Shown piece after piece: positions 1 to 64,000 of a DNA stretch of 64,000 bases. The stretch covers positions 32,001 to 96,000 of the forward strand of contig CAVRJG010000038.1 in assembly GCA_963721455.1 (NCBI GenBank), in the 5' to 3' direction. The notes under the pieces are model-generated. The model made no database searches. It was not told the DNA's origin and was given only the letters and a program-made list of their open reading frames with translations. The position numbers were made by a program, and so were the translations under genes. Source of the stretch: an uncultured Methanosarcinaceae archaeon. Lineage in GTDB: Archaea; Halobacteriota; Methanosarcinia; Methanosarcinales; Methanosarcinaceae. Each line of letters starts with the position of its first letter. The stretch's first letter is position 1.

Positions 1-324
1 TAAGCAATTTCCGCAATTTTCTCTCTATTTACGCGCTACAATAATACACTGACATTATTTATATATTTGTCTGTTTATACATTATTAAGTGACTTCCCAG
101 ATGTGAAAAGACGTGAAAAGATATATATCAGTTTACTGTCTGTTCTACTCTGCAAGACGGAAATACCCGCTTTATCTTGATAATCAATTACTCTGGTGGG
201 CCAGTATAATATGTCGGTTTAATTACAGTTAATATTATTGACGTATTTTTATCACTATATCTTAATATCTCTTAATTGGTATGGCATTATAATTGCCTCA
301 TTCATCTCACAATATGGAGTAACA

Positions 325-1611
325 ATGACACTGATGGAAGATGCGAAGAAGGGAATCGTCACCCCCTCAATAGAAGCCGTGGCAAAAGCTGAAGGAATAG
401 ACCCCGAGATTATCCGCTCCTGCGTGGCAAAAGGGCTGATAGCGATCCCCATAAACAAGAGGCGGGAAACCCTTCCTGTCGGGATTGGCAAATATATGAG
501 CACTAAGATCAATGCCAATGTGGGCACTTCGAGGGACTGCATCGATATTGATGCCGAAGTCGAAAAAGCAAAAGCGGCAGAAGCCCTCGGCGCTAATGCG
601 GTCATGGACCTCTCAACAGGCGGGGACCTGGATGAAATCCGCACCCGTATCCTCAAATCGGTCCATATTCCCGTAGGTACGGTTCCTATCTACCAGGCTG
701 CAGCTTCCAGGAAAGTTGTTGTGGAAATGACATCGGATGATATGTTCAACGCTGTCCGGAAACATGCCGAACAGGGCGTGGATTTCGTAACCGTGCACGC
801 CGGAGTTAACCTGAATTCCCTTGAGCGCCTGCGCCAGAGTGACAGGATAATGAATGTTGTCAGCCGCGGAGGTTCTTTTACCCTTGCCTGGATGCTGCAT
901 AACGGGGAAGACAATCCCTTCTATGCCGAATACGACTATCTTCTTGAAATCGCAAAAGAATATGATATGACCCTGAGCCTTGGAGATGGAATGCGCCCGG
1001 GATGCATTGCTGATGCTTCCGACCGCCCGAAGTTCATGGAATTCATCACACTCGGCGAGCTCGTAAAGAGAGCAAGAGCTGTCGATGTCCAGACTTTTGT
1101 GGAAGGCCCTGGACACGTTCCTTTAAATGAGATCGAACTCAGCGTAAGAGGCATGAAAGAACTCTGCAATGACGCCCCTCTCTACCTTCTTGGTCCGCTG
1201 GTGACCGATATTGCTCCTGGCTTCGATCACATTACCGGCGCAATAGGAGGGGCAATTGCAGGGATGTACGGCACGGACTTTCTCTGCATGGTAACACCCT
1301 CTGAACACCTTGCCCTTCCAACCCTCGAAGATATAAAAGAAGGCTTGCTCGTAACAAAGGTTGCAGCCCATACCATAGACCTTATAAAGGAAGGCCCGAG
1401 AGAACGCGCCTGGGAAAAGGACATAGCTATGGCGTATGCCCGCAGGGATCTTGATTGGGAAAAGCAGTTCTCGCTGGCAATCGACGGCAGCAGGGCCCGC
1501 AAAATTCGGGATGCTCGAAAGACTGAAAGTGACGCCTGCTCGATGTGCGGTGATCTCTGCGCCATGAAAATCGTAAGGGAAGCTTTTGAGGAAAAGAGGA
1601 AGGAAGAGTGA
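325..1611 (+). CDS. thiC: Phosphomethylpyrimidine synthase ThiC (or ThiC-paralog BzaF-type radical SAM enzyme)
   Basis: [38 protein letters not shown]-terminal CSMCGDLC cluster motif; ATG at 325 with GGAG upstream preferred over the ORF-track start 238. Confidence 0.88.
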
Positions 1612-1654
1612 AGTTTCTTTTATCCGTCTCTTCTTACCCTTTTCTCCTTCTTTT

Positions 1655-1740
1655 CTTCCTCTCTATTTTCTCTCTATTTCCTCTATTTCCTCTATTTCCT
1701 CTCTATTTCCTCTATTTCCTCTCTATTTCCTCTTTTCTTT
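1655..1740 (+). repeat. Pyrimidine-rich tandem repeat (TTTCCTCTA / TTTCCTCTCTA units), probable terminator region
   Basis: About 7 imperfect 9-11 bp units directly after the thiC stop. Confidence 0.8.
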
Positions 1741-1858
1741 AATTTCAGCCCACTTCGGAAGCTTAAACTATAACATTTTAAGGTCTGCTGCATTACTTAA
1801 CCAGTAAATACAACGAGTAAAAACAGCCAGTAAAACAGCCAGTAAGAAAGGAATTAAA

Positions 1859-2356
1859 ATGGCAGAGAATGAAATCAAGTCCGTTTTGAAAATTCGTATT
1901 GCAGAAAAAGAAGATGTCCCTTTGATTCTTGAATTCGTCAAAGGCATTGCAGAGTTCGAAAAGCTATCACATCTGGTCGCAGCCACTGAAGAATCCCTGA
2001 TGGAGTCCATGTTCGGGGAAAAGTCTTATGCGGAAGTTTTCTTTGCGGAACTGGACGGGGTGCCTGCAGGTTTCACGGTCTTTTTTCATAACTTCTCTAC
2101 TTTTGTGGGAAGGCAGGGGCTCTATATCGAAGATATTTTCGTAAAGCCCGGGTTCCGCGGAAAAGGAATAGGAAAAGCAATGTTTCTCCATTGTGTGAAG
2201 CTTGCAAAAGAAAGGAACTGTGGAAGAGTGGAATGGACAGTTCTCGACTGGAACCCTGCAAGGGAATTCTACGAATACTTTGGGGCAGGCCCTGTAGACG
2301 GGTGGCACATCTACAGGATGGGTGCGGACAAATTCGAAAGTGCACTTGAAAAATAA
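1859..2356 (+). CDS. GNAT family N-acetyltransferase (diamine acetyltransferase-like)
   Basis: LYIEDIFVKPGFRGKGIGK acetyl-CoA motif; VEWTVLDWNPA. Confidence 0.9.
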   Translation: MAENEIKSVLKIRIAEKEDVPLILEFVKGIAEFEKLSHLVAATEESLMESMFGEKSYAEVFFAELDGVPAGFTVFFHNFSTFVGRQGLYIEDIFVKPGFRGKGIGKAMFLHCVKLAKERNCGRVEWTVLDWNPAREFYEYFGAGPVDGWHIYRMGADKFESALEK

Positions 2357-2450
2357 GTTTGAGAGGGTTTGCTTACAATCCTCTCCTTTCTGGTCCTGTT
2401 GATACCCAATTCTTGAAATCTGATCTTTCCCCTGATTGCGTATTCAAGGT

Positions 2451-2855
2451 TCAGGTAACATCTTCTTGCTGGACAAAAGAGTGGTGTTCCAGGCGTTGAA
2501 CTCGTTTTTCAAGGTTCTCTATTTGCTGAAGAAGTTCTTCGGAGGCTTCTCCGCCCTGTTCAGCTCCGGATACCTTTCCTCCGGCTTTCTCGGCAAATTT
2601 CTGAGCCATCTGCATAAATTTGTCAAGTTTCATGACCGGGAACGTCTCAAACCTGCACAGCCCTATGAAAGGAAGGACTGAAGCTGCATATGTTTTCTCG
2701 TCGTCAGTTTCATAAATCACAAACGTGCGGTAGCCCGTAAGGTCAGTCCACTCGTCGATCACTTTTATGCCCTTCGGGTATTCATAATTCGCATAGAAAT
2801 TCGCGACTTTTAATGAGTCTTTCGGCTCCCAGGTTATTATATCCATCAGCAACAT
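2451..2855 (-). CDS. DUF3303-like protein with C-terminal coiled coil
   Basis: MDIITWEP...PKGIKVIDEWTDL..RTFVIYE pattern; C-terminal LQQIENLEKRVQRLE. Confidence 0.7.
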   Translation of the reverse strand: MLLMDIITWEPKDSLKVANFYANYEYPKGIKVIDEWTDLTGYRTFVIYETDDEKTYAASVLPFIGLCRFETFPVMKLDKFMQMAQKFAEKAGGKVSGAEQGGEASEELLQQIENLEKRVQRLEHHSFVQQEDVT

Positions 2856-3112
2856 TTTCTGACACCCCAGTTAAAAATTGATCCGGATGCGGCTCTAAAG
2901 AACCTGGATCGGATTCAAAAATACATTTGGCAAAGTTAAGTATTGTTTCTCTTCAAAAGGGCATATACTTTTAGGAACAAATGTTTAGAAAAAAAGGTTC
3001 GTGAATAGCTTTAAAATGGAACTTATCCAAAAATTCATTTCGTTCTTAATTATTTTGGACTTACGCAGTTAAACAAAACAACTTTTAAATATTTATTCAA
3101 CTTATTTATTAT

Positions 3113-3264
3113 GGGGTGTATCCAAAAATTCGAAGTTTGCCTCTTTGAATTTTGCATTTAATAATTAATCGGGTTTTTGATCAGGAAAAATTCTATAAAT
3201 TTTCAATGAATGAAAATATAGTGGGTTTCAGCTGGTCTGAGTCTCTTTACTTTCGGACTCACGC
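3113..3264. mobile_element. Degenerate MITE-like element, same family as 7501-7629
   Basis: Internal ATAATTAATCGGGTTTTTGATCAGGAAAAATT...AATGAATGAAAATA resembles 7547-7610; imperfect terminal inverted repeats. Confidence 0.5.
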
Positions 3265-3328
3265 AGTTAAACTGGGAAACCGGTGGCATAGGCTTCAAAC
3301 TATCAAAATTATATATTTATAATGAGGG

Positions 3329-3961
3329 ATGTCTATTATAAAATCAAAGAGAGACTACGACTTATACCTTGAAGCAGACAAATTAGCTTTAGGAAAAAAT
3401 TATAAAAAGCCTAAATTAATTGGCGATGATATCTGGAAATTTCAAAGACTATTAAGGAAGGCTGAGTATTATCATAACTGTAAGAAATCTTTTATTCATA
3501 AATTCTATCTCAAATATATATTTTTTAGATTTCATCTGATGAGCATCCATCTCGGGTATAGCATTCCAATAAATGTTTTTGGTCCTGGATTATGCATAGC
3601 CCACGTAGGAACTATTGTTGTAAACAAAGATGCCAGAGTTGGAGAGAATTGCAGGATACATGTTTGTACCAATATCGGATCTGGTAGAGGCGATGTTTTT
3701 TCGGCACCAAAAATAGGAAATGACGTGTACGTTGGTCCAGGTGCCAAAATCTTTGGAGGTATTGTAATTGCTGATAATATTGCAATTGGGGCAAATTCTG
3801 TTGTAAACAAATCATTTTACGAAAAAGGGATTTCGATTGCAGGAGTTCCTGCCAAAAAAATAAATAATAAAGGATCCGATGGAATGATAATTTCAGCTAC
3901 AAAAATTATTCCAGTCCATACTCCGCAACTTCCTTTAGAGCGCGCCAACGCAACGGAGTAA
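3329..3961 (+). CDS. Serine acetyltransferase-like hexapeptide-repeat acetyltransferase (polysaccharide O-acetylase, WcaB-like)
   Basis: FGPGLCIAH.GTIVVN, PKIGNDVYVGPGAKIFG, IGANSVV, AGVPAK; AT-rich codon usage. Confidence 0.85.
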   Translation: MSIIKSKRDYDLYLEADKLALGKNYKKPKLIGDDIWKFQRLLRKAEYYHNCKKSFIHKFYLKYIFFRFHLMSIHLGYSIPINVFGPGLCIAHVGTIVVNKDARVGENCRIHVCTNIGSGRGDVFSAPKIGNDVYVGPGAKIFGGIVIADNIAIGANSVVNKSFYEKGISIAGVPAKKINNKGSDGMIISATKIIPVHTPQLPLERANATE

Positions 3962-4184
3962 TTAAGTGGTAACTATTTAGCCTGAGAAAAGCAACCTCAA
4001 TAAATTTTTTGTAGCCATCTTTCTTAAGATGACTATTGACAACGTTTTTTCAGTATCTATTGCACGCAGATAGCTGAAGGCGTGTGACACGCAAGGCATA
4101 TCCACTATGTATTCCTCTCTATTTAGACCGTTATTTTCATGTATCTTATCTCCGACATAAAGTCCAATAAATCCATGTTAGATA

Positions 4185-4341
4185 GGACTTAAGCAGTTGA
4201 ACTGAGGAACCAGTAGCATTAAATTCAACCTGCTGATAATCTACGGATGATAGAGCTGTTGAATCGAAGGTTAAAAATCTGTTTTCTTAAACTTACACAC
4301 GTTCCTGTTGTTTTGTGCATGATACTCGCACTACGTAACTA
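4185..4341 (+). repeat. Degenerate copy of the upstream and signal-peptide region of the 4823 gene, starting with a GGACTTACGC-family MITE end
   Basis: Aligns with 4760-4919 (GATAATCTACGG.TGATAGAG.TGTTGAATCGAA.GTTAAAAATCT...GTTCCTGTTGTTTTGTGCATGA). Confidence 0.75.
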
Positions 4342-4822
4342 TTTATAGTAAGTTTAAAGTAGTTATACTAAAGTAAAAACGTAAAAAAATTTTACAGTCT
4401 AAGTTCCTCCTTTTTTAAGCACATAAGTGTTTCCTGATATCAAATTGTGTGCTTAAACTTACGCGCATGAACTACATGTTCTAATTTCAAAATCACAATC
4501 ATCTGACATTGAAACAATAAGGGCAATGAAACTTGAAGGTAAATCCACTGAGGATATTGAAACAAAGGTTTCAAGGAAAAGAAAGCTGAATCCTTAAATG
4601 TTTGCTTATCTCCTGACCAGGGGAACTCCTGCCTGAATTCGAGAGGGTAAGATCTGCCATTAGGTGCTTTACTGGAGATTAAACCGCCAGAGAGATATTG
4701 AATCTTTCAAGAGTCCATCTTTGTGATCTAATCTCCAGTTTAAATCTGAGACTTTTTTAGGATTTGCGCAGTTGAATTGAGAGACCGGTAAAATGTGAAT
4801 TCAAGCTGCAGATAATCTACGG

Positions 4823-7048
4823 GTGATAGAGTTGTTGAATCGAATGTTAAAAATCTTTTTTTTTACAGGCTTCTTTATACTTACATGCGTTCCTGTTGTT
4901 TTGTGCATGACACCTGCACCAATAGTCTACGTTGCGGGAGATGGCAGTGGTGATTTCAACTGTTCTGGAGATAACGATCAAGTACAAATTAACGAGGCCC
5001 TTACATATGTTGCCGAAAACTTCGAATATACAACGGTCTACCTCAAGGGACCTTTCACATACGTCATAGACGATACTCTTCAGATTGGTGGCAACACAAT
5101 CCTTGAAGGAGACTCCACTGCTGTGATCAAATTGGCTGATCATGCGGGCTGGCCGAAAGAAAAACCTATAATTAAACAAATGGACAGCGTCGGAAACCAG
5201 GATATTATTATACGCGGTTTTACTATTGATGGAAACCGAGAAGAAAATACCAATGTAATAAGCGGAGGAGGCTACTACAATCTTATTCACTTGAGCGATT
5301 GCCAGAACATAAGTGTGTATAATATGTATCTGACCAATAACCACGGAGACGGCTTAAAGACTGACAATTGTTCTAACGTAAAATCCTATAATAATACGGC
5401 ATACTCATTAGGGCATGATGCTCTATATGCCATTGCCTGTTCAAATGTGGAAGCCTATAACAACACAATAACCTGTAGAACGAATAGTGGCCTGAGATTA
5501 TATAACACAAACCATGCAAGTTTCTACAATAACACTATTACCTCCGAAAATTCCGGAGGTGCAGGAATTGAAATCCAGAAGGACGGATCGTATTCCACAA
5601 TGGATGATATTGAGGTATACAATAACGTAATATACAACACTGCGCTTTCAGGAATTTTGGTTTTCGGATCAGAAAATTATTCCACGTCCTCAGCAAATGT
5701 CCACATCCACCATAACCAGATCTATGATACTGGAACTGGTTCAAGCAGCGAATTTATAGGTGGAATCTTATCCTATGGGTTCAATGGGCTCATTGAGAAC
5801 AACGTGATTGATGGGGCATACGGGGCTGGTATTGTGCAAAATAAGGCATATTATTCGTCTCCGGAGGGTTCAGGGTATTTGATTACGGTAAAAAATAACA
5901 TAATAACGAATACTCGCGCATCAGCAGCCGGAGGGAAAGGGTATGGAATATGTAACCTGCTTACAGACACACACTCTTTTGTCCTGCAGAACAACTCTTT
6001 CTATAACAACGCAGGTGGCGACTATATAGGCGTTGAGCCATCACCTTCGGATATAGTAGCAGACCCTCAATACGCAGATAGGGATAAACACGACTATCAC
6101 CTGAAGTCAAAAGCAGGTCGCTGGGACGGAAACAGTTGGGTAAATGACAATATAAGTTCCCCATGCATCGATGCAGGAGATCCTTTATCGGATTATTCTA
6201 ACGAACCGGAACCCAACGGAGACAGGATCAACATAGGTCTGGATGGAAATACAAGGTATGCCTCAAAATCAGAATTTGATGTGTCATACAATAGTAGTGG
6301 AAACAGTAGCAGTGACAGCAGTGGCAGCAGTGGAGGAAGCAGCCACATCAGCAGTGGTGGTGTCGGCTCTCCCGAACCTGCAAGAAACGTTGAGACTAAG
6401 GAACTTTCACAGGTATTCATTACAAACGACAAAAATATAACGTTTGATTTCGCAAAGAATGCAACCTGTGTTGTTTATGTGAATTTTGATGCAAAAAAGA
6501 CAGTTGGTAAGACAACAGCCATTGTAGAGATGCTGAAAAATAAATCTACTCTGGTTTCAGACCTACCTTCAGGCGAGGTATATAAATCCTTTAATCTCTG
6601 GGTTGGAAACGGTGGATATGGGACCTCAAATAATATAGAAAATCCGGTCGTATGTTTCAAGGTTGAAAAATCCTGGATACAGGAAAAGAATATCAATAAT
6701 TCTTCTATCACCCTGAACAGGTACAATGATACAGAATGGGATCCGCTTTCAACCAACCTGTCAGGGGAAGATGGCGCGTACCTCTATTTCACAGCCAAAA
6801 CCCCTGGATTCTCTCCCTTTGCAATAACAGGTAAGATTAAAGCAAAAGTAACTGTGGCTGAAATACTGCCTGAACCTGACCCTCAGGATCTTGAACAAAA
6901 CGGAAGTATAAAATCAGAAATTGAAAATAAGCCTGAGCAGACAGGAAACACAAGTACTCCTCAGAAAGAAAACGTAAGTATGCCTGGATTTGAAATAGCT
7001 TCTGGGATCGTCTGTCTGCTTGGCGTATTCTTGTACAAAAGAAGATAA
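4823..7048 (+). CDS. Cell-surface protein: right-handed parallel beta-helix (disaggregatase-related) + PGF-pre-PGF domain + PGF-CTERM anchor
   Basis: Signal peptide, VYVAGDGSGDFNC, NNTI repeats, DYHLKS.AGRW, SG-rich linker, SPEPARNV...FTAKTPGFSPFAITG, C-terminal MPGFE-TM-KRR. Confidence 0.9.
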   Translation: MIELLNRMLKIFFFTGFFILTCVPVVLCMTPAPIVYVAGDGSGDFNCSGDNDQVQINEALTYVAENFEYTTVYLKGPFTYVIDDTLQIGGNTILEGDSTAVIKLADHAGWPKEKPIIKQMDSVGNQDIIIRGFTIDGNREENTNVISGGGYYNLIHLSDCQNISVYNMYLTNNHGDGLKTDNCSNVKSYNNTAYSLGHDALYAIACSNVEAYNNTITCRTNSGLRLYNTNHASFYNNTITSENSGGAGIEIQKDGSYSTMDDIEVYNNVIYNTALSGILVFGSENYSTSSANVHIHHNQIYDTGTGSSSEFIGGILSYGFNGLIENNVIDGAYGAGIVQNKAYYSSPEGSGYLITVKNNIITNTRASAAGGKGYGICNLLTDTHSFVLQNNSFYNNAGGDYIGVEPSPSDIVADPQYADRDKHDYHLKSKAGRWDGNSWVNDNISSPCIDAGDPLSDYSNEPEPNGDRINIGLDGNTRYASKSEFDVSYNSSGNSSSDSSGSSGGSSHISSGGVGSPEPARNVETKELSQVFITNDKNITFDFAKNATCVVYVNFDAKKTVGKTTAIVEMLKNKSTLVSDLPSGEVYKSFNLWVGNGGYGTSNNIENPVVCFKVEKSWIQEKNINNSSITLNRYNDTEWDPLSTNLSGEDGAYLYFTAKTPGFSPFAITGKIKAKVTVAEILPEPDPQDLEQNGSIKSEIENKPEQTGNTSTPQKENVSMPGFEIASGIVCLLGVFLYKRR

Positions 7049-7237
7049 AAAAGAATAAATTGTAGTTAGATGGTAGGGATAACTGACCCCACTATCTAAT
7101 TTCTTACCTCTTTTTAATTTCATTTAAAATTCTCAAAGTCTCTTTTTATGGAGATAAACAGACTACCTGGAGGTCTATCTTACTCTTGAAAGCTGGAGAG
7201 TTAAGCCCTTACCTGACAGAAAAAACCAAAAAACTTG

Positions 7238-7290
7238 ATTTTGTTAGCCCTGAATTTGGGGTTCAGAGGGCTGATTCTCAAGAAATATAA
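7238..7290. repeat. Dispersed hairpin repeat A (TTGTTAGCCCTGAATTTGGGGTTCAGAGGGCTGATTCTCAAGAAATA), copy 1
   Basis: Near-identical copy at 10296-10345. Confidence 0.8.
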
Positions 7291-7419
7291 AGTATTTCTT
7301 CCTTTGATTTTAGTTATTGTTGCCCTAAATTTAATTTAAATAAAAATTTTTAATAATAAATTTCAAAAGAATTTATTTTTTCAACTTTTCTGTTTTTCTG
7401 ATCACTCTATCTATGTTTT

Positions 7420-7480
7420 TCCGAACTCAGTTATTCTACATCATGTAGGAATACAGAGAAAGCGACCGATTACCGTACTA
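7420..7480. repeat. Dispersed repeat C, copy 1
   Basis: CTCAGTTATTCTACATCATGTAGGAATAC...GACCGATTACCGT recurs at ~14025-14080. Confidence 0.7.
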
Positions 7481-7500
7481 TGAAACAGCTTTTTATTATG

Positions 7501-7629
7501 AGCTGATCCCAAAACTCAAAATTTCTTCTCTGAATCTCGTATTCGGAATAATCAATCAAGGTTTCTGATCATGAAAATTATTTCTGAAACTCTTAATGAT
7601 TGAGAATAAAATTGGTTTTGGGATGAGCT
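7501..7629. mobile_element. MITE, 129 bp
   Basis: TIRs AGCTGATCCCAAAAC / GTTTTGGGATGAGCT (14/15 match); no ORF. Confidence 0.75.
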
Positions 7630-7840
7630 TTATCATTGTCAAAAATTGCTTGTTCCCCTTCGTTTGAGTTCAAATTTGAAGTTTGATTCAGGGTGTTAAA
7701 CTTTATCATCTGAAAATTAGCTCCTCTAATGTCTGCTCCTGTCATGTTTGCTTTCATCAGGTAGGCTTTTTTCATTTTGGATTCTGTCATTTTGGATTCC
7801 ATCATTTTGGCTCCAGCCAGGTCTGCTTCCGCGAGGACGG
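7630..7840 (-). pseudogene. Pentapeptide-repeat protein fragment
   Basis: EADLAGAKMMESKMTESKMKKAYLMKANMTGADIRGANF periodicity; no proper start; 3' end runs into a MITE. Confidence 0.6.
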
Positions 7841-8530
7841 TCTGTTTCTATCTCCAAGTTAGAGAATAGATAATGAACACATATAATCAATGTTTAAATA
7901 TTTTAATAAATAGAAAAAAAGTTAAATATATTAACAAGAGGGGCTATTAATATTTGGGGAACTTATATAATCGAATTCAAAAAGGACTTGTGAAGGGGTT
8001 GGAGTAAACGTCTAAATGGTTAGATTTGGGTGAATGGATATCGTCCACCGTAAGGTTTTCAATCGTGGGTGTGTTTTGCGTGGTGGTGTTGATTTGGCAC
8101 TTGATTGTCTCTCTTATGCGGCTCGGGATCTCTGCTGGATCGGAGAAAATTTCAAATCGTAAGAATGATGCCGTTGAAAACAATAATAATTAAAGTATTT
8201 GCCAGTGCGTTGGAGAAAATGCGGCAGGAAGCGGGAGAGTCACTAACGAAGAGTAAGCCAGAATATAATACATAAACTATCTAATTTTTTTAATACTAAT
8301 TTGTAACCCGATGTTACTTTTGGGCAGGTTTAAGAAACTGAATTCGTAGAAGACCTGGAAAAAGCAAATTAAGCCTTTTAGCTGAGTCCTTGTAGGATTC
8401 CAGGCAATTGAAGAAAATGATAAGGCTGTTAAGCCTCTGGCTCCTTTTACTAAGAATTATCAGAAGATAGTCTACGAGCTATTTATTGATTCTGATACAG
8501 GTGAAATTAATTGGGGATCTCAATACTTTA

Positions 8531-8644
8531 GGACTTACGCGGTTGAACTGAGAAATCAATAGCATTAAACCTTCAACTGTATAAAACACTAAGCCAGTCA
8601 CAACGCCGAATGTGCTTGATTTTGTACTTCAAATGCGTAAGTCC
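8531..8644. mobile_element. Complete MITE (114 bp) with TA target-site duplication
   Basis: TA-GGACTTACGC...GCGTAAGTCC-TA; related left ends at 3057, 3255, 4185, 4760. Confidence 0.85.
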
Positions 8645-8645
8645 T

Positions 8646-8943
8646 ATTACATGAAGCAAAACGCCAAAAATGATAAGCCTTTCACGCTTAACAGCCATGT
8701 TTTGGAGAGGGTTAAGGCTTGGGAAAACGTGGTTTTGGGGGATCAGGCTACCTCAAAAGAAGTTTTATATACGGGCATTTTTGAACAGATAGCTACAAGA
8801 GATAAGCAGATAAGCTAGCTAAACGAAGTGACACAAAAACAGGCAGTATACATTCAGAAATTATTCCGGAGAATAGTAAACTAAACATGAAACTATTGCC
8901 GGAAATCACCGAGAATAATAAACCATGGTGGAAATTTTGGTGA
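8646..8943 (+). pseudogene. Remnant of a coiled-coil protein ending KPWWKFW (plasmid/integrative-element type); first ~190 bp repeated at 10403-10595
   Basis: MKQNAKNDKPFTL...KQIS*LNEVTQKQAVYIQKL, frameshift, then MKLLPEITENNKPWWKFW*. Confidence 0.6.
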
Positions 8944-9164
8944 TACCAAACGAATTCTTTTGAGTATTTTAACGGTCACTTTAAAGTTCATAACAAGTTC
9001 ATTTGTGATCCAAATTGAATTCACTTCTATTCTATGTTGGATTCTTGCGCTAAAAAGCAATACTTATATAATAAAAAATAAGTTTTCAAAATAACTAAGA
9101 GTATTAGAATAGATATATTCCATGTTTATATATAACGGTTAAGTTAAAAAATTACAATTCAGGA

Positions 9165-9389
9165 GTGCTTACAGTGCTCGATTGGATTTATAGTAACAAA
9201 GAATGGCTCTTTGAAGGAATAGGTGTTCTAGCTATATCAACTATTCTAAATAAATTTGTCTTCACTAAGAAAAAGCAACCATTAGACATGAAATATACCA
9301 AACAAGAGCAAAAGTCGGGCAATAATTCTACAAATATACAATCTGCTACGGATATAACATTTTTCCTGTCCTCCAAGGAGGACAAATGA
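9165..9389 (+). CDS. Small single-pass membrane protein with C-terminal QKSGNNSTNIQ motif
   Basis: AGGA RBS, DWIYSNKEWLFEGIGV + TM helix, basic patch; ATGA overlap with the next gene. Confidence 0.75.
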   Translation: MLTVLDWIYSNKEWLFEGIGVLAISTILNKFVFTKKKQPLDMKYTKQEQKSGNNSTNIQSATDITFFLSSKEDK

Positions 9390-10258
9390 TTAATGATAAG
9401 CATCAAACTGGTGGCGATGGATCTACAAATATTCAAGGAAATACTATTAATATTATTACAAATACTAATAATTTTTATACTAACGATCCAGAAGAGCAGG
9501 AAAAACCCAGCAAAGAAGCAGTCTCGCGTCCTCCAGATAACACGCCTCTAGAAGAACCAGAAAGTCATGCAAAAGAATTATTCATTGGGATAATTCTATG
9601 TCTTCTGATATTTAGCGGAGTTGTACTGATAAATGGGGCCGATTATACACCATCGGGGGTCTCACCAGCACCAGAAAATCGGATAACAAGCAATGGTGAT
9701 GGTACGACTTCACAGGTAAATACAACTGTTTCAGATCAACCACTTCCTGTTGCTGACTTTTCGGCAGATATAACATTAGGAAATGCGCCGCTAACAGTTA
9801 AGTTTACAGATATGTCTAAGAATGCAAACGAGTGGAACTGGAACTTAGGAGATAAATTCATTACAAAGGATCAAAGTCCAGAGCATACCTATACAAAAGC
9901 AGGAACTTATACTGTGGAAGAGACCGTAAGTAATGCAAAAGGTAATAGTAAAATGAATAAATTAAATTATATCACTGTTGCACCTCCTCTGCCACCTCTA
10001 GTTGCTAACTTTTCGGCAGACAAAACAGCAGGAAATGCACCACTGACAGTTAGGTTTACCGACAAGAGTGCCGGATCACCCACTAGATGGAAATGGAGTT
10101 TTGGAGATGGAAATACTTCAACCGACTGTAATCCAAAATACACCTATTCAACAGCCGGAACTTATACGGTGAAAGAAACCGTGTTTAGAGAAACCATAAG
10201 TAATCAAACTGAGAGTAAAAATGAAAGAAAAATAAATTATATCACTGTTTGGAGGTAG
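9386..10258 (+). CDS. Single-pass membrane protein with N-terminal QTGGDGSTNIQ motif and two PKD domains
   Basis: GGAGG RBS; TM LFIGIILCLLIFSGVVLI; two PVA.FSAD...GNAPLTV.FTD.S...W.W..GD...HTY..AGTYTV repeats. Confidence 0.88.
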   Translation: MINDKHQTGGDGSTNIQGNTINIITNTNNFYTNDPEEQEKPSKEAVSRPPDNTPLEEPESHAKELFIGIILCLLIFSGVVLINGADYTPSGVSPAPENRITSNGDGTTSQVNTTVSDQPLPVADFSADITLGNAPLTVKFTDMSKNANEWNWNLGDKFITKDQSPEHTYTKAGTYTVEETVSNAKGNSKMNKLNYITVAPPLPPLVANFSADKTAGNAPLTVRFTDKSAGSPTRWKWSFGDGNTSTDCNPKYTYSTAGTYTVKETVFRETISNQTESKNERKINYITVWR

Positions 10259-10295
10259 AACACGTTCGACATTTTTAAAAATCCATTCAAGAAAA

Positions 10296-10345
10296 TTTGT
10301 TAGCCCTGAATTTGGGGTTCTGAAAGTCGATTCTCAAGAAATAAG
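10296..10345. repeat. Dispersed hairpin repeat A, copy 2
   Basis: Matches 7238-7290. Confidence 0.8.
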
Positions 10346-10402
10346 GCAAAAGGATTTCTTATGTTGATTGGAAAAAACTAGGGTTTTCTAAGGGAACTTT
10401 AC

Positions 10403-10595
10403 ATTACATGAAACAAAACGCCAAAAGTGATAAGCCTTTCACGCTCAACAGCCATGTTTTGGAGAGGGTTAAAGCTTGGGAAAACTTAGTTCTGGGGGTT
10501 AAGTTAACCTCTAAAGTCGGTTTATTTATAGACACTCTATGAACTGATAGCAGAAAAGACGAGCAGATAGGCAAGCTTAGTGAAGCACACAGAAG
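10403..10595 (+). repeat. Direct repeat B, copy 2 (of 8646-8835)
   Basis: ATTACATGAA.CAAAACGCCAAAA.TGATAAGCCTTTCACGCT.AACAGCCATGTTTTGGAGAGGGTTAA.GCTTGGGAAAAC shared. Confidence 0.85.
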
Positions 10596-11059
10596 CAAGA
10601 GATAAGATACAGGGAAAGAAGAAGGAGCCCCTGATTAAGAAGTTATGTAAAAACTGCAATAAACCCTTCTTCCCACTTTCAGCAGTAAAATTTCAGTATT
10701 TAACATTTTTACTGTTAACGATTCTCAATATAACATAAATTTATGGACTTTTGTACAGGAATTAAAGGTGGGTATGTATGAATTTAAAGACCAAAAAATG
10801 ACAGCATTCAATTTTCATCGAGTTTCATTTTGATTTTAGATTATTTTCAAATTTTCAAAAACGTTATCGAAGAAATAGTGATTTCCGAAAAAAAATACTT
10901 CGGAATGTGGGTTCTTTACAGAAAACCCGAAAAAGAAACATGTTCCTGAAGGGTTATATACTCGGATTAAAAAAGAAGCAAAAAGAGAATTGAAATATTA
11001 ATTATCCTGCTTTTTGACAACCCATTTACCATTATCTGAAACCATAATTCCAGATTCTA

Positions 11060-13833
11060 TTAACTCTTTGTATTACCTGCACTCTCAATTCCTTTAGAGT
11101 GTTCACCCAACAGTTTAGCATTCTGAGTACGCATATGGTCAGCACCTAGTTTATTTTCGAATATCTGCAGCGAGCGTTCAAATAGGGGTAAAGCATAATC
11201 GCCCTTTCCAGCACATCCGTCAATAATTCCTAGATCCAATAATGATATTGCGAAATCAACGTGATCATTTCCTAGACTTTTCCCCCGAATATCAAGTGCC
11301 TGTTGGCAAAATTCGTGAGCTTTTTCAAATTCATGTGTTTCAATATAGAGATTTCCCATGTTGTTCATAATTAATGCAACCATGGAGTGTTCCTGTCCCA
11401 GACTATTTCTAGCTGTATTTAAGGCTCTTTGATAAAATTCGAGGGCTTTCTCATAATTATCCATTATGCGATATGTAACAGCTATGTTATTTAATAAACT
11501 CACAACCTTTGAGTTTTCTGACCCTAAATGATATTCAGTTACTTGTAAAGCTCGTTGATAAGCCTCCAATGCATCATCGCATCTATGCATATATTGATAA
11601 GCAGATCCTAAATTGGCTAATGTTTCTGCAATAATTATGTGATTTTCTTCCAATTTCTCTTCTGCAATTTCAACAGCCCTTTGACAGTATTTCACCCCAT
11701 CTTCAATATTGTCCATTAGAGTACACAGCGCCCCTAAGGTGGACAGGCTTTGTGCAACTACAGGATGTTTAGGGCCAAGCTTTTTTTTGTTTATATTAAA
11801 TGCTTTTTGAGCAAGGGCAAAAGCTTCGTTATAATTACCTAATTGCTGATGAATTACTGCTAGATTTTCTGCCGTTTTAGCAACTTCGAGATCTTCTTCC
11901 CCCAAAAGAGCTTCTCGAACAATTAGAGCTTCCTGGCATAGCTCCATTGCTTTGTTATACTGACCTAAGAATTGATAAGTCATTGCCATATTTTGTTGTA
12001 CAAGTGCAAAATAAAGAGGCTCTTTGTTAACTTCATTCTGAAGTATGTAAAGTGCCTTTTGTTGCAGTGTAAGCGCTTTTTCATACTCACCAATACCCGT
12101 ATAAGAATTTGCTAAATCGTTAGATGCCATTGCAATTGCAAGGTCATCAATTACAAGGTCAACCCCTCTATATTTTTTGCCTAAATTTTTTTCATATATT
12201 TCAAGAACTTGTTGGTAATACGATATTGCTTCGTTGTATCTCCCTCTATCTTCACTTAAATAAGCTAATTTTTTCGTAAGAATTCCAACATAAGGATGTT
12301 CTGGCCCGAGCCTTTCCTTAAAAACCTCAACAAGATCGTTAAACATCGGATAAATTGTTTTCCAGTATCCAGCTTTATCAAATGTTTCGGTATATTCAAT
12401 AATCCATCCACCTAAGTCGTCGAATTCCAATACTTCTTTTGCATGATAATAAGCTTCGATTAATGCAATTTCATGTTCTTGGGTGATCGATTTTACATCG
12501 ATGTCTTTGATTTTATTACTATAGTAATTATGCAAAAATAGATGAACTTCTTTTCTATATGTCGCATCTTGATGTTCTTGAAGACTTTTCCTCATTAACT
12601 GGTGGAGTGAAAAACTATCATCCTTGACCTCTTTAATAAAAGAATATTTAATCAAGTCTGTAAATTCGCCAGATGAATAAGTTGGATTGAATTTTTTTAT
12701 CAATAATTCAAATAGATTTCGATCCCATGAATTCGGTGCTGAAAGTATATTAAGAGTTCTTTTTTCATTTTTATCAAGGTACTTCACAAACGTGTCAAAT
12801 ATCTCTTTCTTTGTACCTGCGAAGTTTTTAGCTTCGGGTTTTTTGTTCCTACTTACTTGCTCGTAAGTATCAACAGACAGGTTAAGGTAGTATGGAACTC
12901 CTTCGCTTGCTTTAACTATTACACCTCGAATGTCTTCCTCTTCTATATATTCGTTTAAGAATTGTTCACTATATTTTTCTGGTAGATCCTCTATCAGGCA
13001 CTCTTTATACACATTTTCCCAGTCTTGCTCGTCGTCTACCCAGAGTGATTTTATCTGTTCTCTCCCACATATTACCCATGAGACTCCTGGCATATTGGGA
13101 ATTAGGCATTCTCGTATCCATTTATCTTTTTCATGAAACTACCTTTTCCCCGCAGTCTGTCCCAAAGAGCTTCATAAGTATCAATAAAAATACAAGCTCT
13201 TGAATTATGCCTAAACTACCTGTAAAATCTGCAGCAAAAATACCAGGCAATTTCTTTTCGATTTCATGAGCTTCCATAGATTCAAGTTTATTTATGTCTA
13301 TAGGCAACTCTCTCAAAAATCTTCTACTTTTTCAGGGGCTTGTTTATAGTATCAACTATCCGTTTTGCAGGTATCGATCTAAAGGTCCAAATGCGGTTTC
13401 ATTAAGAGCATTTAGTACACTCGTGAAAAAACCATCTTCTTTAATCATTGGATATGTCTCTTTATTCAACGGAATATCAGGCCTACTTTTTTTTCGAAAA
13501 TATGGCATGAGCCAAGTTAAACGATAAAACCTCACATTGCGTTTTTTCTGAATTTTGTTCCTGAGTGCTATTAAAAAAGTACTCACATTTCTATGGGATC
13601 GTTTTCCAAATCCATAGATACCCAAAGCATTTCAGGGTAATCTCCGTGTTCAATATATATTGCAACTCATGTTGCAACTCGCTTTTACCAATGCCTGCTA
13701 TACCATAGTAAAATAGAGCATTATAATCTTGATTATTAGGGTTTTGAATGAAGTTTTTAAAATTATCAATGCAAGTTTCGCGATCAACAAAAACTCTTTC
13801 CTTCCTAAAATAATCAGTCGGATGAAGTGCCAT
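11060..13833 (-). pseudogene. STAND/NLR-like P-loop ATPase + TPR protein, frameshifted in the ATPase region
   Basis: Pieces 13591-13833 (FVDRE, Walker A GIAGIGKS), 13356-13625, 13131-13316 and 11060-13093 (WVICGRE, SEGVPYYL, FSLHQLMR winged helix, ~10 TPRs of LG.EHP.VA type). Confidence 0.8.
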
Positions 13834-14019
13834 TTATAAAAAATCTCCACAAGCTCAATCGCCGTTTTTACCTCGGAACTTCTGATACATTTATTAGTCG
13901 ACCTATATTACATTTTGGAAATTTTTAATACATTATTATGATTATTTTGTTACAAACGGATTAATTTTTCTGATATTCGTAACTGTTTGATATTTTAGAT
14001 ATTCTACATACTATGCTTT

Positions 14020-14082
14020 TCTAAACTTAGTTGTTCTACATCATATGGGAATACGGAAATTGTTTAGACCGATTACCGTCCA
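14020..14082. repeat. Dispersed repeat C, copy 2
   Basis: Matches 7420-7480. Confidence 0.65.
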
Positions 14083-14580
14083 ATTAAACACAAAAACAGA
14101 TTACGAAATTTGTATTAAGCCTCAAAATAAGCCTGTTGATATCTTTTTTACTGCGTTTAATTTTTGTTCCATTTACTCAAAATATTGAATCTAAGTTTAT
14201 TGTGCTATTGGGATTTATGAATAAAATACATTCAGGCTACTGGTCTGATTTACATTGGAAAGGAAGCAAATAATATTGAGGAATAGCCTTTGGATGTAAC
14301 TAGACCATAGATTTCCATTAATGTGGAAGAGATTAAGTAGAATATTTTGCTGTTAAGCCCTGAAGAAGCCAGAAAAATAGGACTCAAGTACGAAGTGCTT
14401 TAGCTTATTTGAAGAAAAAAGCAAAGAAAGGAATATTAAATTTAAATACCAAAAATATGAGGAAAGTTCTGAAGTATTATTACTCTTGAACGTGTGAATA
14501 TAAGCCAATATTATTAATTCTGATGCATGAAGCTGGTTTATTGACTAGCTTCATGAATGAGTTATGGGAAAATTTAGGTT

Positions 14581-14643
14581 CTGAGTTAAACAGCATCCGA
14601 GTTAAACAACAACTAAGCTAAACAATACCAAGTTAAACAACCA
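14581..14643. repeat. Four ~16-bp degenerate direct repeats (RAGTTAAACA core)
   Basis: GAGTTAAACAGCATCC GAGTTAAACAACAACT AAGCTAAACAATACC AAGTTAAACAACC. Confidence 0.65.
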
Positions 14644-14730
14644 AAAAATTAGGGTTTTCTAGAGGTTCTTTGCATTTGATAACCTTATCACAGAATATTT
14701 TTTTGATTTTTCTGTGTTTTATTCGTTTTC

Positions 14731-16178
14731 TTAGATATTGTCCAATCTTTTATCTTCCGAAAATAGCATTTCATAATTGATCGCTAATATTAGCCTGTAT
14801 GCGTTATTTAGCCTTATATTTTTAAATTTTCTCCAAAACCCCCCTGAATAATAAAGATACATACCAATAACTAAAAGAACAAAGTTTTCTACCATGTTAT
14901 TATTTATCTCATTTGTTTGTAACCACATTATTAACATAATAATACCGAATATAATTGGAATGGCTCCATACAATATATTCGCTACTTCTATGATTTTGTA
15001 TCCATATTTTTGTTTTACTATTTGAGTTCCCTAATGACAGGATTAGTGCATAGAAGGTGACCAAAATATACGCGATTACAATACCGGCACCTAGTCTTGT
15101 AATAATATCGAAAGGAATTATTTTTGATGTAATTATAGACTCCAAGTTGGAGGACATTGGTGGTGTTAAAATCGAAAAATTAAGCCAGTATAAAGAAAAA
15201 GATTTGTAGGATCTAAAAAATGGGAGTATCTATCAACCCAAATCCCGTTAAAATATTGGTGTGAGTTGAAGACAAATCTTGATGTATATCATTTACTAGT
15301 TGGTTTGCACAAACCAGCATAAATTGAAGTTCTTTTTCTCTATAATTTTTGAGGTCTAACTCTTTACTATTTAAAATGGAACCATAAATTTTATCGTGTA
15401 ATTGATATGGACTTGGCTCAATACGAATTTCTTTATATAGTAAGTTATTTTCATATTTAGATATTTTATAAAGAAAATAATTTTCAGGCGTAGCCTTAGT
15501 CATATTTTTTTCTGTTTGAATTGGAATTAAGCCAATTATTTACCCAGTCAAAATAAGGTATTATACTTACCGCGAATACTATTATAATTAATAAAGGTAG
15601 CCATTCTAAAGCATGATGAAAACTATTGACAAACACATCAATGAGAAGAAAACAACCTAAAATAATAAGAAAAATTAGGGGATATCTGATTGTTTCTTTT
15701 TTTGCTATTTTGGAGGTTATTTTGACAATAGTTGTGAAAAATAAAAGACTGAGATACTAAGTAGACACTGCCATAAAAGGACAAAAAGAAAGAAATATGA
15801 GAATCGGAGGAAATATAGAAAGTAGTTGAAATTAAAAAAAGTATAAGTGAAATTAAAAATCCTTTGGCATATTTATAATCATAACCTCTATCCTCAATTC
15901 GAAATAAAAAGAATAGAATTACAAGCGCAGATAAAAAACTAAAATAGCTTAACGCGATCTCCAATATAGACTCAAATGATGAGGGGTTTCTTAAGATTAA
16001 ATCTATAGAAAAAATCAACAAATATGAGAATATCCATTTGGCGAAGGAGTTAAATGTATAAGAATTTTTGTAAATTTTAAACCACCCATAGTAAACTGAA
16101 AGAAAGAACGGCTAAAACACCTATAATCAAAACTAAGTACACAGCTAACATGATTTCAGTAGGAATTCCGGTTTCCAC
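14731..16178 (-). pseudogene. Frameshifted multi-pass membrane protein of unknown function
   Basis: Chain of hydrophobic ORF fragments (15638-16021, 15213-15503, 14909-15157, 14731-14973); GTG at 16178 with GAGGA RBS; very low GC. Confidence 0.55.
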
Positions 16179-16347
16179 AATATCCTCTTTTAAAATATTG
16201 TATTCTTGGTTAATAGTATGGAAAAACAAGGCGTTCTATATAAACATTTTTAAATATTATTATAAATATATTAAGGATGTGAGATGAATATCAGTTTTTA
16301 ATTTCAATTTTTTAAGTTAGTTATTTTTTCAATAGATCAATATAAAA

Positions 16348-16582
16348 CCTACTTTCGGCAGGTAACTTGTATTTTTCACAATATATTTACTGCTAGCGTT
16401 TTTGCTGGAAAACACATATTGTCTGATACCAAACGTTATTGCAAAATTGGTTCATTGTTCATATATGTCGTGAGATTTGGGTTATACGTTAACCAGTTAC
16501 AAACCCAATATATATTTGCATAATGTTTGAAAAACGCCATCAGTAAAAATTTAATATCTAATGTCGACCTGCCGAATGTAGG
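16348..16582. mobile_element. MITE (~235 bp)
   Basis: TIRs CCTACTTTCGGCAGGT / ACCTGCCGAATGTAGG; related element at 41180-41437. Confidence 0.8.
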
Positions 16583-16742
16583 ATAAAAGAGAAATCTGAG
16601 TTCTTTTGTCAAGTCAATTGTCGTTTGTCGAAAAAGAGTTTACTTATTTTTTGGTTAGGGCAGCTTTTGGAAAAAACAGTGCTGTGGATATTTATCAGTT
16701 GCGTACACTTTATTTGAGATCCCTATTATTCCTCCCTACAAG

Positions 16743-16765
16743 TGCGAGGGGTAGGATTCGAACCT
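16743..16765 (-). other. 3' fragment of a tRNA (T-arm + acceptor strand, Leu-type), att-like scar
   Basis: Minus strand AGGTTCGAATCCTACCCCTCGCA; no D-arm or anticodon upstream. Confidence 0.7.
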
Positions 16766-17174
16766 TTATCCTTAATTAACTGACTTCATTGACCTGCATA
16801 CTTTAACTGTTTTCAATTACTCAAAAATCGGCATGTTTATTCACTTGCAAAGTAAAATAAGTTGCAAATTAAGAACAGAGTACAGGAATTTAACAATACT
16901 ATAAAAGGAATGATAATATGACTGGGAATACGGATAAAGGGAAAAAGAAGACAAAATCACAGGAAACGTCTGCATGTACAACAGATGCTCAGAATCAGGG
17001 AGAGAAACCAAAGAGAAAATGTTGTAAGAAGAAATAAAAAATCAGTTTGTAATTTATTGTTTTTATTCCATGTTTTTTCATTTCAAAGAGACCTTTTAGG
17101 AAGGAGTCTTTTGAAAAAAAAGGTTTGGAAAAGACTCCTTCTTCCTGTGGGGAATCTTTTCTCTGGCAGAAACC

Positions 17175-20100
17175 TTAGTAGAGGTTTTCGCTGGAACGTT
17201 CTTCGTTTTGAATGCATTTTAAGGCTTCAAGTTTCCTTTTCGCATCTGCCATGTCAGGATAGAGGCGCAGGATTTCACTGAAAGTCCTTATGGCTTCGTC
17301 GTACTTTTCCATTTTTCCGAGGATAACTCCTCTGTAATTCATGGACTGGGCATCGCGGGGGTTTATTCTGAGCAGTTTGTCAAAGGCTTTCAGGGCTTCC
17401 TCGTATTCTCCGATTTTTGCAAGGGAGATGCCGAAATATTTCAGGGACTGCTCGTGCCAGGGGTTAAGGGCTAGGGCTTCGCCAAATGCCCTGCATGCAG
17501 TCTCGTAAAGTTTCTGTTTGAAGCAGACAACCCCTACATTATAGATTGCTTTGATGTTCTCAGGGTCTTTTTCCAGCACAAGGTCAAAAGACCGCAGGGC
17601 TTCCCTGTACAGTTCGAGCGTGCAGAAGGCAATTCCCTTATAGTTCAGGGCATCGAGGTTCTCAGGGGAGATCTCAAGGATGCGGTCAAAATAGCTCAGG
17701 GATTCCTGCGCCCGGTCAAGCTTGATAAGGGTCGTGGCTGCGTTGTAAAGGGCTTCTTCATTCTTCGGATTGAAAAGTGCGGCTTTTTCAAAGGCTTTCA
17801 GGGCTTCTTCCGGGCTTTCGAGTTCCAGAAGGCAGAGCCCCAGATAGTTCAGGCTTTCAGGGTCTTCGGGCGCGGCTTCCAGCAGCATTCCAAAGGTTTC
17901 GGCAGCAGCCTCGTACTCTTCAAGGTTGAAAAGCACAAGAGCGCTGTGATAGAGGGCTTCCCTGTGCGCCGGGTCTTGCTCCAGAATTATACCAAAAGCC
18001 TCCAGGGCTTTTTCATATTCCTCAAGCTCCATTCTGGCAATCCCGAGCCTGTAACAGGCTTCAATAAAGTCCGGGAAATCAGGGGCAAGCAGGAGTACCC
18101 TTTCAAGGTCCCGCGCAGCTTCCTTGAAGTGCTGGAGCTTGAAATTAGCCACTGACCGGCTGTAGAGAGCGTTTATGTTTTCAGGGTTCAGGACCAGAGC
18201 CGAGTTGAAAGCCAGGCGGGCTTCCTCGTAACCATCCAGTCCAAGAAGGGCAAGCCCCTTTTGCTCCCAGGCAGCTTCCAGAGCCGAATCGAGCTCCACT
18301 GCCCTTTCAAAAGCTTCTACCGCTTGCTGGTCCCGTTCAAGCCCCCTTAAAGCAAGCCCTGTTACGTACCAGATATCTGCAGCCTCTGGTTTTGCCTCGA
18401 GGATTTTTCCAAATGCCTCAAGGGCTGCTTCATAGCCTCCCAATTTGAGCTGGGCAAGCCCCATTTTCGTCCAGGCGTCTCCTGTCTCGAAATCATTTAA
18501 TTTATTTTTCAATCCGGGGCTTTCCTTCTGGTTTTCCAGGACAGCCTGCTCGAAGGCTTCGAGGGCTTCAGCATAGTATTCCAGAGAAAAGAGAGCAAGC
18601 CCTCTCCCGTACCATGCCTTTTCAAAGTCCGGATAGAGCGAAAGAAGTTCTGAAAACACCTCAAGGGCTTCTTCCAGCCTGCCGAGTTCCAGAAGCACAA
18701 TCCCTTTGCCGTAAAGAAGCTCTTTCGAAGCTGGTCTGCTCGCTGTAAGCTTTCCAAGTGGCAGCAGGGCTTCTTCATATTTCCCAAGTTTTATCAGGGA
18801 GGATGCAAACCTTTCAAGGAGCTCTCCAAAAGCCTGAGAGTTTTCAAAAGCCGGATTTTCTCCTGTACTTTCTCCTCCGTTTTCTTCCATATCCTCCCCG
18901 GTGTTTCCCCTATTAAAGTTCTCAGCTGCAAGTTCGAGAAGGGAATTAACCGCAGAAACAGCTTCTTCCAGCCTTCCGAGTTCAAAGAGGGCAAGGGCTT
19001 TCTTGTGCAGAACCTCAGGGTCGGTTGCTCCTGCTTTAAGGGCAATGTCAAAGGCTTCCACTGCTTTTTCATATTCTTCGAGTTCGAAGCAGGAAATTCC
19101 TGCATAATATGGCAATTCGGGCTTCTGGCAGCCGAGGTCAAGCGCGTTTTCAAAGGAGTCCAGGGCTTCTTCAAAGTTCCCCAGCCTGAAAAAGGCAATA
19201 GCTCTGGAGTAATGCAAATCTTCTTTTTTCGGGCAGTATTCCAGAGCCGCTTTAAACGCCTCAACTGCTTCCTGATATTCCTCAAGTTCAAAATGAGTAT
19301 ACCCTTTCTGCTCAAGGGCATAAGTACAGTCAGGCTTCAGTTTAAGGACTGAATCAAAGATGGCTGAAGCCTCCTTTACTTCTCCAAAGGCTTTTAACAC
19401 AACCCCTTTTCTAAAAAGGATTGTTTTTCGCTCCGGATTCTTCCTCAGAACCATATCAAAGATCTCAAGAGCTTCTGCGTAAAGCCCCTGTTTGAAGCAG
19501 GCTGTGCTCAGGTGTGCAAGAGCTTCAACATTGGACGGCCCCCTCTTAATGACCTCCCTGAAACCTGAAGCAGATTCTTCATATCTTCCTGACCGTAATA
19601 GAGAGAGGCTCTTCATGTAAAGAGCATCAGGGTTTCCGAAGTCTGTTTTAAGTACTGTCTCAAAAGCTCTTAAGGCACCCTCAAAATTCCCCAATTCGAA
19701 ACAGGAAAGCCCAAGCTGGTAACAGGCGTCCTGGAAGGCAGGGTCGATTTCAAGGACTTTTTTGAAGTCCCTGACAGCATCCTCATGCTGCTTTAGTTTT
19801 GAGTGGGATATGCCTCTTAAATACCAGGCTTCTGCAAACAGGGAATCCTGTTCAATAAGCCTTGAAAAAACCTCAAGCGCTTTTTCATAAGCTTCCTGCC
19901 TGATAAGTACACGTCCTTTCCAGTAAAGCGCAGAGGAGTTCTGTGCAGAGGGATCCCGTGCAGAGGAGTTTTGTGCAAAAGAATTTTTCCCGGAACCCTC
20001 AGCCATCTCTTCAAAAACAGAAAGGGCTTTATCGTACTTTCCTGATTCGAAGCTGGCAATCCCAAGATAATACCTGGCTTCTTCCCTGCCAGGGTCAAGT

Positions 20101-22694
20101 TCCAGCACTCTGGAAAAAGCTTCAGCTGCCTCTTCATACCTTTTCAACTGCAGAAGAGAGAATGCCACGTTGTTGAGAGCAGAAAGGTTTTCGGGATCTC
20201 TTTCGAGCACAGCTTCCAGAGCTGCCAGGGCAGTTTCGTACTGTTCGGTTTCAAAGAGGCAGAGAGCCCTGTACTCGAGAGCTTCCTTCATTTCGGGGTT
20301 CAGGCTGACAGCTGACTCAAAAGCACAGGCTGCTTCTCCTGGCATGTGTATTCTGTACAGGCTAAGGCCTTTGTAGTACCAGAGAATATCGGAATCCGGT
20401 CTTTCATTAAGAGCGCTCTCAAAGGTTTCAAGGGCAGGGACATACCTTTCAAGCTGTATCTGCGCAAAACCTTTGTAAGTCCGGGCGTCATCGTAATCGG
20501 GGTTCTTTATATCATTATAATTGGAATTCTTTATATCCTCAAAATTAGCATCCTTTACAATTACTTCATCAAAGGCTTTTATAGCATCTTCAAAACGTTC
20601 CAGTTTTATCAGGGCAAGCCCTTTTCTGTACCAGGCTTCCCTGGACTCCGGCTTTTGGCAGAGCACCTGTTCAAACGCCTGCAGTGCAGTTTCATATTTC
20701 CCGAGTTCCATTGCAAGTTTTCCTTTCCTGCACTGGATTTCCAGAGCTTCGGGATTCTTTGCAGCAAGCTTTTCAAAGGTTTCCAGAGCTTCTTCCGGTT
20801 TTCCAAGTTCCAGCTGTGCAACCGCAAGGTCGTATAAGATATCCGGGTAATCCGGATTAAGAGAGAGAACTTTTTCAAGGCATTCCAGGGCAGTTTCCTT
20901 TCTTCCCAGCTTGAGCAGGGCTATTCCCCTTTTGTAAATAGAATCGAGATCTTCAGGGCTTGTTTTGAGGACTTCGGCAAAGGCTTCATCTGCTTTTTCG
21001 TATTCTTCGGCAGCCAGTAAAATTAGCCCTCTGTTTCTCCAGGCATCCTCAAAGTCAGGCCTGAGCCTGATAGCTTCTTCAAAAGCCTCGATGGCTTCCT
21101 CCGGTTTTCCAAGCTTTACGAGCACGATTCCTTTTTTATTCCACCCTTTCTCAAGATAAGGATTCAGCCGCAGAACTTCCTCAAAGGCTTTCAGGGCTTC
21201 TTCATAACGTTCCATGGAATAAAGTGCAAAACCCTTATTCATCCAGCAGGCTTCGTACTCGGGTTTAAGCTCCGCAGCTTTCTCAAGAGCCTTCAGGGCA
21301 GGCTCGAATTTTCCGCTATCAAGGAAAATTAGCCCTTGCTTGAGCCAGAGATTGCAGTTATCGGGTTCTTTCTCAAGACTATATGCAAGAGACTCAAGGG
21401 CTTCTTCAAATCGTTTTAGCTCTACCAGTACAGTGCCCCTGAACTTCTGGGCCTCGGTGAATCCCGGGTTGTATTCAAGCATGGAATCGAAAGCGTTGAG
21501 GGCTTCTTCGTATTTCCCTGTTCTGGCAAGCAAGCGCCCCCGCTGGAACCACGCGTCTCCATACGCAGGATCCAGTTCGGTAACCCTGGAAAAAGATTGT
21601 GCAGCTTCCTTAAAGCGCTGCAGTTTCAGGAGAGCAAGAGCTCTGTTATACCAGATTTCCTTCATTTCCGGATAAACTGCAAGCACGGAGTCAAAGGCTT
21701 CGATGGCTTCTTCGTAGACCTCAAGTTTCATGAGAGCAAAGCATTTGTAGTTCCAGGCTTCGAAATAAGCGGGATCAAGCCTGATTGATTCCTCAAAAGC
21801 ATCAATTGCTTCATTTAGCCTGAGCAGCTGGATAAGAGCAAGGCCTTTCCTGAGCCAGATTTCTTTGTTCCCTGGATTGAGTTTCAGTATTTTCGAAAAG
21901 GTTTTTTCGGCGTCCTCATAGCGGGAAAGTTCGCTTAAGAGTATGCCCCTGTGATAGAGAGCAGTCTCGCTGGCAGGAAATTTTCTTAAAAATGCGTCAA
22001 TACATTCCAGAGCTTCCTCACTTCTCCCGAGCTTTTCCAGTGAAAAACATCTCTGTTCCCAGGCATCTGTATGCTTAGAGTTTTCCCTGATCAGAGAATT
22101 AAAGCATTCAAGTGCCTTTTCATGTTCTTCAAGCTTTGCAAAAACCAGCCCTTTTGCGTAGCAGGCTTCTGAATTTTTCGGGTTGATTTTAAGTGCATTT
22201 CCGAGACTTTCCAGGGCTTCTTCGTACCTGCCAGCTTTTCCAGCCACTGTCCCTCTGGCATACCAGGCGGTTCCGCATTCAGGTTCAAGTTCAAGCACTT
22301 TCTCAAAACAAAGAATTGAAGCTTCAGCCCGTCCCATTTCGGCAAATACAAGCCCTTTCCGGTACCAGATTTTCGGATTTTCGGGATTTATTTCAAGCGC
22401 ATCATCATAGGCTTCCAGTGCTTCTCCGAGCCTTCCGAGGGTTGCCAGAGCTGTTCCTTTCTTATAAAGGGCATCGGAATTTTCTGGCTCTAACTGCAGG
22501 AACTGGTCAAAAGAGTCGAGAGCTTCTTCCGGTTTTTTAATTTCCAGCAGGGCGAGTCCCCTGTTGAAAAAGGCTCCTGTGTGACTGTGGTCTTTGTCCA
22601 GAATTTTATTGAAAACATTAATCGATTTTTCGTACCTTTTGTGTTTAACCAGGTCAAGGCCTCTTTGAAAGGCTTCATCGTTATTGATAAGCAA
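17175..22694 (-). CDS. Giant TPR protein (1839 aa, roughly 50 TPRs)
   Basis: Continuous 34-aa W..KG..L..LG.YEEA...F..AL...P repeats; TTG start with GGAGGAG RBS. Confidence 0.93.
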   Translation of the reverse strand: MLINNDEAFQRGLDLVKHKRYEKSINVFNKILDKDHSHTGAFFNRGLALLEIKKPEEALDSFDQFLQLEPENSDALYKKGTALATLGRLGEALEAYDDALEINPENPKIWYRKGLVFAEMGRAEASILCFEKVLELEPECGTAWYARGTVAGKAGRYEEALESLGNALKINPKNSEACYAKGLVFAKLEEHEKALECFNSLIRENSKHTDAWEQRCFSLEKLGRSEEALECIDAFLRKFPASETALYHRGILLSELSRYEDAEKTFSKILKLNPGNKEIWLRKGLALIQLLRLNEAIDAFEESIRLDPAYFEAWNYKCFALMKLEVYEEAIEAFDSVLAVYPEMKEIWYNRALALLKLQRFKEAAQSFSRVTELDPAYGDAWFQRGRLLARTGKYEEALNAFDSMLEYNPGFTEAQKFRGTVLVELKRFEEALESLAYSLEKEPDNCNLWLKQGLIFLDSGKFEPALKALEKAAELKPEYEACWMNKGFALYSMERYEEALKAFEEVLRLNPYLEKGWNKKGIVLVKLGKPEEAIEAFEEAIRLRPDFEDAWRNRGLILLAAEEYEKADEAFAEVLKTSPEDLDSIYKRGIALLKLGRKETALECLEKVLSLNPDYPDILYDLAVAQLELGKPEEALETFEKLAAKNPEALEIQCRKGKLAMELGKYETALQAFEQVLCQKPESREAWYRKGLALIKLERFEDAIKAFDEVIVKDANFEDIKNSNYNDIKNPDYDDARTYKGFAQIQLERYVPALETFESALNERPDSDILWYYKGLSLYRIHMPGEAACAFESAVSLNPEMKEALEYRALCLFETEQYETALAALEAVLERDPENLSALNNVAFSLLQLKRYEEAAEAFSRVLELDPGREEARYYLGIASFESGKYDKALSVFEEMAEGSGKNSFAQNSSARDPSAQNSSALYWKGRVLIRQEAYEKALEVFSRLIEQDSLFAEAWYLRGISHSKLKQHEDAVRDFKKVLEIDPAFQDACYQLGLSCFELGNFEGALRAFETVLKTDFGNPDALYMKSLSLLRSGRYEESASGFREVIKRGPSNVEALAHLSTACFKQGLYAEALEIFDMVLRKNPERKTILFRKGVVLKAFGEVKEASAIFDSVLKLKPDCTYALEQKGYTHFELEEYQEAVEAFKAALEYCPKKEDLHYSRAIAFFRLGNFEEALDSFENALDLGCQKPELPYYAGISCFELEEYEKAVEAFDIALKAGATDPEVLHKKALALFELGRLEEAVSAVNSLLELAAENFNRGNTGEDMEENGGESTGENPAFENSQAFGELLERFASSLIKLGKYEEALLPLGKLTASRPASKELLYGKGIVLLELGRLEEALEVFSELLSLYPDFEKAWYGRGLALFSLEYYAEALEAFEQAVLENQKESPGLKNKLNDFETGDAWTKMGLAQLKLGGYEAALEAFGKILEAKPEAADIWYVTGLALRGLERDQQAVEAFERAVELDSALEAAWEQKGLALLGLDGYEEARLAFNSALVLNPENINALYSRSVANFKLQHFKEAARDLERVLLLAPDFPDFIEACYRLGIARMELEEYEKALEAFGIILEQDPAHREALYHSALVLFNLEEYEAAAETFGMLLEAAPEDPESLNYLGLCLLELESPEEALKAFEKAALFNPKNEEALYNAATTLIKLDRAQESLSYFDRILEISPENLDALNYKGIAFCTLELYREALRSFDLVLEKDPENIKAIYNVGVVCFKQKLYETACRAFGEALALNPWHEQSLKYFGISLAKIGEYEEALKAFDKLLRINPRDAQSMNYRGVILGKMEKYDEAIRTFSEILRLYPDMADAKRKLEALKCIQNEERSSENLY

Positions 22695-23244
22695 CTCCTC
22701 CGATCCCTTTTTTCTAAATCTATTCCTGCAAGCTCAAATAAATCTGATATTTTAATGTGAGTTTTCTATCTGGATTTAATAATATTTTGCCCTGCTTTCT
22801 CCGGCTTCAGGACTTTTTGCGAGTACTCTTCCTGTTTCTCGCTATTAAAAGCTCCTTTTCAATAATTGTAATAAATATTGCCTGTATTGTAAATGTAAGA
22901 ACCTGTAGTAAATTATAAATCCGCAGCATACTGAATTATTTCTCTATTTTCCTGGTATGGGATATTTAAATACCCTTTTTTCCCGAATGCCTTTTCCGGG
23001 ACAATTCGCCGTCCCCTACTGCTAAAATTTAATGATTCAGTCCAGACCAGAATCTATTATCATTATTAATTTTTATCTGGAATCTTATCTCCTAACATTG
23101 TATATAAACAATCCTCCATAATTGAGGGTGGGAGAATACTCTTCTATTTATCTTTTTAAAGTGCTTTTTGAAGGGTATCCACAATGCACTTCGCAGGCAG
23201 TTTGAATTATAAAAATAGATGTAAATAAATTTTCTAAATCTAAA

Positions 23245-23775
23245 TTAAATTTCAAAAATTTCCTGCAAGGCTTTTCTTAAATGCCTGCACGTCTCCTTAT
23301 TGAAGCAGACAAGGAAAATCTTTTCAGGCAATTCATTTTCCTGAATAAACGTTCTTATTTCGGAAACTGCAATTCCTGCAGCCCTCTCCGAAGGAAAACC
23401 GTATGCCCCTGTACTTATAGCTGGAAAAGCAATGGTTTTTACGGCATATTCCCTTGCAAGTTCAAGGCTTTTTCTGTAGCAGGAAGCCAGCAGGTCATCC
23501 TCTCCTTTCTGGCCCCCATGCCATACAGGGCCGACAGTATGTATCACCCATCTTGCGGGTAGAAGGTATCCCTTTGTAATTTTTGCTTCTCCTGTGGGAC
23601 AGCCTTTCAGGATTCTGCATTCTTCCAGCAGTCCGGGACCTGCAGCCCTGTGAATGGCCCCGTCAACTCCTCCACCTCCTAGAAGAGTAGAATTTGCTGC
23701 ATTTACGATTGCATCAACTTCGAGTTTTACAATATCTCCCTGAATTACCCTTATCCTTTCCGAAATCCGTACCAT
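23245..23775 (-). CDS. Macro-domain O-acetyl-ADP-ribose deacetylase (YmdB-like)
   Basis: GDI...[41 protein letters not shown]. Confidence 0.93.
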
Positions 23776-23829
23776 AATCCGTTCTCGTGCTTTTATTCCT
23801 TTATATTTTGTCTGATATCTTTCCCGGGG

Positions 23830-23920
23830 TGCTATATGATTTGTATTTCTTACTATGTTCTGCTTTTGCTACGTCCTGCTATATGATTTGTATTTCTTGC
23901 TATGTTCTGCTTTTGCTATG
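23830..23920. repeat. Tandem duplication of a ~47-bp unit between divergent genes
   Basis: TGCTATATGATTTGTATTTCTT.CTATGTTCTGCTTTTGCTA x2. Confidence 0.75.
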
Positions 23921-24219
23921 TTTTGCTTTATCCTTTTGCTACTGTTAAGTGCAATTTTATCTTTCATGTTCCTGTTTTTAGTTTGTGCATTCCCAAACAA
24001 TCATATAGCATAAAACATAGATTATAATAGTCAATCTGGGCATGGGGATTTCGGTATTCCGAAGATGATTATTTGCCTGTGACGGAGACTCTGAAACTTT
24101 GATGTGCTTCAAAGGGGGTTATCAGGGCTATCTTAAAAATCGATCTTTTAGACCAGTAATGCCGAGAATAAGTACGGCTATAAAACTTCTAAATTAAAAC
24201 TTAACATGGGGAGACAGCT

Positions 24220-25239
24220 ATGGATGAAATGACACTTAAGGAGAGACTTTTAAACGCGCTAGAAGGAAAGAAGGTTGACAAAGTACCTGTTTGTTCCGTA
24301 ACCCAGACGGGAATTGTGGAATTAATGGATAAAGTGGGAGCTCCCTGGCCGGAATCTCACTCTGACCCTGAACTGATGGCAAAGCTGGCAATTGCAAACT
24401 ACGAGCTTAGCGGGCTTGAAGCTGTAAGGCTTCCTTATTGCCTGACCGTACTTGCCGAAGCAATGGGCTGCGAAGTCAATATGGGGACAAAGAACAGGCA
24501 GCCGTCTGTTACTGCACATCCGTACCCTAAGGATCTGGAAGGCATGGCAATGCCTGAGAATCTGCTTGATAAGGGCAGGATTCCGGCTGTACTTGATTCG
24601 ATTAAGATCATAAGAGAAAAAGTAGGGCAGGATGTGCCTATTATCGGGGGAATGGAAGGGCCAGTTACCCTTGCCTCGGATCTGGCGAGTGTAAAGTCCT
24701 TTATGAAATGGTCTATTAAAAAACCCGAGCTTCTACACCAGGTACTGGATTTTGCAACCGAAGCCACAATATCTTATGCAAATTCAATGGTTCTTGCAGG
24801 AGCAGACGTTATTTCCGTTGCTGATCCTGTGGCGTCTCCTGACCTGTTGAGTCCGGATTCTTTCAAAAGCGAACTTCAATCGAGGCTGCAAAAGTTTTCC
24901 TCAAACGTAGATTCAGTTACAGTCCTGCATATCTGTGGGAACGTGGGCCCTATCCTCGACTATATGGCAGATTGCGGTTTCGAAGGCTTGAGCGTTGAAG
25001 AAAAAGTAGGCAGCATAAAAAAGGCTAAGGAAGTGCTTGGGAACAGGGCAAGACTCGTAGGAAATATCTCCAGTCCTTTTACTTTACTGCCAGGCCCAAT
25101 TGATAAGATCAAAGAAGAGTCCAAAAAAGCTCTCGCGGAGGGAGTAGATGTACTTGCTCCTGGCTGTGGAATCGCACCTATGACTCCTCTTTCCCACATT
25201 AAAGCTATGGTCGAGGCAAGAAACGAGTACTACGCTTGA
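24220..25239 (+). CDS. mtaA: Methylcobamide:CoM methyltransferase MtaA (mtaA2-type by synteny)
   Basis: URO-D fold; VCSVTQTG, LHICG, APGCG zinc ligands; adjacent to mtaCB. Confidence 0.9.
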   Translation: MDEMTLKERLLNALEGKKVDKVPVCSVTQTGIVELMDKVGAPWPESHSDPELMAKLAIANYELSGLEAVRLPYCLTVLAEAMGCEVNMGTKNRQPSVTAHPYPKDLEGMAMPENLLDKGRIPAVLDSIKIIREKVGQDVPIIGGMEGPVTLASDLASVKSFMKWSIKKPELLHQVLDFATEATISYANSMVLAGADVISVADPVASPDLLSPDSFKSELQSRLQKFSSNVDSVTVLHICGNVGPILDYMADCGFEGLSVEEKVGSIKKAKEVLGNRARLVGNISSPFTLLPGPIDKIKEESKKALAEGVDVLAPGCGIAPMTPLSHIKAMVEARNEYYA

Positions 25240-25624
25240 AGATCCGGAAAAACAAAAATAATTCTTAATTTTTTTTCAATTTTCCAGTATATTTTTACAG
25301 GCTTCTTTTTTCCGGTATTTGTTTTTACTTTATCTCATTCTCAGGTTTATGTGTTTCTTTTATCCTTAGCTTTCACCTTTAGTCTTTATCTTTTAAGACT
25401 GATTTCAATTCTGGCTTAAGAATTAAAAGGAACTTTTTTTCGACGACTTTCCATTAAGGTAAAAAGTGTAATTATTTACATCCAAAACTATAGTATGCAT
25501 TCAAACTGCTGGCAGTCAGCAGGTAAAGTCCATGTCAATAAGTAAAAAAGTCTTACATGAACTTCATCAACAGGAAATTAAATTCGGAATTTTCAAAAAA
25601 AGAAATGGGAAGAACTTACCTCGA

Positions 25625-27010
25625 TCAGAGGCCGTAGTTCTCCGGCAGGAATACTTTGACTTCATTTTTATATTTTGTAAGGCAGTCACTCATGAACTTG
25701 TCCTTGTCGTCAGTAAGGGCCTGGAAAGCTGCCTTTGAATTTGCAAGGGCAGTTGCTTCGAACCTGGAAAGGGCAAGTTTGCCTTTTGCTCCTTCTTCGA
25801 CGATTTTGATGCTTTCTATCGCTGCGTTCTTGGCACGGAGGTAAATGTCGTTTCCGTCCTTGGCAATTGCCTGTCCTACTCTGTAGGCATTCGGATATGC
25901 GAGTACATAGCCCTGCGCGTCTCTGTACATGTCCGAAGCTGCGAACATATCCCTCAGGATTTTGGCGTTACCCGAATTAAGAGCAACATTCATCAGGGCG
26001 CAGTCATATGCCAGGGTTTCGGACCAGCACTGAACTGTGGTACCACCGAATTCACCGTGGTATTCAACGGACTCGTTGGACCAGAGGTCACAGCACTGCA
26101 TGGTCAGGTTACCCATCAGGTCAGAGTGGGCACAGGTTGAGGTCTTACCTTCCTGAGCAATCGGGACACCTGCAATTGCTTTGACAATAGTGTTTTCGTA
26201 TCCGCAGTCCTTACCAGGGCCAACGGCACCGGCTTCGTATGCACAGAGGGACCTTGCTGCAGAGATTGACCTTGCAATTATTGCGATGGTGTGGGCAAGG
26301 TTCTTATCCAGCAGGCCTCCTGCAATGAACATTGCAGTATTTGCCTGGGCACAGTCTGTGTCTCCCGAGGCTACAGTTCCGGTTTTCTTTGCAATTGATG
26401 CAATGTCTTGCCAGATCATTTCCATGTCCATGCTGCCGAGAACGCCTATGCCGTAAAGTATGCCTGCCATGTCGTTCCTGAGAATAGCATGGTCGAAAAC
26501 TTCCTTACCACCCATTGACTCAACGGCAAGCAGATCTGCACCGGACTTGGCGCACTGTTCAAAAGCCTCGATGAAGACGGAGTACTTGTCTCCTCTGAGC
26601 TGGAGGAAGTCTCTGTTCTCACGGATGTCACCGATTGTATGGCGGAGTGCGCACTTTATGCCGTGTTCATCGTGGTATTCTTCCATGATGGTTTTCTGGG
26701 CGTGCGCAACGGCGGCTCCCCAATCCGGGTGGTTGGACATCTGCTGGACGTGTTCGGTTTCAAGCACGACAGATGGAGCTCCGATCTGAACCATCCTTGC
26801 CATGATGTCGGTGGTGATCCTTTCATACTCTTTTACGAGCTTTTCTTTGGATGCCCCTGCTTCAGGTCTTGGGGCATAGTTCACTTCGGGAGTTGTGTAG
26901 CCGGCACCGATCTCAAGCCCAAGCCCTGCTTTGACTGGCTTGACGGCTTTTCCGAAAATCATTTCATCTGCGCTTGCATAAGCCATTTTAGTACATCTTG
27001 TTACTGCCAT
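25625..27010 (-). CDS. mtaB: Methanol:corrinoid methyltransferase MtaB
   Basis: PEVNYAPRPEAG, ETEHVQQM, ESMGGKE, GDTDCAQANTAMF, GPGKDCGYE. Confidence 0.95.
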   Translation of the reverse strand: MAVTRCTKMAYASADEMIFGKAVKPVKAGLGLEIGAGYTTPEVNYAPRPEAGASKEKLVKEYERITTDIMARMVQIGAPSVVLETEHVQQMSNHPDWGAAVAHAQKTIMEEYHDEHGIKCALRHTIGDIRENRDFLQLRGDKYSVFIEAFEQCAKSGADLLAVESMGGKEVFDHAILRNDMAGILYGIGVLGSMDMEMIWQDIASIAKKTGTVASGDTDCAQANTAMFIAGGLLDKNLAHTIAIIARSISAARSLCAYEAGAVGPGKDCGYENTIVKAIAGVPIAQEGKTSTCAHSDLMGNLTMQCCDLWSNESVEYHGEFGGTTVQCWSETLAYDCALMNVALNSGNAKILRDMFAASDMYRDAQGYVLAYPNAYRVGQAIAKDGNDIYLRAKNAAIESIKIVEEGAKGKLALSRFEATALANSKAAFQALTDDKDKFMSDCLTKYKNEVKVFLPENYGL

Positions 27011-27023
27011 CTACTCCGCCTCC

Positions 27024-27791
27024 TCAGTGTCTATGGAATGTCTCCCTCAGTTTCACAATGTTGTCCCCATGTGCCTTGATGAAATCTGCCATCTTCGCGG
27101 CATCGGCTGCTTCTTCACCGTATACCCCAAGCTCATACTGGGACACGAAGTCCTGATTGACAGCACCGCCACCGCATGCAAATGGAATTCTATATCCTTT
27201 CTCCATGAGCTTGTCGTTAACTTCCTTGAATGCATACATGGTTGTGGTCATGAGGGCAGTACCTGTAAGCATGAGGGGATTTTCTCTCTCCACCGCAGCT
27301 ACTACTTCGTCTACAGGAACATCTCTTCCAAGATCCACCACATCATAGCCACCTGCTCTCAGTAGTGCGGCTACGATGTTCTTTCCGATATCATGGACGT
27401 CACCTTCTGCAACATGGCAGACGACTTTACCTTTGGTTACAGGAGAGGTTTTGGAGTTTTCCTTAGCGAACTCGATGCCGTTCAGCATAGCATCAGCAGA
27501 CATCATGACGTTTGGCAGGAAAATTACACCTTCATCGTAGAGCTTTGTGACAACACCCATGCCGACCATGAGGGCATCGTCGATAAGGGCAATCGGATCC
27601 TTACCCGCCTTCATTGCTGCCTTGAGACCGTCGACCACGTCATCTTCTTCTCCTTCAAAGATGGCTTTTGCGATCGGGTAGATTAATTTGTCCTTAGGAT
27701 AGAGCTCTTCTGCGGCGTCTTCCGGTGTCATTGCCTTTTCCAGAGCTACGTTGTAGCGAACCAGAATACCACTGGGATCTATATCTATCAA
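27024..27791 (-). CDS. mtaC: Methanol corrinoid protein MtaC
   Basis: EGDVHDIGKNIV B12-binding motif, TGTALMTTT, CGGGAV; TTG start at 27791 with GGAGG RBS. Confidence 0.95.
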   Translation of the reverse strand: MIDIDPSGILVRYNVALEKAMTPEDAAEELYPKDKLIYPIAKAIFEGEEDDVVDGLKAAMKAGKDPIALIDDALMVGMGVVTKLYDEGVIFLPNVMMSADAMLNGIEFAKENSKTSPVTKGKVVCHVAEGDVHDIGKNIVAALLRAGGYDVVDLGRDVPVDEVVAAVERENPLMLTGTALMTTTMYAFKEVNDKLMEKGYRIPFACGGGAVNQDFVSQYELGVYGEEAADAAKMADFIKAHGDNIVKLRETFHRH

Positions 27792-27928
27792 ATATATAAC
27801 CTCCATTTTGGCATTTGAGGAGTAATCAATCCCTGATTATTTACAGGGGCCAAAGTCGGGTTAAAAATTAAATTTTTTCCTAAATAGACCTTAATTCTGT
27901 TTAGATGCCTAATCTCTCTTTTTTTTCC

Positions 27929-27977
27929 ACAAAGACAACTAAACGAGATCTAACAAAGACAACTAAACGAGATCTAA
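27929..27977. repeat. 24-bp tandem direct repeat in the mtaC leader
   Basis: ACAAAGACAACTAAACGAGATCTA x2. Confidence 0.8.
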
Positions 27978-28046
27978 GTAGGTATAAACTCCCGAATCTT
28001 CCCAATTTCTTAAAAGGACTTCTAACTCCCCTTACTTTAATTGGAA

Positions 28047-28061
28047 TTATATATATATAAA
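28047..28061 (-). promoter_or_regulatory. Putative TATA box of mtaCB
   Basis: TTTATATATATATAA about 260 bp upstream of mtaC; long leaders are typical of mtaCB operons. Confidence 0.5.
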
Positions 28062-28506
28062 TCTCACTGAGCATGTTTAAAGTTCTCACACTGAACTGCA
28101 GGCTAGAATTTTCGTTATCATGAGGCCCTATTATTTTTAATATCTCGTTTTCATGGGGTCTCTTATGACTTAAGCATAATTAAAAAATATATATAATTGT
28201 CAGCATCGAAATATTCATAAACCTGCATTTTCTTTATCAGATTTCCAGCAGATTCAGGCAGTTGCCAGAAACTGCATAATAATATAATTCAAAAAGTCCT
28301 CAAAACACATAAATAAAAACTGTAATTTCGATCACTCATTTTCTCTTGATTTGGTCTGTATTGAAGGCATTTAATAGCAAAGTATATATACTAGTAATGC
28401 ATCTAGAAGATTCCCTGACATAGGAAGATCAGGGGGCATTAAACCTATAGATTTAGCAAAAATAAGCTTTTGCGATGAAATCTATATCTACAAATACGCT
28501 GAATAA

Positions 28507-28566
28507 TAAGCTTTATATACAAGATACGTCTTGTATGTATCCCTCACACGAAGCAAATTTGTGAGT
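28507..28566 (+). promoter_or_regulatory. rRNA operon tandem promoter, copy 1
   Basis: AAGCTTTATATACAAGATACGTCTTGTATG.ATCCCTCACAC, repeated at 28675. Confidence 0.75.
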
Positions 28567-28674
28567 TCCCGCCTCTCTAACGATCCTAAATGATCGGAAT
28601 GGCAATTTCTCTATAGATTCAAACAAATATTTCGTTTTGTTCTGGATCTCTGGGCGAAAAATTGCAGGACTGGG

Positions 28675-28735
28675 AAGCTTTATATACAAGAAACGTCTTG
28701 TATGAATCCCTCACACAAAGCAATTGTGTGGGTTG
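28675..28735 (+). promoter_or_regulatory. rRNA operon tandem promoter, copy 2
   Basis: BRE/TATA AAGCTTTATATA with the same downstream block as 28507. Confidence 0.75.
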
Positions 28736-28936
28736 AATTACACATCTCTTTCATCTTTTAATGGAGCCAGGAGTTATTTCCTGTCTGACGAGGATTTTGT
28801 CGGTTCGGTTAATTCTGGGCGGTGAGAGTTTTTTACAAAAACACATCATCGCGGAACTTAGAATAACTGAATTGATAGTTGTTAGTGCAAGTTTCTGCGA
28901 CCAAGACCTTTAATTTCAATCAAGTGTGCTATAACA

Positions 28937-30414
<1,478 letters not shown>

Positions 30415-30498
30415 AAGCATAAAAAACCCACCGCCCAGATGCCGATAAACCGACAAATCCTCAAACCAGAGATCCTTTGTGGATCTCTAGTCTCTCTC

Positions 30499-30571
30499 GG
30501 GCTTGTAGATCAGTTGGAAGATCGCTGCCTTTGCAAGGCAGAGGCCCTGGGTTCGAATCCCAGCAAGTCCA
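30499..30571 (+). tRNA. tRNA-Ala(TGC) in the ITS
   Basis: GGGCTTG...CTGCC TT TGC AA GGCAG...GGTTCGAATCC CAGCAAGTCCA. Confidence 0.97.
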
Positions 30572-30701
30572 TTTTTGTGCACCCGGAAAGTAAATTTTCG
30601 GGGAAGGGCGGATTGCCTGTGTGGAAACTCAGGTACATGAAGTCATGTATAGGTGCTGTATATTGAACGCTAACTGGACCTGGTTAGGTGTAACAGGAGT
30701 T

Positions 30702-33593
<2,892 letters not shown>

Positions 33594-33674
33594 CCATATC
33601 AGGTCCAGGCGAAATTCAATATGCAGCACACCTATACATGACTTCATCATTTTCCCCAATCCCATTTATAGGTA

Positions 33675-33802
33675 GAGTCTGGCGGCCATAGCGGCAGGGC
33701 AACTCCTGTACCCATCCCGAACACAGAAGATAAGCCTGTCCACGTTCCTTACTGTACTGAAGTACGCGAGTCTTCGGGAACTCTGGATCGCTGCCATGCT
33801 CA
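33675..33802 (+). rRNA. rrf: 5S rRNA
   Basis: GGCGGCCATAGCGGC...CCCATCCCGAACACAGAAGATAAG...CGCTGCCA. Confidence 0.96.
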
Positions 33803-34219
33803 CCCTATACTACTTTAAATCTATTCTAACCTTTTCTAAAATAGTTTTTTACTTTTCGTTTTGATATTGTTTTTTCTGATAATGATTTTTCATGTTACTT
33901 TTGTTTTTATTGATCTTTGTGTCTTTTCAGGATCTTTTTGTTTTTTAATTGTAGGTTCAGCCTTTTGAGCTGTGCTTCTCGATAAAATCAGGCCACTTTG
34001 TTTTTAGTTTCTTATTTTTAATGCCGGTTCTTCATTTCTAATCAGAAGGACGCGTACCTTTCAGCATGGAGAAGCGGGCTGGAGTCTTATGACGGAATAG
34101 GTCACTTTGTGCTGAGGACGTGCAAAAAGCAGTTTTAGTTGGTGTTTGGGTCTGGCTTAGAAGGCAATTGAACTGAGGCTATTTTTTGGCTTCTCTCTTA
34201 AGAGATATCTCTTTTAGAT

Positions 34220-34822
34220 TCACTCTCCCCGTAGCTCAAGCCCTGCCCTAACTCCTTTTATAACAGCTTCAGTAATCTTTTTTCCGAACTCCGTACTTGA
34301 GCCTGCGTAGGGGATCTCCTGCTTTCCCTCAGTTTCCGAGTTAATTCCGGAGTCAATTTCATAGGCAACAATCACTGCATCCGTGTTCGTACCCAGGAAG
34401 GTGTAGCCTTTTTCAAGCAGAGCAAGCCCTTTAGCTTCAGTGGCTGTGATGATGGCTCCGAAGAGAGCTGTCTCGGATAGTCTTGTCTTCGAGATTAGAA
34501 TTATATTTATGGTCCCTATTTTTGCCCTGAATTCTGAGCCGTTGCTTACGCCAGCGGTTATAAAGGCTGTGAGGTAGTCGTCTTCGATGACCTGAAGGTA
34601 TTCCATTTTGACAGCCGTAAGGAGGCCAAAATGAGCTGCTTCAAAGCCGAGTTTTATGGCTTCTTTCCTTAAGAATTCCTTCGGTTCAGGGGGGTTGAAG
34701 GTCCTTGGCACCTGTTTGTTGAAAAGGTGTTTTACGTATGACCTTCCGCCGTTTAATCCTGTACTGACAGCCTCAAAATCGCCATCAATTATAAGAGTGC
34801 TGTCCTTCACATAATATTGCAT
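34220..34822 (-). CDS. cbiZ: Adenosylcobinamide amidohydrolase CbiZ family protein
   Basis: STGLNGG, GLLTAV, TAGVSN, GTINI, TATEAK, GTNTDA motifs. Confidence 0.88.
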   Translation of the reverse strand: MQYYVKDSTLIIDGDFEAVSTGLNGGRSYVKHLFNKQVPRTFNPPEPKEFLRKEAIKLGFEAAHFGLLTAVKMEYLQVIEDDYLTAFITAGVSNGSEFRAKIGTINIILISKTRLSETALFGAIITATEAKGLALLEKGYTFLGTNTDAVIVAYEIDSGINSETEGKQEIPYAGSSTEFGKKITEAVIKGVRAGLELRGE

Positions 34823-34909
34823 GAAAAGGCTCCGTTTTCATAGAGAATTAAATATTCAATGACGGCTCTAAAAGAAACTCAACGAAAAAAGTCACTTAAA
34901 AAAGTTTGA

Positions 34910-34994
34910 TGCGAGAGGTGCGATTCGAACGCACGAACTCCTACAAGACTGGACTCTGAATCTAGCGCCTTTGACCTGGCTGGGCAACTCTCGC
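34910..34994 (-). tRNA. tRNA-Leu(CAG)
   Basis: GCGAGAGTTGCCCAGCCAGGTCAAAGGCG CTAGA TT CAG AG TCCAG, long variable arm, GTTCGAATC; one anticodon-stem mismatch. Confidence 0.92.
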
Positions 34995-35039
34995 ATATTG
35001 ATGTATTACTTTTTAATAAAATATAGTCCTGTATGTAAA

Positions 35040-35082
35040 ACTCTGAATCCAGCGCCTTTGACCTGGCTGGGCAACTCTCGCA
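35040..35082 (-). repeat. Duplicated 5' half of tRNA-Leu(CAG)
   Basis: 42/43 identity to 34953-34995. Confidence 0.92.
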
Positions 35083-35290
35083 CGATGTAGCTTATGTTCC
35101 AGCAGCACATAGTAGTGCTCTTTGTTCTTATACTTTTTCCTTGAAAAACCTTTTCGGAGGACGAAATTCGCTCTGGACTTCCGGATAATTCTCTTTTTTC
35201 AGGAAGCCGGGTTTAATGCTGAAAATCCGAGAACAAGCGCCAGAAAATGTATTATTATTTCTAGATAAGTTTGGAAATTGATGAAATTTT

Positions 35291-36199
35291 TCATCTCATC
35301 AATTTCAGGATAAGGGCTTTTTGCGCATGCAGGCGGTTCTCGGCTTCTTCAAAAATTACGGAATTCGGGCCGTCCATAACTTCATCCGTAATCTCGAGGC
35401 CTCGCCGGGCTGGCAGGCAGTGCATGACTATTACATCCGGCTTTGCAAATCCAAGGAGTTTGGTATTGATCTGGAAAGAAGCAAAATCCCTCAGGCGTTT
35501 CTCCTGTTCGGCTTCGTCGCCCATGGAAACCCAGACATCCGTATAGATAATGTCTGCATCCTTCGCGGCAACTTTCGGGTCATCTGTAATGGTGAATTTG
35601 CCTCCCAGGGCTTTTGCCTGTTCAAGGAACTCGGCTTTTGGCTCATATCCCTTCGGGCAGGCAATGGCAAACTCCATTCCCATGATAGCCGAGCCAAGTA
35701 AGGCTGAGTTGCAGACATTGTTTCCGTCTCCTACCCAGGCGAATTTCAAGCCTTCGAACCTGTGCTTGTACTCCATGATTGTCATGAAATCGCCCAGGAT
35801 CTGGCAGGGGTGTTCCCTGTCCGAAAGCGCATTGATTACAGGTATTGTTGAGTATTCGGCTAATTTTTTTACAGTTTCGTGACTCATAACCCTTGCCATG
35901 AGCCCTTGCAGGTAACCTGAAAGGGTTCTGGCGGTATCCTCAATAGTCTCTCCTCTTCCTACCTGAATGTCTTTGGAGTTCAGGTAAAGGGCATGTCCTC
36001 CAAAGTCAGTCATTGCAACCTCAAAGGATACTCTGGTCCTTGTGGAGGATTTCTCGAAAATCATCCCGAGGCTTTTGTTCTTCAGGAACTCTGTGGATTC
36101 TCCTGCCTTGCGCTTTTCTTTCAGGTCCGCAGCAGATTCGAGGAGTTCGTAAATCTCCTCCCTGGACAGGTCAGTTATCGAAAGTACATCCTTCTTCAT
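35291..36199 (-). CDS. argF: Ornithine carbamoyltransferase
   Basis: [30 protein letters not shown]. Confidence 0.97.
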
Positions 36200-36295
36200 C
36201 GTTTCAACCCCTACTTCATTCTGGCTGAATTTAAACTTTATATTACTGCATAGTACTTATTTGCACGCCGTACTTTTTCAGAGCTTTTCAGGCAG

Positions 36296-37597
36296 TCAGC
36301 CTCTAAGTTCTTTCATGTGGTCAATTCTCTTCTGGATGAGGGCGGCAGTGCCAATGTCTTTCCGGAAAAAAAGCTTGCCCCGGATATTTTCAAGAGCATT
36401 CTGCGCAATTTTTTCGGCTGCATCTATAGTTTCCGCACAACCTACGACTGCAATGGCACGGGAGCCAGTTGTGTAAACTTTCCCTTCTTTTTCATAAACA
36501 CTGGCGTAATAGATGGAAGCTTTCCCTATATTTTCTACAGTTACCTCGCTGTCTTTCTCAGGATTATCAGGATAGCCGGCAGGAACTGCATATTTACATA
36601 CAGTCGCTTTCTTGCTAAAGTTTACAGGCAGCTTTTCAAGGGTTCCTTTAACCATTGCAGACATAATTTCCACGAAGTCTGTTTCAATAAGGGGAATTAC
36701 GTTCATAGCTTCGGGATCTCCGAATCTGGCATTGAATTCCACTACCTTGGGGCCGCTGGCCGTAAGGATAAACTGCCCGTACAGGATGCCCTGGTATCCT
36801 GTTGCCGTTTCCTCATAAAGTGCCTTTACAGTATCCTGCATAATCCCTTTTGCCTTCTCAAGTTCCTCTGGAAGCATAAAAGGCAAGATCTCTCCGGCGC
36901 CCGTATATGAACCCATTCCGCCTGTATTGGGTCCGAGGTCACCTTCATACGCTCTTTTATGATCCTGCACTGCAGGGAAGAAGACAAGGCTCTTTCCGTC
37001 CACTAAAGCCTGAAGAGTAAACTCTTCTCCAATGAAACGCTCCTCGATGACTACAGGCCCTTTCTCAAGAAGCTCACTTGCATATGCCCTGGCTGCTTCG
37101 AGGTCAGGGAGCTGGTCTCCCATAACTTTTACCCCTTTTCCCCCTGTCAGGCCGGAGGGCTTGACTGCAACATCACCAAGCTTTTCGATGAAAGCGTGTG
37201 CGGGTTCTTTCTCAGTGAAAACCTCATAGGCAGGACAGCCTTCAATTTTATATTTTTTCATGAAATTTCTTGCCCAGGCCTTATCAAATTCGATAATTGC
37301 GCAGGCTTTTTTAGGCCCTACAACCGGGATCCCGGCTTCCCAGAGAGCATCTGCAATTCCTGCTGCAAGCGGAGCTTCAGGGCCCACAAAAACCATTTCA
37401 ACATTCCTGGCTTTTGCATAATCAATGACTTTTTCAATTTCTGTTTCCTTCTCAAGGAGAAAGTCCTCACAGAGGGCGGCAATTCCGGGATTTTTTTTTG
37501 CCATTAACGCATAAAGGGAGGGGTTATGCTTGCTTTTCTTAATTCCTTCAGCGATTGCATGTTCCCTTCCGCCGCCGCCGATAAGCAAAATCTTCAT
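36296..37597 (-). CDS. purD: Phosphoribosylamine--glycine ligase
   Basis: [47 protein letters not shown]. Confidence 0.97.
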
Positions 37598-38121
37598 TTT
37601 TATTCTCCTGGTTTTAAAAAGATTATTTTATTCTATTCAAATTTGGTTTTAATATGTATCAATAAGGAAATGAGATAAGAAAAGGTAGTTGGATTTTCAG
37701 TCCTCAAAACCTCTCAACATTACTTTAAGCAGCATATTTGTTTTTATTGACAATAGTTCTTAATCAGGAATATACTGAAGGACTTCCTAGTTCTCTATTT
37801 CTTCTGATAAATATCTTCTCATTGTCAGACTTAACACCTGGATAAAACCTATACAGTTTAACGTTTTTCCAAAGTTTTACCTTCTATTTTTTCAGTATTT
37901 TACCTTTAAACATTATTTGACAAGAATAGAATGTAGAACAGTTATATTCCAAAGGTTTTCAGTTAAAAGAAGGATAAAAATTAAGCCATAGTCTACTTTT
38001 CCAGTTTCTGACAAACTGTGGGTTCTGTAACTCAATAGGAAAACCCTGTCTGGAATCGAACTGTTAAATATACAGGCTATAATTCCAAATTTTCTAACGC
38101 GGAGAGTATAAGTTAACTCAA

Positions 38122-38679
38122 TTATCTCAATAGGTCGCTTGCACTTACAAGAGGGACAAGCTCCGCACCTGCTTCCTTCAAGTTTTCTTTCGCTCCTTCT
38201 TCTCTGTCCACGACACTGATCACATATTTGACATTCGCCCCTCTTTCCCTGACAACTTCGATTGCATCTCTGACCGAGCCTCCGCTGGTCGTTACGTCTT
38301 CGAGCATTACAAGCCTGTCGTCTGGTTTAATATCTCCCACAAACCTGCTTTTTGTGCCGTAGCCTTTTATAGATTTCCGGACTATAAGCAGAGGGAGTTC
38401 GGTTTCCAGGGAGACTGCGGTTGCCAGAGGGACACCCCCGAGTTCCACTCCTGCAATTGTGTTTACATCCATCTCCCTCACCCTGAGTGCTGCCTGTCTG
38501 GCTATAAGCTTCAGGGTTTTTGGGTCAGTACTGGCTTTTTTGATGTCTATATAATACTTGCTTTTCTTTCCCGAGGCAAGCGTGAATTCTCCGTAGCGGA
38601 CAGCTCCGCAGGCTTTGAGGGCTGCGATCAGTTCCTGTTTTTGTATCTTTAGCTCATTTTTTGTATCCCATTCGCTCAT
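38122..38679 (-). CDS. pyrE: Orotate phosphoribosyltransferase
   Basis: FTLASGKKSKYYID, VRK..KGYG, LEDVTTSGGS PRPP motif. Confidence 0.96.
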   Translation of the reverse strand: MSEWDTKNELKIQKQELIAALKACGAVRYGEFTLASGKKSKYYIDIKKASTDPKTLKLIARQAALRVREMDVNTIAGVELGGVPLATAVSLETELPLLIVRKSIKGYGTKSRFVGDIKPDDRLVMLEDVTTSGGSVRDAIEVVRERGANVKYVISVVDREEGAKENLKEAGAELVPLVSASDLLR

Positions 38680-38837
38680 GATCTCACCGGTTTAGCAGCC
38701 TTATTAGCTATTTGTTTTTCATTAAGTATTCTCAAATCTGATTGTTCCTTGATCTCTACTAATTGCTCTTGATCTTTAGGAATCGTAATCAGCATTTCTC
38801 CGGTTATTTTTTCAGAACCGTGTTAATTTCTAAAAGT

Positions 38838-39365
38838 TTACCACGGTTCTTTCTTTATACCTGCAAAGTATCCTATTATATTTGTTGTAAAATGGAGCAG
38901 AGGCGTCATTATGAGGATTGTTACCATTATCGAGGGGGTAATATTGCTCACAAACCATTCAGGAGATGTAAGATATGTGAAAACCCAGGCTCCCACGACA
39001 AAATCCAGCTGGTCTACAAGCGGAAAGGAAGCGCCCCTTTTCATACCCATCCTGCGCTTGAAAAAGCTCTTGAACATGTCTCCGAAGAGTGAACCGCAGG
39101 CAAGGGCAAGGACAACTTTGAGTGCACTGGGGTAGTCCGGGCCGAAAGCTGGCATCTCAATTCCCAGAATCTCGAATCCCCTTGAATTTAACCAGATCTG
39201 GATGCTGCCTGCAAGAACTCCGAAAAAAATGCCTGAAAAAAGCCCTCTGTAGGTTTTTCCATCTCCTATGATTCTTTTCCCGTCCTTTAAAGTTCTGCCT
39301 CCGTCAATCGGCTTTCCGCCACCGAAAACAGCTGCAAAGGGGTTGGGAAGATATGCCGGAAGCAT
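38838..39365 (-). CDS. carS: CDP-archaeol synthase (start may lie upstream at 39398)
   Basis: PAYLPN, PIDGGR..DGKRIIGDGKT.RG, GDMFKSFFKRR, DQLDF, KKEPW end. Confidence 0.92.
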   Translation of the reverse strand: MLPAYLPNPFAAVFGGGKPIDGGRTLKDGKRIIGDGKTYRGLFSGIFFGVLAGSIQIWLNSRGFEILGIEMPAFGPDYPSALKVVLALACGSLFGDMFKSFFKRRMGMKRGASFPLVDQLDFVVGAWVFTYLTSPEWFVSNITPSIMVTILIMTPLLHFTTNIIGYFAGIKKEPW

Positions 39366-40328
39366 CAGCCAGAATGCTTTAATTATCAGCTCGATCGTGG
39401 TATCAACTCTTTATCTCGATTTTATTTTTTTTGGAGGCAGAACTTGACTTCTTTCATATCTCTATATTCTTCATTTTTTATATGGCCTGGCTGCAGAACA
39501 TACCAGTAATGCGTGCTCACTGTTTTCCCCTACTTTTCAATTCGTCAGGTACGTTTAAATAATGGGCTTATGTAACTATTAACCCTATTTAATTGTATTT
39601 ATTTTATTAAGTTTTAATTTCAATCTCTACTTTTCAATGCCTTTTATAAACTCACTCCTCTAAATAATTTTTCCGGCAAACGAAAATGAGAAAAAAGAGT
39701 TGATACGAAAATAGGTGTTCAGGTTTCTCTACTTTTACAAGACCTGCCTTGCTTCTATTTTTTAAGCAACTGGTCTTCATAGAGATATAGCTGGTATTGA
39801 AGGGAGATAAAGCGGTTTAATTTGTCCAGTGTGATCATTGCTTTCTCTTATCTGAATCGGAAATATCTAATTTCTAAATTATTCTCTAATTCATTTTATC
39901 CTGAAACCTTAACCCAAATTAATAGTCAGTTGAATTGTAATATTTTTCCTATGAAGCTTGAAGTTTTTTATCTGGATCCGGGTAGTATAACGTCTTCTAT
40001 ATTTGATTATTTTTCTGTAGTAATATGTGTCAATCGTAATTGAAAGTATTTCAATTCCCTTTTAATATATACAACTTTAAATAGTATGAGTACATTATTA
40101 ATTGTTGGAGATGAATAACCTTCTAATTATATACGTATACAGGTTTAATTGCTAAATCTGTACGGCCCTTCCCATCAATCTCATAAAACGAGGCTCTAGT
40201 AGTCGGTTATAAACATATAATATTTGCTTTTAATAACCGGTTGTTGGACTTAAAACGGAAACAATCCGCTACATTACGTAAAAACGCTTTTTATTCCCTT
40301 TAAAATTTCAAAATGAAATACGTTACCG

Positions 40329-40340
40329 TATAAATATATC
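40329..40340 (+). promoter_or_regulatory. Putative TATA box of the MreA-like gene
   Basis: TATAAATATAT about 150 bp upstream of the ATG. Confidence 0.45.
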
Positions 40341-40480
40341 AACTGTGTGTATATTTGGCAGTTGTTGTCAGTTTTAAAAGGTGATTATAAAAGCATTCTT
40401 TGAAGGTCTAAATAATAATTACCCTGATATTTTTTAACTGACAAACTTATCTATTAAATTATAAGTATGAAGGGGTTATC

Positions 40481-40879
40481 ATGAAGGACTACGAAGTAAA
40501 AGTGCTGGACGAAAACGATCATATTTTCATTGAAACGTTAAGGAACCTCGGGATGTCCAGAAATGTCGCTACAACCATGGCATATCTTATGAATGTGGAC
40601 GAAGCATCATCCCGTGAAATCGAAATCAGTACCGGATTAAGACAACCCGAAGTCAGTCTTGCAATGAGGCTGATGCGCAACCAGTCCTGGGTTAGTGTGC
40701 GTTCGGAAAAAAAGCCTGGCAAAGGTCGCCCGATAAAGATTTATGCTCTTGCGGCTCCCGTTGACGAGATCATAAGTTATTACGAAGACAAAATTTACAA
40801 GGAATCTCAGGCAACCATCTCAGCAATTAAGAAGCTGAAGGTCATGAGTAAAAAGGTGCCTCTTACTCCTTCAAAGTGA
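40481..40879 (+). CDS. mreA: TrmB/wHTH transcriptional regulator, MreA-like (regulator of energy-converting metabolism)
   Basis: SSREIEISTGLRQPEVSLAM, KPGKGRPIKIY; synteny with carS, SAMP and CoM genes as recalled for M. acetivorans MA3302. Confidence 0.75.
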   Translation: MKDYEVKVLDENDHIFIETLRNLGMSRNVATTMAYLMNVDEASSREIEISTGLRQPEVSLAMRLMRNQSWVSVRSEKKPGKGRPIKIYALAAPVDEIISYYEDKIYKESQATISAIKKLKVMSKKVPLTPSK

Positions 40880-40900
40880 AAGCTCTCAAACAAGCTTAGC

Positions 40901-40945
40901 TCCATAATGGCTGACAATCCTCCTATGGAATTCGACCATTATGGA
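40901..40945 (+). terminator. Hairpin downstream of mreA
   Basis: TCCATAATGG ... CCATTATGGA inverted repeat. Confidence 0.5.
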
Positions 40946-41097
40946 AATAAAAACCTTCTCAGGATTTGCGTTCCTTCTCTTTATTCCTCTGGATTTTCTT
41001 CTGCGGAATTCACGCGGTATTCGCGTTGAATATTAAGCTAATTCTGGGTTTTCTGACTTTATACTGTAGCTCTTACTACTTTTTTTCATCGGTTTAA

Positions 41098-41172
41098 TTT
41101 TCATGATTCCCTTTTCATGATTCCCTTTTCATGATTCCCTTTTCATGATTCCCTTTTCATGATTCCCTTTTG
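41098..41172. repeat. 14-bp tandem repeat x5 (TTTCATGATTCCCT)
   Basis: Perfect tandem units. Confidence 0.9.
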
Positions 41173-41179
41173 ATTCTAT

Positions 41180-41437
41180 CCTACATTCGGCAGCAGATGA
41201 TCTCAACATACGTAAGTTTTTGATTGCACTTTTTTGGTGAGAAATCTAAAAATCAATGTCATGTGGATTAAGTTTCGAACGGGATTTGTTATTCCCTCAC
41301 TTACAACAAATATAAATTTACGAATTTATTGTCAACATTTGGAAAATGTATATAATGATATAATTTTAGAAGTTTTGAGAAAACCGATATCAGTAAAAAA
41401 ATAAAATGAATTTTTACGTTCACCTGCCGAAAGCAGG
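41180..41437. mobile_element. MITE (~258 bp), family of 16348-16582 in the opposite orientation
   Basis: TIRs CCTACATTCGGCAG / CTGCCGAAAGCAGG. Confidence 0.75.
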
Positions 41438-41518
41438 TTCTATCTTAGTTTTCTATAATTTCTCTATGCCACGACCATCTGCAGTATAAAGAAATTCAAT
41501 CAATATTCTATATGACAG

Positions 41519-41655
41519 AAACCACGGAAAATACGGAAAAACTGTGATTTCATAAATAAGTCCTTTCAATTAGTCCTCTCGAGCGCAGCGAGAAGGACCC
41601 CGTGCTCCCGAAGCGGAACTCGGGAGGCGCAACTCGGGAGGCGCAACTCGGGCGG
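41519..41655. repeat. GC-rich REP-like intergenic element D, copy 1
   Basis: ACCACGGAAAATACGGAA...TTAGTCCTCTCGAGCG..GCGAGAAGGACCCCGTGCTCCCGAAGCGGAACTCGGG; reverse-complement copies at 45073, 49034, 63006. Confidence 0.85.
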
Positions 41656-41750
41656 TAAAAGCATGCTTTAAAGAATAACCTCTATGAATTTCAAAAAAGG
41701 TGGAAAAAAGAAGTTGTAATAAATAAGGGATTCTGCCTTTTACTGGCAGA

Positions 41751-41963
41751 TCAGCCCCCTGTGACAACTCTCAGGATTGTAAGTCTGTCGGAACTTACCA
41801 TCCCGTCAAGGGGAACAGCATTCCCTCCATTTAATACAAGTACCGTTTCCTGATTTATATCCAATGTATCAAGCAGGTCTTCGTAGGTGGCGCTCTCGGC
41901 TATTTCTACGGTCTGCTCGGAAATCTCTCCAGCCTGGATTGTTATGTGTACTTTTTTGCTCAC
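41751..41963 (-). CDS. Ubiquitin-like small archaeal modifier / sulfur carrier (SAMP, MoaD/ThiS family)
   Basis: 70 aa beta-grasp ending VVTGG. Confidence 0.9.
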   Translation of the reverse strand: MSKKVHITIQAGEISEQTVEIAESATYEDLLDTLDINQETVLVLNGGNAVPLDGMVSSDRLTILRVVTGG

Positions 41964-42088
41964 TCTATAGATCCACCGCCGCTTACCTGAATTTCGCTTA
42001 CGATTTCCTTTATTAACTTCTGCTCCAGTTCATATTCTTTTCTGACGCCTTTCCGTTCTGCACTTCTTTTCTGGAACTTTCCTGTCAT
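41960..42088 (-). CDS. 42-aa small protein upstream of SAMP (not in ORF track)
   Basis: MTGKFQKRSAERKGVRKEYELEQKLIKEIVSEIQVSGGGSIE; AAGGAG RBS; stop overlaps the SAMP GTG (GTGA). Confidence 0.6.
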   Translation of the reverse strand: MTGKFQKRSAERKGVRKEYELEQKLIKEIVSEIQVSGGGSIE

Positions 42089-42553
42089 TTTCAGATCTCC
42101 TTACGATTTTTCAGGTTTGCAACACAGTTGGTATAGATCTCTTCAAGCAGATTCGTTTCTTTGTCTCTTCGAGATGTATATCCAATGATTATAATGATCT
42201 TATGTTTTAATTAATTTTTTGGTTGACAATGAGTTGGTTAACATATTTAATTTTCCGACTCTATAACGGCTATTCACTCTAAATTTTAGTCATAAGTATG
42301 GGTTAACGTTGGGTCTGATATCGTTCGAAAGCTTGACAAATAAGATTGGAAACTGTATCCTAAAACTAAACCTGGATTATATTTATTCAGAAACTATAAT
42401 TCTATGGAAAAATTAGACAATATTATAGATATTTCAAACTCAAAGCAAAAAGTTCTAATATACGATAGGTTCGAGAAAAATGGTCGAAAAAAGAATAAGC
42501 AAAGAGACTAAGCAAACAACTGAAAAAACTTGCCTGATTTGTAACTTTAATTA

Positions 42554-42625
42554 TACATCAGCCGGGATTCGAACCCGGGTTCGAGCGTTGGCAACGCCCG
42601 GTGATGACCGCTACACTACTGATGT
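42554..42625 (-). tRNA. tRNA-Gly(GCC), copy 2
   Basis: ACATCAG...GGGCG TT GCC AA CGCTC...GGTTCGAATCC GGCTGATGTA. Confidence 0.93.
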
Positions 42626-42629
42626 GATA

Positions 42630-42704
42630 TGGTGCCCAGACCCGGATTCGAACCGGGGACAACTGCCTCTTCAGGGCAGCGCTCTCCCACTGAGCTACCT
42701 GGGC
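42630..42704 (-). tRNA. tRNA-Phe(GAA), copy 2, CCA encoded
   Basis: GCCCAGG...CTGCC CT GAA GA GGCAG...CTGGGCACCA. Confidence 0.96.
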
Positions 42705-42793
42705 AGGCAGATAAATTTCACTACCTGTAGGCTATTATGTAAAGGTGGTAGTGTCTTTTATCTTTCCGGAAAAATCTCCGGAAAGTTTTTGAG

Positions 42794-42867
42794 TGGGCCC
42801 GCTGAGATTCGAACTCAGGACCTCCGCCATGTCAAGGCGACGTCATAACCGGCTAGACCACGAGCCC
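42794..42867 (-). tRNA. tRNA-Val(GAC), copy 2
   Basis: GGGCTCG...TCGCC TT GAC AT GGCGG...GTTCGAATC. Confidence 0.96.
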
Positions 42868-42934
42868 ACATTGTTTGTTACTTATTTTTTGCATCAGGAA
42901 AATTGATCCGAAACATTAACTTTTAAAACAGTTA

Positions 42935-43006
42935 TACATCAGCCGGGATTCGAACCCGGGTTCGAGCGTTGGCAACGCCCGGTGATGACCGCTACACTAC
43001 TGATGT
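42935..43006 (-). tRNA. tRNA-Gly(GCC), copy 1
   Basis: Identical to 42554-42625. Confidence 0.93.
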
Positions 43007-43010
43007 GATA

Positions 43011-43085
43011 TGGTGCCCAGACCCGGATTCGAACCGGGGACAACTGCCTCTTCAGGGCAGCGCTCTCCCACTGAGCTACCTGGGC
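43011..43085 (-). tRNA. tRNA-Phe(GAA), copy 1
   Basis: Identical to 42630-42704. Confidence 0.96.
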
Positions 43086-43172
43086 AGGCAGATAAATTTC
43101 ACTACCTGTAGGCTATTATGTAAAGGTGGTAGTGTCTTTTATTTCCGGAAAGATCTCCGGAAAGTTTTTGAG

Positions 43173-43246
43173 TGGGCCCGCTGAGATTCGAACTCAGGAC
43201 CTCCGCCATGTCAAGGCGACGTCATAACCGGCTAGACCACGAGCCC
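43173..43246 (-). tRNA. tRNA-Val(GAC), copy 1
   Basis: Identical to 42794-42867. Confidence 0.96.
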
Positions 43247-43305
43247 ACGTTGTTTATTGTTTCCGTTTTTCGCACCAAAGTGCAACCCCATAGTACACAT
43301 CATCA

Positions 43306-43322
43306 TTTATATAAGTTTTGGG
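43306..43322 (-). promoter_or_regulatory. BRE/TATA promoter of the tRNA cluster
   Basis: Minus strand CCCAAAACTTATATAAA about 60 bp upstream of the first tRNA-Val. Confidence 0.65.
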
Positions 43323-43586
43323 TGGTCTGGATTTTTCCTACTTGAATAAGCTTCGAAAAGACAAAAAATTTTGCGTATTCGGTAATCTTCTCTTCACCGT
43401 GGTCTCAGAATTTGCACTCTAAGTTCAGATTTTTATTTTCGGCGCAATTTTTAAAAGTTCATTCATTCCTTTCTTAACGTTTCACTTTAATGTATCTTCG
43501 AGTCTTATTCTCAGAATCCTCCCATCTAAAATATAATGAACAAGCCTCTAAAATATAATGAACTCAATATTCCGGTTGAGGGTAAC

Positions 43587-44906
43587 ATGAACGAAGCATT
43601 CGATAACACAGGGACGTGCCGGACAATCCCGGAAATTCAGGGTAAAATTGATGCTGGAGATGCCGTGGTTCTCACGGCTGCAGAACTTAGCGCGAGAATC
43701 CGTGCCGGAGAGGAGATAAGGCTTGAAGATGTGGATGTCGTAACTACCGCAACCCGCGGCATCATGAGCGGAACATATGCTGTACTTTCGTTCAAAGTCT
43801 CAGAGCCCGACTCGTTTGTTAAAGCTTCTGAAGTCCTGCTGAACGGCGTGCCGGCAGTTGTGGGTCCCTGCCCGAACGAAAGGCTTGGAGTCCTGGACCT
43901 TATCGTGCTCGGGACAGCTCACGGAGAATCAGACCCATGCTACGGAGGTGGACACCTTTTCAGGGAGATGGTGGAAGGAAAAACCATTAAAGTTGATGTA
44001 ACTACCAGTGAAGGAAGTCGCTTTTCAGTGGAGACACAGCTATCTGAAATCCCCTTTGCACGGCTCCACGCAACAAGGCATGCCTTTAAGAATTACAGGG
44101 CATTCGTAAATCCCGGAAAAGAGTCTATTAAAACCATTTTTCATGCCCTGCCATTTGAAGGTGAATTTAAGGAGATGACTTTTTGCGGCTGCGGCGAGTT
44201 GAACCCCATTCAAAACGACCCCAAACTCGAGACTATAGGAGTCGGGACAAGGGTGCTTCTTAACGGAGCAGACGGATTTGTTACGGGTTCAGGCACCCGA
44301 AGCTCACCGGATAATCCTAACCTTACAGGTTTTGCAGACCTGCATGATATGAATCCTGAATATATGGGAGGTTTTGCAACTTCTGCCGGCCCTGAGATTA
44401 TCAATACCTGGGCTGTCCCAATCCCGGTTCTTCACGAGGGGATGCTGGAAAATATCCTGAAGCTGGATAAGGAAATTCCACTTAAGCTTGTAGATCTTGC
44501 AGGTAGAATCCCTCTCTGTGAAATTACATATGGAGATGTATGGGACGGCACAGACCTTACAGTCCGCTATGAGCCGGAAAAGTGCCTGAAATGCAAGACA
44601 TGTCTGGTTGAAGAAGCCTGTCCCATGGGAGCCGTCTCCCGTACTGAGGATAAAATGGCTGTCCATTCCAGCTCTCTTTGCTTTAACTGCGGGCTCTGCC
44701 TCTCAAGGTGCAGGGGGGAGACCTTCAGTGCAAACCTGGGTTCTGTCAGGTGTGCAATTGGAGGCAGCCTGAGGGACATTAAAGTAACCCTGCGCCAATC
44801 AGACCGTGCCAGGGCATTGAAAGCTGCTGAAGAACTAAAAGAAAAGATTCTCACCGGTACATTCAGACTCAAGGAGCCTGTAGAAAAAATAAGCTGGCGA
44901 GAATAA
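43587..44906 (+). CDS. Methanogenesis marker 16 metalloprotein (proposed ComF; homocysteine-biosynthesis-like domain + 4Fe-4S ferredoxin)
   Basis: VDVVTTAT..IMSGT, GPCPNERLG, YGGGHL, CLKCKTC...CP and CFNCGLC..C; adjacent to comDE; ATG 43587 with GAGGG RBS. Confidence 0.82.
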   Translation: MNEAFDNTGTCRTIPEIQGKIDAGDAVVLTAAELSARIRAGEEIRLEDVDVVTTATRGIMSGTYAVLSFKVSEPDSFVKASEVLLNGVPAVVGPCPNERLGVLDLIVLGTAHGESDPCYGGGHLFREMVEGKTIKVDVTTSEGSRFSVETQLSEIPFARLHATRHAFKNYRAFVNPGKESIKTIFHALPFEGEFKEMTFCGCGELNPIQNDPKLETIGVGTRVLLNGADGFVTGSGTRSSPDNPNLTGFADLHDMNPEYMGGFATSAGPEIINTWAVPIPVLHEGMLENILKLDKEIPLKLVDLAGRIPLCEITYGDVWDGTDLTVRYEPEKCLKCKTCLVEEACPMGAVSRTEDKMAVHSSSLCFNCGLCLSRCRGETFSANLGSVRCAIGGSLRDIKVTLRQSDRARALKAAEELKEKILTGTFRLKEPVEKISWRE

Positions 44907-44976
44907 TATCGAAAAGGCCGGAGAGACTAATATCGAAAAAGCCGGAGAGACTAATATCGAAAAAGCTGGCGAGAAA
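44886..44976. repeat. ~24-bp tandem repeat generated from the 3' end of the marker-16 gene
   Basis: (AAGCTGGCGAGAA)TAATATCGAAAAGGCCGGAGAGAC units x3-4. Confidence 0.7.
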
Positions 44977-45072
44977 ATCTAAAAGCTCTAAGCCAATAAG
45001 CTGAAAATGCCTCATGGAAGAGAACGAAGACAATAGAAAGTGATGGTCATTCAGTACATTTTTTCTCGGCAG

Positions 45073-45250
45073 AGTTGCGCGCTCCCGAGTTCCGCTTCGG
45101 GATCACAGGAAATCGGAGATTTTCTGGGAGTTGCGATGGAATCGCAACAGCACGGGGTCCGTTTCGCTTCGCTCAAGCGGACTAACTGAAAGGGCTTATT
45201 TACGAAATGACAGTTCTTCCGTGCTTTCCGTGTTTTCCGTGGTCATAAAT
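45073..45250. repeat. REP-like element D, copy 2, with a ~47-bp internal double-hairpin insert
   Basis: CTCCCGAGTTCCGCTTCGGGA[insert]GCACGGGGTCC...TTTTCCGTGGT. Confidence 0.8.
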
Positions 45251-45341
45251 TATCGAATGAGTTTTTCCGTGCCCTGCATGTTTATAGAGTCTTGAGTGAG
45301 TTTGTGTAAATATTTACGTCCGGAACTGTAAGTTCCTGTTT

Positions 45342-46499
45342 TCACAGCTTTTCTGTTTTTAAAGCCTCTTTAAACCGTTTTGTAACCTCTTCGGGGCTCA
45401 GGGGGATATTTGGAGCTTTTGTATTTCCCGGTTTCAGGATTACATGGATAAAGGAAAGTTCTTGCATGGCCCGGAATTTTCTGAAAGTTTCTATTAGCCC
45501 TTCTCTGCTGTTCACTTTAGCCGTATTCTGGATTCCGCAGGCATTTGCAAAAATTTCCAGGTCAATGTAGCGGAGGGCACAGGTTTCCTGCGAACCTGTG
45601 GAGCCGTAGGCGCCGTTGTCAAGGCCAATGATTATCAGGTTTTTAGGGGCCTCTTTTGCAACCTCAAGAAGCGCGTTAGGGTTCATCAACAGGCTTCCAT
45701 CCCCGTCAAAGGCCACAACTGTCTTTTCGGATCGAAGGGCAAGGCCAAGGCCTATGGAAGAAACAAGTCCCATTGAACCGAACATATAAAAATTAAGATC
45801 TCTGTCCCTGCAGGCATAAAGTTCCTTACAGGGAACCCCAAGATTTGTTACTGTAATTTCTCCATCAAGCTGAGAGGCGATTGCGCAAATTGCATCGTTC
45901 CTTAGCATTATTGGCTTGAGGCTTTCCTCTTTAAGGTTAAATACGCATGTATGTTCCATAACCTCAGGCTTTTCTGGCAATCCCGCAGCTTCCCAGGAAC
46001 AGCAGGCAGACATTTCCCATACTTTCGGGGAGATAAGGGCTATATGCGGTCTTAAGTTTTCAAAGGCGTCTCTTATTACATTTTCAAGAAGAGGGAGCTT
46101 TTCGGCTTCATCAATTATTGTATATTCCAGCCCTGCCCCTTTCAGGATTGCCGGGAGGCGGACTCCAAGGGGGACCTGCGCTTCAATGCCTTCGCCATAG
46201 ACCCCACGCCAGCTTGTCAGGACAGGTAGGGGAATTTTGCATATCACATTCAGGGATTCCAGAGCGTTTATCATGTTCCCGAGCCCTGTGCTCTGGATCA
46301 GCATCATGGGTTTTCCCCCAGCAAGGTAAGCCCCGGCACAAATACCCACCCCGTTTTCTTCCCTTGTTAACTTGATCTCAGGAAAATTCTCCGAAACCAG
46401 CGGAAGCAGGTTCTTGATCCTGTCACAGGGCAGAGTTGCAGCAAGGTCAATACCTGTTTTTTTCATGATTTTTATAACTTCTTCTTCCGGACTTGCCAT
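45342..46499 (-). CDS. comDE: Sulfopyruvate decarboxylase, fused ComDE
   Basis: TLPCDRI, TREENGVGICAG, QSTGLGN, GSMGL, DGDGSLLMN..DNGAYGSTG ThDP motif. Confidence 0.93.
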   Translation of the reverse strand: MASPEEEVIKIMKKTGIDLAATLPCDRIKNLLPLVSENFPEIKLTREENGVGICAGAYLAGGKPMMLIQSTGLGNMINALESLNVICKIPLPVLTSWRGVYGEGIEAQVPLGVRLPAILKGAGLEYTIIDEAEKLPLLENVIRDAFENLRPHIALISPKVWEMSACCSWEAAGLPEKPEVMEHTCVFNLKEESLKPIMLRNDAICAIASQLDGEITVTNLGVPCKELYACRDRDLNFYMFGSMGLVSSIGLGLALRSEKTVVAFDGDGSLLMNPNALLEVAKEAPKNLIIIGLDNGAYGSTGSQETCALRYIDLEIFANACGIQNTAKVNSREGLIETFRKFRAMQELSFIHVILKPGNTKAPNIPLSPEEVTKRFKEALKTEKL

Positions 46500-46553
46500 G
46501 GAAATACCTCTTCAGTTTGCTTTCTCTTATTTCGTCTGTAGTTTTTTCCGAAC

Positions 46554-47804
46554 TCAGATATTCAGTTCTTCTAAGGGGATATCAGGGTTTCTGGCAGTAG
46601 CTGCCGGTGGGATCTGGAAAAGTGTGAAATCTTCTTTTAACCGCTTGTATCCTCCGCCTGCAATGTTCAGGAGAATAGTTTCATCCCTTCCAACATTTCC
46701 GGCTTCTACGGCTTTTAAGAGGGATGCCGCTGCTACTGCTGACGGGGGCAGAATATCGATCCCTTCCAGGGATTCGAAAAGGGCTTTAGCCTCAATGGCT
46801 TCTTCTCTGGTAATTGCGTACATTATCCCATCAGTATCGACAAGTGCATCATAGAGTCCGCCTGTAACTCCATATGGGGGAGCACGGTTGGTAAGAACAG
46901 TGGCGTAAGTTTCCTCTACCTGTTTCTTTGCATCCTTCATGTCAAGCTCGGGAATGATTTCTCTTCTTCTTTCCTTCCAGGCGCTGTACATGGGAACAAA
47001 AGGAAGGTTCTGGGCAAGCTGAAGTTTCGGGAGCTTTTGCCCGAACCGCCCGTCGGCCCTCAGGCGCAATGAGGCTTCCCAGGCTGAAATTCCACCAGTG
47101 CCGCTTCCAACTGCCTGGAAATAGTGGTCAGGCATCTGTCCGATGGTCACTGCCGCATCCAGCATAACCGTGCCCATGCCCTCTCTTCTCGCGACATTTC
47201 TTGCTCCGCCTTCGGGAACCATGCCAGGCAGTTTTGCAATCCTTCCTGCAAGATTGATAGCATCAGTGTAGTCGTTTCCGGGGCTCATACCTATCAGGTG
47301 AATGGATTCTGTCGGCTCTTCGGGCAGCCACAGCTTCGAAATTCCGGAATCAGGCACCACTATGTAGACATCAGTTCCTGTCAAAGCCGAAACGTGGGCG
47401 AAAGCCCGGCCTGTATTTCCGGCAGAGGCAAGGACGATGGCTTTTCCCCCGTTTTCTTTAAGGAGCTGCATGGTGGGGTAGGCTTCGAGTTCTTTGAAAC
47501 TGCAGGTCTTGATAAAAGCCCCCCTTTCGGGCCAGTACCCGCTGAACCCTATATAAAGGTTTGAAAGCCCGAGTTCCCTGGCAAGGGCTTCACTTTTGTA
47601 GGTTATGGGCCCGGCATCTGTAGTAAGTTCTTCCTGGATAGGAAGCCAGGAATGGAACCTTCCGATCCCTGGCTGGTTTCTCATCTCCAGCCTTTTTTCG
47701 AAGTAGTCTGCCCTTAAAAGGGAGTCGTCGTTCTCACAGGTGAGCCTATATTGCTGGCCGTATTCTCTTCCGCACTTCAGACATTTCAGTTTGAATCTTC
47801 CCAT
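46554..47804 (-). CDS. Cysteate synthase (threonine-synthase-like PLP enzyme)
   Basis: TCSFKELEA, ASAGNTG, QAVGSGTG; directly upstream of comDE. Confidence 0.92.
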   Translation of the reverse strand: MGRFKLKCLKCGREYGQQYRLTCENDDSLLRADYFEKRLEMRNQPGIGRFHSWLPIQEELTTDAGPITYKSEALARELGLSNLYIGFSGYWPERGAFIKTCSFKELEAYPTMQLLKENGGKAIVLASAGNTGRAFAHVSALTGTDVYIVVPDSGISKLWLPEEPTESIHLIGMSPGNDYTDAINLAGRIAKLPGMVPEGGARNVARREGMGTVMLDAAVTIGQMPDHYFQAVGSGTGGISAWEASLRLRADGRFGQKLPKLQLAQNLPFVPMYSAWKERRREIIPELDMKDAKKQVEETYATVLTNRAPPYGVTGGLYDALVDTDGIMYAITREEAIEAKALFESLEGIDILPPSAVAAASLLKAVEAGNVGRDETILLNIAGGGYKRLKEDFTLFQIPPAATARNPDIPLEELNI

Positions 47805-48060
47805 CGCGATCAGGGAAAATTGGGTCTCTTATTAAATATATATTCCTGAAATGTAAATAAAATACCCATTTTGTGCCACCGATGTTTCATAATGCTCTCA
47901 TCTGGACACTCAGTTCTTCTGAACGGAAAAAAATATTTTCTGAGAAAAATGAACTGGGAAATGTAAAATTGGCAGTAAAGGGGAGTAAAAGAAGAAATGA
48001 AGAGGCAGCTTAAAGCGGAAGCATTAAACCAGGGATCGAAAAAGATTAATTGAAAGTTAT

Positions 48061-48123
48061 ACCGGATCTGCCTGATCTGCCTGATCTACCGGATCTGCCT
48101 GATCTACCGGATCTGCCTGATCT
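48061..48123. repeat. 9-bp tandem repeat x7 (CCKGATCTR)
   Basis: ACCGGATCTGCCTGATCTGCCTGATCTACCGGATCTG... Confidence 0.9.
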
Positions 48124-48127
48124 TCCC

Positions 48128-48586
48128 TTACACATAAAACGTATTCGGGGTGGATTTTGCATTTTCAATATTTCTCCTGGTGCCCTCAGGGTAAACAAGG
48201 GTAAGGGTATCCGGCTGCATCCCGAATTTCCGGGAATCGTGCAGGTAGTATTCTTCACTTTTCTTGGAAATGTTTTTTACCTGGATTGAAGCACTGGTTC
48301 TTCCGATCTTCTGTATTTCTATTTTATCAAAATCAGAAAAAATCTCCTTTATTTTGGGTTCCAGATTTTTGCTCCCGAAAAGGAAGATATAAGCCTGGGC
48401 AAAGGGACTGAGGTGGTAATCAATACTGACGTCTGCATCGGTTTTATTGAATGCGATTTCCATGCTGTCAAGGTGAATATATTTCCCTTCCCTGAACTGG
48501 TCAGTGTCGATTCCAGGAGACATCTTTCCAGCCATCAGAGCAGCCGAGATTATCAGGGCAATTGTGATTATAGCTTTTATTTTCAT
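48128..48586 (-). CDS. Conserved hypothetical secreted/membrane-anchored protein
   Basis: N-terminal signal helix; typical codon usage; no motif recognised. Confidence 0.75.
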   Translation of the reverse strand: MKIKAIITIALIISAALMAGKMSPGIDTDQFREGKYIHLDSMEIAFNKTDADVSIDYHLSPFAQAYIFLFGSKNLEPKIKEIFSDFDKIEIQKIGRTSASIQVKNISKKSEEYYLHDSRKFGMQPDTLTLVYPEGTRRNIENAKSTPNTFYV

Positions 48587-48708
48587 AGGTCTTACGCAGT
48601 AATTATCCTTTATTCTAATATCTCTTTCCTCTGTTTTTGCAATAATGTTAAATATTGCCAGAGTGAAGCTACTTCAAACTACCTGAAAAACCATAACGAG
48701 ACTACAAA

Positions 48709-48924
48709 ATGAGCAAAAACATTAACTTTACCTGCCCCAAATGCGGAAACACCTCATTCGAAACCGGCGAGATCCGCACCACAGGCGGCTTTCTCAGCAA
48801 ACTCCTCGATGTCCAGAACAAGAAATTCACCCACGTCACCTGCAAGCGCTGTAAGTACACCGAATTCTACCAGGCTGACAGCAGCATGCTGGGGAACATT
48901 TTCGACCTGTTTACATCAAGATGA
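48709..48924 (+). CDS. Zinc-ribbon domain protein (DUF2082-like)
   Basis: CPKCG...TGGFLSKLLDVQNKKF..VTCKRCKYTEFY. Confidence 0.88.
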   Translation: MSKNINFTCPKCGNTSFETGEIRTTGGFLSKLLDVQNKKFTHVTCKRCKYTEFYQADSSMLGNIFDLFTSR

Positions 48925-49033
48925 GCCGCCTGAGGGATTTTTCGGAGAAAATTACCTTTTTCTCCCTTTTTTCGTTTTTTTGATTGCTTATTAGCCGGGG
49001 CTGGCGAGTAGCATCTTTAACGGAGCTTTTTCA

Positions 49034-49100
49034 CGCCCGAGTTTCGCTTCGGGAGCACGAGGTCCTTTTCGCTCCGCTCAAGAGGACTGAATTACTTATA
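49034..49100. repeat. REP-like element D, copy 3 (short)
   Basis: CCCGAGTTTCGCTTCGGGAGCACGAGGTCCTTTTCGCTCCGCTCAAGAGGACT. Confidence 0.8.
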
Positions 49101-49229
49101 ATCTGACCCATACAACCATATTCGTCACATCAGGCCGTTCTTGTCACGCTCGACGAAGGAGAGCGGCCCGTCCATGCCAAATTCCTGAAAGAGACAGCGA
49201 TTTTAAACGTCTTCCTGTTGTTCCTAACT

Positions 49230-52200
49230 ATTAATTGATTTTTGCCATCTCTACTCGCCTTATGATGAAATTGATTTTAATTTTGCTGGGATCAGGATTG
49301 AACAGCACTTTTTCTTCATTTCGTCGAAGGTAAGCTCTTTCAAATCCTGAATATGTTTGTGCATGAGCGGTGAGAATGCTTTATTAAGGATTCGTTTGAC
49401 TTTCCCGTCATTCAGTTTGAGTATTTCTTTTACATTTTCAAGAAGTACAGCTTGTTCCTGCAGTTTTCTACTCGTCTCAAGCAGTTGAATAAATCTTCGT
49501 AAACCTTACATTCTCTGAACCTTTTATCTATGGAATTTCTGAATTTCGTCTCTTCTAATATGTGAATGAGCTTTGTCTGTTATCGGGACTTGTCCCGCAT
49601 GGGTATCTCTTGCAGGATTGAACCCCGTATTTATTGAAGTCAGCAGGACAAACTGTTCCAGGACAAACTGTTCCATTACCTTGTCAACTGGTTTTATAAT
49701 CCCTTCATCCTGCCTTTTATTTAAGTATTTGTCAAGTGTTGAAACAATCCCTGTAGAACCTCCAAGAACTTTTTTGTCTTCTCCGAGAGTAAAGATTCCG
49801 TTTGCCATTATGAATGCTTTGTTGCCGGAGCATGGGTTGTTTATGTCAGCTTTTGCTATTTCATAGAACCTTTCTGGCTTCGGGTTTGTCTGAGGTACAA
49901 GAATTACGTCACAGGCAGGAATCAGGCGATTTCTTAAATCGGCATTCAGGTATTCGTAGCAGATCATTACTCCGAGGCGGAGGTCATCCCGCAGTTTGAA
50001 AATATGATTTACTTTTCCAGCTTTCATTCCTTCATTGAAATAGAGATCACGTTCTTCCCGTGCTCCAAGCAACTTTTCATTGTGCACGATTTTGAAGCAG
50101 GAATTACAACAGGGGAGATATTCTTCCTCAAGTCTTCTTCTTCAAATTCCCGAATGAACAAATTTTCCGTACGCTCCAAGATTCTTTTCTGTGACGTAAT
50201 GACTGCCTGCAACGACAATAATTCCGTTTTCATCAGCAAATTTCTGTATTTCTTCAAGATAATCAAAAGGTATGGAAAATTCGGGGAAAACAACAATATC
50301 TGCTTCTTTTTTCACAGCTCCAAGAATTGCCATGACTTTTCTGTGATAGGCATCGTCAGCTGTGATTTTTACAACTGAATTCTCCCGTAAGCATGATACT
50401 TCAACTGAACAGCGGCAATTTTCAAATCCCGATCAACGCAGACGCTATTTGAGCAGTCACACTGGAAGATTCGGGTTTTATTATCTCTGCTTATGCTTTC
50501 AAAATAATCAATTGACCTTATGAACCGGTTTTTTCTGTCCTGGCGTTGTGAAATTATTTCATCTTCTCCCTGCGGGAAATAGCCTGATCTTGAGGTAATC
50601 AATTTCAAGCAGGTTGTTTTTGATTTCTTCTCGGGTCAGAGTTCTGTTTAGAAGAATTTTATTTCCTGTTTTGATAGTCAGTTTTCCTTTTACTTTAGTT
50701 CAGGGATCGTCAAATATGACTTTCAGTTTCCAGTTTTCATAAATTATGTTTGAGATTGAAAGGTTCTTCAAAATAGTCTTTTATTTTCCTGTGAACATGC
50801 CCGAAGAGATTTTCAAGTGGCCTTGTATTCAATTTCACTGACTTTTCCATCAAGTTCCTTCAGAAGTTCTTTCCGCGTCTCTGTAGTCTTTTTCTTCAAA
50901 TATCTGCGGGATATTCTCAAATGAAACCCTTATGCTGGGGTTAACATCCTCAGGGAGGGTTTTGACAACTTCTCTGAATCAGTTCTTTCAGTTTTGGAAC
51001 ATCTACTTCTTCAAATTTCTCAACTTCTTCCAGGACTATTGAGTAGCCCAATATAGACGCAGTAGCAAACATTTGCCTTTTCATAAGTCTCTGTTGCGTT
51101 CTTGAACTGTTCCACTGCCTGCTTGAGCAGTTCCAGATCAGGTGCTCTTGAAGCAAGTGCTTCGTTTACAAGTTTTCTTCCTGAAAGGTAGCAAGTGGCA
51201 GAAGAATACAGAGTTTTGAAACAGCCTCATCATTCTCGATCTGACCCAGTTTTTCAACTGCCTTGAGAGCTTTTTCATATTCTTCTGCACCTTTTCTCGA
51301 CATCGGTTTCAAACTCTGATATTTTTCATCAGAAAGTCGATATATGCACTCAGACCTGCCCCGTAACCAGTTTTCTCTCGTGCTTCAGCCCATATTTGCT
51401 AAAAAATTCCTGATTTTTTTTGCAGAGTTGATCACATCCTCCAGGCATTAATCTGAGAATTTGTTTGCTTTTTCTGCCTGTTCCGTATTTAACTCAATAA
51501 GCCTGATTATTGAATTTGACTTCCTGCCTATAGTCAGGTACTGCATGGGTTCCGTAAAAATTTCAAGCGCTTTTTCGTACTTTTCTTTCGCCTCTTCGAT
51601 GCGCCCCATATTTCAAAGCAAGTTTCCTAAATTGTTGAGTGTCATTGCTACATCTGATTGGTATGCTACGTTTTCGGGGTCTGTTTATTGAGGAGTTTTT
51701 CATACATTTCGAGGGCTTTTTCGTACTTTTCTTTCGCCTCTTCGATGCGCCCCATATCAGAAAGCAAGTTTCCTAAATTGTTGAGTGTCATTCCTACATC
51801 TGATTGGTATGCTACGTTTTCGGGGTCGTTTTTGAGGAGTTTTTCATACATTTCGAGGGCTTTTTCGTACCTTTGTTTCGCCTCTTCGATGCGCCCCATA
51901 TTTGAAAGCAAGTTTCCTAAATTGTTGAGTGTCGTTCCTACATATGATTGGTATGCTACGTTTTCGGGGTCTGTTTTTGAGGAGTTTTTCCTCATTTCGA
52001 GGGCTTTTTCGTACCTTTGTTTCGCCTCTTCGATGCGCCCCATATCAGAAAGCAAGTCTCCTAAATTGTTGAGTGTCTTCCTACATCTGATTGGTATGCT
52101 ACGTTTTCGGGGTCGTTTTGAGGAGTTTTTGAGAGATTAAGAGATGTAATTCATAGCAATTTTTTGCTTGAAGAAAACGTCCCATTTTATAGAAAAGGTT

Positions 52201-52522
52201 TCCAAGAGTGACGATGCGGTCAAGATTCATCTGAAGACTTGACTGGTAAAGTTTGTTATCAGGGTCTTTTAAGAGGAGTTCTTCAGCAGCTTTTAAGGCA
52301 AAAGACATGGATCTTCAGGGCTTCTTCGTATGCTCCTACTGTCTGCATTAGACGTCCTTTTAAGGTCTGGACGTTGAGTAAAATGTCAATTGCTTTCGCC
52401 CTCTTTGCGGCTTCTTCGGCTTTTCCAAGCTCTTTTAAGGCTTCCTCAGGTTTGCCTTTTTGCATTAAAGATAAGGTCTTTTGAAAATGTCTTTCTGCTG
52501 AATCTCTCAAACGCCCTGACAT
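49230..52522 (-). pseudogene. TPR-repeat + carbon-nitrogen hydrolase (nitrilase) fusion, multiply frameshifted
   Basis: Fragments: N-term MSGRLRD..., four near-identical 126-bp TPR units (51560-52120), KIAAVQL, DIVVFPEFS, HNEKL, GVMICYE (E-K-C triad); 3' end approximate. Confidence 0.8.
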
Positions 52523-52699
52523 AGTAAAAGAATTAATCTAGGGTGGCTTAAATGTTGTGTTTTTTTACGCTGCAATCGTAGCAAAAAGTGCGAAAATAAG
52601 AACTGATTTGCTTCTTTTTTTGCACACAGGGAAAAGCCGCGCAGACGGCGCGTGGACAAATTCGGGCTTAGACGGCTAGTCCGGTTGAGTGGGTTCAAT

Positions 52700-53464
52700 T
52701 TAGAGAGATTCGAGCTTTTCCCGCGTGAGGCTGAGTTCTTCCTTGAGCTTCTTGTTTTCAGGGTCTTTTTTGCTCAGGGTTTCAAGGATCTCAAATGCTT
52801 TTTTGAAGTTCTCTTTTGCCTCTTCTTTTTGCCCTTTTTCAGAAAACAGGGTTCCGAGATTGTTGAGTATCATTGCTGCGTCTGAGAGATATTCCGTGTT
52901 TTCAGGGTAACTTTTAAGGAGTTTTTCCTGGATTTTGAGGGCTTTTTCGTATTTTTCTTCTGCTTCTTCGGTTTGCCCCATTCCGGCGAGCAGTTCTCCG
53001 AGGTTGTTGAGGGTGTTTCCTGCATACATTAGATAAAATTCGCTTTCCGGCCTGGCGTCAAGCCGTTTCCGGCAGATTTCGAGGCCGATTTCATAGCACT
53101 TTTGCGAGGATTGGAAGTTGCCAGCTCTCTGAAATATATTCCCAAGGTTCCCGATGTTGTTCAGGTTCATGAGGAGGGTATCAAGGTAAAGTTTGTTTTC
53201 CGGGTCTGTTGAGAGGAGTTTTTCGCCGGTTCTTAAGGAAAAGGTGTAGGTCTCCAGGGCTTCTTCAAGCCTGCCCAGGGACTGCATCAGCTGGCCTCTT
53301 ACTTTTAAGGTGTGGAACAGAATGGCTCCATCCTTTGCCTCCTGTGCAATTTTTTCGGCTGTCTGGAGAGATTCAAAGGCTTCTTCGATCCTTCCTTTTT
53401 GCATCAGGTCCAGGGTTTCATTGAAATATTTTACTGCTTCTTCTCTCAACTTCTCAGCGGGCAT
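52700..53464 (-). CDS. TPR protein (paralog of the 52522 N-terminus)
   Basis: TLNNLGELL..MG..EEA..KYEKAL repeats; DPENK motifs. Confidence 0.9.
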   Translation of the reverse strand: MPAEKLREEAVKYFNETLDLMQKGRIEEAFESLQTAEKIAQEAKDGAILFHTLKVRGQLMQSLGRLEEALETYTFSLRTGEKLLSTDPENKLYLDTLLMNLNNIGNLGNIFQRAGNFQSSQKCYEIGLEICRKRLDARPESEFYLMYAGNTLNNLGELLAGMGQTEEAEEKYEKALKIQEKLLKSYPENTEYLSDAAMILNNLGTLFSEKGQKEEAKENFKKAFEILETLSKKDPENKKLKEELSLTREKLESL

Positions 53465-53701
53465 GATAAAAAGACGGGCTTGTGATGTCTTATAGGTTAT
53501 GTTTTATGCCTTGTTTTTTTCGTTCCTGTTACCATGTTTTTTCTTTCCTGTTATTATCTTTTTCTTCCAACTCCTTTATATATATTAATAACAGCTTAAT
53601 TATAGATGATCGAAGTTTCATATCTTTCTTTAACCCGCGTTTTTTAATATTTTGATGCTTATTGATATCTAAAAAAAGGTATTTAGGGAAAGGGAAATAA
53701 C

Positions 53702-54142
53702 GTGGATATGGAAGCAGAGAAAGAAAAAGATAGAAAGAGTCAGGGGAAGGGTAGAATCGACGTTCCTAAAAATCGCAAGCATGAAAAAACATACCTCATT
53801 CTTGTGAGTATCTTTCTCGCAACTATCCTTTTTTACACCCTTTATATCGGCCAGCTTCTCTGGGGCATAGTTATTGATATCCTTATTTTGAGGCTTTATT
53901 TCCTCATGAGAAGGGAAAGGAGTTACTTCAGGGAATGTGACTGGAATGAAGAAGAAGCCGGAACTCCTCATGACCCCGAAATGAAAAGGAAAATCAGGCT
54001 TGCGAACATTCTTATTACCCTTTTCGTGCTTGGGGTGGTTATTTATTCATACTTTACTTTCCAGTTTATATGGGGAGTCGTTGCGGGTTTGTTGATTTTG
54101 CTTTATGTGCACATGCTGCTGTTTTCAGAAGATAACCTCTAA
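53702..54142 (+). CDS. Membrane protein made of two LonB-type transmembrane hairpins
   Basis: LFVLGVVIYSYFTFQFIWGVVAGLLIL and IFLATILFYTLYIGQLLWGIVIDILIL resemble LonB LFVLGIIIYSYFVAQLLWGIIAGIMIL. Confidence 0.8.
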   Translation: MDMEAEKEKDRKSQGKGRIDVPKNRKHEKTYLILVSIFLATILFYTLYIGQLLWGIVIDILILRLYFLMRRERSYFRECDWNEEEAGTPHDPEMKRKIRLANILITLFVLGVVIYSYFTFQFIWGVVAGLLILLYVHMLLFSEDNL

Positions 54143-54237
54143 AGGTGAGAATCTTCAAGCTGCAAGAGATTGCGAGCTTTAAGAGATTGCCTGTGCATCT
54201 GAGATGAAATCCTTATAGATAATTCCATAGTCGATTC

Positions 54238-55011
54238 TTAAAGCCTTTCCAGTTTTTCCAGCCTTTCCCGGGTTAAAGCAATGGCTTCTTTAACATTCTC
54301 ATTTTCAGGCTGCTGGGCGAGAAGGTCTTCCTGCATGACGAGTGCTCTTTCAAGGCTCTGTTTTGCAGCCTCATTATTTTCCGGGCCCTGCCGGATGAGG
54401 CAGTTTCCTAACTGGCTGAGCGCGACTGAAAGTTCGGCCTGATAGCCTGGGTTATCGGGTTTTTCTTCAAAGAGCTTCCCGTAAATCTCAATTGCTTGCC
54501 TGAGGATCTCGCATGCTCCTTCAAAAGAGCCTGTATCCGTAAGCAGGGCGGCGTAGTTGTTCAGGTTTTCGCCGGCATAGGATCGGAAGACTGCATTTTC
54601 AGGATCTTTAGCCAGGAGGTTTACATAGATCTCACGGGCGCGGATATAGTATTCGGCAGCTCTGTGATTTTCTCCTTTCTTTTTAAGAAGGTTTCCAGTA
54701 TTGCTCAGGGTTGTGCCCATGTAGTGCTGATAATCGGTATTTTCAGGGTCGGTTTTGAGAAGTTCGGCACCAGCATCGAGGGCTTTTTCATAGGTTTCGA
54801 GGGCCTCATCGTATTTCGATGCAGAATAAAGGATACCTCCGCGCGTGAAAAGAATGTAATAGAGGGCATCAGTGGACTTTGTTTTATTTGCTGATTTTTC
54901 AGCTTTATCTAGAGTTTCAAGAGCCTTATCCAGTTTGCCTTTCTTGATCTGGGTTACGGCACTGTGGATCTGCTTCAGAAGGAGAAGATTTTTGACCTTG
55001 CTTCTGGACAT
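54238..55011 (-). CDS. TPR protein (third paralog)
   Basis: Same architecture and ending (LTRERLEKL) as 52700-53464. Confidence 0.9.
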   Translation of the reverse strand: MSRSKVKNLLLLKQIHSAVTQIKKGKLDKALETLDKAEKSANKTKSTDALYYILFTRGGILYSASKYDEALETYEKALDAGAELLKTDPENTDYQHYMGTTLSNTGNLLKKKGENHRAAEYYIRAREIYVNLLAKDPENAVFRSYAGENLNNYAALLTDTGSFEGACEILRQAIEIYGKLFEEKPDNPGYQAELSVALSQLGNCLIRQGPENNEAAKQSLERALVMQEDLLAQQPENENVKEAIALTRERLEKLERL

Positions 55012-55463
55012 AAGAGGAAAATGCTTCCTGTTTTTTAAATAACTGTCGATGCCGATTTATGATGCCGGGAGAATAATAACTCTGAATTTGCGGACAATGC
55101 TTAATGTATAAATAGAGGAGGTATCATAGGTTAATTGAAACTATCTTAAAGATTGATCTTAAAGATTGATCTGAGCATTGATTTTCGAATCGCTTTTTCG
55201 AGCCAGGTATGCAACTAGCAAATAGTATATAACAAAAGGTTTCTATATACTGTATACACAGTTGTAGGTTAATTTTATATACAGTAAGTTTATATAATTA
55301 GCCGAAGTATGGATGGGGTTACAGTAACCTCCGGAATTTGTTATTGTGACATCCGCTTTTTGCCAATCATTTTATCACTAAGTCTGTTATTTTTTCGAAA
55401 ACGTCAAGTATATATATTGATCAGTAACGTCTATTTAATAACGTTCGAATATGTGAGCTAACC

Positions 55464-57617
55464 ATGGTGTATAATAATAAGAACATAGACGAGTCTTCGG
55501 GGAAGGTGGACGAATCCGCTCCAACATTGGGTGAGTCCGTTCAGGACGTAGACAAGTCTGCGGCCGACCAGAGGAAGGATGAGTCGTCTGCGGCCGGGAA
55601 GGATGAGTCCGGTAGGGGTATAACCGGATCTGAATCCAATCAGGTTACTGAATCCAATCAGATTACTGAATCCAATCAGATTACGGCCGAGTCTCAGTCC
55701 GATCATGATATGGATGAAGATGTTGACATCGGCTTCCTGTTTGAAAACACTTCTAACATAGATGTACCCAAACTTCTTATAGACCAGGTGCTGGGGCAGG
55801 AGCATGCCGTAGAAGTCGTAAAAAAAGCGGCTAGCCAGAGACGGCACATTATGATGATAGGGACCCCGGGGACAGGGAAATCCCTGCTTGCAAAAGCGAT
55901 GGCTGAGCTTCTTCCTAAAGAAGAACTCAAGGATATCCTTGTATATCCTAATATGGAAGACCTCAACAACCCTAAAATCAGGGAGGTCCCTGCCGGAAAG
56001 GGCAGAGAAATCGTCATGGCTCACAAGATGGAAGCCAGGAAGAAAGCCCAGGCCAGGAATATGCTCATGATGCTTTTTGTATTGGGCATTATAATCTATT
56101 CTTATTTTGTTGCCCAATTGCTCTGGGGAATTATTGCAGGCATCATGATCCTCATGTTAACCCGCCAGTTCCTTCCTAAAGAGGAAATGATGATCCCGAA
56201 AATGGCGGTTTCCAATTATGACAAAGAGCACGCACCCTATATCGATGCAACCGGAGCCCATGCAGGAGCCCTGCTTGGTGATGTAAGGCACGACCCGTTC
56301 CAGTCAGGCGGGCTTGAAACCCCTGCTCACGACAGGGTAGAAGCCGGAGATATCCACAAGGCCCATAAAGGTGTGCTCTTTATTGATGAAATCAATACTC
56401 TCAGGCTGGAATCCCAGCAGAGTCTCCTGACTGCGCTCCAGGAAAAGGAATACCCTATTACAGGGCAGTCCGAGAGAAGTTCAGGCGCTCTTGTTAAAAC
56501 CGAGCCTGTACCCTGCGACTTCATTATGGTCTCTGCAGGGAACCTGGATGCAGTGCAGAAGATGCACCCTGCGCTCAGGTCAAGAATAAAAGGTTACGGC
56601 TACGAAGTCTACATGCGGGACTCCATGGAAGACTCTCCTGAAAACCGGAAGAAAATGGTCCGTTTCGTTGCCCAGGAAGTTGTTCGGGACGGGCACATAC
56701 CTCACTTTGACGAAGGCGCAGTAGAAGAAGTAATCCGGGAAGCCAGAAGGCGGGCAGGCAGGAAAGGTCATCTTACTCTAAAGCTCCGTGACCTTGGCGG
56801 GCTTGTCCGTGTGGCAGGAGACATTGCCCATTCCGAAGGCGCTCCAATTACAACTGCAGAACACGTGCTTGCGGCAAAGATGATTGCAAGGTCTATCGAA
56901 CAGCAGCTTGCAGACAGTTACCTGGATCAGCGTAAGGAATATGAATCCTTTATGAAAAGTGGTTCCGCTGTGGGCAGGGTTAACGGGCTTGCAGTCATGG
57001 GTGGAGATTCCGGAATTGTACTACCCATAGTGTCCGAAGTCACCCCTGCACTTTCCGGGACCGAAGGGCGCATTATCGCAACAGGTAAGCTTAAGACGAT
57101 TGCAAAGGAAGCAGTTCTAAACGTCTCTGCCGTGATTAAGAACATGACCGGTACGGACATATCCAGACATGACGTCCACATCCAGTTTGTAGGGACCTAC
57201 GAAGGTGTCGAAGGAGACAGTGCATCAGTTTCCATTGCAACTGCCGTCATATCTGCCATTGAGAGGATTCCTGTGGATCAGACCGTGGCAATGACAGGTT
57301 CCCTCTCTGTCAGGGGAGATGTCTTGCCTGTAGGTGGAGTAACCTACAAGATCGAGGCTGCAGCCAGGGCAGGTATAAGGAAAGTTATCATCCCGAAAGC
57401 AAACGAGGCAGATGTTCTTATTGAAAAGGCGTACCGGGATAAGATTCAGATTGTTCCGGTTTCTACGATTGCGGAAGTGCTGGAGCATAGTCTTGTGGGG
57501 CCCAGAAAGAACAATATTATCGAAAAACTGAAGAACATTACAAAAATCAGTTTCGATATTCCTGAAGTCTCACCCGCTTCCGTACAGGCTAAAAATCTTT
57601 TTGGGTGCAGGAACTGA
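55464..57617 (+). CDS. lonB: Archaeal membrane-bound ATP-dependent protease LonB
   Basis: DQVLGQE, Walker A GTPGTGKS, TM insert, LFIDEI, EGDSAS catalytic Ser, VGGVTYK; acidic repetitive N-terminal extension (ESNQIT x3). Confidence 0.96.
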   Translation: MVYNNKNIDESSGKVDESAPTLGESVQDVDKSAADQRKDESSAAGKDESGRGITGSESNQVTESNQITESNQITAESQSDHDMDEDVDIGFLFENTSNIDVPKLLIDQVLGQEHAVEVVKKAASQRRHIMMIGTPGTGKSLLAKAMAELLPKEELKDILVYPNMEDLNNPKIREVPAGKGREIVMAHKMEARKKAQARNMLMMLFVLGIIIYSYFVAQLLWGIIAGIMILMLTRQFLPKEEMMIPKMAVSNYDKEHAPYIDATGAHAGALLGDVRHDPFQSGGLETPAHDRVEAGDIHKAHKGVLFIDEINTLRLESQQSLLTALQEKEYPITGQSERSSGALVKTEPVPCDFIMVSAGNLDAVQKMHPALRSRIKGYGYEVYMRDSMEDSPENRKKMVRFVAQEVVRDGHIPHFDEGAVEEVIREARRRAGRKGHLTLKLRDLGGLVRVAGDIAHSEGAPITTAEHVLAAKMIARSIEQQLADSYLDQRKEYESFMKSGSAVGRVNGLAVMGGDSGIVLPIVSEVTPALSGTEGRIIATGKLKTIAKEAVLNVSAVIKNMTGTDISRHDVHIQFVGTYEGVEGDSASVSIATAVISAIERIPVDQTVAMTGSLSVRGDVLPVGGVTYKIEAAARAGIRKVIIPKANEADVLIEKAYRDKIQIVPVSTIAEVLEHSLVGPRKNNIIEKLKNITKISFDIPEVSPASVQAKNLFGCRN

Positions 57618-57631
57618 TTATGACAGGCATT

Positions 57632-58960
57632 ATGCAGCACATTAAATTTTATGACTGCAGGGTGATAGAGGGCAGTTCCACCTCTATTATCCTGGATAAC
57701 GGAAAGATTGAAGAAATTTCCAGAAACTTCACGCGGGGGGCCGGCGTAAGGGCTCTCTGTGGGGGTTCCTGGGGCTATACGGCTGTAGAAGGAGATATCA
57801 ACCTTAAAAAGGGAGTCGAAGCTGCCTCAAAGCTTGCTTTTTCTATGAACGCTAACACCCCCAAAGAAGCCGTAGAGCTTGCAGCCGTGAATTCTCCGGA
57901 GATAACGAATCTCCCTGAAATCAGGATCGATCCAAGGGATATTGCTATCGAGGAAAAGGTTGACCTTTTGAAGAGCATAGAAACAAATGCAAAGGTAAAA
58001 GGAGTCAACAGCACCAAAGTAATATATATGGAATCCGAGTTCAAAATCGAATACAGGAGTTCCGATGGCCTGGAATGTGCTTATGAGCTTCTGAACGTCG
58101 GTTTTGCCGTTTCTGCAGTTGCTTCGGAGAACGGTGTATACCAGGCAGGCAGGGAAAGCCGCTTTGGGTATGGGTATGAACTTTTTGAGAAAGAAAATGC
58201 TCTGGAACTTGCAGCCAGGGCAGGAAACACTGCAGTCGAACTTCTTAAAGCGAAAACCCCTAAAGGCGGGGAAATGCCTGTGATTCTTGACCAGGAACTG
58301 GCTGGCGTTTTTGCCCACGAAGCTGTTGGGCACGCATCGGAAGCCGATCTTGTCCTTGAAGGGGACTCCATCCTTGAAAACAGGATAGGAGAACAGATCG
58401 CATCTCCCCTTATTACGATCATCGACGACCCTACCCTTCACGAGTTCGGGTACTATCCTTTTGATGCGGAAGGGGCACAATCAAGAAGGACCGAGATTAT
58501 AAGCGACGGAGTCTTTAATTCCTATCTCCATTCCCGGGAAACTGCAGCCAAACTCGGGGGAACCCCTGGGAACTGCAGGGCTCAGGGCTATTCCATGCCG
58601 GTTGTCAGGATGAGCAATACCTTCATAGACAACGGGGATGCCAGGTTTGAAGAAATGCTTGAGGAGGTCCGGGATGGAATGTATCTCACCGGGTCCAGAG
58701 GCGGACAGGTGAATACCGGGGAAGGGATTTTCCAGTTCAATGCCGAAAAAGGGTACCTGATAAGAAATGGGGAACTCACCGAACTTATAAGGGACGTTTC
58801 TCTCTCTGGAAAAACCCTTGAGATTCTCAACCAGGTAGCTCTGGTGGGCAATGACCTGAAAATGACTGCAGGCAGATGTGGAAAATCCGGGCAGCTTGTG
58901 CCCGTATCAGACGGTTCTCCTCATCTTGCCATCTCAAAAGCCCTTGTGGGAGGTGCCTGA
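57632..58960 (+). CDS. tldD: TldD family metalloprotease (start may be 57620)
   Basis: HEAVGH zinc motif, FDAEG, RMSNT, CGKSGQ.VPV. Confidence 0.92.
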   Translation: MQHIKFYDCRVIEGSSTSIILDNGKIEEISRNFTRGAGVRALCGGSWGYTAVEGDINLKKGVEAASKLAFSMNANTPKEAVELAAVNSPEITNLPEIRIDPRDIAIEEKVDLLKSIETNAKVKGVNSTKVIYMESEFKIEYRSSDGLECAYELLNVGFAVSAVASENGVYQAGRESRFGYGYELFEKENALELAARAGNTAVELLKAKTPKGGEMPVILDQELAGVFAHEAVGHASEADLVLEGDSILENRIGEQIASPLITIIDDPTLHEFGYYPFDAEGAQSRRTEIISDGVFNSYLHSRETAAKLGGTPGNCRAQGYSMPVVRMSNTFIDNGDARFEEMLEEVRDGMYLTGSRGGQVNTGEGIFQFNAEKGYLIRNGELTELIRDVSLSGKTLEILNQVALVGNDLKMTAGRCGKSGQLVPVSDGSPHLAISKALVGGA

Positions 58961-58962
58961 AG

Positions 58963-60273
58963 ATGTACGATCTTGCAAGAAAAGCTCTCAAGCTGGCAGA
59001 AAAAGCAGGGGCTGAAGAGGCTGAAATTTATTATGCTGCAAATCACTCAACAGGTGTGAATTTTAAAAAGGATGCCCTTGAGAACGCTAAAGATCGCTTC
59101 TCGGAAGGCATAGGAATCCGGGCCATAGTAAATGGAGCAGTTGGTTTTGCCAGTACAAATTCCGCAGCAGAACTTGAAAATGCTGTTGAAGTTGCAGTTG
59201 CCGAAGCGAGGGTCCGGGAAAACGACCCTGACTGGGTGAGTCTACCTTCTAATGGGAAATACCCCAGGGTCTCGGGAATCTTTGATAAAAAAGTAGAAGC
59301 TATGGAACTCGAAGAGTGTATCGAGTATGCCCTGGCGCTCGTTGAAGGCACAAAAGAGTTTCCAGGCACGCTTCCGACCTCAGGAGGCTTTACCCGGGCA
59401 AAAAGCAGGCAGCTTATCCTGAATACAAACGGGATAGAAATAGAAGAAGAATCCACAGCTGTTTCGGGTTTTGTGGATGTTATTACGGTAAACGGGCATA
59501 CTTCAACAGCGTATGATTTTGCTGTTTCCCGTTCTCTTGATATTGACTTCTTTGCTCTGGGCAAAAACGCATCCGATCTTGCCCTGAAGTCCAATGGCGG
59601 AATAAAGATCGAACCGCAGAAAACTGATGTAATTTTCCATCCTTTTGCTTTTTCGGATATTATTGAAGAAGCCCTTGCCCCTTCCATTGACGCGGACAAT
59701 GTCCAGAAGGGAAGGTCAGGCCTGATTGAAAAGCTCGGGGAAGAACTGGCAGTTCCGGAACTGAGCATCTACGATGACGGGCTGATTGAGGCAGGAATCG
59801 AGACTTCAGTGTCTGACGACGAAGGTGTCCCTTCGCAGCGCACCACTGTGATCGAGAAAGGTTTGCTTAAGACTTACCTGTATGACAGCTATACCGCAGG
59901 AAAAGCAGGCGTAAAGAGCACAGGTAATGGCTCAAGGTCTTCTTATACCAGCCCTCCTTCGGTAGGGCTCAGGAACTTTATTATTGATTATCCGAAGACG
60001 GATGTTATTGCTGACACGCGGTCCGGAGTTTTCGTAAATACGATTATCGGTGCCCACACAGCAAACTCAATTTCAGGAGATTTTTCCGTAGAAGCCAGAA
60101 ATGCTTTCACAATCAAAGACGGAGCTCTTGATAAGCCTGTAAAGTCTCTTATGATTTCGGGCAACGCCTTCGAACTCTTAAAACAAATCACAGGTGCAGG
60201 CTTTGATGTCAGGAAAGTCGGAGGTATAATTACACCTTCGATCCGGGTTTCGGATATGAGCGTAATAGGTTAA
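58963..60273 (+). CDS. pmbA: TldE/PmbA family protein
   Basis: GIGIRA, DDEGVP, YLYD..TA, STGNG.R, SGDFS; lacks HExxxH; ATG 58963 with GGAGG RBS. Confidence 0.9.
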   Translation: MYDLARKALKLAEKAGAEEAEIYYAANHSTGVNFKKDALENAKDRFSEGIGIRAIVNGAVGFASTNSAAELENAVEVAVAEARVRENDPDWVSLPSNGKYPRVSGIFDKKVEAMELEECIEYALALVEGTKEFPGTLPTSGGFTRAKSRQLILNTNGIEIEEESTAVSGFVDVITVNGHTSTAYDFAVSRSLDIDFFALGKNASDLALKSNGGIKIEPQKTDVIFHPFAFSDIIEEALAPSIDADNVQKGRSGLIEKLGEELAVPELSIYDDGLIEAGIETSVSDDEGVPSQRTTVIEKGLLKTYLYDSYTAGKAGVKSTGNGSRSSYTSPPSVGLRNFIIDYPKTDVIADTRSGVFVNTIIGAHTANSISGDFSVEARNAFTIKDGALDKPVKSLMISGNAFELLKQITGAGFDVRKVGGIITPSIRVSDMSVIG

Positions 60274-60369
60274 GGCTCTTAAAGAGCCTCTTCTTTTTTC
60301 AATAATGATACCGCGTTTTAACAAGAATACTGCGTTTTAACATAATTCAGTTTGCAGAAGAATTTTCAC

Positions 60370-60819
60370 TTATTTCTCGGTTTCGCCTTTTACGACCAGC
60401 ACCGGTATTTTCGAATGCCTTACTACATTTTCAGCTACGCTCCCCAATAGGAACCTTTCAAGCCCTGTTTTTCCAAGTGTACCCATGACGATAAGGTCTA
60501 TACCTTCCTGTTCTGAAAACTCCAGAATTTTGTCTGCAGGATGCCCTTCAAGAGTTACAGGTTCTACCTTAACGCCGGCAGTTTTCCCGGCATCTTCAAC
60601 AAAAGCAATGGCTTTATCCCCTTCAGCCTGTAGAAATTCTCTCAATGATTTCTCCCACCCAAAGTCTCTGGGAGAATAGCCTGCCGGGACAATTACGTAC
60701 ACAGCATAGAGTTTTGCTCCACTAAGCTTCGCAAGCTCAATTCCTGTTTCAATTGCTTTTCTGACGGCTTTCGAACCGTCGGTTGAAACCATTATCTTTT
60801 CGTATTTTTTGCCTTCCAC
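60370..60819 (-). CDS. Universal stress protein
   Basis: STDGS, DLIVMGTLGKTG..LLGSVAENVVRHS..PVLVV. Confidence 0.95.
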   Translation of the reverse strand: MEGKKYEKIMVSTDGSKAVRKAIETGIELAKLSGAKLYAVYVIVPAGYSPRDFGWEKSLREFLQAEGDKAIAFVEDAGKTAGVKVEPVTLEGHPADKILEFSEQEGIDLIVMGTLGKTGLERFLLGSVAENVVRHSKIPVLVVKGETEK

Positions 60820-61417
60820 ACTAAAATCCCCAATTTTTTATATTATACCCTTTACAATTCCAAACCTCTGGAAACTTTCTGTTGTGCAGGCATCTTCTTT
60901 ATTTGTCCACACTTGCCGGAAAATGCATTCCATCCCCACGTTAGTATATATAATTATTATATAAATTACTTTTTAGTTAAGTTTTAATTTATTTACTGAT
61001 TGAAATCCTTTCAATTTTTACGTATGGAATAGTACCTTGTTTACTATAGTTACATACGGATAAAAAGCTCTTAAAACTCATGTATTTCGGATAATTTTGG
61101 CACAAAAAGGAATTCGCTTTTTTACTCACCAAAATACTTATATACAGTTTAATCGTCAGAAGGGATTGGTGAACGGATAACGCTCAAAATCAAGTTTTAT
61201 TGACAATAATTATATCCAACATATTTTAACCTCCTCCAAAACCCCCGTTCACTGCTATATTTTTTATATCTTTTTTAAGTTTATACAAGTAATCTTTAGT
61301 TATTTTATCTCTACGTTTCTTTCCTTTCAAATCCTCTTATCTTAAATTTTCAAAGTGTCTTAAATTTTCAGGGACGTCCTTCTTTCAAGAAAACTTTTCC
61401 GGAAGATTCTCTTGATC

Positions 61418-62362
61418 TTATGAAGCGATGCGTAGCAGTACTAACAAGATTGAGAACCTTACAAAAACGCTTATAGCGGTTGAGTACACGACAATCTGAA
61501 GGCCCAGGTGCGTCCCGAAAATAGCTACTTTTCCTGGAAGCTGGCTGCGAAGTGCAAAAATGGGGAGCATGAACATGCTGCCAAGCATGAGCACGATCAT
61601 TGCCTGTACGTTTGTGATCTCCCCTGAATGAATCATTGGACCCAGAAGAGAAATTCCCAGGATAGGGCTTGCTACATAGCTTGTCAGCGGGATAATTGAC
61701 CCGGGAGGTATTTTAAAAAGTTCAGCAAGAGGAAGTACACTGAAAATCTCGAAAGCTCCCTTATCCTGAAGAACAAAAATAATGGCGGTTGCAATAAGGT
61801 AAACCGCTGCAATCTTTAAAAAAGCCCTGAATTCTTTCCTGAAAGCCCTGATAAATGCATTTTTCAGGGATACTTTCTCCATACTTTGAGTTTCAGGAGC
61901 CCTGCAGGAGTTGCCTTTAAGGAACAATTTGCTTGCAACTGCAATTACCAGGATTTTGAACACTGCAGTGGCTACGAATACGAGGGAATAAAAACCCCCT
62001 ACAACAAGGCCAAGTGCAGGCAGGACGATCGGGATCTGGTAGGTAAAAAGTTCCCGGAAATAAGCAGGAGTAGCGTTCATCATTGCACAGAGTAAAACCT
62101 CCTTATCTTCAAGACAATTCTCTTTTTTTGCCTGGAAAAGCATGCTGTTTGCAGCTACAGTAGACCCTATTGACACTATAAAAGCTGAAGCGCATGTATC
62201 GGGCAGGTTAGTATAGGCAAAAATGGGGCTTACGAGCCTGGAAAATTTCTGCATCAGGCCAAGCTCTACAAGCACACTGGTGCCTACAAGCCCCACGAAA
62301 ATCGTTATGAGCACAGGAAGCGCAAAATCAAGCGCTCTGATAAAGAGGTTTATCATTGGCAA
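61418..62362 (-). CDS. Nucleoside-recognition (Gate) domain membrane protein
   Basis: Multi-TM; two Gate-like halves (LVSPIFAYTNLPD..ASAF; LAELFKIPP). Confidence 0.7.
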   Translation of the reverse strand: MPMINLFIRALDFALPVLITIFVGLVGTSVLVELGLMQKFSRLVSPIFAYTNLPDTCASAFIVSIGSTVAANSMLFQAKKENCLEDKEVLLCAMMNATPAYFRELFTYQIPIVLPALGLVVGGFYSLVFVATAVFKILVIAVASKLFLKGNSCRAPETQSMEKVSLKNAFIRAFRKEFRAFLKIAAVYLIATAIIFVLQDKGAFEIFSVLPLAELFKIPPGSIIPLTSYVASPILGISLLGPMIHSGEITNVQAMIVLMLGSMFMLPIFALRSQLPGKVAIFGTHLGLQIVVYSTAISVFVRFSILLVLLRIAS

Positions 62363-62433
62363 TTATTTGTATGGAGAGGTAAATCAATATATCCTGAAAA
62401 AGTCCGTGATTTCTGCCCTGAAAAATTTAATAT

Positions 62434-62901
62434 TCACATCCCTTCTTCGACAGTTTCTCCCCTTACAACAAGCACTGATTTTTTAGAGTGCCTGACCACA
62501 TTTTCGGCCACGCTTCCGAGCAGGAATCTATCAATTCCGGTTCTTCCGAGTGTACCCATTACGATGAGGTCAATGCCGTTCTTTTCTGCAAAATCGACAA
62601 TCTCACTTGCAGGGCTTCCTTCAAGGAGAACGGATTCTACCTCAACGTTTGCAGCTTTTCCGGCGTTTTCGACATAAGCTGTTGCCTCCTCACCTTCACT
62701 CCTGAAATATTCGAAAGTGGCCTTTTCCCATCCCACATCTTTAGGATAACCTATCGAAAGCCCTCCAGATGCGATCACATAGACGGCATACAGTTTTGCG
62801 TCGCTCATTTTTGCAACTTCAATTGCCGTATCAACTGCTTTTTTGACGAGTTCGGAACCGTCGGTTGCAACCATTATCTTCCTAAAACTACTGCTATTCA
62901 T
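62434..62901 (-). CDS. Universal stress protein
   Basis: ATDGS, DLIVMGTLGRTG..LLGSVAENVVRHS. Confidence 0.95.
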   Translation of the reverse strand: MNSSSFRKIMVATDGSELVKKAVDTAIEVAKMSDAKLYAVYVIASGGLSIGYPKDVGWEKATFEYFRSEGEEATAYVENAGKAANVEVESVLLEGSPASEIVDFAEKNGIDLIVMGTLGRTGIDRFLLGSVAENVVRHSKKSVLVVRGETVEEGM

Positions 62902-63005
62902 ATCTGACTCCCCTTTTATGTTCTCTATGTTAATAGGACAACGATCCTTTATATAATCTCATCCAGGAAAATAAAAAACTGACGACGGTCAGGCCTTTTT
63001 CCTGG

Positions 63006-63130
63006 TTTCGCTTCCCGAGTTTCGCCTCCCGAGTTCCGCTTCGGGAGCACGGGGTCCTTCTCGCACGCTCGAGAGGACTAATTTATAAAGTTCCGTTTTT
63101 CAGTGTTTTCCGTACTTTCGTGGTTATAGA
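63006..63130. repeat. REP-like element D, copy 4
   Basis: TTTCGCTTCCCGAGTTTCGCCTCCCGAGTTCCGCTTCGGGAGCACGGGGTCCTTCTCGC...TTTCGTGGT. Confidence 0.85.
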
Positions 63131-63200
63131 GTATTGAGTGAATTAGTGTAAATATTCAAGCTCGAAACTATAGTATCAGGGCAGCTTCTGTGGATTTTGT

Positions 63201-63713
63201 TCATGAAAACTCTTTAACCTCGGTAAAAATAAGGGCATGCGTTGGGCAGGCCTCGACGCAGGCAGGCAACTCCCTGCCCTGGCAAAGATCGCATTTTATT
63301 CCGGCTTCGGTTTGCCTGCTAATAACCCCACGATTGCAGGCCATAGAAGAGGTCCAGCAGCCTATAACCAGAATTAACTGATATAGAGAAGCAAAACGAG
63401 AGCAGACCATGGAACAGGTCCAGCAGTCTACGCAGCGTTCCGGGTTATGGGTTACAATGCTGGTAATTGAGTCCTGAGAAAGAGCCTTTGTGGGGCAAAC
63501 CGAAACACAGGGCGCATTTTCACAGTGGTGGCAGGTGATCGGAATTGAGAATTCAGTGCCGGGAATGTACTCCACAGAGATGCGTCTTTTTGGAGCCGGA
63601 TTTTCTCCTAAGGCCGAAAAGAGGTTCTTGCTCTTTGAATGTGCAACTGCACAGGCAATCTCACAGGATCGACAGCCCAGGCAGCGCTCGGGCCGGATCA
63701 TCACGTCTTTCAT
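63201..63713 (-). CDS. cooF: CooF-type 4Fe-4S dicluster electron-transfer protein
   Basis: CLGCRSCEIAC, CHHCENAPCVSVCP, CVDCWTC, KCDLC...PACVEACP; downstream of cooS. Confidence 0.88.
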   Translation of the reverse strand: MKDVMIRPERCLGCRSCEIACAVAHSKSKNLFSALGENPAPKRRISVEYIPGTEFSIPITCHHCENAPCVSVCPTKALSQDSITSIVTHNPERCVDCWTCSMVCSRFASLYQLILVIGCWTSSMACNRGVISRQTEAGIKCDLCQGRELPACVEACPTHALIFTEVKEFS

Positions 63714-63719
63714 TGTAAA

Positions 63720-64000
63720 TCATCTCCCTGATTCCAGGCCCAGTGCCTTTCTTTTCCCGTCAATATGCTCAAGCATAAGATCTGCAGCTTTGAAGGGATC
63801 AGGCTCAACCGCAAAGCTTGCTCCGACTACGCTGTTTAAGTCTTTTGTCAGAAGGGCCGTAACTGCCCGGCTTCCCAGGACAGGCGGAACAGTTCCGAGC
63901 ACTGTAAACACGCCTGAGGAAACCACATAAGCCCCGATACTGACTGCTTTTTCACTCATCCATTCCGGAGCGGCTCCTGCTGCCGGGAGGTCGCTTATGT
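63720..64000 (-). CDS. cooS: Ni-dependent CO dehydrogenase catalytic subunit, C-terminal part (runs off window)
   Basis: ISDLPAAGAAPEWMSEKAVSIG..V..G motif. Confidence 0.88.
   Translation of the reverse strand, partial: ISDLPAAGAAPEWMSEKAVSIGAYVVSSGVFTVLGTVPPVLGSRAVTALLTKDLNSVVGASFAVEPDPFKAADLMLEHIDGKRKALGLESGR

Follow-up and report, generated by a model that had tools for sequence, protein, structure and literature searches.

The overlapping gene pair at 9165-10258 of the window (here, the whole 64,000-nt stretch of DNA that was analyzed) appears to belong, as a chimera specific to its lineage, to a widespread cassette of two genes, in which a small membrane protein and the product of the next gene share a motif. 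Taken as a whole, i.e., with an amyloid-type mechanism for the motif and with the fusion to PKD domains as a by-product of recombination, we consider this account probable, and hold it with modest confidence. The constant part of the cassette is the small protein (~60-75 aa), with a short N-terminus predicted outside, a single, highly conserved transmembrane (TM) helix of the NKEWLFSG type, and a predicted cytoplasmic tail that carries the motif; the variable part is the next gene, whose first ~25 residues repeat the motif ahead of an exchangeable body. At the window locus, this body seems to have been replaced, with a methanogen PKD family supplying linker, TM helix, and two PKD domains from residue 36 onward.

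Genes and shared motif at the window locus

The pair and its expression signals comprise the following features:

9125-9134, + strand: TTTATATATA, archaeal TATA-box-like element ~40 nt upstream of the likely start codon (read from sequence)
9161-9165, + strand: AGGAG ribosome-binding site of the small gene; CAATTCAGGAGTGCTTAC is identical in congener G078
9174-9389 (or 9165-9389), + strand: small membrane protein gene; product of 71 aa if started at GTG 9174, of 74 aa if started at GTG 9165
9195-9212, + strand: NKEWLF, the signature of the family, on the TM helix's outer end (81 aligned members)
9207-9263, + strand: only hydrophobic (TM) segment of the small protein, with TKKK after it (hydropathy)
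9303-9362, + strand: C-terminal shared motif of the small protein, QEQKSGNNSTNIQSATDITF (translation; consensus of 79 members)
9374-9381, + strand: AAGGAGGA, the partner's ribosome-binding site, which falls within the end of the small gene (read from sequence)
9386-10258, + strand: partner gene, 290 aa, with N-terminal motif, acidic/Pro-rich linker, TM helix, and two PKD domains
9398-9457, + strand: core of the partner motif, inside the segment that encodes residues 1-34 (9386-9487)

The initial annotation had proposed a small ORF of 74 aa. The ORF at 9165-9389, whose 74-aa form ends in ...QEQKSGNNSTNIQSATDITFFLSSKEDK, is real, but GTG 9174 is more likely to be the start than GTG 9165, because AGGAG lies 8 nt upstream of it and the ATG of G078 is found at the aligned position; the product would then be 71 aa long. 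The partner protein starts with MINDKHQTGGDGSTNIQGNTINI, and its ATG at 9386 overlaps the TGA of the small gene (9387-9389) as ATGA, so that translation of the two genes is probably coupled. The TATA-like element at 9125-9134, of which TTTATATA is kept in the aligned region of G078, may act as a promoter. Metagenome reads from four runs yielded only low-depth contigs of 151 nt, all on the PKD part, and left the junction and the small gene uncovered.

Both window proteins contain G-x-x-S-T-N-I-Q. Among the six-frame ORFs of at least 50 aa in the 3.94-Mb genome (7.88 million residues), STNIQ and G..STN[IVL]Q occur twice, both times at this locus. Local alignment of the tail of the small protein with the first 70 aa of the partner gave a score of 39, which 91 of 20000 shuffles also reached, as did 4 of the 3220 N-termini taken from genomic ORFs of at least 150 aa; as a comparison of sequences, the similarity within the window pair is beyond chance and, on its own, only moderately significant. 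The motif pairing is solid because it is conserved family-wide, and not from the window pair alone. The motif-coding DNA forms a 24-nt direct repeat (9318-9341 and 9413-9436, 79% identical), for which a role in RNA structure was rejected, the repeat being direct rather than inverted. Prediction of a complex between the tail of the small protein (aa 30-71) and partner residues 1-42 was uninformative either way (score 0.02, mark 0.32).

The small-protein family and motif pairing across loci

Homologues of the small protein were found as 1389 cluster representatives at E <= 1e-3, mostly of 56-75 aa; their common layout combines an N-terminal NKEWLFSG signature with a single TM helix and with a cytoplasmic tail, rich in Q/N/G/S, of ~20 aa. 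We defined the family by N-K-E-W-x-F-S-G-x-G, one TM helix, a basic stretch, and a Q/N/G motif ending in N-[ILV]-Q-x-G-x-D, and the window protein fits this definition with NKEWLFEGIG, TKKK, and SGNNSTNIQSATD. Across the signature (81 aligned members), there is no variation at N, W, and G and hardly any at K, F, and G. The best 19-aa hydrophobic window of the small protein (aa 15-33, KD 1.59) is borderline. The consensus of the motif in 79 members is Q-x-Q-K-S-G-x-N-S-T-N-I-Q-x-G-x-D-I-x-I, and its composition (N 15.2%, S 15%, Q 13.2%, I 11.3%, G 10.8%, K 6.1%, L 1.7%, P 0.2%) agrees with the bias reported for BASS motifs toward Q/N/G/V/I and away from P/L, but shows no depletion of K, contrary to that bias.

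The small protein matched no Pfam or NCBIfam family (NCBIfam, which probably includes an EACC1 model, was searched to E <= 1), and PADLOC PDC-M43A matched its N-terminal part (E = 1e-7). Hosts of the family include Vibrio, Clostridium, Bacteroides, many MAG lineages, and a few methanogens; judged by these homologues, the two-gene cassette is widespread in bacteria and rare in archaea. The searchable text of the literature held no description of the NKEWLFSG family or its motif and nothing on the PADLOC candidates PDC-M43, PDC-M68, and PDC-M54, and the cassette, which is of a defense type, is apparently undescribed there.

Lysine and arginine are unevenly placed in the small protein (one before the helix, five after), and K+R are more numerous after the helix than before it in 78 of 93 family members. 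Furthermore, signal-peptide proteins are anchored at their C-terminus by a related TM segment. The small protein is predicted to be N-out/C-in because of the positive-inside rule and because use as an anchor in signal-peptide proteins requires this orientation.

To compare pairs, we took 116 relatives in species genomes and kept 80 loci: 44 with the small form, 34 with a longer fused form, and two without the signature. A downstream ORF of at least 100 aa lay within reach at 42 of the 44 small-form loci, which together with the window gives 43 pairs. The downstream gene, usually overlapping the small gene, starts with a matching motif in 40 of the 43 (score above the 99th percentile of shuffles), and the pairing holds across many phyla despite diverged DNA. 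The mean motif score was 53.4 within pairs vs. 40.8 for permuted partners, and none of 20000 permutations reached 53.4; when permutations were confined to partner class, the mean was 44.2, and again 0 of 20000 reached the within-pair mean. Both copies of a pair may share rare residues, such as K-N-Y-Q in L021 and Cys in L063. The own-pair score of the window ranks 31st of 43, below average. The C-terminal/N-terminal motif originally proposed for these adjacent, overlapping genes is real: STNIQ occurs nowhere else in the genome, the motif is paired in 40 of 43 cases, and its copies co-vary.

It is extremely improbable that the window similarity is due to chance or to a DNA-level repeat and that the small ORF is no gene. 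Such a reading could draw on the moderate significance of the window pair alone in the shuffles and among genomic N-termini, on the 24-nt direct repeat, and on the lack of a Pfam or NCBIfam family for the small ORF. It is contradicted by the number of homologues, the conserved pairing across phyla with diverged DNA, and the co-variation of copies within loci, and the ribosome-binding sites and upstream region conserved in the congener also speak against it.

The read-through ORF of L042, which sits on an A7 run, was rejected as a real fusion because it is probably a homopolymer error. In an AF2 model of this ORF, both motif copies were unpaired with pLDDT < 50, with the second copy poorly covered by the alignment.

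Partner bodies and the PKD chimera

The partner bodies at the 42 related loci were LPO_1073/Vpar_1526 proteins (NF045477) at 24 loci, TPR-HTH-PIN proteins resembling TGP proteins at 12 (a call that rests on PF24407 and/or PF20698), STAND-like proteins at two (L014, with a weak NACHT match below the cut-off, and L056, with NB-ARC at 29.3 bits), and unclassified at four. The link to LPO_1073/Vpar_1526 genes drawn in the initial annotation is correct. No peptidase domain was found in any partner scanned. The LPO_1073 domain gave a confident all-alpha AF2 model (pLDDT 81.7), with the motif region as a low-confidence coil (pLDDT 41-45). Foldseek returned nothing for this model against the PDB at E <= 0.001, and via a wide structure search it matched designed helical bundles only (best Z 7.9), from which no function is inferable. 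Literature searches for LPO_1073, Vpar_1526, and GreAB-C-PIN returned one unrelated proteome paper and nothing relevant. With a TGP-like partner as query, a homologue search returned only the HTH-double-PIN subfamily, with no E. coli Agp and no PDB relatives, and tblastn returned nothing in phages and only fused-domain relatives on plasmids.

In G078, the small gene is followed by a gene for a 199-aa protein starting with MFNGRQQNGGNDSTYNQ, then by an 81-aa ORF, and then by an ATPase. PADLOC PDC-M68A/B (LmuB-like) was matched here, and the G078 partner is the first gene of an ABC/SMC-type ATPase operon that is a defense candidate. The DNA of G000 (the genome of the window) and G078 is 73-76% identical from the promoter through the motif of the small gene and 65% identical over partner codons 1-22; beyond these codons the partner genes are unrelated. 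Partner swapping, for which the initial annotation had suggested a search, does occur, with TGP-like, STAND-like, ABC/SMC-type, and PKD bodies and a breakpoint just after the partner's motif.

The PKD partner and its surroundings are made up as follows:

9386-9487, + strand: residues 1-34 (MINDKHQTGGDGSTNIQGNTINI...), an N-terminus of partner type with homology to those of LPO_1073-family partners
9491-10249, + strand: residues 36-288, linker, TM helix (9575-9637), and PKD domains (~9743-9985 and 9998-10249), from a ~925-aa methanogen TM-PKD family
8646-8771, + strand: upstream copy of a direct repeat that flanks the pair, 87% identical to 10403-10528; part of a genus-wide multicopy intergenic element
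10296-10528, + strand: downstream multicopy repeats; 10296-10343 matches 7240-7287 at 90% identity, and 10403-10528 is the counterpart of 8646-8771

Homology along its length indicates that the PKD partner is a chimera of an LPO_1073-type N-terminus and a fragment of a PKD surface-protein gene. Residues 1-34 align from the Met with L004, L009, L016, L005, and others. Residues 36-288 are 45% identical to residues 377-629 of L102, a ~925-aa TM-PKD protein (L102:382-3162), and DNA and protein matches of the PKD part in congeners begin at window position ~9571. In the 290-aa partner, the two PKD domains occupy two stretches, with matches to PF18911 (98.7 bits, E = 2e-28) and to PF00801 (74.5 bits) that both exceed the gathering score, and one segment is strongly hydrophobic (aa 64-82, KD 2.78). 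Whereas the ~925-aa proteins have a 375-aa cytoplasmic N-domain and four PKD domains, the window protein has a 34-aa motif segment and two PKD domains and lacks their C-terminal region. The 375-aa N-domain belongs to no Pfam, NCBIfam, or PADLOC family (Atlas scores <= 0.82). With the LPO_1073/Vpar_1526 family, the commonest body of the cassette, the window partner shares only the pre-domain type (residues 1-34), and the LPO_1073 domain (NF045477, a 257-position model with a threshold of 45 bits) had no match in this partner at E <= 1 and none in the whole genome.

Outside the window, the same chimera was found only in P0153, a database protein that is 93% identical, has residues 1-18 unchanged and a frameshifted end, and is the only protein to share the N-terminal 115 aa; the small gene was matched in 6 of 151 family genomes. 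The PKD chimera is unique to this lineage. The PKD surface receptor of the initial annotation has been borne out in its TM helix and two PKD domains, but its architecture is not conserved and is that of a lineage-specific chimera.

Partners elsewhere are soluble proteins without signal peptides. As the LPO_1073-type body is replaced by linker, TM helix, and PKD domains, the chimera should sit N-in, with the PKD domains outside and its motif beside the tail of the small protein. Whether the two motifs lie on the same side of the membrane had been raised as a check, and both are predicted on the same, cytoplasmic face.

We think it likely, with fair confidence, that the PKD fusion is a recombination by-product in a decaying variable region rather than a selected outside-in receptor. 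The locus lies amid pseudogenes and repeats: the adjacent STAND-TPR gene is frameshifted, and the downstream repeat region (query 1697-2001) had hundreds of matches across 58 congeners. P0001 carries a variant of the small gene with a 1-nt deletion inside the motif. The TPR gene at 11060-13093 (- strand) was rejected as an NLR partner, being the C-terminal part of the frameshifted STAND gene on the opposite strand, and the N-terminus of this broken gene (13833 downwards) contains no shared motif.

Several observations count against the by-product reading. Neither ORF is broken, and the fusion keeps the reading frame and is coherent in its topology. The TATA-like box has been kept, and so have the two ribosome-binding sites and the ATGA overlap. 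The chimera also persists in a copy that is 7% diverged in protein (P0153) with residues 1-18 unchanged.

If the PKD protein were instead a selected receptor, which we regard as unlikely, an extracellular cue would cluster it and its cytoplasmic motif would nucleate amyloid-like assembly of the small membrane effector, in an outside-in form of NLR/TGP-like signaling; a virus, a neighboring cell, or a polymer might conceivably be what the PKD domains sense, an idea of equally low probability. In favor of such a receptor, the ORFs are intact and coupled in translation, their promoter and ribosome-binding sites are plausible, the motifs are predicted in the cytoplasm with the PKD domains outside, and the motif core is unchanged in the 93%-identical chimera of another data set. 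The junction falls in the cytoplasmic linker, so that the fusion is structurally coherent, and the parent PKD family already links a cytoplasmic N-domain to PKD ectodomains via the same TM helix. Some EACC1 partners have likewise been reported with a TM helix and an extracellular domain (PMC7159879). Evidence of decay and isolation points the other way: the architecture was found in no other genome, with P0153 as the sole sharer of the N-terminal 115 aa and the small gene in few family genomes; only two of the four PKD domains were kept and the C-terminal region is gone; the own-pair motif score is among the lower ones (31st of 43); both near-identical database copies are frameshifted in one of the two genes; and the repeats and the broken STAND gene surround the locus. 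It is, in our estimate, quite unlikely that the cassette is a portable amyloid-type device capturing almost any sensor body, here a TM PKD ectodomain, which would make the window pair the first outside-in amyloid switch and the first one working in archaea.

Proposed mechanism and known systems

Amyloid-type signal transfer from a sensor to a membrane executioner is established for fungal NLRs, and a single antiphage system of E. coli has recently been added. In the cassette, homotypic beta-strand assembly in the cytoplasm may let the two motifs bind to one another. If the analogy with Bab/Agp (BASS11) and HET-S/NWD2 holds, a partner that has been triggered would nucleate the small protein's assembly, and this assembly could cluster the TM helices, damage the membrane, and result in abortive infection.

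The closest tested analogue of the cassette is Bab/Agp of E. coli ECOR25 (BASS11), in which the small membrane-targeting Bab and the TGP-type Agp share an amyloid motif of ~20 aa that is needed for abortive infection against T5 (10.1101/2024.11.07.622273). As in the cassette, the motif lies at the C-terminus of the small protein and at the N-terminus encoded by the adjacent gene, and is disordered until assembly. The Bab/Agp partner is a TPR/PIN TGP, which has TGP-like counterparts at 12 of the 42 related loci but not in the window, with its PKD partner. Agp, 1094 aa long, is built as TPR-GreA/B-C-PIN, whereas the TGP-like partners in the family are of the HTH-upstream-double-PIN type (~1266 aa), and Bab is a helical Babybell domain, 109 aa long, that has a MEPIS-type helix at its N-terminus, in contrast to the single TM helix and NKEWLFSG signature of the window small protein. 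The BASS11 residues named in the text of that report (I87, G88, S89, V90, Q92, D99, and N100) have no obvious mapping onto the window motif, a comparison that covers these residues rather than the full BASS11 sequence. TGP proteins have been proposed to trigger a back-up effector via EAD-type adaptors (PMC8195603).

The resemblance to HET-S/NWD2 and BASS1-10 is one of gene logic. In BASS1-10, motifs associated with Bell-domain effectors are rich in Q/N/G/V/I and poor in P/L/K, and BASS motifs are reported to be confined for the most part to multicellular Actinobacteria and Cyanobacteria (10.1101/2020.01.06.895854). Both systems share with the cassette the use of adjacent genes, a Q/N/G-rich and P/L-poor motif of ~20-25 aa, greater likeness of the copies within a pair, and a choice of effector or partner domains. 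Their receptors, however, are NB-ARC or NACHT NLRs, whereas STAND-like partners occur at two of the 42 related loci and not in the window, and their effectors are Bell or HeLo proteins, whereas the window small protein consists of ~11 aa, one TM helix, and a tail. EACC1, a membrane-associated conflict system of two genes, also has a small constant protein at the 5′ side with a strongly conserved Gly-containing TM helix and a variable partner at the 3′ side (Kaur et al. 2020, PMC7159879), but this partner as a rule opens with a caspase-like peptidase, and the available text of that paper mentions no motif shared at the termini (PMC7159879). Similarly, effector-associated domains (EADs; Kaur et al. 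2020/2021; PMC7159879) are short modules on a side-by-side effector and sensor, with adjacent copies more alike, but they are folded helical domains, whereas the cassette motif is a peptide of ~20 aa.

Some observations count against an amyloid-type mechanism. The motif is a low-confidence coil in AF2 monomer models, the small protein is not of the Bell or HeLo kind, the TM segment in the window is borderline, and K is undepleted in the motif. Single ORFs of the L034 type, in which the NKEWLFSG helix, one motif copy, and a body of TPR repeats are joined, equally fit a plain linker or tether. The motif could accordingly be a constitutive docking element (a two-strand beta-zipper or a small hetero-oligomer) with neither templating nor killing, which we consider rather unlikely; the small anchor would then tether a soluble partner to the membrane and, with the same tentative standing, would in the window merely hold two membrane proteins together. 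L034 would suit such docking, as would the direct fusion of the NKEWLFSG helix to many other bodies (34 of 80 loci); co-variation is expected for any specific interface, and co-translation from overlapping frames suits stoichiometric complexes. Yet a motif of ~20 aa that is Q/N/G/S-rich, P/L-poor, and disordered in monomer models is typical of amyloid signaling, the extreme conservation of the TM signature suggests a role beyond that of an anchor, and the tested TGP-type analogue works by templated assembly and abortive infection (10.1101/2024.11.07.622273).

A family of ~1400 clusters (at 50% identity) uses the gene logic of amyloid signaling, and under the amyloid-type account that we prefer its effector is different and far simpler, i.e., one TM helix. 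Its partners are mostly uncharacterized (LPO_1073/Vpar_1526 proteins, HTH-double-PIN TGP-like proteins, STAND NTPases, and an ABC/SMC-type operon), and it is hosted by ordinary unicellular bacteria and by a few methanogens. Should the motif work in the manner of BASS11, the cassette would offer a testable mechanism for LPO_1073/Vpar_1526 proteins and for several PADLOC candidate systems, such motifs would not be tied to multicellular bacteria, and the pair would allow templated assembly at a membrane to be studied with two peptides as a minimal system. The PKD chimera, with its recombination break just past the partner motif, illustrates how readily the cassette may gain new bodies.

The gene pair in the window

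The small membrane protein and its partner are encoded by genes that overlap by ATGA, within the following surroundings:

4823-7048: disaggregatase-related beta-helix surface protein, PGF-CTERM-like end
7240-7287, 8646-8771 and 10296-10528: short intergenic repeat elements around the pair
9125-9134, + strand: TATA-like box TTTATATATA, upstream of the small gene
9161-9165, + strand: ribosome-binding site AGGAG, upstream of GTG 9174
9165-9389, + strand: small gene ORF, 74 aa counted from GTG 9165; C-terminus ...KQEQKSGNNSTNIQSATDITFFLSSKEDK
9386-10258, + strand: partner ORF, 290 aa; N-terminus MINDKHQTGGDGSTNIQGNTINI
11060-13833, - strand: STAND/NLR-like gene with several frameshifts
11060-13093, - strand: its TPR part, 677 aa (TPR_12/TPR_10)
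13131-13331 and 13356-13631, - strand: further fragments of it
13591-13833, - strand: its N-terminal fragment, P-loop GIAGIGKS
17175-22694, - strand: 1839-aa ORF, almost all TPR-like repeats

The small gene probably starts at GTG 9174, giving 71 aa; the aligned codon in congener G078 is ATG. The partner has a single strongly hydrophobic segment (aa 64-82) and two PKD domains (PF18911, E 2e-28). Among six-frame ORFs of 50 aa or longer in the 3.94-Mb genome, STNIQ occurs twice, both times in this pair. The local score between tail and N-terminus was 39, which was equalled by 91 of 20,000 shuffles and attained by 4 of 3220 genomic N-termini, so that the window pair by itself is suggestive, not compelling.

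The disaggregatase-related gene, which also has one of the short repeats downstream, and the 1839-aa ORF flank a variable region, one on each side. The stretch 10296-10600 has hundreds of matches, found in all 58 congeneric genomes searched, and is a genus-wide multicopy element. No STNIQ-type motif was found at the N-terminus of the broken STAND gene.

Conservation of the motif and exchange of partners

No Pfam or NCBIfam family was found for the small protein; the PADLOC candidate system PDC-M43A matches its N-terminal part (E 1e-7). An initial homologue search returned four relatives, one from a Bacillales bacterium, and a profile built from four sequences matched 1389 cluster representatives among 1.84 billion (E <= 1e-3), mostly of 56-75 aa. 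In an alignment of 81 members, N, W and G are invariant in the signature N-K-E-W-x-F-S-G-x-G, as are N and Q in the tail motif, whose consensus (79 members) is Q-x-Q-K-S-G-x-N-S-T-N-I-Q-x-G-x-D-I-x-I (N 15%, S 15%, Q 13%, I 11%, G 11%, L 1.7%, P 0.2%). The gene is rare in the archaeal family: the profile matches in 6 of 151 genomes, this one (G000) counted, and the small form is restricted to G000, G078 and G145.

A scan of species-representative genomes yielded 116 relatives and 80 retained loci, nearly all bacterial and from many phyla, with one Methanolobus MAG; 44 loci have the small form, in 34 the signature helix is part of a longer fusion protein, and two lack the signature as parsed. 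Adding the window to the 42 small-form loci that have an ORF of 100 aa or more in reach downstream gave 43 pairs. Tail and downstream N-terminus scored above the 99th percentile of shuffles in 40 of these (exceptions: L005, L009 and L056, a common core being still visible in the first two). The mean pair score was 53.4, against 40.8 with partners permuted and 44.2 with permutation inside partner size class, and 0 of 20,000 permutations attained it in either case. Rare residues are common to both copies of a pair (K-N-Y-Q in L021, Cys in L063), and for the window's small protein its own partner comes 31st of 43. Across loci the pairing is conserved and the two motif copies co-vary; the motif sharing that the initial annotation saw in the window extends across the family.

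Partners fall into several classes. The tie to LPO_1073/Vpar_1526 genes given in the initial annotation was correct, the domain (NF045477) being present in 24 of 42 related loci. A further 12 partners (~1266-1914 aa) carry PF24407 and/or PF20698 (PIN of TPR-GreAB-C-PIN systems), two are STAND-like (L014, with weak NACHT matches below the cut-off, and L056, with NB-ARC at 29.3 bits and a nonsignificant motif match to its small protein), and for four (L007, L020, L027, L037) no family was found. For the LPO_1073 domain, which also has a PHROG family, the model is confidently all-alpha and leaves the motif segment disordered; structure searches returned no informative neighbour. Longer relatives of the TGP-like (HTH-double-PIN) partners (P0167, P0238, P0253 and similar; 70-260 aa longer) align over just 87-97% of the first 400 query residues, which suggests that alternative N-terminal domains replace the motif, as has been described for TGP systems. 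The apparent fusion of small gene and LPO_1073 gene with both motif copies at L042:6004-7284 is probably a homopolymer error, because its junction is an A7 run in a long-read MAG and one extra A restores the usual overlapping two-gene layout.

In G078, a 74-aa homologue is followed by a 199-aa protein (N-terminus MFNGRQQNGGNDSTYNQ), an 81-aa ORF, and an ATPase matching PADLOC PDC-M68B and LmuB-like models, a layout that may resemble 'ABC-3C' systems. DNA identity between G000 and G078 is 73-76% over a stretch that begins at the TATA-like box and takes in the N-terminal and motif codons of the small gene, and 65% across the partner's first 22 codons, beyond which the partners are unrelated; swapping therefore falls just downstream of the partner's motif. 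By this comparison, promoter-like region, small gene and the partner's motif codons constitute a portable cassette.

Origin and possible role of the PKD partner

Residues 1-34 of the PKD partner can be aligned, starting at the Met, to the N-terminal ends of LPO_1073-type partners (MIND-K-x-Q-x-GGD-x-STN-I/L-Q-G-x-x-I-x-I), and residues 36-288 match, at 45% identity, residues 377-629 of ~925-aa congener proteins, in which a 375-aa N-terminal domain precedes the same linker and TM helix and then four PKD domains. The partner is a chimera of the two; the LPO_1073 domain was not found in the window's genome. The ~925-aa proteins (L102:382-3162, L103 and L104, in congeners G116, G140 and G152), whose N-domain starts MNENCYLLLELDFD..., are conserved in methanogens; no signal peptide or known family was found for this domain, which is predicted to be cytoplasmic. 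They are candidate transmembrane signaling proteins.

We consider it unlikely that the chimera has a selected receptor role. In favour of such a role, neither ORF is interrupted, the junction preserves the reading frame and gives a coherent topology, the pair retains its ribosome-binding sites and ATGA overlap, and the chimera persists in a diverged copy: P0153, the sole match to its N-terminal 115 residues among 5.8 billion proteins, is 93% identical, with residues 1-18 the same, four changes clustered at 27-30, and a frameshifted end. However, the chimera is confined to one lineage, its PKD array is truncated, the pair's motif match is under average, and it lies among multicopy repeats beside a frameshifted STAND-TPR gene. 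Both database relatives are also frameshifted, P0001 (a near-identical small-gene product) through loss of one nucleotide from the A-run of the motif; sequencing error may account for either case. The PKD surface receptor of the initial annotation is a lineage-specific rather than a conserved architecture, and the PKD body is unusual and possibly accidental.

Topology and proposed mechanism

The small protein has one K+R before its helix and five after, and 78 of 93 members of the family are biased in this way. In two congeners, proteins that start with a signal peptide carry a related segment, NIQWIFSGVG...KK, as their C-terminal anchor, which requires an N-out/C-in orientation. The proteins concerned (L087:280-1650 in G124, L088:1459-2535 in G063) are secreted or lipoprotein-like repeat proteins in which this NKEWLFSG-like TM anchor precedes a Lys/Asp/Glu-rich tail. 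Partners elsewhere are soluble and lack signal peptides, which puts their N-terminal motifs in the cytoplasm. In the PKD partner, the 63 residues ahead of the TM helix are acidic, lack a signal peptide, and stand where the ~925-aa family has its 375-aa cytoplasmic domain; N-in with the PKD domains outside is the coherent reading. The prediction is therefore that both motifs face the cytoplasm, rather than lying on the opposite sides of the membrane that would have counted against the signaling reading.

Among tested systems, Bab/Agp of E. coli is the closest; its motif, according to the preprint (10.1101/2024.11.07.622273), forms fibrils, is required for abortive infection against T5, and is exchangeable with HET-S/NWD2 parts. 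BASS motifs are reported (bioRxiv 10.1101/2020.01.06.895854) to have a largely matching composition bias and the same adjacent-gene logic, although Lys is not depleted in the NKEWLFSG-family motif. This motif may be related to BASS11. By analogy, triggering of the partner would seed homotypic beta-assembly among the tails of small-protein copies, bundling their conserved TM helices and damaging the membrane. A live rival, supported by the frequency with which the helix is fused directly to other bodies, is that the shared motif is a constitutive tether. One such fusion is L034:5974-7839, a single 622-aa ORF that joins the helix, one Q/N/G motif copy and TPR_12/TPR_10 repeats and is an all-in-one form retaining the motif.

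The NKEWLFSG helix also heads ~200-aa proteins (L071, L076, L082, L083, L053, L058, L062, L055), some with an ILFIDD-type stretch, and in each case the gene overlaps a downstream ~347-aa gene that encodes an HATPase_c domain. They appear to form a further two-gene system, likewise conserved, that draws on this membrane module.

Our literature search found no description of the NKEWLFSG peptide, its motif, or the LPO_1073 pairing; the motif may be listed in supplements. The locus would represent an amyloid or adaptor-type effector-sensor pair with a new effector and new partners.
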